The position numbers and the translations under genes are program-made. From Halorhodospira halophila SL1 (GTDB lineage: Bacteria > Pseudomonadota > Gammaproteobacteria > Nitrococcales > Halorhodospiraceae): a stretch of DNA of 32,000 bases. The stretch lies in assembly GCF_000015585.1 (NCBI RefSeq), contig NC_008789.1, forward strand, positions 1,590,001-1,622,000. Reading direction: 5' to 3'. Below are positions 1-32,000 of this stretch, piece after piece. The stretch's first letter is position 1. Each line of letters opens with the position of its first letter. The notes beneath the pieces were generated by a model. The model was not told the DNA's origin and searched no databases. It saw nothing but the letters and a program-made list of their open reading frames with translations.

Positions 1-932
1 CCCGGTGTCGCCGGATCATCGAAGAGGGCTTCGAGGTGGACTATCTGCGCCCGCGCCCCCTGATCAAGATCACCGGCGAATTCTGGGCCCAGACCACTGA
101 GGGCGACGGCAACTTCCGCATGTTCGAGTTCCTTGAGGCCGAAGGGGCCGAGATCCAGGTGGAGCCGGTCGCCGGATGGGTCGATTACATGCGCTACGGC
201 CTCCACGGCCAGCTCGAAGAAGCCCGGGCGGCCGAGGACCCGCCCGCCGGCGCCCGGTCCGGCCAGGCCCTGTTGCGGGTGGCCACCACGCGGGTACGCC
301 ACTGGCTGATCAAGCAGACCGGCCGGCTCCTCCACCGCGAGTACGACCGCATGCGTGCCGCCCTGCGCGACTGCCCGGCCCCACTGGCCGATCAACGCAC
401 CCTGGAGCGTCTCGGCCGTCCCTACTACCATCCAAGAATCACCGGTGGCGAGGGACATCTGGAGGTGGCCAAGACGCTCTACTACCACCGCCATCGACTG
501 GCCCACATGACCCTGTCGCTCAAACCCTTCGGGTGCATGCCCTCCACCCAGTCCGACGGGGCACAGGCGGCGGTGCAGGCGGACGACCCGGATATCCGCT
601 TCCTGCCCATCGAGACCTCCGGCGAGGGCGAGATCAACGCCTACTCGCGGGCCCAGATGGCCCTCGGCGAGGCCCGCGAGTCCGCCCGCAGCGAGTTCCG
701 CGATGCACTCGCCCGAAGCGGCCACGATCTGGCTACCCTGCGCGCCTACATCGCCGAGAGACCACAGCTGCGCAGCCCGCTCTACCCGATCCCGCAGAGC
801 GATGCGGCGATCAGCCGGGCAGCGCGGTTCGTCCACCACCTGGCGGAGCGCATGCCCACCCGTGCGGAGGGACCCCGCCCCGCCGGCACCGAAGGCAAGC
901 AGCGGGAGATCCGCCATGTCGACCCCCGGTGA
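1..932 (+). CDS. 2-hydroxyacyl-CoA dehydratase-related (DUF2229-type) protein, 3' fragment; 5' end lies outside the window
   Basis: The frame is open from nt 3 to the TGA at 930-932. It carries the motif SLKPFGCMPSTQSDG and resembles the C-terminal module of the downstream protein (NFKCGHDAPIYS). Its stop lies 17 nt inside the next CDS, which suggests coupling. Confidence 0.6.
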   Translation, partial: RCRRIIEEGFEVDYLRPRPLIKITGEFWAQTTEGDGNFRMFEFLEAEGAEIQVEPVAGWVDYMRYGLHGQLEEARAAEDPPAGARSGQALLRVATTRVRHWLIKQTGRLLHREYDRMRAALRDCPAPLADQRTLERLGRPYYHPRITGGEGHLEVAKTLYYHRHRLAHMTLSLKPFGCMPSTQSDGAQAAVQADDPDIRFLPIETSGEGEINAYSRAQMALGEARESARSEFRDALARSGHDLATLRAYIAERPQLRSPLYPIPQSDAAISRAARFVHHLAERMPTRAEGPRPAGTEGKQREIRHVDPR

Positions 933-3900
933 GCACGCACCGCTGCTCGTCGGCCTGGATGTCGGCTCGACCACGGTCAAGGCCGTGGTCATCGACAGCG
1001 CCGACGATACCCTGCTCTGGCACGATTACCGCCGGCACGAGACGCGACAGCTGGAGACCGTGCGCGACTTCCTGGCGCGAATCGAGGCCGCTGTGCCGGC
1101 GGCACGGCGCGGCGATCTGCGCCTGTTTGCCACCGGCTCCGGTGGAGGCAGTGTCGCCGAAGCCCTGGAGACGCGGTTCGTGCAGGAAGTCCACGCCGTC
1201 TCCCTGGCCGTCGAGGCACGCTTCCCCGACGTCGGCAGCGTGGTGGAACTCGGTGGCCAGGATGCCAAAATCATCGTCTTCAAGACGCTGGAGGATGGCA
1301 GCAAGCGCAAGATCCCGGCCATGAACGACAAATGCGCCGGTGGCACCGGCGCCGTGATCGACAAAATCGCCGCCAAGCTGGCCATCGCACCGGATCAACT
1401 TGGCGACACGGGGTATCTCGGCCACACCATCCACCCGGTCGCCGGGAAGTGCGGAGTCTTCGCCGAGACCGATATCAACTCGCTGCAGAAGCAGGGCGTC
1501 GCCGCCGAGGATCTGATGGCCTCGCTGTTCGAGGCCATCGTGCAACAGAACCTGTCGGTCCTGACCCGGGGTCATACCCTGCAGCCCCGGGTCCTCCTGC
1601 TCGGCGGCCCGAACACCTACATCCGCGGCCTACAGGAGTGCTGGCGAACCCATATCCACGCCCTCTGGGAGGAGCGGGGCGTCGACTGGGACACCCCGCT
1701 GGAGACGGCTGTCCACGTCCCCGAACAGGCGCAGTACTTCGCCGCCATCGGGGCAGTCGCCTTCGGACGGAGCGAACTGGCCGATGACCCGGAAGCCGGG
1801 CGCTACCCCGGTCCGGGCGGCCTCGATCAGTGGCTGGCGGGGCAGCGTACTGGCGGCCACCGGCCGGGCGGCGCGCCACCGCTGGTCCGCGATCACGCCG
1901 AGCTGGCGCGTTTCCTGCGCGAGTTCCAGCCCCAGCCCTGGCAGCCGGCCCGCTTCTCCCCCGGCGAACAGGTGGCCGGCTATCTGGGGATCGACGCCGG
2001 GTCCACCTCCACCAAGGGCGTCCTGCTGGATCCGGACGGCGAGGTCCTTGCCAAGGCCTACCGACTCTCCGGAGGCAACCCCATCGAAGACGCCGTGGCC
2101 CTGCTCGCCGAGCTCGAGACGGCGGTGCTGCGTCAGGGGGCTGAACTCGAAGTGCTCGGCGTGGGAACCACAGGCTACGCCAAGGACATCCTGCGCGACG
2201 TGCTCCACGCCGACACCGCCGTGGTCGAGACCGTGGCCCACGCCCACGCCTGCGAACACGAACACCCCGGGACCGACTGCATCGTGGATGTCGGCGGCCA
2301 GGACATCAAGCTGATGTTCCTGCGCGACGGGCGGGTCCGCGACTTCCGGCTCAACACCCAGTGCTCGGCGGGTAACGGCTACTTCCTGCAAGCCACCGCG
2401 CGTGCCTTCGGCATGGAACTCGACGACTACGCCGAGGCGGCACTCAGCGCCGAAGCGATGCCAGAGTTCAACCACGGCTGCGCCGTCTTCCTGCAATCGG
2501 ACATCGTCGACTTCCAGCGCAAGGGCTGGCAGCGCCACGAGATCCTCGCCGGCCTGGCCGCCGTCCTGCCCAAGAACATCTGGCTCTACGTGGCGCAACT
2601 GCCGAACCCCGCCGACCTCGGGGAACGCTTTGTTCTGCAGGGCGGGACACAGCACAATCTGGCGGCCGTCAAAGCCCAGGTGGACTACCTGCGCGAGCGT
2701 TTCAGCCAGATCGGCGCGGAGTGCGACATCCGCGTCCACCGCCACTGCGGCGAGTCCGGGGCCATTGGGGCCGGGTTGGAGGCCCGCCGACTCCACCGCA
2801 GCGAGCACCGCCGGTCCACCTTCATTGGCTTCGAACGGGCCCGCCGCCTCCAGCACCATACCGTCCGCGACGAGCGCACACGCTGCCGATTCTGCCGCAA
2901 CCTGTGCCTGCGCACCTTCATCGACGTCGCCACCGGCGACGTCACCGATCCCGCGGCAGAGGCCAACACGCCGGCACAGACGTCCGTCCCCCTGGCCCCC
3001 GGCTTTCGGCGTCTGATCATCGCCTCTTGCGAGCAGGGCGAGGTGGAGGACAAGGCGGCCATGCAGCGCATTAAGGCCGTCCTCGACCGCGACGCCGAGC
3101 GCACCCCGAACCACCTAGATCGCGCCGCCCGCGAGGTCTTCCGCACGCCGGAGGTCGAGTCGGTGGCCGATCCACTGCCGCAGACGCGCCTACCCGGCCT
3201 GCTGGGCCGAACCAGCGTGCGCCGTCGGGCTGCCATGGAGTACCGCCGACAGGTCCGTATCGGGCTGCCCCGGGTCCTGAACCTCTACAGCTGTGCCCCC
3301 TTCTTCCTCGGTTACTTCACCGCGCTCGGCGTCCCTGAGCGCGCGCTGGTCTTCTCGGACTACACGGACCCGGAGCTCTACCGCCGGGGGGCCAACCGCG
3401 GCAGCATCGATCCCTGCTTCCCCAGCAAGTTGGGCATTCCCCACGTCCACAACCTGCTCACCCGGAAACACCGCCGGCGCCCGCTCACCCACATCTTCTT
3501 TCCGATGATCAAGAGCCTGCCAGGGGCCCTCGACGGCGTGCTGGCTGCCCAGGCGTGCCCCACCGTTCCGGGCACCGCCGAGGCCACCCACGCCGCCTTC
3601 CGGCGGGAAGGGGACGTATTCGCCGAGCACGGGATCCGCTTCAGGAAAACCCTGGTCAGCCTGGACGATCCAGCGCTGTGTGCCGAGCAGATGCGGGCCG
3701 ACTGGGGGGCAGAACTGGGCATCAGCCCAGCGGAGTCACGGCGTGCCGCGGAACAGGGCCTGGCGGCACTGCACGCCTTCCACCAGCGAATGGAGGACGA
3801 ACAGCGCCAGACGTTGCAGCGACTGGAGCAGGAGGGGCGGGTCGGCATCGGGGTGCTCGGGCGCCCCTACCACAATGACCCGGGCATCAACCACGGCATC

Positions 3901-4329
3901 CTCGACGACCTGCAGCGCAAGGGCTACCCGATCCTCTGGCAGGACGCCCTGCCCCGGGATCCAGCCACCCTCGAGCAGCTGTTTGGCGCCGAAGTCCGCG
4001 CCGGCGCCATGCGCTCGGCCCTGGCCATCGATGACGTATGGAAACACGATTTCTCGGAGCACAGCTCACGCAAACTCTGGGCGGCTAAATTCATCGCCCG
4101 CCACCCCAATCTGGTTGCCGTGGAGCTGTCGAACTTCAAGTGCGGCCATGACGCCCCAATCTACTCGGTGATCGAGGCGATCATCGAGCAATCCGGCACG
4201 CCCTACTTCTGCTTCAAGGACCTCGATGAGAACCGGCCCGGGGGGTCGATCCAGATCCGCACCGAGACCATCGACTACTTCCTGCAGCGCTACCAGGCCG
4301 ACCTGCCCGCTGGACGTTCGGCCGCCTGA
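916..4329 (+). CDS. Fusion protein (1137 aa): two BcrAD/BadFG-type ASKHA ATPase (CoA-enzyme activase) modules plus a dehydratase-like C-terminal module
   Basis: ATG at 916 gives MSTPGEHAPLLVGLDVGSTTVKAVVID. A second ATPase module starts near nt 1980 (GIDAGSTSTKGVLLD). Cluster-ligand contexts are NDKCAGGTGA and NTQCSAGNG, and there is a CxxCxxxC motif (RCRFCRNLC, ~nt 2880). The C-terminal half is typical of activase-fused dehydratase-like domains. I rejected the ORF-track start at 703 because it lies inside the upstream CDS. Confidence 0.8.
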   Translation: MSTPGEHAPLLVGLDVGSTTVKAVVIDSADDTLLWHDYRRHETRQLETVRDFLARIEAAVPAARRGDLRLFATGSGGGSVAEALETRFVQEVHAVSLAVEARFPDVGSVVELGGQDAKIIVFKTLEDGSKRKIPAMNDKCAGGTGAVIDKIAAKLAIAPDQLGDTGYLGHTIHPVAGKCGVFAETDINSLQKQGVAAEDLMASLFEAIVQQNLSVLTRGHTLQPRVLLLGGPNTYIRGLQECWRTHIHALWEERGVDWDTPLETAVHVPEQAQYFAAIGAVAFGRSELADDPEAGRYPGPGGLDQWLAGQRTGGHRPGGAPPLVRDHAELARFLREFQPQPWQPARFSPGEQVAGYLGIDAGSTSTKGVLLDPDGEVLAKAYRLSGGNPIEDAVALLAELETAVLRQGAELEVLGVGTTGYAKDILRDVLHADTAVVETVAHAHACEHEHPGTDCIVDVGGQDIKLMFLRDGRVRDFRLNTQCSAGNGYFLQATARAFGMELDDYAEAALSAEAMPEFNHGCAVFLQSDIVDFQRKGWQRHEILAGLAAVLPKNIWLYVAQLPNPADLGERFVLQGGTQHNLAAVKAQVDYLRERFSQIGAECDIRVHRHCGESGAIGAGLEARRLHRSEHRRSTFIGFERARRLQHHTVRDERTRCRFCRNLCLRTFIDVATGDVTDPAAEANTPAQTSVPLAPGFRRLIIASCEQGEVEDKAAMQRIKAVLDRDAERTPNHLDRAAREVFRTPEVESVADPLPQTRLPGLLGRTSVRRRAAMEYRRQVRIGLPRVLNLYSCAPFFLGYFTALGVPERALVFSDYTDPELYRRGANRGSIDPCFPSKLGIPHVHNLLTRKHRRRPLTHIFFPMIKSLPGALDGVLAAQACPTVPGTAEATHAAFRREGDVFAEHGIRFRKTLVSLDDPALCAEQMRADWGAELGISPAESRRAAEQGLAALHAFHQRMEDEQRQTLQRLEQEGRVGIGVLGRPYHNDPGINHGILDDLQRKGYPILWQDALPRDPATLEQLFGAEVRAGAMRSALAIDDVWKHDFSEHSSRKLWAAKFIARHPNLVAVELSNFKCGHDAPIYSVIEAIIEQSGTPYFCFKDLDENRPGGSIQIRTETIDYFLQRYQADLPAGRSAA

Positions 4330-4336
4330 GCAGCGG

Positions 4337-4367
4337 GCGGTGCGGGGCAGCCCCCACACCGCACCGC
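4337..4367. terminator. Stem-loop between the convergent activase-fusion and dapB genes (candidate bidirectional terminator)
   Basis: GCGGTGCGG (4337-4345) pairs perfectly with CCGCACCGC (4359-4367) around a 13-nt loop. It lies in the 42-nt gap between two stop codons. There is no clear U-tract. Confidence 0.45.
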
Positions 4368-4371
4368 GGCT

Positions 4372-5175
4372 TCAGACGCCGATCATGTCGCGCATGTCGT
4401 AGAGCCCCGGCGGCTGCTCGACCACCCAGGCGGCGGCCCGCACGGCGCCGGAGGCGAAGGTGGTGCGGCTTGAGGCCTTGTGGGTCAGCTCGACGCGTTC
4501 GCCATCCCCACCGAAGAGCACCGTGTGATCACCGACGATGTCGCCGGCGCGGATGGTCTCGAAGCCGATGGTCTGGGGATCCCGTTCGCCGGTGTGTCCC
4601 TCGCGACCGTAGACGGCACACTGACTCAGGTCGCGCCCCAGGGCGTCGGCCACCGCCTCGCCCAGGCGCAGGGCGGTCCCGGACGGCGCGTCCACCTTGT
4701 GGCGGTGGTGGGCCTCGATGATCTCGATATCGCTGTATACGCCAATGGCGCGCGCCGCCTGCTCCACCAGCGCGGTCAGCAGCGTGACCCCAGTGGAGTA
4801 GTTGGCCGCATGCATCACGGCGACTTGCTCCGCCAGTCGGTGGACCGCCTCGCGCTGGGTCTCGCCCAGGCCGGTGGTCCCCAGCACCAGCGGACGACCC
4901 GCCTCCGCACACGCGGCGGCCACCGTCTCGGTCGCCTCCGGCAGGCTGAAATCGATAACCGCGTCACTGGCGGCCACGGCGGCCGGGATATCGTCACCGA
5001 TCGGCACCCCCAAGGAGCCCTGCCCGGCCAACTCGCCGGCATCTCGGCCAACGGCCTCGCCGCCGGTCCGATCGGTGGCTGCCGCCACATGGACCCCCGG
5101 CTGCCGGTGCACGACCTCGATCAGCATACGGCCCATACGACCACCGGCCCCGATGATGCCGATGCCCAGGCTCAT
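4372..5175 (-). CDS. dapB: 4-hydroxy-tetrahydrodipicolinate reductase
   Basis: Starts [15 protein letters not shown] (N-terminal NAD(P) fold) and carries the [15 protein letters not shown] signature. The ATG at 5175-5173 overlaps the dnaJ TGA (5174-5172) as ATGA. I rejected the longer ORF-track start at 5217. Confidence 0.9.
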
Positions 5176-6329
5176 ATCCGCCACTCCTCGATGAAGCGCT
5201 TGACCTTGTCCAGCCACGACGAGGTGTGCGGATGGTGCTTGCCGCCGGTGTCCTGCAGGGTCGCCTGGAACTCCTCAAGCAGCTCACGCTGGCGCTTGGT
5301 CAGGTTGACCGGTGTCTCGACGTGGATCCGGCAGAGCAGATCACCCTGACGGTTGCCGCGCACCGGCTTCACGCCCTTGCCGCGCAGACGGAAGACTTGG
5401 TTGGGCTGCGTCCCCGGCGGGATGCGCAGGTTGACGCGACCGTCGAGGGTGGGGACCTCCACCTCACCACCCAGGGCCGCGGTGACGATATCCACCGGCA
5501 CCTGACAGTGCAGATCCGCGCCGTCGCGCTCGAAGAACTCGTGCTCGCGCACGGCCACCTGCACGTAAAGATCACCGGGCGGCCCCCCCCGCTCACCCGG
5601 CTCACCTTCACCGGAGAGGCGGATTCGGTCGCCGGTATCGACACCGGCGGGGATGCGCACATTGAGCGTCTTGCGATCCTCGACCCGACCCCGTCCCCGG
5701 CACTTGGGACACGGATCGGTCACCATGGTCCCTTCACCACCACAGCGCGGGCAGGTCTGCTGGATCGAGAAGAAGCCCTGTTGGACGCGCACATCGCCGT
5801 GGCCCTTACACGTCGGGCAGGTCTGCGGCTTGGAGCCGGCCCGCGAACCCGAGCCCTTGCAGGCGTCGCACTCGACGTGGGTCGGCACCTGGATCTGCTC
5901 CTCGGTACCCCGCACGGCGTCCTCGAGGCTCAGCTCCAGGGTGTAGCGCAGATCGGCGCCGCGGAAGGCGCGGCTGCGGCCACCGCCGCGACCACCCCCC
6001 GACCCGAAGATATCGCCGAAGACATCGGAGAAGATATCCGAGAAATCGGGACCGCCCGGACCGGCCCCGCCACCGTAGCCACGCGGCCCGCCGCCAGCCG
6101 ACGGATCCACTCCGGCGTGGCCGAACTGATCGTAGGCGGCGCGCTTCTGCGCGTCGGAGAGGACCTCGTAGGCCTCTTTGACCTCCTTAAAGCGCTCGGC
6201 CGATTCCTCATCCCCCGGGTTGCGGTCCGGGTGGAACTTCTGGGCCATGCGCCGGTAGGCCTTCTTGATCTCGGCATCGGAGGCATTCTTGTTGACCCCC
6301 AACACCTCGTAGTAGTCACGCTTCGCCAT
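5172..6329 (-). CDS. dnaJ: Molecular chaperone DnaJ
   Basis: Has a J-domain ([12 protein letters not shown]...HPDRNPGD), a Gly-rich linker and four CxxCxGxG zinc motifs ([32 protein letters not shown]). Confidence 0.97.
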
Positions 6330-6364
6330 AGGCTGCTCCGCGTTTCAGCACCCGGTAACGACAA

Positions 6365-6394
6365 AGGCGCAGGAGGGTATCCCACCCTGCGCCT
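6365..6394 (-). terminator. Stem-loop in the dnaK-dnaJ spacer (possible attenuator or partial terminator)
   Basis: AGGCGCAGG (6365-6373) pairs with CCTGCGCCT (6386-6394). On the minus-strand RNA the stem is followed by UUGUCGUU. Confidence 0.4.
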
Positions 6395-6439
6395 CCGCTG
6401 TGGCGGCGGCCCACCCCACGGCGGACCGCCGGCTGCGGC

Positions 6440-8383
6440 TCACTTACGGGAGTTGCCGTCCTCGTCCTTGACCTCCTCGAAGTCGGCGTCCACGACGTCC
6501 TCCTTCTGCTCGCCGGACGCCGTCTCACCGGCGCCCGCATCCGCGGAGGCCTCGTCGCCACCACCGGCCTGCTGATACGCCTTCTGCGCCAGCTCACCGG
6601 CCTTGGTCGCCAACTCTTGGGTCTTCTGTTCGATGGCGTCCTTGTCTTCGCCATCCTTGACCTGCTCGAGCTCGCTGATCGCGCTCTCGATCTCTTGCTT
6701 TTCGGCGTCACCCACCTGCTCACCGAGATCGGACAGCGACTTGCGCGTCGAGTGGATCATGTTCTCGGCCTGGTTGCGGGCCTCGACCAGCTCCCGCTGA
6801 CGCCGATCCTCCTCGGCATTCTCCTCGGCCTCCTTGACCATACGCTCGATCTCGTCCTCGGTCAGCCCGGAGGAGGCCTTGATCTCGATGCCGGTCTCCT
6901 TGCCGGTGGCCTTGTCCTTGGCCGAGACGTTGAGGATGCCGTTGGCGTCGATGTCGAAGGCGACCTCAATCTGCGGCACGCCCCGCGGCGACGGCGGGAT
7001 ATCGGTCAGGTCGAAACGACCCAGGGACTTGTTGTCCTTGGCCATCTCCCGCTCGCCCTGGAGGACGTGGACCGTTACGGCGGTCTGGTTGTCCTCGGCG
7101 GTGGAGAAGGTCTGCGTCCCCTTGGTGGGGATGGTGGTGTTCTTCTCGATGATCTTGGTCATCACCCCGCCCAGGGTCTCGATACCCAGCGACAGCGGCG
7201 TGACGTCGAGCAGCAGGACGTCCTTGACGTCGCCCCCGAGCACACCGGCCTGGATCGCCGCGCCGACGGCCACGGCCTCGTCCGGGTTGACGTCCTTGCG
7301 CGGATCTTGGCCGAAGTACTCCTTGACCTTCTCCTGGACCTTCGGCATCCGCGTCTGGCCACCGACGAGGATCACGTCCTGGATGTCGCCGGCTGCAAGG
7401 CCTGCGTCCTTGAGCGCGGTTTTGCACGGCTCGATGGTGCGCTCAACCAGATCCTCGACGAGGGACTCCAGCTTGGCCCGGGTGAGCTTGATGGCCATGT
7501 GCTTGGGACCGCTCTGATCCGCGGTGATGTAGGGCAGGTTGATCTCGGTCTGCTGGCTCGAGGAGAGCTCCACCTTGGCCTTCTCGGCGGCCTCACGCAG
7601 ACGCTGCAGGGCCAGATGGTCCTGCGCGAGATCGATGCCCTGATCCTTCTTGAACTCCTGGATCAGGTAGTCAATGATCCGCTTGTCGAAGTCCTCACCG
7701 CCAAGGAAGGTGTCGCCGGAGGTGGAGAGCACCTCGAACTGCTTCTCGCCGTCGACCTCGGCGATCTCGATGATCGAGACGTCGAAGGTGCCGCCGCCCA
7801 GGTCGTAGACCGCGACCTTCTTGTCGCCGCCCTCCTTGTCCAGGCCGTAGGCCAACGCCGCCGCAGTCGGCTCGTTGATGATGCGCTTGACCTCCAGACC
7901 GGCGATCTTGCCGGCATCCTTGGTGGCCTGACGCTGGGAGTCATTGAAGTACGCCGGCACGGTGATCACCGCCTCGGTGACCTCCTCACCCAGGTAGTCC
8001 TCGGCGGTGCTCTTCATCTTCTGCAGGGTGCGCGCGGAGACCTCCGGCGGCGCCATCTTCTTGCCCTGGGCCTCGACCCAGGCGTCTCCGTTGTCCGCCT
8101 TGACGATCTTGTACGGCATCTCCTTGATGTCGCGCTGGACGACATCCTCGTCGAAGCGCCGACCGATCAGGCGCTTCACCGCGTGGATGGTGTTCTCCGG
8201 GTTGGTGACCGACTGCCGCTTGGCCGGCGCACCGGTGAGCACCTCGCCGTCCTCGGCGAAGGCCACCACCGACGGGGTGGTACGATCCCCCTCCGCGTTC
8301 TCGATCACGCGGGTCTTGTTGCCCTCCATGACCGCCACGCACGAGTTGGTGGTGCCCAGGTCGATGCCGATGATCTTACCCAT
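6440..8383 (-). CDS. dnaK: Molecular chaperone DnaK (Hsp70)
   Basis: Starts [18 protein letters not shown], with full-length Hsp70 signatures ([22 protein letters not shown]). An AGGAG Shine-Dalgarno lies 7 nt upstream of the ATG. Confidence 0.98.
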
Positions 8384-8437
8384 AATTCGCTCCTGCTAAT
8401 CGTTGAATCTGTCCGGGCCTGATTGCCTACTGCCCCT

Positions 8438-8469
8438 TAAGTGCGGTGCCCGATCGGCTTTTTCAAGGG
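8438..8469 (-). promoter_or_regulatory. Sigma32 (heat-shock)-type promoter for dnaK
   Basis: The minus strand reads CCCTTGAAA-N14-CCGCACTTA. The E. coli sigma32 consensus is CCCTTGAA-N13-15-CCCCATNTA. The -10 element ends about 55 nt upstream of the dnaK ATG. Confidence 0.5.
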
Positions 8470-8500
8470 CCGGGACTCAAACCGACCGATCCGCCGGCTC

Positions 8501-9223
8501 TCAGGCAGTCTCATCCACGGATCCGCCACTGCCCGCGCCGCCGTCGCCCTTCTTGGCGACCACCACCAGCGCCGGGCGCAGCAGGCGATCCTGCAGGCGG
8601 TAGCCCTTCTGAACCACCTGGAGCACGGTATTCGGCTCCTGCTCGTCGCTGGGCTGCGCCGCCATGGCCTCGTGGTAGTCGGGATTGAAACGCTCGCCCT
8701 GCGGGTTGATCTCCTCGATCTCGAAGCGCTCAAAGACCTGGTTGAGCATCTTGAGCGTTAGCTGCGAGCCCTCGAGGAGCTTCTCGCGATCCGCCTCGGC
8801 GTCTTCGGCCGCCTGCACGCCCATCTCCAGGCTGTCCTTGACCTGCAGCAGATCCCCGCAGACCTTCTCCAGTCCCTGCCGCTTGGCCTGGTCGACGTCT
8901 TTCTCGGCGCGGCGCCGCGCGTTCTCCAGCTCGGCTCGCATGCGCAGCACCTGGTCCCAGTGCTCCTCGGCCTTCTGCTCGGCATCGGCCAGGGCCTTCT
9001 CGAGCTCCTCGACGCGTTGTCGCAGGGCTTCGGGATCCGCGCCGTCATCGGCCGACAAGCTGGCACCCGTGGCGGAATCCGCGCTCCCGTCCTGGAGCTC
9101 GCCCTCGACGGCCGCCGAGGCCTGGGTGGCCTGGGTCTGTTCAGCGGCCTCGGCCGTCGCCTGCGCCGGATCGCGCGTCTCGGGCTGCCCGTCGGTCGTG
9201 CTCTGTCGCTGGTTATCAGTCAT
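8501..9223 (-). CDS. grpE: Nucleotide exchange factor GrpE
   Basis: Has a long acidic N-terminus followed by the GrpE core (ENARRRAEKD...FNPDYHEAM...QKGYRLQDRLLRPALVVV). A GGAG Shine-Dalgarno lies 7 nt upstream. Confidence 0.95.
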   Translation of the reverse strand: MTDNQRQSTTDGQPETRDPAQATAEAAEQTQATQASAAVEGELQDGSADSATGASLSADDGADPEALRQRVEELEKALADAEQKAEEHWDQVLRMRAELENARRRAEKDVDQAKRQGLEKVCGDLLQVKDSLEMGVQAAEDAEADREKLLEGSQLTLKMLNQVFERFEIEEINPQGERFNPDYHEAMAAQPSDEQEPNTVLQVVQKGYRLQDRLLRPALVVVAKKGDGGAGSGGSVDETA

Positions 9224-9336
9224 ATGGCTGCTCCGCTGGATTGAGCCAGAAAACGGTCAACACGCAGCGCACCGCCCGACGGCTCGGGCGCCTCGGCCGG
9301 GTGCGCTGTCTCCTGCCTGGACACAGGTGTGGGGAT

Positions 9337-10392
9337 CTAACGGGGCGGATTCAAGGCCGACCCCACCAAACGGGCGGTGACATCGACGATCGGGATGATC
9401 CGATCGTAGGCCATGCGGGTCGGACCGATGACACCGAGCACCCCGGCGGCTTCGCCGGCGACCCCGTAGCGCGCGGTCACCAGCGAGAGGCCGTCAAAGA
9501 CCTCGTAACCGGCCTCCTGGCCGATGTAGATCTGGACACCGTCGGCCCGTGCACAGCGATCGAGGAGATGCAGGATATCGCGCTTCTGCGTGAAAGCCTC
9601 GAACAGCTGTCGCAGCCGATCGACATCGGAGAGCTCTTCAAACTCCATCAGGTTGGTCTGGCCGGCCACGACGTAGCCCTCGTCATCCTGCTCTTCGGCC
9701 AGGGCCTTCTCGCCGACCTCCACCGCCGAGCGCATCAACTCATCGAGCCGCTGTTGATCCGCCTGCATGGCCGCCAGCAGGCTTTGGCGCACCCGCGGCA
9801 GCTCCAAACCGGCGAACTCGGCATTGAGGTAGTTGGCGATGCGCTGAAGCTCCGCTTCGGAGAAATCGCGCTCGGTACGAATGACGCGATTCTGCACATC
9901 CCGTTCGTTGATCACCAGGATCGCCAGCACTCGGCAATCGGATAAAGGCAGGAACTCCACGTGGCGCAGTACCGCCCAGTCGCAGCGCGGCAGAGTCACG
10001 ACCCCGGCCAGGCGGGTCAGCTGCGAGAGCAGATCCGAGGCGGAGTCCGCTAGCTCTTCCGCGCCCTCGTCCCGGTCACGGGCCAGGCGCTGGCGCAGCC
10101 GCTCGACGGTATCCCCCCCGATGGGCTGCACCTGCAACAGGCAGTCAACATAGAAGCGCAAGCCGCGGTCGGTGGGCACCCGCCCGGCCGAGGTGTGCGG
10201 CGCAACCAGGTACCCGAGCTCTTCGAGATCGGCCATGACGTTGCGGATGGTCGCCGGGCTAACGGAGAGCCCCGCATCGCGGGCAAGGCTCCGCGAGCCG
10301 ACCGGTCTGCCGCTGTCGATGTAGCGACGCACCAGCGTGCGGAGCAGGATACGCGCGCGGTCGCCCAGCTCCAGATCGTGCGGCGGGCTCAT
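9337..10392 (-). CDS. hrcA: Heat-inducible transcription repressor HrcA
   Basis: Has a winged-helix N-terminus (GRPVGSRSLARDAGLSVSPATIRNVMADLEELGYL) and the typical length (351 aa). Confidence 0.93.
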   Translation of the reverse strand: MSPPHDLELGDRARILLRTLVRRYIDSGRPVGSRSLARDAGLSVSPATIRNVMADLEELGYLVAPHTSAGRVPTDRGLRFYVDCLLQVQPIGGDTVERLRQRLARDRDEGAEELADSASDLLSQLTRLAGVVTLPRCDWAVLRHVEFLPLSDCRVLAILVINERDVQNRVIRTERDFSEAELQRIANYLNAEFAGLELPRVRQSLLAAMQADQQRLDELMRSAVEVGEKALAEEQDDEGYVVAGQTNLMEFEELSDVDRLRQLFEAFTQKRDILHLLDRCARADGVQIYIGQEAGYEVFDGLSLVTARYGVAGEAAGVLGVIGPTRMAYDRIIPIVDVTARLVGSALNPPR

Positions 10393-10429
10393 GGCTCATG
10401 CACCACTGGTTGCGCGATTTCGCGGAGGG

Positions 10430-10456
10430 TTTGCACTCACCCCTAGCGAGTGCCAG
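10430..10456 (-). promoter_or_regulatory. CIRCE-like inverted repeat (HrcA operator) upstream of hrcA
   Basis: The plus strand reads TTTGCACTC-N9-GAGTGCCAG. The CIRCE consensus is TTAGCACTC-N9-GAGTGCTAA, and the core GCACTC-N9-GAGTGC is perfect. It lies 39-64 nt upstream of the hrcA ATG. Confidence 0.6.
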
Positions 10457-10459
10457 GTG

Positions 10460-10489
10460 AGGCTAGCAAGCCCCACAAGCGACCGTCAA
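10460..10489 (-). promoter_or_regulatory. Candidate sigma70-type promoter of hrcA, immediately upstream of CIRCE
   Basis: The minus strand reads TTGACG (10489-10484), N18, TAGCCT (10465-10460). CIRCE starts a few nt after the -10 element, which is the classical arrangement. Confidence 0.35.
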
Positions 10490-10545
10490 CGCGTTGTCTG
10501 GCAGCCAATTGGCGCCTTCTGGGCGACGTGGTACCGTTCCCGACC

Positions 10546-11469
10546 ATGGACGAACATCCACCACCGCCCTTCCCCACCGTCGGCATCATCGGCAAACCGG
10601 GCGACCCGGCCATCGCCGGACTGGTCGAGCGGTTGCTTCCCATGCTCGAGGCGCGAGGCTGTACGGCACTGCTCGATGAGCAGTCCATGCCGGAGACCGG
10701 CGACGACCGCCATCCGCAGCGGGTTTCCCGCGAGACCCTGCTCGATGCCTGCGACCTGATCATCGCCATCGGAGGGGACGGCACCCTGATCCATATCGCC
10801 CGGGCCGTGGCCGGTCGCCGGGACGTGGCGCTGATGGGGATCAATCGCGGCCGCCTCGGCTTCCTGGTGGACATCGCCCCGGAGCACCTGGACGAGGTCG
10901 CACAGATTCTCGACGGTCAGCACGTCGTCGACGAGCGCCTGCTCCTCCACGCCGAGATCCGCTCGAACGAGGATGACACCCTGCTGCGCGAAGACGTGGC
11001 CATCAACGAGGTCGTCCTGCACCGCTGGAACACCGCACGGATGATCGAGCTGGTCACGCGGATCGACGGCGAGCCGCTCAGCGACCACCGCTCCGATGGA
11101 CTGATCCTGGCTACCCCGACCGGCTCAACCGCCTACGCCATGGCCGGTGGCGGCCCCATCGTGCACCCCAACCTGCACGCCATGCTGCTGGTCCCCGTCT
11201 GCCCGCACACACTGAGCAACCGTCCACTGGTCGTCGACGGCAGCAGCCGCATCGAGATCGACGTCCATCCGCGGTTCATCGAACATGTCCGGGTCAGCTG
11301 CGATAGCCAGAACGACCTGACCCTGCAGGCGGGCAGCCGGCTCGTCGTACGGGCCCATCCGAGCCCGGTCCGCCTCGTGCACCCGCCGGGCTACAGCTAC
11401 TTCAACCTGCTCCGCGCCAAGCTCGGCTGGGGCGGGCCGCTGTGCAACATCGAACCGTTCGGCGCATAG
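10546..11469 (+). CDS. nadK: NAD(+) kinase
   Basis: Starts MDEHPPPPFPTVGIIGKPGD and carries the GGDGTLI motif (IAIGGDGTLIHIAR) and TPTGSTAYAMAGGGPIV. The ATG at 10546 is preferred over the ORF-track start at 10450, which would run into the hrcA promoter region. Confidence 0.9.
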   Translation: MDEHPPPPFPTVGIIGKPGDPAIAGLVERLLPMLEARGCTALLDEQSMPETGDDRHPQRVSRETLLDACDLIIAIGGDGTLIHIARAVAGRRDVALMGINRGRLGFLVDIAPEHLDEVAQILDGQHVVDERLLLHAEIRSNEDDTLLREDVAINEVVLHRWNTARMIELVTRIDGEPLSDHRSDGLILATPTGSTAYAMAGGGPIVHPNLHAMLLVPVCPHTLSNRPLVVDGSSRIEIDVHPRFIEHVRVSCDSQNDLTLQAGSRLVVRAHPSPVRLVHPPGYSYFNLLRAKLGWGGPLCNIEPFGA

Positions 11470-11480
11470 GGAGAAGCGCT

Positions 11481-13151
11481 GTGCTCAGGGAAATCCACAT
11501 CCGCGATTTCGCCATCGTCGAGCGACTCGACCTGGAGTTCGGCGAGGGTATGCATGTGCTCACCGGCGAGACGGGCGCCGGCAAGTCGATCCTCCTCGAC
11601 GCCCTCGGCCTGTGCCTGGGCGACCGGGCCAAGGCGGAGATCGTCCGCCCCGGCACCGACCGCGCCGAGGTCAGCGCCGTGTTCGATCCCCCGTCCACGC
11701 GGATTGCCCGCTGGCTGGCCGAGCGCGAGCTTGAGGGCGAGGATGAAGTCATTGTCCGGCGCGTCATCCAGAGCAACGGACGCTCCCGCGGGTTCATCAA
11801 CGGCACGCCGGTTGCGCTGCAGATGCTCCGTGAGCTCGGTGAGCAGCTGGTCGACATCCACGGCCAGCACGCCCACCAGTCGTTGCTCCGCCCCGCTACT
11901 CAGCGAGAACTGCTCGACGCCTACGCCGAGGCCACCGAGGCCCGCCGCGAGGTCGCCGAGCGCTTCCGCGAGCTGCGCGATCTCGACCGTGAACTCACCG
12001 ACCTTGAGGGCCAGGACAACGACTACGAAGACCGCCTCGCCCTGCTGCGCCATCAGGTCGATGAACTGGAGGCGGCCGCCCCTTCCCCGGACGGCCTGAC
12101 AGAGCTGGAGAACGAGCACCAACGGCTGGCCCACGCCGAATCCCTGATCACGCTGGCCCAGACCCAGCTCCAGGCCCTATCCGATGACGACCACGCAGCC
12201 CAGGCCCTGCTCGGCCGGGCCGTCCGCGAACTTGAAGAACGGCGTGACCTCGCCCCGGCTCTGGGCGAGGCGGCGGATCTGTTCCAAAACGCCCTGGCCC
12301 ATCTCGAAGAGGGCTGTCAGACCCTGCGCGCCTTCGCCGACGGGCTTGAGATCGACCCGCAGCGGCTGGCTGCGCTCGACCAACGGATCAGTGACCTACG
12401 GGATCTTGCGCGCAAGCATCGGGTTGAGGTCGAGCAGCTGCCCGAGACCCTCGAAGCGTTACAGGCCCAACTGGAACGCCTGGAAAACGCCGGTCAGCGT
12501 CTGGAGATCCTGCGCCAGGAACGTAGGGCGGCCGTCGAGCGCTACCAGGAGGCGGCCCGGCAACTCTCCCGGCAGCGTCAGGAGGCGGGGGATCGCCTGG
12601 CCACCGAGGTCAATCAGCTGCTCTCGGAGCTCGGCATGGCGGGCGCCGCACTGATCCCGGTGATCGAGTTCGAGGCGGAGGCCACCCCGAGCGGGCACGG
12701 CCTGGATCGGATCGAACTCCAGGTCCGAACGAATGCCGGCCAAGCCGCCGGCCCCCTCGCCAAGGTCGCCTCAGGAGGCGAGCTCTCTCGCCTCGGTTTG
12801 GCCATTCAGGTCGCCACGGTCAACCGCGCCAGCGGGGTCCCGACGCTGGTCTTCGATGAGGCCGACACCGGCATCGGCGGCGCCGTCGCCGAGGTCGTCG
12901 GGCGGATGCTGCGCACACTGGGCCAGCGCTACCAAGTCCTGTGCGTAACTCACCTGCCTCAGGTGGCTGCCCAGGGCGGGCACCACTTCCTGGTCCGCAA
13001 GTCCGAGGCAGAGGGCAGTACCCGCACTGAGGTCGACCCCCTCTCAACCACCCAGCGGATCGAGGAGATCGCCCGCATGCTCGGTGGCCTGGAGATCACC
13101 GATCACGAGCGCGCCGCGGCCGAGCGGATGCTCGAGCGCGGCGGCAGCTAG
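11481..13151 (+). CDS. recN: DNA repair protein RecN
   Basis: A GTG start at 11481 gives VLREIHIRDFAIVERLDLEF, with a GGAGAA Shine-Dalgarno 5 nt upstream. It has Walker A (GETGAGKSILLDAL), an SMC signature (ASGGELSRLGLAI) and Walker B (LVFDEADTGIGG). Confidence 0.93.
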   Translation: MLREIHIRDFAIVERLDLEFGEGMHVLTGETGAGKSILLDALGLCLGDRAKAEIVRPGTDRAEVSAVFDPPSTRIARWLAERELEGEDEVIVRRVIQSNGRSRGFINGTPVALQMLRELGEQLVDIHGQHAHQSLLRPATQRELLDAYAEATEARREVAERFRELRDLDRELTDLEGQDNDYEDRLALLRHQVDELEAAAPSPDGLTELENEHQRLAHAESLITLAQTQLQALSDDDHAAQALLGRAVRELEERRDLAPALGEAADLFQNALAHLEEGCQTLRAFADGLEIDPQRLAALDQRISDLRDLARKHRVEVEQLPETLEALQAQLERLENAGQRLEILRQERRAAVERYQEAARQLSRQRQEAGDRLATEVNQLLSELGMAGAALIPVIEFEAEATPSGHGLDRIELQVRTNAGQAAGPLAKVASGGELSRLGLAIQVATVNRASGVPTLVFDEADTGIGGAVAEVVGRMLRTLGQRYQVLCVTHLPQVAAQGGHHFLVRKSEAEGSTRTEVDPLSTTQRIEEIARMLGGLEITDHERAAAERMLERGGS

Positions 13152-13194
13152 CGGGCACGGGCGACGCGAGCACGGTCGGCCGCCGCCCGCGCTG

Positions 13195-13653
13195 TCAGGA
13201 TTCGGAGTCACCGGCGCATTCGGCGCATACGCCGTAGAGCACGAGGGAGTGACCGGTCATGCGAAAGGCATACTCTTGGGCGGTCTCCCGCTGCCGCTGC
13301 TCGATGGTATCGTCCACGAACTCCTCGACCCGACCACACTCCACGCAGACGATGTGATCGTGGTGGGCGGTGTCGTTCAACTCAAAGACGGAGTGACTGC
13401 CCTGGAAGTTATGACGGACCAGGATGCCTGCCGTCTCGAACTGCGTCAGAACCCGGTAGACCGTGGCCAAGCCGATGTCCTCTCCGGCATCCAGCAGGGC
13501 CCGATAGACCTCCTCGGCCGAGACGTGGCGCTGCCGGCTCTGCTGCAGCACCTCCAGGATCTTCATCCGCGGCAACGTGACCTTAAGCCCCGCCTTGCGC
13601 AAGCCACCAGCGTCCACAGCTTCCCCTCGCCCACTGTTCGTCGATTCGGTCAT
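13195..13653 (-). CDS. fur: Ferric uptake regulator Fur
   Basis: Carries AGLKVTLPRMKILEVL, HVSAEEVY, GLATVYRVLTQFETAGI and HHDHIVCVECGRVEEF. Confidence 0.93.
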   Translation of the reverse strand: MTESTNSGRGEAVDAGGLRKAGLKVTLPRMKILEVLQQSRQRHVSAEEVYRALLDAGEDIGLATVYRVLTQFETAGILVRHNFQGSHSVFELNDTAHHDHIVCVECGRVEEFVDDTIEQRQRETAQEYAFRMTGHSLVLYGVCAECAGDSES

Positions 13654-13671
13654 TAGGCTACCATCTCTTCT

Positions 13672-14007
13672 ATGATGACACCATCCAAATGCAAGTTATT
13701 CTTATTATGCGTTCTCGGCGCCTCCGTCGCTAACGGCTGCGGCGGTCAGTTCCCGCTGGCGCAGCCACTGGAGATCGAGCAGGGGAACCTGCTTGAGGAA
13801 GAGGACATCGAGCAGATCACCGTCGGCATGAGCCGGAACCAAGTCCGCCAGCGGCTCGGCACCCCCGTTCTGGAGCACGCCTTCGAGGACGATCGCTGGG
13901 ACTACCTCTACGAGCGCCGAGGCAGCCAGGAGGCCCGCAAGCGACTGACGCTCCACTTCGATGGCGATGAGCTCGTCGAGATCGAAGACCACTGGACATC
14001 CCGCTAG
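13672..14007 (+). CDS. bamE: Outer membrane assembly lipoprotein BamE (OmlA/SmpA)
   Basis: Has a lipoprotein signal peptide with lipobox VANGC, then IEQGNLLEEEDIEQITVGMSRNQVRQRLGTPVL...DRWDYLY. It is divergent from fur, as in Pseudomonas omlA-fur. Confidence 0.85.
   Translation: MMTPSKCKLFLLCVLGASVANGCGGQFPLAQPLEIEQGNLLEEEDIEQITVGMSRNQVRQRLGTPVLEHAFEDDRWDYLYERRGSQEARKRLTLHFDGDELVEIEDHWTSR
13691..13709. promoter_or_regulatory. Fur-box-like AT-rich 19-mer inside the bamE signal-peptide codons
   Basis: The minus strand reads CATAATAAGAATAACTTGC, matching 12 of 19 positions of GATAATGATAATCATTATC. It lies 38-56 nt upstream of the fur ATG. The segment uses three rare TTA Leu codons in an otherwise GC-rich genome. 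Confidence 0.3.
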
Positions 14008-14018
14008 CCCCTGGTCAT

Positions 14019-14324
14019 TCAGGAGGCCTTGCGGGCGGCACGCCGCTTGCGGGCCTCTTTCGGATCCACCTGCAGCGGCCGGTACACCTCTACGCGGTCA
14101 CCATTGTGCAACGGGGTATCAAGACCGACGATCTGCCCGAACACGCCGACCGACTGCCGCGTCAGATCGATCTCCGGGTGGCGCTCCAGCACTCCGGAGG
14201 CGTTCAGGGCGTCTCCCGCCGTGCTGCCGGCCGGCAACTCGACCCGCAACACCGTCTGCTGCCCCGGCAGCGCGTAGACGACCTCGATCCCCAGCTCCCC
14301 CTCAGAGGACATCGCGCTCTCCAT
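14019..14324 (-). CDS. rnfH: RnfH family ubiquitin-fold protein (RatB/YfjF, UPF0125)
   Basis: Reads [28 protein letters not shown]...[26 protein letters not shown]...[10 protein letters not shown]. It overlaps the 3' end of ratA. The start may be the internal ATG at 14312. Confidence 0.85.
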
Positions 14325-14748
14325 AGACCTCGCGGGCCCTCCGGGCGAAGCTATCCACCAGCGTGTTGGCGACCTGGGTGAAGACCTTGCCGAACGCGTA
14401 GGCCACGATCCGGTTGGAGAACTCGAACTCCATATCCAGGGTCACCTTCGACGCGCTCTCGCCCAGATCCCGGAATCGCCAGTACCCTTCCAGGCGCTGG
14501 AACGGCCCCTCCACGAGCCGGATGTCGATCATCTTGCCCCGCTGGTGGCGATTGGCAGTGACGAACGACTTCTCCATCCCGCCCTTGGCAAAGGTCATCC
14601 GGGCGCGGGTCGTGTCCTCACTGGTTTCGAGGATCTCGCACTCCTTGCACCACGGGATGAACTCCGGGTAGCGGGCAACGTCATTGACCAGGTCGTAGAT
14701 CTCGACCGCGGTATAGGGGACCAGCTCACTTCGGCTGATACTCGGCAT
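14302..14748 (-). CDS. ratA: SRPBCC-fold RatA/YfjG (Coq10-like) protein
   Basis: ATG at 14748 gives [34 protein letters not shown] (148 aa). The 349-aa ORF-track version is a GC-driven upstream extension that would cross the smpB gene. Confidence 0.88.
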
Positions 14749-14865
14749 GGGGCTTCCCGTTCTCCAGCGTTCCGGACCTTGACCGGCCATTGTCACGATC
14801 CGTATCGCCCCCGACAACCATCGCCCCGGCACGAGCGCTTTGCGCGGCGGGCCGGCGTCGATACA

Positions 14866-15363
14866 ATGCGCCCCGTGAGCAAGAAAGCCGGAAAAAGCAA
14901 AAAGACCGAAGGCAACGTCATCGCCCTCAATCGCAAGGCGGGCTTCGACTTTTTCGTCGAAGAGCGCCTGGAGGCCGGGCTGGCGCTGGAGGGGTGGGAA
15001 GTCAAGGCGCTGCGGGCCAAGCGGGTGAACCTGACCGAGAGCCATGTCCTCGTTCGACGCGGCGAGGCCTGGCTGATCGGGTGCAACATCACCCCGCTGA
15101 GTACTGCCTCGACCCACATCCACCCGGACCCCACCCGAACGCGCAAGCTGCTGCTTCACCGCCGCGAGATCAATCGCCTGATCGGCGCCGTCGATCGCGA
15201 TGGTTACACCGTGGTCCCGCTCAAGCTCTACTGGAAACGCGGCCGCGCCAAGATCGAGATCGGCGTCGCCAAGGGCAAGAAGAAGCAGGACAAGCGGGCG
15301 GATAAGAAGGAGCAGGACTGGCAGCGTCAACGCGAACGCCTGCTCAAGCACAAGGTCAGCTGA
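14866..15363 (+). CDS. smpB: SsrA-binding protein SmpB
   Basis: Starts [50 protein letters not shown] and ends in a basic C-terminal tail. It lies immediately upstream of ssrA. The GTG at 14875 is an alternative start. Confidence 0.93.
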
Positions 15364-15410
15364 CCGGAGCGGCGGAGATCCGAGTCGCCCCGGCCGGCCT
15401 GATCGCTGCC

Positions 15411-15439
15411 TTGCTGTGGAACTCCAGCGACCTTACACT
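15411..15439 (+). promoter_or_regulatory. Sigma70-type promoter of ssrA
   Basis: TTGCTG (15411-15416), N17, TACACT (15434-15439), ending 17 nt upstream of the mature tmRNA 5' end. Confidence 0.5.
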
Positions 15440-15456
15440 GTCTACTCAGTTGCAAC

Positions 15457-15813
15457 GGGGGCGACATGGCTTCGACGCAGGTCGCGAAACCCGAGGTGCA
15501 TGCCGAGGTTACAGTCAACCTCGTAAAACAGGCTGTACTTAAAGATAGTTGCCAACGACGACAACTACGCCCTGGCGGCGTAACACCCGCCAGCTGCTCC
15601 CAGTCGGTGCCTGTGCCGGCTGACGAGCAGTCATAGACGCAGGATAGCGATGCACGGATCGGCCCGGTCCGGCATCGTGAAACTCAACGGGCTCGCGGAT
15701 GGGACGCCCTGCCGGTCGGGCGCCCAGCCGTTAAATAGAATAGACCGGCTAAGCATGTAGGACCGACGGTGTAGCTCCTGCGGACGCGGGTTCGATTCCC
15801 GCCGCCTCCACCA
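15457..15813 (+). ncRNA. ssrA: Transfer-messenger RNA (tmRNA), tag peptide ANDDNYALAA
   Basis: The 5' end GGGGCGACATGGCTTCGACGCAGGTCGCGAAACCCGAGGTGCATGCCGAGG parallels E. coli ssrA. The tag reading frame is GCC AAC GAC GAC AAC TAC GCC CTG GCG GCG TAA at 15551-15583. The 3' tRNA-like end is GGTTCGATTCCCGCCGCCTCCACCA. Confidence 0.95.
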
Positions 15814-15848
15814 GACCTTGACGAGTCATCCCCGCACATCACCTGAAA

Positions 15849-15872
15849 CGCCCGCCAAGGCGGGCGCTTCTC
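15849..15872 (+). terminator. Candidate intrinsic terminator of ssrA
   Basis: CGCCCGC-CAAG-GCGGGCG, a GC stem with a tetraloop, followed by CTTCTCC. Confidence 0.5.
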
Positions 15873-15975
15873 CGATCGCAAGACCTACCGATACGCGCCG
15901 CCCCCCCCCGGGCGGCACGGCACACAGTCGAGCGACCGCCCTATTATCAATCACCGCACCCGACGCGCAGAGGCA

Positions 15976-16479
15976 CTACCAGGCGCCCAGGCCCTGGACC
16001 ACACCACCAGCGCCCGCACCGGCGATCACCGGCAAGGGTAGAGAGGCGAGCAACCGAACCCCGGTGGCGCGGCCGCCGAGCATCGGCAACTCGAAAGCGG
16101 CGACCCGGTGAAAGGCGAGCACCGACCAGGCCGTGAGCAAAGCGATTAACTGCGGGGTGTCAGCCCCGGCTTCCAGGAGCACCACTACCAGCGGGAAGGC
16201 CACCACCGGCCCACCGGGCAGGAACCCTCCCAGCACCGAGGCCAAGAGCACGCCGAGCCACCCCGAGCCTGTACCGAAGAGCGAAGCGATCGCCTGCTCC
16301 GGGATCAACACCGCCAGAAACGCCGCAGCGAGCAACGCCGCCGGTAGGCGCGCAAGCAGCGGCCGAAGCTGACGTCCCCCCTCCTGCACCGCGGCACGAT
16401 GGCTTGCATGGGGCAGAAAGTGGGCCAGCAGCACGGAAGCCGCCAGCAGGGCCAGGATGATCAGAAAGGCAGTCAGCAT
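15976..16479 (-). CDS. Half-size integral membrane permease subunit (paralog B; possibly DUF318/ArsP-like superfamily)
   Basis: ATG at 16479 gives MLTAFLIILALLAASVLL (167 aa, hydrophobic throughout). It is about 45% identical by eye to the upstream gene (LIPEQAI...LPGGPVVAFPLVVVLL...LLTAWSVLAFHR...LASLPLPV). Confidence 0.7.
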   Translation of the reverse strand: MLTAFLIILALLAASVLLAHFLPHASHRAAVQEGGRQLRPLLARLPAALLAAAFLAVLIPEQAIASLFGTGSGWLGVLLASVLGGFLPGGPVVAFPLVVVLLEAGADTPQLIALLTAWSVLAFHRVAAFELPMLGGRATGVRLLASLPLPVIAGAGAGGVVQGLGAW

Positions 16480-17003
16480 GGCGTCGGCATCAGACGACGG
16501 GCCAGAGGACGAACCAGCAAGGCAGCGAGGAAGGGCAGCGGCAAGGAAACCAGCATCTTCAGCGCCACGAAGTCCAGGCCGAAGAACGGCACTTCCCAGA
16601 CCAGCGCCCGATTGAGGCCAAGCACCGACCAGGCTGTCAGGTAGGCCACGCACACCTCGAAGGCGGCCCCGGTGCGCAACAACGCCACAACCAGCGGGAA
16701 TGCGGCGAACGGCCCCCCCGGGGTGAGCGCACCGGCAGCGGTAGCCAGCACCAGCCCCCGGGCACCACTGCGCCGGCCCAGCCAACGCTCGATCGCGTGG
16801 CGGGGAATCAGGGTCTGAACATACCCGGACATGAGCACCGCCGCCAGGATGATCGGCGCTACCTGAAGCATCAGCTCGGCGGCCCGAGCCAGTGCCTCCG
16901 CCCAGACCGCCGGCCCGTGGAGGACGTAAACGGCGGTGCCGGCAAGCAGTGCCAGGAGCAGGAAAACGAGGGTCATGGGATCGAAGCGGCGTCGAACTGG
17001 CAT
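16473..17003 (-). CDS. Half-size integral membrane permease subunit (paralog A)
   Basis: 176 aa with LIPRHAI...TPGGPFAAFPLVVALL...YLTAWSVLGLNR...LVSLPLPF. Its stop TGA (16475-16473) overlaps the next ATG (16479-16477) as ATGCTGA. The start is uncertain (17003 or the internal ATG at 16976) and there is no obvious Shine-Dalgarno. Confidence 0.7.
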   Translation of the reverse strand: MPVRRRFDPMTLVFLLLALLAGTAVYVLHGPAVWAEALARAAELMLQVAPIILAAVLMSGYVQTLIPRHAIERWLGRRSGARGLVLATAAGALTPGGPFAAFPLVVALLRTGAAFEVCVAYLTAWSVLGLNRALVWEVPFFGLDFVALKMLVSLPLPFLAALLVRPLARRLMPTPC

Positions 17004-17164
17004 AGCGACTCAGGGGAACGTCCCTTTCTGGACCCGAGCAGGGGCCAAACGAACCGTGCGCCACCTGGTCCCTCTGCGGAGGGATCGGGCGGCGCAGTCT
17101 TGGGTTTGCAGAAGCCGAATCAGGCGCTTCTAGGCCAACCCGGCGGGTGAGCCGATCACGCCTC

Positions 17165-17485
17165 TCAGGACGCCGGTGCGTAAACCGAGCACCACCCTTC
17201 AGCCCGGACGAGCACGTCGTCGAAGTCCGGATGGGTGCAACGCCCCCAGCCGTTCTCGACCCCCTCCCCCCAAAAGACACAGTTCTCGCAGAGCTGACCC
17301 TCCTCGAACCTCGCATGATCGGAGGCATCCGCCGCATCGTTAACGTAATCGTGGGCGTGGCCGTCTTCGGCGCGAGACTCGGCCCGGACGCTGCCGTGAT
17401 GGAGCAGGGTCGATAACGGCAGGGCCGCCAGCGCCGCAGCGCTGCCCTTGAGGAAGGTCCGACGACTCTTGTCGATTCCGCTCAT
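17165..17485 (-). CDS. hip: High-potential iron-sulfur protein (HiPIP) precursor with a twin-arginine signal
   Basis: Starts [24 protein letters not shown] (TAT motif SRRTFLK). The mature part has four cluster Cys residues (CENCVFW...GRCTHP...[10 protein letters not shown]). An AAGAGG Shine-Dalgarno lies 9 nt upstream of the ATG at 17485. Confidence 0.93.
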
Positions 17486-17526
17486 GCTAGTCACCTCTTT
17501 TCCGCTCGGTTTACGTTGCGAGTTTG

Positions 17527-17555
17527 AGCCTACGCCTCATCGGCCCCGTATCCAA
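17527..17555 (-). promoter_or_regulatory. Candidate sigma70 promoter of the HiPIP gene
   Basis: The minus strand reads TTGGAT (17555-17550), N17, TAGGCT (17532-17527), about 40 nt upstream of the ATG. Confidence 0.3.
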
Positions 17556-17661
17556 CCTGAAACGAGCGGGGGGCGTGTTGCAGATCGGGGCCAATTGAAT
17601 CCCCAGGTTTATCAAAGAGAGATCGGAGAATTGGGGGCCCGCAGACCCAATGAATTGCTTC

Positions 17662-17690
17662 TTGAAAAGGATCTGTTATCTTGTTAGATA
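17662..17690 (+). promoter_or_regulatory. Sigma70 promoter of the H-NS-like gene within an AT-rich island
   Basis: TTGAAA (17662-17667), N17, TAGATA (17685-17690). It sits in the most AT-rich ~80 nt of the window. Confidence 0.5.
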
Positions 17691-17701
17691 TAAATGAGTG
17701 T

Positions 17702-17727
17702 TTCCGGATAAATACCACAATCCGGAA
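17702..17727 (+). promoter_or_regulatory. Perfect 8-bp inverted repeat just downstream of the predicted hns-like transcription start (operator or 5'-UTR hairpin)
   Basis: TTCCGGAT (17702-17709), N10, ATCCGGAA (17720-17727). Confidence 0.35.
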
Positions 17728-17797
17728 GTCGCATAAACGGTCAAGGGACGGACCCGGACAGCCCTCGGGCATTCTCCAACCAGGAGCCGACACCCCC

Positions 17798-18145
17798 ATG
17801 ACCAGCAAGCAGCTTGAAGCCATCAATCTGGAGGCATTCACGGACCAAGAGCTCGACACCCTCGAAAAGCGCGTGGCCAAAGAGCGCAAAAGGCGCGACC
17901 GAAGCCGGATCGAGGAAGCCGAGAGAGAAATCCGCCTGGTAGCCGCCAAATACGGCATCAAGCTAGAGGAGGCGCTTAGCGATCTGAACGGTCGTACGGG
18001 GCCCTCACGCCGCCGCGTTCCCCCAAAATACCGCCACCCGCACGACCCCGACACGACTTGGTCCGGCCGGGGCCGCACCCCGCGCTGGATCCAGGAGTGG
18101 GAGCAGCAGGGCGGCAGCCGCGAGGAGCTGCGGATCGCGCACTGA
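17798..18145 (+). CDS. H-NS family nucleoid-associated DNA-binding protein (115 aa)
   Basis: Has a coiled-coil N-terminus (ELDTLEKRVAKERKRRDRSRIEEAEREI) and a C-terminal H-NS DNA-binding motif (YRHPHDPDTTWSGRGRTPRWI). A CAGGAG Shine-Dalgarno lies 11 nt upstream of the ATG at 17798. Confidence 0.85.
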   Translation: MTSKQLEAINLEAFTDQELDTLEKRVAKERKRRDRSRIEEAEREIRLVAAKYGIKLEEALSDLNGRTGPSRRRVPPKYRHPHDPDTTWSGRGRTPRWIQEWEQQGGSREELRIAH

Positions 18146-18208
18146 GCCCTGCTGCACCGCGCCCCCCGGCCACATGGCGTGGGCACCGGCCAGACACGCA
18201 CGAACCGC

Positions 18209-18231
18209 CCGGGCCAGTCGCCCTGGCCCGG
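18209..18231 (+). terminator. Stem-loop after the H-NS-like gene
   Basis: CCGGGCCAG (18209-18217), a 5-nt loop, then CTGGCCCGG (18223-18231). There is no U-tract. Confidence 0.4.
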
Positions 18232-18237
18232 TGACGG

Positions 18238-18267
18238 TTGGACAAACCGGCGGGCGCAGTTCACTAT
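18238..18267 (+). promoter_or_regulatory. Candidate promoter placing the transcription start at or next to the ATG of the orphan gene (possible leaderless mRNA)
   Basis: TTGGAC (18238-18243), N17, TCACTA (18261-18266), with the ATG at 18274. No purine-rich Shine-Dalgarno lies in between (TTTCCCC). Confidence 0.3.
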
Positions 18268-18273
18268 TTCCCC

Positions 18274-20265
18274 ATGGAAAATACCCGCGCTGACACCGAG
18301 CAGGCGCTGGAGCGCCTGACTCAACGGGTGGATGACGCCTGCGAGCGCTTGGCACGCACGGCTCACTTCGCCAAATTCACCCACTCGGCACAAGTTCTGG
18401 AATCGGTGCGGCGCCTGATGACCCACCCCCAGGGCGTCCCGGCGGCCTATGAGCGGATCGGGGCGTTAACCGACGCCGGCATCTTCTCCGGAAGCGACTG
18501 GGAACACCCTGAACACCTCCAACCGGCCCTGTCCGCCAACACCCTGAAGCTGGCTCAAGACCACACCCTGATCCTTGAGTGCTTGAGTGAACTCCGCCTG
18601 GTGGCGATTGCCAATGGCACGATCACCAACCCGACAGTCGACGCCGACGCGGCACAGCAGTTCCTGGCTCGGGTCCTAGCCCTGAACCTGCGGCTGATCT
18701 TCGGGCCGGTCAGCGAGGCCGAGCGGGTGCACCTGGGACGCAACCTGGGCATGGTGCAGCGCCATCAACGCTTCATTGCCGAGCAGGTCGGTTTCGGCGA
18801 GGTCATCGAGGAGCTGATCGGCGAGATCTGGCGCATCCTGGCGCAACGCCCTGTGGTGGTCGACCACGTCAAACAGATGATTACCAGTGTCGCGGTCTAC
18901 CTCGACAGCGATGAGCCGGGGGTCCCCGCCGCCCGTGCGCGCGGGGCAGAGCGCCTGATCAGCGCCCTCTACGGTCCGACGCGGGGCTGCCAGGAAGACC
19001 CCGGGCTGGCGGTCTACCGGGAACGCCTGGCCAGCATGGACGAGACCACCTTGCGCAACGAGGCCCTGGGGTTCGGCCGCGCCATGCACGACACCGGCCT
19101 GGTCTCGCCCTACCACCCGGTCTTCCTCCATTTCGCACTCGATCAGGCTCCCGAACTCCTGCCTGCCGCGCTGGGGCTGAGCAGCACGGGCGTCGACGCG
19201 CTGGGCTGCTACCCTGAACTGGTTCATACCCTCATCCGCCGGGCGATCTGGTCGGAAACCGCCCAGGCGGTTTACGGCCTGGCCGGACTGCTGGAACGAG
19301 GCATCCTTTATAGTGGACCGGTGGCCCCGGCCCTGTGGCGACAGATCCATCTGCCCCTCTCCGCCGCCGCCCGTCGACGCCTGACCGAACGCATCCCCGG
19401 CGCGGCGAACGCCCCGGAGGCCTTCCTGCTAGCCGGGGCCATCAACGTCCTGGGGCAGCCGCGCGGGCTGGGACAGGGCAACAGCCCCACCTGCCAGTCG
19501 GCGCGGGCGCTGTCCATGTGGTCGAGCAACGATCCCGATTACCTCCTGCAGATCGTGGCCTGGTCCGCGCGCGACGACGACGTCGTGGCGCACTTCGAGG
19601 GCGAGGCTCTGTCTTCCCAGGCGCTCCTCGCGCGCTACCCGGAGGCTTCGCTGGAGGATGTCGATGCGGTCTCGGCGGTCGCCGTACCCCACCTGGACGC
19701 CATCTATCACGAGATGGGACGGCGCTGCGTCGGCCGGGGGGAGGATCCCCACCGCTGGGTGAACCCGGAGTTCCACGGCTGGTGGGTCGGCCGCGGCTTC
19801 TCCATCGCCGTCGATGTGGCCACCGGTAGCCTACCCGACCTGGCGAGCTTCGCCCGCCGCTTCTACGGGTGCTACCACCCGAGCTACAACGGCAACAATC
19901 CGGTGATCCACCCACAACCGGCCGGGGTCGCCGTCACCAATGCAACCGCCGCCTTCGTCGGGTGGCACGCCATCACCATCGAACGGGTCTCCATGGACCC
20001 GGAGGGCGTGGTACGCGTCTACTTCTTCAACCCCAATAACGACAGTACCCAGGACTGGGGCGACGGGGTGACGGTCTCCACCGAGGGCAACGGCGAACGC
20101 CACGGGGAATCGTCCCTGCCCTTCGCGCAGTTCCTCTCACGGTTGTACATCTTCCACTACGACCCGCGCGAGGAGGCCGTCGACCCACCCGTTCCGGTGG
20201 AGGCCATCAGCGAGGTCATCGGGCGCGCCCGCACCAGCTGGGCTGCCGGGCGCGAGATCCACTGA
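18274..20265 (+). CDS. Orphan 663-aa protein: helical N-terminal region plus a C-terminal predicted papain-fold cysteine hydrolase domain
   Basis: A long ORF with GC3-rich codon usage. It carries GLGQGNSPTCQSARALSMW (Gln401, Cys407; nt 19474-19494), FVGWHAITIERV (His565; nt 19966-19968) and VYFFNPNND (Asn586; nt 20029-20031). There is no signal peptide or TM segment. The start is ambiguous (ATG 18274 or TTG 18238). Confidence 0.7.
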   Translation: MENTRADTEQALERLTQRVDDACERLARTAHFAKFTHSAQVLESVRRLMTHPQGVPAAYERIGALTDAGIFSGSDWEHPEHLQPALSANTLKLAQDHTLILECLSELRLVAIANGTITNPTVDADAAQQFLARVLALNLRLIFGPVSEAERVHLGRNLGMVQRHQRFIAEQVGFGEVIEELIGEIWRILAQRPVVVDHVKQMITSVAVYLDSDEPGVPAARARGAERLISALYGPTRGCQEDPGLAVYRERLASMDETTLRNEALGFGRAMHDTGLVSPYHPVFLHFALDQAPELLPAALGLSSTGVDALGCYPELVHTLIRRAIWSETAQAVYGLAGLLERGILYSGPVAPALWRQIHLPLSAAARRRLTERIPGAANAPEAFLLAGAINVLGQPRGLGQGNSPTCQSARALSMWSSNDPDYLLQIVAWSARDDDVVAHFEGEALSSQALLARYPEASLEDVDAVSAVAVPHLDAIYHEMGRRCVGRGEDPHRWVNPEFHGWWVGRGFSIAVDVATGSLPDLASFARRFYGCYHPSYNGNNPVIHPQPAGVAVTNATAAFVGWHAITIERVSMDPEGVVRVYFFNPNNDSTQDWGDGVTVSTEGNGERHGESSLPFAQFLSRLYIFHYDPREEAVDPPVPVEAISEVIGRARTSWAAGREIH

Positions 20266-20271
20266 GGCCGT

Positions 20272-20287
20272 CCGGCCGATAGGCCGG
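20272..20287 (+). terminator. Short stem-loop after the orphan gene
   Basis: CCGGCC-GATA-GGCCGG, starting 7 nt after the stop codon. Confidence 0.35.
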
Positions 20288-20309
20288 CTGCGCACACCGC
20301 ACCACCATC

Positions 20310-20336
20310 GTGCGCGCCCCGCCCGGGAGCGCGCAC
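20310..20336 (-). terminator. Stem-loop after ATP-grasp gene 1
   Basis: GTGCGCGC (20310-20317) pairs with GCGCGCAC (20329-20336) around an 11-nt loop, in the convergent gap. Confidence 0.35.
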
Positions 20337-20344
20337 GGCGCCAA

Positions 20345-21574
20345 TCAGACGTAGTAGTCCAGCTCCTCCTGGTGTTTGAGCAGATCCCGGAGCCGGTGCG
20401 GATTGTCTCCGAAGAAGTAAACAAGCCCCCAGTGGGTACCGAAGGCGGTCCGTTTGGTGACCACCTCCTCCTGAGGCGGGGTGAGTTCGTGGTACTCGAA
20501 GTATTCGTGCTGCTCAGTCTCCTCCGGGATCTCCAGACGGCTGACCACCCGCCGCCGCGGATAGACCCCGAAACAGCCCGCATAGCCCTTGGCGCCGACC
20601 ACCTCGCGCGGGAAGAAGGCGGTGATCTCTTCCTCGGTGGTTTTCGGATCGAAGGCCAGAACCATACCCTGATAGGCATTGAAGCCGTAAGCACGCTCGA
20701 GCAGCTCAAAGACCTTAAAACCGGGCGGCCGGTAAGCCACCTCGCCGAAGTACATGGTCCCGTCACTGGTCACGAAGTACTCGGGGTGGATGAAGCCGAA
20801 GCGGATATCGAAGGTCTTGATCAGTTTCTCGATCTCGCGGGTGATCAGCTCCCGCCAGCTTTCCAGCTCCGGCGTGGCCGGGACGAAGACCGAGTAGCCG
20901 AGCGTGACGTACTCGGAGATATTCAGGAAGCGGATCTTGCCATCGTGGATCCACGCCTCCACGGCGAACTCCCAGCCGTCCAGGTGGCTCTCCATGAGCA
21001 CCGGGAACTCCTCTTCAGGGATCAGATCCACCTCATCCGGGGTGCGGATGACGCGGTGCCCGAGGCAACCTGCCTTGTCGAAGGCCTTCAGGTGAATGGG
21101 GTCGTTAGGATCCCCGTCCAGCTTGAGCAGGGTCTGGTTCACCCGCTTGAGGAAGCGGATCACGTCGTCCTTGTCGTGGGCCTCTTCGAAGATGCCGACA
21201 CGAATGCCCCCGAGCTGCGCGCGGCGCTTCATCAACGCTTTGTCGCGGAACAGCACGGCCTGCCCGTGCAGTCGCGGATCCCCCATGAGGACCGCATTGA
21301 TGGCCCCGGCCCACTCCACCGTCTCCTCGAACAGCGGGATGGCAACATCCACCCCCTCGTCACGCAGGCGTTCGGCAATCTCCATGGAGCGGTCATTCAG
21401 CCGCTCGAAATCCCAGGGAATAAACGGGATATCGTGCTCCCGGGCGTACTCCTCGGCCCACTCCGGGGCGACGATGACGTAGCGGCGATCGAAACGGTCC
21501 AGGGCGTCGATGCAGTTGATGCTCCAACCGAGGATCGCCACATAGCCTTTGCTCGGGTCCTTCTCAGTACTCAT
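20345..21574 (-). CDS. ATP-grasp domain ligase (409 aa), substrate unknown
   Basis: ATG at 21574 gives MSTEKDPSKGYVAILG. It has a pre-ATP-grasp domain, then FRDKALMKRRAQLGGIRVG, a central lid and FIHPEYFVTSDGTMYFGEVAYRPPG (the ExxxR-type Mg/ATP loop). A GGAG lies 12 nt upstream. Confidence 0.85.
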   Translation of the reverse strand: MSTEKDPSKGYVAILGWSINCIDALDRFDRRYVIVAPEWAEEYAREHDIPFIPWDFERLNDRSMEIAERLRDEGVDVAIPLFEETVEWAGAINAVLMGDPRLHGQAVLFRDKALMKRRAQLGGIRVGIFEEAHDKDDVIRFLKRVNQTLLKLDGDPNDPIHLKAFDKAGCLGHRVIRTPDEVDLIPEEEFPVLMESHLDGWEFAVEAWIHDGKIRFLNISEYVTLGYSVFVPATPELESWRELITREIEKLIKTFDIRFGFIHPEYFVTSDGTMYFGEVAYRPPGFKVFELLERAYGFNAYQGMVLAFDPKTTEEEITAFFPREVVGAKGYAGCFGVYPRRRVVSRLEIPEETEQHEYFEYHELTPPQEEVVTKRTAFGTHWGLVYFFGDNPHRLRDLLKHQEELDYYV

Positions 21575-21639
21575 ACGGCGGGGTGCTCCGATTGCGGGTG
21601 ATCGAGGGGCCCGTCGAGCAAAGCCGGAGGCAGGCGGGC

Positions 21640-21658
21640 TGACATCCGCAATGACATC
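21640..21658 (-). promoter_or_regulatory. Direct repeat TGACATC-N5-TGACATC upstream of ATP-grasp gene 1 (possible regulator site)
   Basis: Two perfect 7-mers sit at 21640-21646 and 21652-21658 (12-bp period), 66-84 nt upstream of the ATG. Confidence 0.3.
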
Positions 21659-21763
21659 ACGGGCTACCCTGCAGTCTATCCCTTTCACCCCAACAGGAGT
21701 AGCCGCGGAAAGCAGCGATCCACGATCGAGATGCCGCCCCCCACTGCCGGAGCCCGAGCGACG

Positions 21764-23401
21764 TCACATCCCCTGGTAGTTGGGTCCGTCCCCGCCCTGC
21801 GGCACCACCCACCGGATATTCTGCGTCGGGTCCTTGATGTCGCAAGCCTTGCAGTGCAGGCAATTAATGGCGTCGATGCGCAGGCGATGCTGCCCGGCCT
21901 CATCGAGCTCATAATCGTAGACGGCGGCCGGGCAGTACCTCACCTCAGGCCCCGCATAGATCGCCCAGTTCACCCGGGCAAGCCGATCGGCGTCCTGCAA
22001 CACCAGATGGCAGGGCTGCCCCTCTTCGTGGTTGGTGCCGGAGAGGAACACCGAGGCCGTACGATCGAAGGTCACCACCCCGTCCGGCTTGGGATCATCC
22101 TTGGGTCGACACTGCGCCGCCGGCCGCAGGCTTTGGTGGTCCGGTTCGTGGCCCAGGGTCCAGGGGGCACGCCCCCTGAGGAGATAGGTATCCAGGGCTG
22201 AGTAGGCCAGACCGGGCAGCACCCCCCAGCGGAACGCCGGACGGATGTTGCGCACCGCGTAGAGCTCGTCCCGCAGCCAGCTCTCCCGGACCCGTCGATC
22301 CAGGTCCTCGGCCTCGACACGGGTCGCCTCCAGGGCGGCACGAACGGCCTCTGCGGCGAGCATGCCGGACTTGATGGCGGTGTGGATGCCCTTGATCCGG
22401 GGCACATTGACGAAACCGGCTGCGTCACCGGCCAGCACGCCCCCCGGGAAACTCAACCGTGGCAGGCTCTGCCAGCCGCCCTCGGGCAGGACCCGGGCCC
22501 CGTAGCCGATGCGCCGACCGCCCTCGAGCAGGGGGCGGATGGAGGGATGGGTCTTGAAACGCTGGAACTCTCCGAACGGCGACAGATACGGGTTTTCATA
22601 ATCCAACCCCACCACCAGGCCGATCGCAACACGGCGATCATCCAGGTGGTAGAGGAAACTACCGCCGTACGTGAACTGATCCAGTGGCCAGCCGATCGTA
22701 TGGTCGATCCGCCCCGGCGCGTGGCGCTCCGGGGCAACCTCCCAGATCTCCTTGAGCCCCAGGCCGTAGGTCTGCGGCTGGGCATCGGCCCGCAAGTCGA
22801 AGTGTCCGATCACCTGCTGGGTCAGCGACCCGTGAGCCCCCTCGGCGAAGACCGTCTGCCGCGCCCGCACCTCCACGCCCGGCTCGAACCCGGGCCCCGG
22901 CGTGCCATCGGGCTGTCGCCCCATATCCGGGGTTGCCACCCCGCAGACCGCACCGTTGTCATCGTAGAGCACCTCCGCGGCCGGGAAACCGGGGTAGATC
23001 TCGACGCCGGCCGCCTCGGCCTGCTCGGCGAGCCACTGCCCGAGTTCGCCGAGGCTGCCGACGTAGTTGCCACGATTCTCCATCTGCGGGGGGGTGGGCA
23101 ACTTCACGGCACGCCGCGGCGTCAGGTAGCGGAGGCTGTCTTCAGTGGCAGACACCCGGAGCGGAGCGCCGCGATCCGCCCAGTCGGGCAAGAGTTCGTT
23201 GAGGCCGCGGGGATCGATGGCGGCACCGGATATCAGGTGGGCGCCGACCGCCGCGCCCTTCTCCAGGACGCAGACCGACGGTGGCGAGCCGTCATCGGTG
23301 CCGCGCACAAGCTCCAGGGCGGCCGCCAACCCCGCCGGCCCGGCACCGACCACGACAACGTCGTAGGTCAGCGTTTCGCGCTCAAGTTCCTCCTGATCCA
23401 A
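21764..23401 (-). CDS. Electron-transfer flavoprotein:ubiquinone oxidoreductase (ETF-QO)
   Basis: A TTG start at 23401 follows a GGAGG Shine-Dalgarno. It has an FAD fold (YDVVVVGAGPAGLAAA) and a C-terminal 4Fe-4S region (CPAAVYDY...INCLHCKACDIKDP). Confidence 0.93.
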   Translation of the reverse strand: MDQEELERETLTYDVVVVGAGPAGLAAALELVRGTDDGSPPSVCVLEKGAAVGAHLISGAAIDPRGLNELLPDWADRGAPLRVSATEDSLRYLTPRRAVKLPTPPQMENRGNYVGSLGELGQWLAEQAEAAGVEIYPGFPAAEVLYDDNGAVCGVATPDMGRQPDGTPGPGFEPGVEVRARQTVFAEGAHGSLTQQVIGHFDLRADAQPQTYGLGLKEIWEVAPERHAPGRIDHTIGWPLDQFTYGGSFLYHLDDRRVAIGLVVGLDYENPYLSPFGEFQRFKTHPSIRPLLEGGRRIGYGARVLPEGGWQSLPRLSFPGGVLAGDAAGFVNVPRIKGIHTAIKSGMLAAEAVRAALEATRVEAEDLDRRVRESWLRDELYAVRNIRPAFRWGVLPGLAYSALDTYLLRGRAPWTLGHEPDHQSLRPAAQCRPKDDPKPDGVVTFDRTASVFLSGTNHEEGQPCHLVLQDADRLARVNWAIYAGPEVRYCPAAVYDYELDEAGQHRLRIDAINCLHCKACDIKDPTQNIRWVVPQGGDGPNYQGM

Positions 23402-23413
23402 ACCGGAGCCTCC

Positions 23414-25195
23414 TCACCAATGGCCGTCGTCAATCGCCTCGAGCTCATCGCTGCCACCCCGGATGGCCGGTGTATAGCCGTGGAGCCGCGGCAGGATGTG
23501 GCGCATGTAGAAGCGCGCGGTGTGCAGCTTGCCTGCATAGAAGTCGGCGTCGCCGGAGCCCGCACGGATCCCCGCCTGGGCCGCCAGGGCGGCCCGGCCC
23601 ATCAGCCAGCCGCCCAGCACCAAGCCCGCCTGCATCAGGTAGGGTGTGGCCGCCGTCAAGGGCACCAGCGGATCCTCGGCGCCGTCTTGCAGGAGCCGCG
23701 CCGTACTCTCCCGCAGCGTGGCGACCCCCTCCGCCAGCCCGTCGGCCAGGGGGGCGACGTCGGGGTCGCGACGCAACGCCTCAACGGTTTCGTCGGCCTC
23801 GCCGAGCACCGCTTCCAGGGTTTCACCGCCATCCTTGAGCACCTTGCGCAGCGTGAAGTCTTGCGCCTGGATGCCGTTGGTGCCCTCGTAAATCGCCGCA
23901 ACACGCACGTCGCGCAACAGCTGCGGGGCCTCCACCTCCTCGATATACCCCATACCGCCGTGGACCTGAATGCCCACCGAGGTGATCTCCACGGCCTGAT
24001 CGCTGGCAACCGCCTTGACCACCGGCGTGAACAGATCCACCCGGCGCTGGGCGCTCTGGCGCGCCGCCGCGTCGGCGGCGTGCCCGGCAACGTCCATCTC
24101 TGCCGCGGTCAGCAGCGCCAGCGCGCGCATGGCCTCGGTCTGAGCCCGCATGGTCATCAGGCTGCGGCGGACATCCGGGTGCTGGAGGATCGGCACCGAC
24201 GCCTTGCCCCCGGGGCGGCGGCCCTGCACTCGGTCCCGGGCGAAGGCCAGCGCCTGCTGATAGGCCCGCTCGGCCACGCCGACGCTTTGTACCCCGACCT
24301 TGTGGCGCGCCTCGTTCATCATCGTGAACATGTGGTTGAGGCCGCGGCAGGGCTCACCGACGAGGTAGCCCACCGCCCCCTCGCTGTCCCCGTAGCTGAT
24401 GGTGCAGGTCGGCGAACCGTGGATGCCGAGCTTGTGCTCCAGCGCGGTGCAGTGGACGTCGTTGCGCACCCCCAGGGAACCGTCCTCGGCCACCCGGTAC
24501 TTGGGCACCAGGAACAAGGAGATGCCGCGATGCCCCTCGGGGGCATCCGGGGTCCGGGCCAAGACCAGGTGGATGATGTTCTCGGCGGCCTCGTGCTCCC
24601 CCCAGGTGATGTAGGTCTTCTGACCGTAGAGGCGATAGGCGTCGCCGTCCGGTACCGCACGGCACTTGACCTGCCCCAGATCGGAACCGGCCTGGGGCTC
24701 GGTCAGGTCCATGGTACCGGTCCACTCCCCGCTGACCAGCTTGCCCAGATAGCGAGCGCGCAGGGCCTCGTCCCCGTGGCGGTGGAGCAGTTCGGTCGCC
24801 CCCGCCGAGAGCATGGGGGCCAGGGCCAACGCCATATTGGCGCCGTGCCACATCTCTTGGGTCGCCGTAGCGACGACCTCGGGCAATCCCTGGCCGCCGT
24901 GCTCCGGATGGGCGTTGATGCCGTTCCACCCCCCCTCGACAAACGCCTGGTAGGCCTCGGTGAAGCCCTCGGGCAAACGCATCTCGCCCCCCTCCATCCG
25001 GCACCCTTGGCGGTCGCCGACCTGGTTCAGCGGAGCCCAAACCTCACTGGCCAGCCGATCGGCCTCCTCGAGGACCGCCTCCAGCAGATCCGGGGTGATC
25101 TCTTCCAGATCCTGCAGCCCGGAAAAACGCTCCAGGCCGATCAGTTCTTCGATGACGAAACGCAGATCGCGAGTCGGTGCGCGGTACATGCTCAT
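23414..25195 (-). CDS. Long-type acyl-CoA dehydrogenase (593 aa, FadE-like)
   Basis: Starts MSMYRAPTRDLRFVIEELIG, with GGWNGINAHPEHGGQGLP and IYEGTNGIQAQD. The extended N- and C-terminal domains are typical of ~600-aa ACADs. Its ATG overlaps the etfA stop (ATGA at 25192-25195). Confidence 0.92.
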   Translation of the reverse strand: MSMYRAPTRDLRFVIEELIGLERFSGLQDLEEITPDLLEAVLEEADRLASEVWAPLNQVGDRQGCRMEGGEMRLPEGFTEAYQAFVEGGWNGINAHPEHGGQGLPEVVATATQEMWHGANMALALAPMLSAGATELLHRHGDEALRARYLGKLVSGEWTGTMDLTEPQAGSDLGQVKCRAVPDGDAYRLYGQKTYITWGEHEAAENIIHLVLARTPDAPEGHRGISLFLVPKYRVAEDGSLGVRNDVHCTALEHKLGIHGSPTCTISYGDSEGAVGYLVGEPCRGLNHMFTMMNEARHKVGVQSVGVAERAYQQALAFARDRVQGRRPGGKASVPILQHPDVRRSLMTMRAQTEAMRALALLTAAEMDVAGHAADAAARQSAQRRVDLFTPVVKAVASDQAVEITSVGIQVHGGMGYIEEVEAPQLLRDVRVAAIYEGTNGIQAQDFTLRKVLKDGGETLEAVLGEADETVEALRRDPDVAPLADGLAEGVATLRESTARLLQDGAEDPLVPLTAATPYLMQAGLVLGGWLMGRAALAAQAGIRAGSGDADFYAGKLHTARFYMRHILPRLHGYTPAIRGGSDELEAIDDGHW

Positions 25196-26130
25196 GCCTG
25201 CTCCAGTGCAGTGCGCAGCGCGGGAAGGGCTTCCCGCAGGTCGGCAACCAGGCCGTAGTCGGCCACCTCGAAGATGGGCGCCTCGGGATCCTTGTTGATC
25301 GCCACGATGACCCCACTGTCCTTCATCCCGGACACGTGGTAGATCGCACCGGAGATGCCCGCGGCGATGTAAAGCTCCGGAGCCACTACCTTGGCAGTTA
25401 GCCCCACCTGCGCCTCGTTGGGCAGCAGGCCGGCCTCGACGGCCCCGCGCGAGGCCCCGATGGCCGCACCGAGCTGATCCGCCAGCGCCTCCAGCTCTTC
25501 GATCCCGACATCGGCGACCCCGCGTCCGCCGGCGACCACCACTCGAGCCGAGGCCAGATCGGGACGGTCCGAAGCGCTGCCGTGCTCTTCCAGCAGGCGG
25601 GTCGGCCCCGACTCCGTCCCCGCCTCGAGGCGCTCCACGGCCGGCAGATCCCCCGCCTCCGGCCGCTCGAACCGGGTGGCCCGCACGGTGAGCACCTTGA
25701 CCGGCTCTCGACAGCGCAGGCGGGCCAGGACGCTGCCCCCGTGGATGGGGCGCACGAAGGTCTCGGTGTCCTCGATGGCAATGACATCCGAGAGCATCTG
25801 GACGTCGAGCGCCGCCGCGATACGGGGCAGTAGGTCCCGCGCCTGGGTGCTGGTGGCAGCAACCAGCGCCTGATAACCCTCATCCTGGATCAGCCTCGAT
25901 ACCCGCTCGGCCAGCGGCTCGGCCAGCTGATCCGCATAGATCGCCCCAAGGCACAGCCACACCCGATTGACGCCGGCAACGGCCAGCGATTCCGCGACAC
26001 TGGCTGCCTCTTCGCCGCCAGCGACCACCACATCGACCGGCGTGCCCAGGGTGGTGGCGGCGCTGATCGCCCGTCGCGTCGCCTCGGTGACCCGGGCGCC
26101 ATCATGTTCCGCAAAGACCAGGACACTCAT
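25192..26130 (-). CDS. etfA: Electron transfer flavoprotein alpha subunit
   Basis: Starts MSVLVFAEHDG and carries the C-terminal FAD signature PELYIAAGISGAIYHVSGMKDSGVIVAINKDPEAPIF. Confidence 0.95.
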   Translation of the reverse strand: MSVLVFAEHDGARVTEATRRAISAATTLGTPVDVVVAGGEEAASVAESLAVAGVNRVWLCLGAIYADQLAEPLAERVSRLIQDEGYQALVAATSTQARDLLPRIAAALDVQMLSDVIAIEDTETFVRPIHGGSVLARLRCREPVKVLTVRATRFERPEAGDLPAVERLEAGTESGPTRLLEEHGSASDRPDLASARVVVAGGRGVADVGIEELEALADQLGAAIGASRGAVEAGLLPNEAQVGLTAKVVAPELYIAAGISGAIYHVSGMKDSGVIVAINKDPEAPIFEVADYGLVADLREALPALRTALEQA

Positions 26131-26131
26131 C

Positions 26132-26881
26132 TCAAATCACCTGCGCGTCGTTCTTCAGACGGTCAACCAGTTCGGCCACGCTCTCGACCCGCTCACCGGC
26201 CGCACGCGGCGGCGGCTCCGAGACCCCGAGCAGTTCCAGGCGCGGCGCCCCGTCCACGCCCAGATCGGCCAGCGGCACCCGGTCGATGGGCTTCTTCTTG
26301 GCTTTCATGATGTTCGGCAGCTTAATGTAGCGCGGCTGGTTGAGATCCAGCTCGGTGGTGACCACCGCGGGCAGGCGCACCGCCACCGTGTGCCGCCCGC
26401 CGTCGACCTCGCGGGTGACCTGCAGCTCCTCGCCGCCGACCGCCAGGGCGCACGCAAATGTGGCCTGGCCCCAGCCCAGGTGCTGCGCCAGCATCTGGCC
26501 GACCTGATTGCTATCGTCGTCGATGGCCTGCTTGCCCATCAGCACCAGATCCGGCTGCTCGCGCTCCACCAGCGCGGCCAGGGCCTTGCTGACCGCCAGG
26601 GGCTCCAGCGGTTCGTCGCTCTCCACGCGCAGGGCCCGATCGACACCGAAGGCCAAAGCAGTGCGCAGCACTTCCTCGCTGCCGGCATCGCCGAGGGTGA
26701 CGGCCACCACTTCGCTGGCCTTGCCGGCCTCCTTGAGGCGCACTGCCTCCTCGACGGCGGTCTCGTCAAAGGGATTCATCGCCATCTTGGCGTGGGCCTT
26801 GTCGACACCCGATCCGTCGGGGCGCACGCGCACCCGTACGGTGGAGTCGATCACCCGCTTAGCTGTCACCAGGATCTTCAT
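26132..26881 (-). CDS. etfB: Electron transfer flavoprotein beta subunit
   Basis: ATG at 26881 gives MKILVTAKRVIDSTVRVRV, preceded by a GAGGAA Shine-Dalgarno. The stop is 1 nt before the etfA start. I rejected the ORF-track start at 26968. Confidence 0.93.
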   Translation of the reverse strand: MKILVTAKRVIDSTVRVRVRPDGSGVDKAHAKMAMNPFDETAVEEAVRLKEAGKASEVVAVTLGDAGSEEVLRTALAFGVDRALRVESDEPLEPLAVSKALAALVEREQPDLVLMGKQAIDDDSNQVGQMLAQHLGWGQATFACALAVGGEELQVTREVDGGRHTVAVRLPAVVTTELDLNQPRYIKLPNIMKAKKKPIDRVPLADLGVDGAPRLELLGVSEPPPRAAGERVESVAELVDRLKNDAQVI

Positions 26882-26900
26882 GCCTTCCTCGCTAGTGATC

Positions 26901-26919
26901 GGCGCGCGGTCCGCGCGCC
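26901..26919. promoter_or_regulatory. Perfect 19-bp GC palindrome in the etfB leader
   Basis: GGCGCGCGG-T-CCGCGCGCC, 20 nt upstream of the etfB ATG and next to its Shine-Dalgarno. Confidence 0.35.
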
Positions 26920-27037
26920 GCGGTGCAACATCCCGGTCGACTGTGCGCACTCCTGACCGCGGCGTCAACTCACACCCCCTTTTGCCGTTCGGCTACCTGC
27001 CGATATCAAGGGCACGTAAAACCACGTTGACCGGACC

Positions 27038-27844
27038 ATGACCCATCGATCGTCCGTTTTGCCGCTTCGCCCGCGCAGCGCCGCCATCGCGTTGCTAATC
27101 GGCCTCGGTCCGGCTCTGACCGCGGCGGGTGAGCTACCCGAGAGTGGCAGCGCCCGCTACTGGATCCAGGAGGGGGGCGAGTGGCGCGGCTACGAGACCG
27201 TGACCTGGGACTTCGAGGCCGATGACACCTTCCGGCTGGAACGCATCCGCGAACACCGCCAGCGCCCGGCCGAGGCCGAGCACGGGGGGGATCGGCGCAT
27301 CCGCCGCACCCGTGAGATCAGTGAAGGCAATCTAGAGGGCGACGTCGCCCGCCCCGAAACCTACGAGGTCCGCACGGCGACGGTCTTCCAGCCGAGCGCG
27401 GACTACGACCTCGAGACCGCCTTCGACGACATCGAAGAGGAGACCACCCTCGCGGCACGCTTTACCGACGACGAGGCCGCGCTGGAAGAGGACGAGATCG
27501 CCGTGCCTGCCAACGCACTCGATCCGCTCACCCACCGCTGGCAGGTGATGCAGGAGGCCCTGGAAGGGACACGCCATACGGAGATCACCCACCAGGTGGT
27601 CGATGAAGAGGGCGAGATCTCGGAGGTCGTCTTCCGCGTGGAAGGCCGACAGACCGTGCGCGCCCACCCCGGCACCTTCCGCACGGTGCGCCTGACCCGC
27701 CAGCAGCCAGGGCAGCAGCGGGCAGTGCGCTGGTACATGGCCGAGGGTTGGGCCGGGCTGCCCGTCCGCACTGTTGACCGCCGCAGCGAACGTCATGCCC
27801 AACGCACCCGGCTCGAGCGCATCGAGGCAACCGGCGACGGCTAA
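27038..27844 (+). CDS. Secreted hypothetical protein (possibly DUF3108-like)
   Basis: Has an N-terminal signal peptide (RSAAIALLIGLGPALTAAG) and an acidic central region. The C-terminal WYMAEGWAGLPVRTVDRR recalls the DUF3108 C-terminus. Confidence 0.6.
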   Translation: MTHRSSVLPLRPRSAAIALLIGLGPALTAAGELPESGSARYWIQEGGEWRGYETVTWDFEADDTFRLERIREHRQRPAEAEHGGDRRIRRTREISEGNLEGDVARPETYEVRTATVFQPSADYDLETAFDDIEEETTLAARFTDDEAALEEDEIAVPANALDPLTHRWQVMQEALEGTRHTEITHQVVDEEGEISEVVFRVEGRQTVRAHPGTFRTVRLTRQQPGQQRAVRWYMAEGWAGLPVRTVDRRSERHAQRTRLERIEATGDG

Positions 27845-27923
27845 TCCGTGCAGCGCGGCCGTTCTGAGCTACGCTCCCTCCTTAGGGCACCGTGCCCTTC
27901 GGCAAGTCCGGTTGAGGGCCGCC

Positions 27924-29225
27924 ATGGACGATCGCAAGCATATCTACGTCGTCGGACTCGACGATTTCCACCTTGAACACCTCAAGACCGTGCGCGGCAG
28001 CGAGGGGTACCTATTCCATCCCCTGGCCGAATACAGCGCCATCGTGCTCCCTGAGCGCTACGATATCCCGGCCATCCTCGATCATGCGCGTCAAACGCTC
28101 GATCTGGCCCCGCGCGTGGACGCGATCATCGGCCACTGGGACTTTCCCACGACTTCAATCGTCCCCGTCCTACGCCGGGAGTACGGCCTTCCCACGCCGT
28201 CCCTGGAGAGCATCCTGCTTTGCGAGAACAAGTATTGGAACCGCCTGGCCTGTGAAGCGTCCGTGCCGGAGTGCACCCCTCCGTTCCAGGCCATCGATCC
28301 CTACGGCGAGGATCCGCTCGGCGCCCTCAAGCTCGGCTACCCGTTCTGGCTGAAACCCGCGGTGGCCTTCTCGTCCCTGCTCGGTTTCCGCGTCGAGGAC
28401 GACGCGCAGTTCCAGGATGCCATCGCTGCCATCGCCCAGGGCATCCCCACCTTCGCCGAGCCGTTCCAGGCGTTCACCGACCTTGTTGAAAACCCGAAAC
28501 GCCTGCCGCGGACGGGGAGCGGCGCCACGGCCCTGGCCGAGGGCATCATCCAGGGCCGCCTCTGCACGCTCGAAGGCTACGTCTACAACGGCGAGGTGGT
28601 GACCTACGCCATCCTCGACTCCCTGCGCGGGGCCAACCAGGTCAGCTTCGTCAGCTACCAGTACCCGTCCAGCCTGCCGATACCAGTCCAGGAGCGGATG
28701 AAGGACTACGCGCGCCGCCTGCTGACGCACATCGGCCTCGATCAGACCGCGTTCAACATGGAGTTCTTCTGGGACGAGGATGTCGACAAGATCTGGTTGC
28801 TTGAGGTCAACCCACGGATCTCCAAGTCGCACTGCCCGATCTTCGAGATCGCCACGGGCAGCTCCCACCACGAGGTCGCCATCGACGTAAGCCTGGGCCG
28901 TCGACCCCAATTTCCTCGCGCCGAGGGGCGCTTCCCCATGGCGGCGAAATTCATGCCGCGGGTGTACGGCGACGCTCGGGTCCTGCGCATACCCGACCCG
29001 GCGCAGATCCACGCTCTGCAGCTCACCCACCCGGAACTCTCCATCCACATTGCAGTGGCCGAGGGTATGCAGCTCTCCGAACTACGGGGCCAGGACAGCT
29101 ACAGCTACGAGATCGCCGAGCTGTTTATCGGCGGCGAGGACGAACAGCACCTCCACGACAAGTTCCGGACGATCATGAGGCAGCTCGACTTCCGCTTCTC
29201 CGCGCCGCTGCCAACCAACTACTGA
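27924..29225 (+). CDS. ATP-grasp domain ligase 2 (433 aa), a different subfamily from gene 1
   Basis: ATG at 27924 follows a GAGG Shine-Dalgarno 7 nt upstream and gives MDDRKHIYVVGLDD. It carries CENKYWNRL, GYPFWLKPAVAFSSLLGFRV and FNMEFFWDEDVDKIWLLEVNPRISKSH (ExN..R catalytic loop). Confidence 0.85.
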   Translation: MDDRKHIYVVGLDDFHLEHLKTVRGSEGYLFHPLAEYSAIVLPERYDIPAILDHARQTLDLAPRVDAIIGHWDFPTTSIVPVLRREYGLPTPSLESILLCENKYWNRLACEASVPECTPPFQAIDPYGEDPLGALKLGYPFWLKPAVAFSSLLGFRVEDDAQFQDAIAAIAQGIPTFAEPFQAFTDLVENPKRLPRTGSGATALAEGIIQGRLCTLEGYVYNGEVVTYAILDSLRGANQVSFVSYQYPSSLPIPVQERMKDYARRLLTHIGLDQTAFNMEFFWDEDVDKIWLLEVNPRISKSHCPIFEIATGSSHHEVAIDVSLGRRPQFPRAEGRFPMAAKFMPRVYGDARVLRIPDPAQIHALQLTHPELSIHIAVAEGMQLSELRGQDSYSYEIAELFIGGEDEQHLHDKFRTIMRQLDFRFSAPLPTNY

Positions 29226-29686
29226 CGTTCGGCCCGGCGCTCAAGGAGCAGGATGCGCGAGCCGTGCGTCGGCGGTGCCTGTGGGTCGTCGGCAAAACCC
29301 AGATCGCGATATAGGCGCAGCGCCCGGCGATTCCTGGTGAGCACACTGAGCCAGAGGCGCTGCCCGCCGAGTTCGGTGAAGACATACTCGACCAATGCCC
29401 GCACCGCCCGGCGACCGTATCCGCGCCCCTTGCCGGCGATGGCGATTCGGCGAAGAAGCACCGTCCCGTCGGGGTGATCCACGTCCTGGAGGATCGCGTA
29501 GCCCACCGCCCGTAGCGGCCGGCCCGTTTCCAGGATGAAGTGGGCGCAACTGGACGCACGGAGGCAGGCCTGGTGCTCGGCAAGCGTCCACTGCTCGACG
29601 AATTCGGCGTTCTCCGGGGCGCTCTCCACGGCACGCACGAAATCCAAGTCTTCGGGTGAAGTCGGTCTCAGCTGCATATACTCCAT
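29219..29686 (-). CDS. GNAT family N-acetyltransferase (155 aa)
   Basis: ATG at 29686 gives MEYMQLRPTSPEDLDFV. It has acetyl-CoA motif A (LRRIAIAGKGRGYGRRAVRALVEYVF) and RNRRALRLYRDLGF. Its 3' end overlaps the ATP-grasp 2 stop by 7 nt. Confidence 0.8.
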   Translation of the reverse strand: MEYMQLRPTSPEDLDFVRAVESAPENAEFVEQWTLAEHQACLRASSCAHFILETGRPLRAVGYAILQDVDHPDGTVLLRRIAIAGKGRGYGRRAVRALVEYVFTELGGQRLWLSVLTRNRRALRLYRDLGFADDPQAPPTHGSRILLLERRAERQ

Positions 29687-29713
29687 GGTAGCCCCTGAAC
29701 CCGTGGAGCACGC

Positions 29714-31039
29714 ATGGTCCGACGTACCGCCTATATCGATGAAGAGCGCATCCACGAGCGGCTCGTCTCCCTGATCCGCATCCCCTCCATCACCGGAGAA
29801 GAGGATGCAGCGGTGGCCCGCATCGCCAACTGGCTTCAGCAGCACGACGCCGAGATCGATTACTGGAACGACGGCATCGCCTCGCTACAGCGGGACCCGC
29901 GCTATCCCGGCCATGAGGTGGAACGCGCCTGGGCCCCGGTGGTGGTCGGGGTGGTCCGCGGCGAGCAGCCGGGGCCGAGCGTCCTGCTGACCGGCCACGT
30001 CGATGTCGTACCCCCGGGCGATTACAGTTTGTGGCAGGACGAACCCTTCTCCGGGGTCACCCGTGGCGACCGTGTCTTTGGCTGCGGCGCCTCGGACATG
30101 AAGGCCGGCCTGGTGGCCGCGCTGGCCGCCTTCGAGGCCTTCGCCGAGGGCAACCGCCATTTCCCCGGTCGGGTCATTTTCGCCGCCGTCCCAGCCGAAG
30201 AGGACAGTGGCCTGGGCACCCTGGCCGCCATCCGCGGCAACTGGCGCGCCGATGCCTGTATCATCCCCGAGCCAACGGTGCAGCACGGCGTCCCGGAGCT
30301 GGTCGTCGCCCACGCCGGCGCCATGTCTCTGCGGATCCGGGTACCCGGTCAAGCGGCGCACGCCAGCAAACGCCTTCAGGGGGAGAGCGCGCTGGATCAC
30401 TTTTTCACCCTCTATCAGGCCATGCGGGCGGATGAGCAGGCCCTGAACGCCGCCGAGCAGCACCCCCTGATGACTGTGCACCCGCTGCCCTACGCCACCA
30501 ACGTAGGCACGATCCGCGGCGGACTGTGGTCATCGTCAGTGATGGACTCGCTGGAGGCCCTCGTCCGCGTCGGTGTCCCCTTGGGCACAACCATCGAGGA
30601 GGCCGAGGCCCGCTTTCGCCGTGCCATCGCCGAGGCGATCCGCGACGACCCTTGGCTATCCCGCAACCCGCCCGAGATCCGCCGCCTGGCTTCGGGGTTC
30701 GGCTCGGCGCAGATCGACCCGAACCACACCCTGGTCCGCACCCTGGCCGAAGCCGCCGAGGAGGAGTTCCGTCAGGAGCCGCGCATCGCCGCAGCCCCCT
30801 ACGGCTGTGACATGTCCGGCTGGGTCCGCCTGGCCGGGGTGCCGACGGTCATTTACGGCCCCGGCGACATCGACGAGGCCCACGCGCCCAACGAATCCGT
30901 CTCCCTTGAGACGACCTGCCGGGTCGCTCGCACCCTGGTGCGCACCACCGAACGACTCCTTGAGGCCGGTGTCGAGGGCCTGGGCTCAACGGGCCACCCC
31001 GAACCGGCTGCCCCCGGACACAACCGGAGTCACGACTGA
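29714..31039 (+). CDS. M20 family metallo-deacylase (ArgE/DapE-like)
   Basis: Carries LLTGHVDVVPPG, GCGASDMKAG, AVPAEEDSGLG and GPGDIDEAHAPNESV, the standard M20 metal-ligand motifs. A GGAG Shine-Dalgarno lies 6 nt upstream. Confidence 0.88.
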   Translation: MVRRTAYIDEERIHERLVSLIRIPSITGEEDAAVARIANWLQQHDAEIDYWNDGIASLQRDPRYPGHEVERAWAPVVVGVVRGEQPGPSVLLTGHVDVVPPGDYSLWQDEPFSGVTRGDRVFGCGASDMKAGLVAALAAFEAFAEGNRHFPGRVIFAAVPAEEDSGLGTLAAIRGNWRADACIIPEPTVQHGVPELVVAHAGAMSLRIRVPGQAAHASKRLQGESALDHFFTLYQAMRADEQALNAAEQHPLMTVHPLPYATNVGTIRGGLWSSSVMDSLEALVRVGVPLGTTIEEAEARFRRAIAEAIRDDPWLSRNPPEIRRLASGFGSAQIDPNHTLVRTLAEAAEEEFRQEPRIAAAPYGCDMSGWVRLAGVPTVIYGPGDIDEAHAPNESVSLETTCRVARTLVRTTERLLEAGVEGLGSTGHPEPAAPGHNRSHD

Positions 31040-31042
31040 CCC

Positions 31043-32000
31043 ATGCGCATCGTCGAGGACTTCCCAGAGGCGATCCGGGTGATCGAGAACCTATGGATCC
31101 CGATGCGCGACGGGATCCGCCTGGCGGCCCGCGTATGGCTGCCCGAAGGGGCCGAACAGACGCCGGTACCGGCGATCCTCGAGTACATGCCGTACCGCAA
31201 GCGCGATTTCACCCGACTGCGCGATGAGCCGCTGCACCACTACTTCGCTGGGCACGGCTACGCCTCGATACGGCTGGATCTGCGCGGCACCGGCGACTCC
31301 GAAGGCGTGGTGCTGGATGAGTACCTGGCGCAGGAGCAGGACGATGCGGTGGACGCCATCGCCTGGATCCGCGAGCAGCCCTGGTGCGACGGCGGCGTCG
31401 GCATGATGGGCCTCTCCTGGGGCGGTTTCAACGCCTTGCAGGTCGCCGCACGACGCCCGGCCGGGCTCCGGGCCATCCTGACCCTGTGCTCCACCGACGA
31501 CCGGTACGCCGACGACGCCCACTACAAGGGCGGCTGCCTGCTCAATGAGAACCTGACCTGGGGATCGAGCTTCTTCAGCCTGGCAGCCTGGCCCCCGGAC
31601 CCGGCCATTGCCGGCGCCGACTGGCGGGCCATATGGCAGCAAAGGCTCGATCACCTGCGCCTGTTCCCGGCGGTGTGGATGCGACACCCGCACCGCGATG
31701 ACTACTGGCGCCACGGCTCGGTCTGTGAGGACTACGCTGCCATCGAGTGCGCCGTCTATGCGGTGGGCGGCTGGTCCGACGGCTACGTGAACGCCATCCC
31801 GCGCCTGATGGCCGGTTTGACCTGCCCGCGCAAGGGGCTGATCGGCCCCTGGCCCCACGCTTTCCCCCACGCCGCGGTGCCCGGGCCGCGCATCGGCATG
31901 TTCCAGGAGGCCGTGCGCTGGTGGGACCACTGGCTCAAGGACGCAGAGACCGGGATCATGGATGAACCCATGCTCCGAGTCTGGTTGGAGGAGTGGGTTC
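31043..32000 (+). CDS. CocE/NonD family (S15, X-Pro dipeptidyl-peptidase-like) hydrolase, 5' part; continues beyond the window
   Basis: ATG at 31043, 3 nt after the M20 stop, gives MRIVEDFPEAIRVIENLWIPMRDGIRLAARVWLP. It has LEYMPYRKRD and a nucleophile-elbow-like GMMGLSWGG. The frame is open to nt 32000, which is why it is absent from the ORF track. Confidence 0.85.
   Translation, partial: MRIVEDFPEAIRVIENLWIPMRDGIRLAARVWLPEGAEQTPVPAILEYMPYRKRDFTRLRDEPLHHYFAGHGYASIRLDLRGTGDSEGVVLDEYLAQEQDDAVDAIAWIREQPWCDGGVGMMGLSWGGFNALQVAARRPAGLRAILTLCSTDDRYADDAHYKGGCLLNENLTWGSSFFSLAAWPPDPAIAGADWRAIWQQRLDHLRLFPAVWMRHPHRDDYWRHGSVCEDYAAIECAVYAVGGWSDGYVNAIPRLMAGLTCPRKGLIGPWPHAFPHAAVPGPRIGMFQEAVRWWDHWLKDAETGIMDEPMLRVWLEEWV

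Follow-up and report, generated by a model that had tools for sequence, protein, structure and literature searches.

Locus and flanking elements

The gene analyzed here lies within a 32,000-nucleotide stretch of contig NC_008789.1 of Halorhodospira halophila SL1 (positions 1,590,001 to 1,622,000), which is referred to as the window and to which all coordinates relate. Its open reading frame extends from a TTG at position 18238 or an ATG at position 18274 to a stop codon ending at position 20265. Read from the ATG, the coding sequence (18274..20265, plus strand, stop codon included) specifies a protein of 663 amino acids, here termed the Cys protein; a database entry from H. halophila, labeled 'hypothetical protein', matches it with 100% identity. 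The ATG at 18274 is kept in a relative with 88% identity (P0002), in which the sequence further upstream is divergent. The Cys protein contains no transmembrane or signal-like segment, the 19-residue Kyte-Doolittle mean peaking at 1.36, which agrees with a preliminary description that had been made from the DNA letters alone.

The gene is located beyond ssrA (15457-15813) and directly after an H-NS-type gene (17798-18145), as had been stated earlier. The additional proposal that this is a lineage-specific stretch is unsupported, since the GC3 of the Cys gene (0.84) is the same as that of the neighboring genes and its product belongs to a large multi-phylum family; a recent genomic island beyond ssrA was considered and rejected on the same GC3 values and on flanks that are not common to relatives. 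An inverted-repeat search found a perfect 9-bp repeat in the interval that separates the Cys gene from the H-NS-like gene (18209..18231, plus strand), and the convergent intergenic spacer of 79 nt that follows the Cys gene (20266..20344) carries GC-rich inverted repeats at 20266-20285 and 20309-20337. The stem-loops that were thought to bracket the gene are therefore present as inverted repeats, but they have no T-tails and none of them was called a terminator by the scan. Likewise, the proposed promoter sequence TTGGAC-N17-TCACTA (18238..18267, plus strand; alternatively CACTAT with an 18-nt spacer), which ends 6-7 nt before the ATG, does occur, but its boxes are weak (3/6 matches for TTGGAC and 1/6 for TCACTA or 3/6 for CACTAT) and below sigma-70 thresholds, a sigma-70 promoter scan upstream of the Cys gene returned no site, and the sequence is not conserved in relatives. 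The ATG at 18274 is indeed preceded by no Shine-Dalgarno-like sequence. A leaderless mRNA, which had been put forward on these grounds, would not be a conserved trait, since in two relatives (L007 and L010) the ATG has a GGAG 6-7 nt in front of it and the regions upstream differ among relatives.

On the opposite strand, convergent with the Cys gene, lies a gene for a 409-aa ATP-grasp ligase resembling L-amino-acid ligases (20345..21574, minus strand). This neighbor, a conserved partner of the Cys gene, had been overlooked in the preliminary description.

The Cys protein family, its candidate catalytic residues and its predicted fold

The Cys protein could be assigned to no named family, as had been anticipated. 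Pfam contained nothing for the full protein or its C-terminal domain even at E<=10 and nothing for residues 1-389, the NCBIfam search yielded noise only (a 'daptide' match at E 0.12), and searches of PDB sequences with the single sequence and with family profiles found no match; a confident profile match to a characterized non-hydrolase family was thus found in none of these three collections. PADLOC and PHROGs had no matches for either the Cys protein or its ATP-grasp partner, a PHROG match at E 0.14 being noise, and a full-text literature search found no paper describing the family or the gene pair. The earlier designation of the protein as an orphan, however, was wrong. Homologues form at least 2,395 clusters at E<=1e-3 and 264 clusters at 50% identity, and the family occurs in at least 589 species genomes from hosts that include Proteobacteria, Actinomycetota, Bacillota, Bacteroidota, Balneolota, Cyanobacteria and Planctomycetota. 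Many of these hosts are halophilic or marine, and non-halophiles such as Nocardia, Streptomyces and Mycolicibacter are also represented.

Two motifs that had drawn attention to the C-terminal part of the protein are found where they were reported, GLGQGNSPTC(407)QSARALSMW, with Gln401 placed six residues before Cys407, and FVGWH(565)AITIERV...VRVYFFN(586)PNND. The respective codons are CAG (19474-19476) for Gln401, TGC (19492-19494) for Cys407, CAC (19966-19968) for His565 and AAC (20029-20031) for Asn586. In an alignment of homologues with 22-50% identity, Gln401, Cys407 and Pro587 were found in 36/36 sequences and His565 and Asn586 in 35/36, and in a set of 133 sequences each of the four putative catalytic residues was kept in at least 98%. 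The conservation of these residues, which had been suggested as a check, is thus close to complete in both sets. While the Gln/Cys/His/Asn pattern alone is trivial, its near-invariance at 22-50% identity is, as judged from the alignment, not a product of chance. Of 63 positions that reach a conservation of at least 98%, 51 fall in the C-terminal domain and 12 in the N-terminal part. A member from Mesobacillus (P0178) has lost both the His and the Asn.

An AlphaFold (AF2) model of the full Cys protein (pLDDT 82.6, pTM 0.76) supports a division into two domains. According to DSSP, residues 1 to about 395 (18274..19458, plus strand) comprise about 20 helices and zero strands, so that the earlier expectation of an all-helical N-terminal part holds in the model; this domain has no detectable relatives outside the family. 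Residues from about 396 to 663 (19459..20262, plus strand) form the predicted papain/calpain-like (clan-CA-type) domain, in which the residues follow the clan-CA order Gln, Cys, His, Asn/Asp along the sequence. Cys407 is located at the N-terminus of a helix (407-419), His565 in a strand (561-574) and Asn586 just past a second strand (580-585), which corresponds to the clan-CA layout, where the Cys opens a helix and the other two residues occupy neighboring strands of a beta subdomain, although pLDDT falls below 50 at residues 402-405 of the full model and throughout residues 395-419 of the isolated-domain model. By analogy with papain and calpain, the segment Gln401-Cys407 (19474..19494, plus strand) would provide the oxyanion-hole Gln and, at the start of the helix, the nucleophilic Cys, and the segment His565-Asn586 (19966..20031, plus strand), a beta-hairpin followed by the invariant Pro587, would provide the general base and the Asn that orients it.

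Low-TM matches to armadillo/HEAT helical repeats dominated the Foldseek search with the full-length model and made it uninformative, and therefore the C-terminal domain was modeled alone (residues 380-663) and used for the domain search. The best 50 matches of this domain in the PDB were all clan-CA cysteine peptidases, led by calpain and cathepsin structures with calpain cores first. The matches are weak, the best being the core of calpain-3 (E 4e-3, probability 0.85, TM about 0.3) and none being below 1e-3, and deubiquitinases of the ZUFSP/ZUP1 type followed at E~0.1. Membership in the calpain family C2 (PF00648) was rejected because a comparison by hhalign of the family profile with the core of human calpain-1, whose sequence had been verified against PDB 7w7o, indicated no relation (probability 0.2%); there was also no PF00648 match at E<=10. 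Membership in USP/UCH (C19/C12) or C39/BtrH-like families found no support either. Neither group had a Pfam match (for UCH/USP none at E<=10), no USP/UCH structure was among the best 50 Foldseek matches, and an exporter, a small ORF of >=50 aa or a carrier gene is not conserved beside the gene pair. The resemblance to USP/UCH and C39 enzymes that had been noted earlier was consequently not upheld.

In summary, the conservation, the model and the best 50 PDB matches, all of clan CA, support the core of the earlier picture, in which a large enzyme of the cytoplasm has a helical domain followed by a papain-type Gln/Cys/His/Asn site. The Cys protein probably founds an unnamed family of cytoplasmic thiol enzymes in the papain/calpain fold class (clan-CA type). 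The term hydrolase may be too narrow, as papain-fold enzymes that work with ATP-grasp ligases may also be transacylases (PMC7183216).

The ATP-grasp partner and other neighboring genes

The family profile of the neighboring ligase matched the L-amino-acid ligases 4wd3 (E 8e-12) and BL00235 (3vot; E 1.5e-5) in the PDB, in contrast to a marginal match to D-Ala-D-Ala ligases (E 0.45). The Pfam model PF13535 scored 21.6 bits with the copy in the window, below its cutoff of 27, and 30.3 bits with another member (L086). Membership in the ATP-grasp superfamily follows from the profile match at E 8e-12 together with the Mg/ATP-binding Glu...Glu-x-(Asn/Ala)-x-Arg motif; E265, E278 and R282 of this motif show no variation. 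On these profile and motif data, the partner is an L-amino-acid-ligase-like ATP-grasp enzyme.

The ATP-grasp gene adjoins the Cys gene in about 160/172 loci overall. Adjacency was observed in 82 of the 85 surveyed loci of the window's own subfamily, in 72 of 80 loci of a divergent clade (six of the eight misses being contig ends) and in all seven further genomes examined, while a few genomes (L006, L014, L146 and L150) have the Cys gene with no ligase gene beside it. The orientation of the pair is variable, including same-strand operons as well as convergent and divergent arrangements, and the pair is kept while its flanks change. Furthermore, pairwise identities of the Cys proteins and the ATP-grasp proteins are correlated (r = 0.94). 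No Cys/ATP-grasp fusions occurred among the homology matches. These results show that the Cys gene and the neighboring ATP-grasp ligase gene together make up a conserved two-gene unit. Across phyla, the ATP-grasp proteins of the window's subfamily share 76-92% identity; this conservation exceeds that of typical small-molecule ligases, and horizontal transfer explains part of it.

Additional genes accompany the pair in some lineages. An alanine racemase gene (TIGR00492, 281 bits, cutoff 168) is located directly downstream in 53 of the 76 divergent-clade loci with room for it, and in Bacteroidota and Balneolota the genes for ligase, Cys enzyme and Alr-family racemase form an operon in which they overlap or are closely spaced; this racemase scores on VanT models too. 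A GNAT_ablB acetyltransferase gene (above the curated cutoff) adjoins the pair in four distinct loci (five of the loci examined), in three orientations. Neither gene was found in the window's own subfamily, the racemase being absent from all 85 loci. A third conserved gene was sought there and rejected, as the other recurring ORF clusters reflect either synteny specific to Halomonas or shadow ORFs. The pair is a strict two-gene unit that has no metabolic neighbors in most Proteobacteria and Actinomycetota. The surveyed neighborhoods contained no conserved ORF of >=50 aa for a carrier protein or precursor peptide, no ABC exporter traveling with the pair, no ubiquitin-like or E1-like gene and no conserved gene for a candidate protein substrate, and an Rfam scan of 22 loci for riboswitches detected only tRNA and SRP RNA. 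Some loci have genes of arginine biosynthesis (argB/D/C/J/G) in the vicinity of the pair, namely about 7-15 of 80 from metagenomes as well as that of Aliifodinibius, which was taken as probable lineage synteny and not as evidence for a link to this pathway.

Proposed function and comparison with known systems

Since the Cys gene almost always adjoins a gene for an amino-acid ligase, the two enzymes probably act on one small compound of peptide-like nature, which the pair would make and cut, or transfer. We estimate a probability of roughly one half that the amino-acid-derived product of the ligase is the substrate of the Cys enzyme, which would be a thiol amidohydrolase or transamidase, a reading that is drawn from sequence and gene order. 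In this scheme the ligase would use ATP to form a peptide-type amide bond in a small amino-acid-derived compound, and this compound or its precursor would then form an acyl-thioester with the Cys enzyme. The thioester may be hydrolyzed, allowing turnover or control of the pool, or alternatively the acyl group may be passed to another amine in a transamidation or elongation. In the sister clades, the product of the third operon gene, alanine racemase or AblB-type N-acetyltransferase, would supply or modify the free amino acid, and the association with such free-amino-acid enzymes fits small-molecule chemistry. As many hosts are halophilic or marine, it also suggests, speculatively, a role in organic-solute metabolism, so that the pair might make and regulate an undescribed amino-acid-derived compatible solute in halophiles; this more specific proposal is rather unlikely. 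Several observations count against the main reading. A helical domain of 395 aa is unusual for a small-molecule amidase and suits a protein substrate better, the ligase shows the high cross-phylum identity described above, and the links to racemase and GNAT genes are missing from the window's own subfamily. The family also occurs in non-halophiles, a few Cys genes have no ligase neighbor, the Foldseek scores are weak, and pLDDT is low just before the putative nucleophile.

The first two of these points lead to the alternative that survives best, a reversible protein modification in which the ATP-grasp enzyme would attach an amino acid to a carboxylate group on some conserved cellular protein. 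The calpain-like enzyme would take it off again or, in a variant, generate the acceptor site by trimming the protein, and its helical domain would hold the protein substrate. Tubulin tyrosine ligase with vasohibin, as well as RimK, would be analogues. Large helical N-terminal domains are typical protein-binding modules, the best fold matches are the cores of calpains, which are enzymes of limited proteolysis, and both the unusual conservation of the ligase and the strict two-gene unit of most Proteobacteria and Actinomycetota are compatible with this alternative. However, the closest solved relatives of the ligase use free amino acids and not proteins, the third genes, where present, also encode free-amino-acid enzymes, and no conserved substrate gene was found nearby. 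A modification cycle of this kind is therefore unlikely, and it is marginally less likely still that the pair represents a bacterial counterpart of the tubulin tyrosination cycle, that is, a new post-translational switch spread horizontally across many phyla.

The racemase-containing operons of Bacteroidota and Balneolota raise the question of cell-wall remodeling as conferred by VanC, in which the ligase would make a D-Ala-containing dipeptide, the racemase would supply the D-amino acid and the Cys enzyme would destroy the normal dipeptide. The logic of the vanC/vanXY/vanT operon matches that of the ligase/hydrolase/racemase operon, and the VanT scores of the racemase point in the same direction. 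The much closer relationship of the ligase to L-amino-acid ligases than to D-Ala-D-Ala ligases, the absence of a racemase from the 85 loci of the window's subfamily, the size of a two-domain, 663-aa protein, which is excessive for a dipeptidase, and the absence of resistance-type regulators nearby make this explanation distinctly improbable. A Q-x5-C motif is found in C39 peptidases too. A maturation of RiPP type was also considered, in which the ATP-grasp enzyme would, like those of graspetides, cross-link a ribosomal precursor peptide, with the Cys enzyme acting as a C39-like leader peptidase, and one published account (PMC8939145) describes RiPP clusters containing pairs of ATP-grasp enzymes and Cys peptidases; yet the lack of a conserved small ORF (>=50 aa) and of an ABC exporter, the lack of Pfam C39 or graspetide-ligase matches and of PADLOC and PHROGs matches, and a conservation of both proteins far above that usual for secondary-metabolite genes leave it with a very small probability. 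The least probable candidates are a deubiquitinase-like or UBL-specific protease, for which the G-N-x-x-T-C context noted in the preliminary description as similar to the USP Cys box and the ZUFSP/ZUP1 matches would speak but the absence of UCH/USP matches and of ubiquitin-like or E1-like neighbors speaks against it, and a catalytically dead scaffold, which the Mesobacillus member would exemplify and against which the near-universal retention of Gln, Cys, His and Asn argues.

A family of more than 2,000 clusters from at least 589 species genomes had no Pfam, NCBIfam or PDB assignment. It can now be linked to a fold class and an obligate partner, and with its candidate catalytic residues it has become testable. 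Should the pair both make a small amide and control it, a new metabolite might come to light together with its turnover enzyme; this compound may serve as an osmolyte of halophilic and marine bacteria, among them the biotechnologically used Halomonas, Marinobacter and Alcanivorax. If the pair acts on a protein, it would constitute a new bacterial cycle of post-translational modification. Either way, a lineage would be added to the papain/calpain fold class, along with another case of cooperation between an ATP-grasp and a thiol enzyme.

Among characterized enzymes, the calpain core (MEROPS C2, clan CA) resembles the Cys protein in the order Gln, Cys, His, Asn, in the position of the Gln six residues before the Cys and in its two subdomains, a helical part with the Cys and a beta part with the His and Asn, and calpain cores gave the best PDB matches in Foldseek with about 280-300 aligned columns. 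The spacing is comparable as well. From Cys to His and from His to Asn there are 158 and 21 residues in the Cys protein, in which an Asn-Pro motif follows a hydrophobic strand, and 157 and 24 residues in human calpain-1, which has an N-P motif also. In contrast to calpains, the Cys protein has no PF00648 match, lacks EF-hand and C2L domains and possesses a unique helical N-terminal domain of 395 aa, the TM being as low as about 0.3, and its obligate ATP-grasp partner has no reported equivalent in bacterial calpains (PMC4631099). The partner itself has its best solved relatives in the L-amino-acid ligases 4wd3 and BL00235 (3vot), with which it shares a length of about 410 aa and the Mg/ATP motif residues; these ligases are, however, distant and only partially matching relatives, and known L-amino-acid ligases in general are not described as having an obligate Cys-enzyme partner.

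A functional combination of an ATP-grasp enzyme with a papain-fold transacylase is known from CtaD/CtaG of closthioamide and BtrJ/BtrH of butirosin biosynthesis, where the acyl group is transferred and not hydrolyzed (PMC7183216). As is proposed for the pair described here, the ATP-grasp enzyme works with a clan-CA Cys-His-Asp/Asn enzyme, and a fold-type-III PLP enzyme is present in the cluster (PMC7183216). These systems are, however, thiotemplated and need a carrier protein, whereas no carrier-protein gene accompanies the pair, and CtaG and BtrH match the Pfam C39/BtrH families, none of which the Cys protein matches. In the NAGGN operon (asnO-ngg-M42 peptidase; PA3459-PA3461), a dipeptide-forming ligase with GNAT function and a peptidase are osmotically induced (PMC8070244). 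Likewise, some loci of the pair include an AblB-type GNAT and many of the hosts are halophiles. However, the NAGGN peptidase is not a thiol enzyme but a metallo aminopeptidase of the M42 family, Ngg has its GNAT and ligase parts fused, and the amidotransferase AsnO has no equivalent here.

Glutathionylspermidine synthetase/amidase (GspSA) and trypanothione synthetase-amidase combine an amide ligase of ATP-grasp fold with a Cys/His amidase of papain fold (CHAP), and the amidase cleaves the amide formed by the ligase. There, both activities are fused in one polypeptide, while they are encoded by two genes here, and the CHAP domain is small and lacks a helical N-terminal domain. Drawn from architecture and not from sequence, the likeness nevertheless makes these enzymes the clearest precedent for a unit of ligase and thiol amidase that controls one small amide.

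Catalytic residues and predicted fold of the Cys protein

Gln401, Cys407, His565 and Asn586 had been proposed in a preliminary description as a papain-type constellation, with Gln401 correctly placed six residues N-terminal to Cys407 and Asn586 21 residues past His565. Since any protein of 663 aa might show such a four-residue pattern by chance, conservation served as the test. All four residues were invariant in 26 homologues (55-74% identity), and in a set of 36 members with identities as low as 22% Gln401 and Cys407 were kept in 36 of 36 and His565 and Asn586 in 35 of 36, the sole exception being one Mesobacillus protein that had lost both. This protein (P0178, Mesobacillus zeae) retains Gln and Cys but carries Leu instead of His565 and Ser instead of Asn586, and may from its sequence have lost activity or been repurposed. 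Two independent surveys supplied 133 complete sequences; each of the four residues, and likewise Pro587 and Asn588, was conserved in at least 98% of them. Near-invariance in both the 36- and the 133-sequence sets bears out the proposed residues; Asp590, offered earlier as an alternative third residue, is not invariant and is mostly Glu in the 36-member alignment.

A full-length AlphaFold2 model computed from the alignment of the 26 homologues (mean pLDDT 82.6, pTM 0.76) was wholly helical from residue 1 to about 395, in agreement with the N-terminal helical domain previously read from the sequence. In the same model the helix 407-419 starts with Cys407, strand 561-574 carries His565 and strand 580-585 directly precedes Asn586, so that the modelled placement of Cys407, His565 and Asn586 is that of the papain fold. 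The conserved Gln/Cys/His/Asn constellation lies in a papain-type secondary-structure setting. When the full-length model was compared with the PDB by Foldseek, only uninformative helical-repeat noise was obtained. With a separate model of residues 380-663 (pLDDT 76.6), the best 50 hits were all clan-CA cysteine peptidases at weak scores (best E 4e-3, probability 0.85, TM ~0.3), led by the calpain-3, -2, -1, -9 and -5 protease cores and followed by cathepsin B, staphopain, IdeS, Pd_dinase and ZUFSP. Because the loop before Cys407 is poorly modelled (pLDDT <50 at 402-405 in the full model and across residues 395-419 in the isolated-domain model), the papain-type fold class of the C-terminal domain is well indicated by the models, but its active-site geometry is not.

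Calpain cores are the nearest to the Cys protein in this predicted fold, and also in residue spacing and in the Asn-Pro motif. Membership in the calpain family (C2) was rejected, there being no PF00648 match and no profile relation to the verified calpain-1 core, and the BtrH profile test likewise failed. Earlier hints at C39-like and USP/UCH-type relationships did not survive the corresponding profile tests. Single-sequence and profile queries gave no Pfam match at E<=10, noise in NCBIfam and no PDB sequence, in keeping with the earlier view that no family could be named. The Cys protein is predicted to work in the manner of a clan-CA peptidase and probably has the fold of one, and its core interpretation as a papain-type thiol enzyme holds on residue conservation and modelled fold. 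The best description is a new family within a fold class already known; its two-part domain architecture, retained in all full-length members, is new, and so is its obligate partnership.

Translation of the ORF gives a protein 100% identical to a deposited 663-aa H. halophila 'hypothetical protein'. An ORF scan allows a start at TTG 18238 or ATG 18274 on the forward strand, with the stop at 20265; the ATG is the likely start, since the 88% identical family protein P0002 has Met at the same place and the sequence upstream diverges non-conservatively. Family conservation begins at about residue 11. As described before, the protein has no hydrophobic segment fit for a signal peptide or a transmembrane helix, and the gene has no upstream Shine-Dalgarno sequence; GGAG lies 6-7 nt before the ATG in two relatives (L007, L010). 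The stem-loops said to bracket the gene correspond to inverted repeats on both sides, but none has a T-tail or a terminator call, and the suggested TTGGAC-N17-TCACTA promoter is a poor consensus match that went undetected in a promoter scan. These upstream features speak neither for nor against the leaderless mRNA that had been suggested.

A widespread pair with an ATP-grasp ligase

The neighbourhood and phyletic survey left the thiol-enzyme core of the preliminary description intact but contradicted its 'orphan' and revealed an adjoining ligase gene that it had missed. The Cys family counts at least 2,395 clusters at 90% identity (E<=1e-3), an exhaustive scan with phmmer giving 264 at 50% identity, and is present in at least 589 species-representative genomes. 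Hosts among the matches listed include Gammaproteobacteria (Halomonadaceae, Marinobacter, Alcanivorax, Ectothiorhodospiraceae), Alphaproteobacteria, Actinomycetota (Nocardia, Mycolicibacter, Streptomyces), Planctomycetota and Cyanobacteria, and a more divergent clade occurs in Bacteroidota, Balneolota and halophilic Bacillota. Cys proteins of Actinomycetota share on average 67% identity with those of other Gammaproteobacteria, which exceeds the 53% between the latter and the Halorhodospira clade; the family tree is thus not taxonomic and, judged from these identities, points to horizontal transfer. The gene had been placed in a lineage-specific stretch, but it is no part of a recent island, since its GC3 (0.84) equals that of neighbouring genes and the flanking genes (H-NS-like, HiPIP, ETF-QO) are not common to the loci of its relatives.

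Directly downstream of the Cys gene and convergent with it lies a gene for a 409-aa ATP-grasp protein (20345-21574, reverse strand), whose orthologue in Alkalilimnicola, Halomonas and Pelagibius (80-82% identical) shares the strand of the Cys gene and lies directly upstream of it. This ligase gene adjoins the Cys gene in 82 of 85 loci of the window's subfamily. In the divergent clade, whose Cys proteins are 31-42% identical to that of the window, an ATP-grasp gene (40-54% identity) adjoins the Cys gene in 72 of 80 metagenomic loci, six of the remaining eight ending at contig ends; the pair was also present in seven of seven further genomes examined. Its orientation varies (operon, convergent, divergent) and its surroundings change, and clustering of all neighbouring ORFs found no third gene conserved throughout the window's subfamily. 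The pairwise identities of one protein correlate with those of the other (r=0.94, slope 1.0, 8,778 pairs). Together, the adjacency counts, the shifting orientation and surroundings and this correlation show that the two genes are passed on and diverge together, an obligate genomic partnership of the Cys gene with an L-amino-acid-ligase-like ATP-grasp gene. The finding exceeds the preliminary description: an ATP-grasp ligase and a calpain-like Cys enzyme form an uncharacterised module of two genes that is widespread.

Despite available room, no ATP-grasp gene adjoins the Cys gene at L006 (Halorhodospira abdelmalekii), L014, L146 and L150; at L006 the Cys gene is preceded by a UvrD-like helicase with ankyrin repeats. 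Of two Alkalilimnicola ehrlichii genomes (L001/L002), only one carries an IS21-type insertion (IstB and transposase) downstream of the pair, at ~10.9-13.2 kb. In the window itself, all on the reverse strand, two overlapping ORFs (15976-16500 and 16473-17003, together 15976-17003) each correspond to one half of the ArsP_1 'predicted permease' model (PF03773), representing either a permease split over two genes or a frameshifted gene; a HiPIP gene with a twin-arginine signal (17165-17494) lies between ssrA and the H-NS-like gene; and genes for ETF-ubiquinone oxidoreductase, a long acyl-CoA dehydrogenase and both ETF subunits, alpha and beta (21764-26968), lie just past the ligase gene, a run not common to the neighbourhoods of the pair's relatives.

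Accessory genes and proposed function

The closest solved relatives of the ligase-family profile are the L-amino-acid ligases 4wd3 (E 8e-12) and BL00235 (E 1.5e-5), and the family shows no variation at the residues with which ATP-grasp enzymes bind metal and phosphate. Third genes for amino-acid racemisation or acetylation recur beside the pair. In 53 of the 76 divergent-clade loci with room (L086-L165), the gene directly after the Cys gene, in the same orientation, is a bona fide member of the alanine-racemase family; such a gene forms a three-gene operon with the pair in Bacteroidota and Balneolota (L166 9983-11140; L168 10005-11162); it matches PF01168, PF00842 and TIGR00492 (281 bits, cutoff 168), carries the PLP-lysine motif VVKANAYGHG, and in Algoriphagus its coding region overlaps that of the Cys gene. 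In unrelated lineages (Gracilibacillus, Paludifilum and two metagenomic lineages), an AblB-type, putative beta-lysine N-acetyltransferase (GNAT_ablB, TIGR03827, 236-240 bits, cutoff 205) adjoins the pair in three different orientations (L167 5759-6652; L171 8027-8908; L140 749-1561; L147/L148 2409-3263), with no lysine-2,3-aminomutase gene nearby. Free amino acids are the substrates of both accessory enzymes. In Balneolota-like loci argB, argD, argC and argJ lie directly beside the module on the same strand (L168 2111-6545; L090 8306-11775), which may be lineage synteny or a hint of ornithine or arginine as substrate.

We consider it highly probable that the Cys protein is a thiol enzyme of clan-CA type whose function is coupled to that of the ligase. 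The fuller reading, a small-molecule ligase with a thiol-amidase or transamidase, is given a probability of about 0.5. The ligase would build an amide in a small amino-acid-derived molecule, and the Cys enzyme would form an acyl-thioester from this amide or its precursor, to be hydrolysed or to pass on its acyl group. Alternatively, the two enzymes might run a protein-modification cycle, as tubulin tyrosine ligase does with vasohibin. This would account for the large helical domain and calpain-like core of the Cys protein and for the 76-92% identity that the ligase shares with its counterparts in Actinomycetota, Cyanobacteria, Planctomycetota and other Proteobacteria. A modification cycle is nevertheless unlikely, since free amino acids are what both the relatives of the ligase and the accessory genes point to. 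The ligase is invariant at 172 of 409 positions (77 sequences), and its conservation always exceeds that of the Cys protein by ~12 identity points; horizontal transfer accounts for part of this. Somewhat more doubtful is a VanC-like unit for cell-wall remodelling, which the ligase/hydrolase/racemase operon would fit, but most loci are racemase-free and D-Ala-D-Ala ligases are only marginal to the ligase-family profile (E 0.45), sequence affinities that do not fit. Maturation of RiPPs by the pair found little support and is very improbable; neighbour-ORF clustering and RNA scans revealed no carrier protein, exporter, precursor peptide of at least 50 aa or riboswitch accompanying the pair, and defence and phage models matched neither protein. 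That the Cys protein is a deubiquitinase or a dead scaffold, again with little support, is hardly credible.

For the pair acting as small-molecule ligase and thiol enzyme, a role in organic-solute metabolism is attractive, if speculative, because many hosts are halophilic, soda-lake or marine and because of the AblB-type acetyltransferase; Nocardia and Streptomyces also carry the pair. The logic proposed here has precedents. In glutathionylspermidine synthetase/amidase, a ligase of ATP-grasp fold and a papain-fold amidase both act on one bond. Similarly, a dipeptide-forming ligase is coupled with a peptidase in the NAGGN osmolyte operon (PMC8070244), and an ATP-grasp enzyme works with a clan-CA transacylase in closthioamide and butirosin synthesis (PMC7183216).
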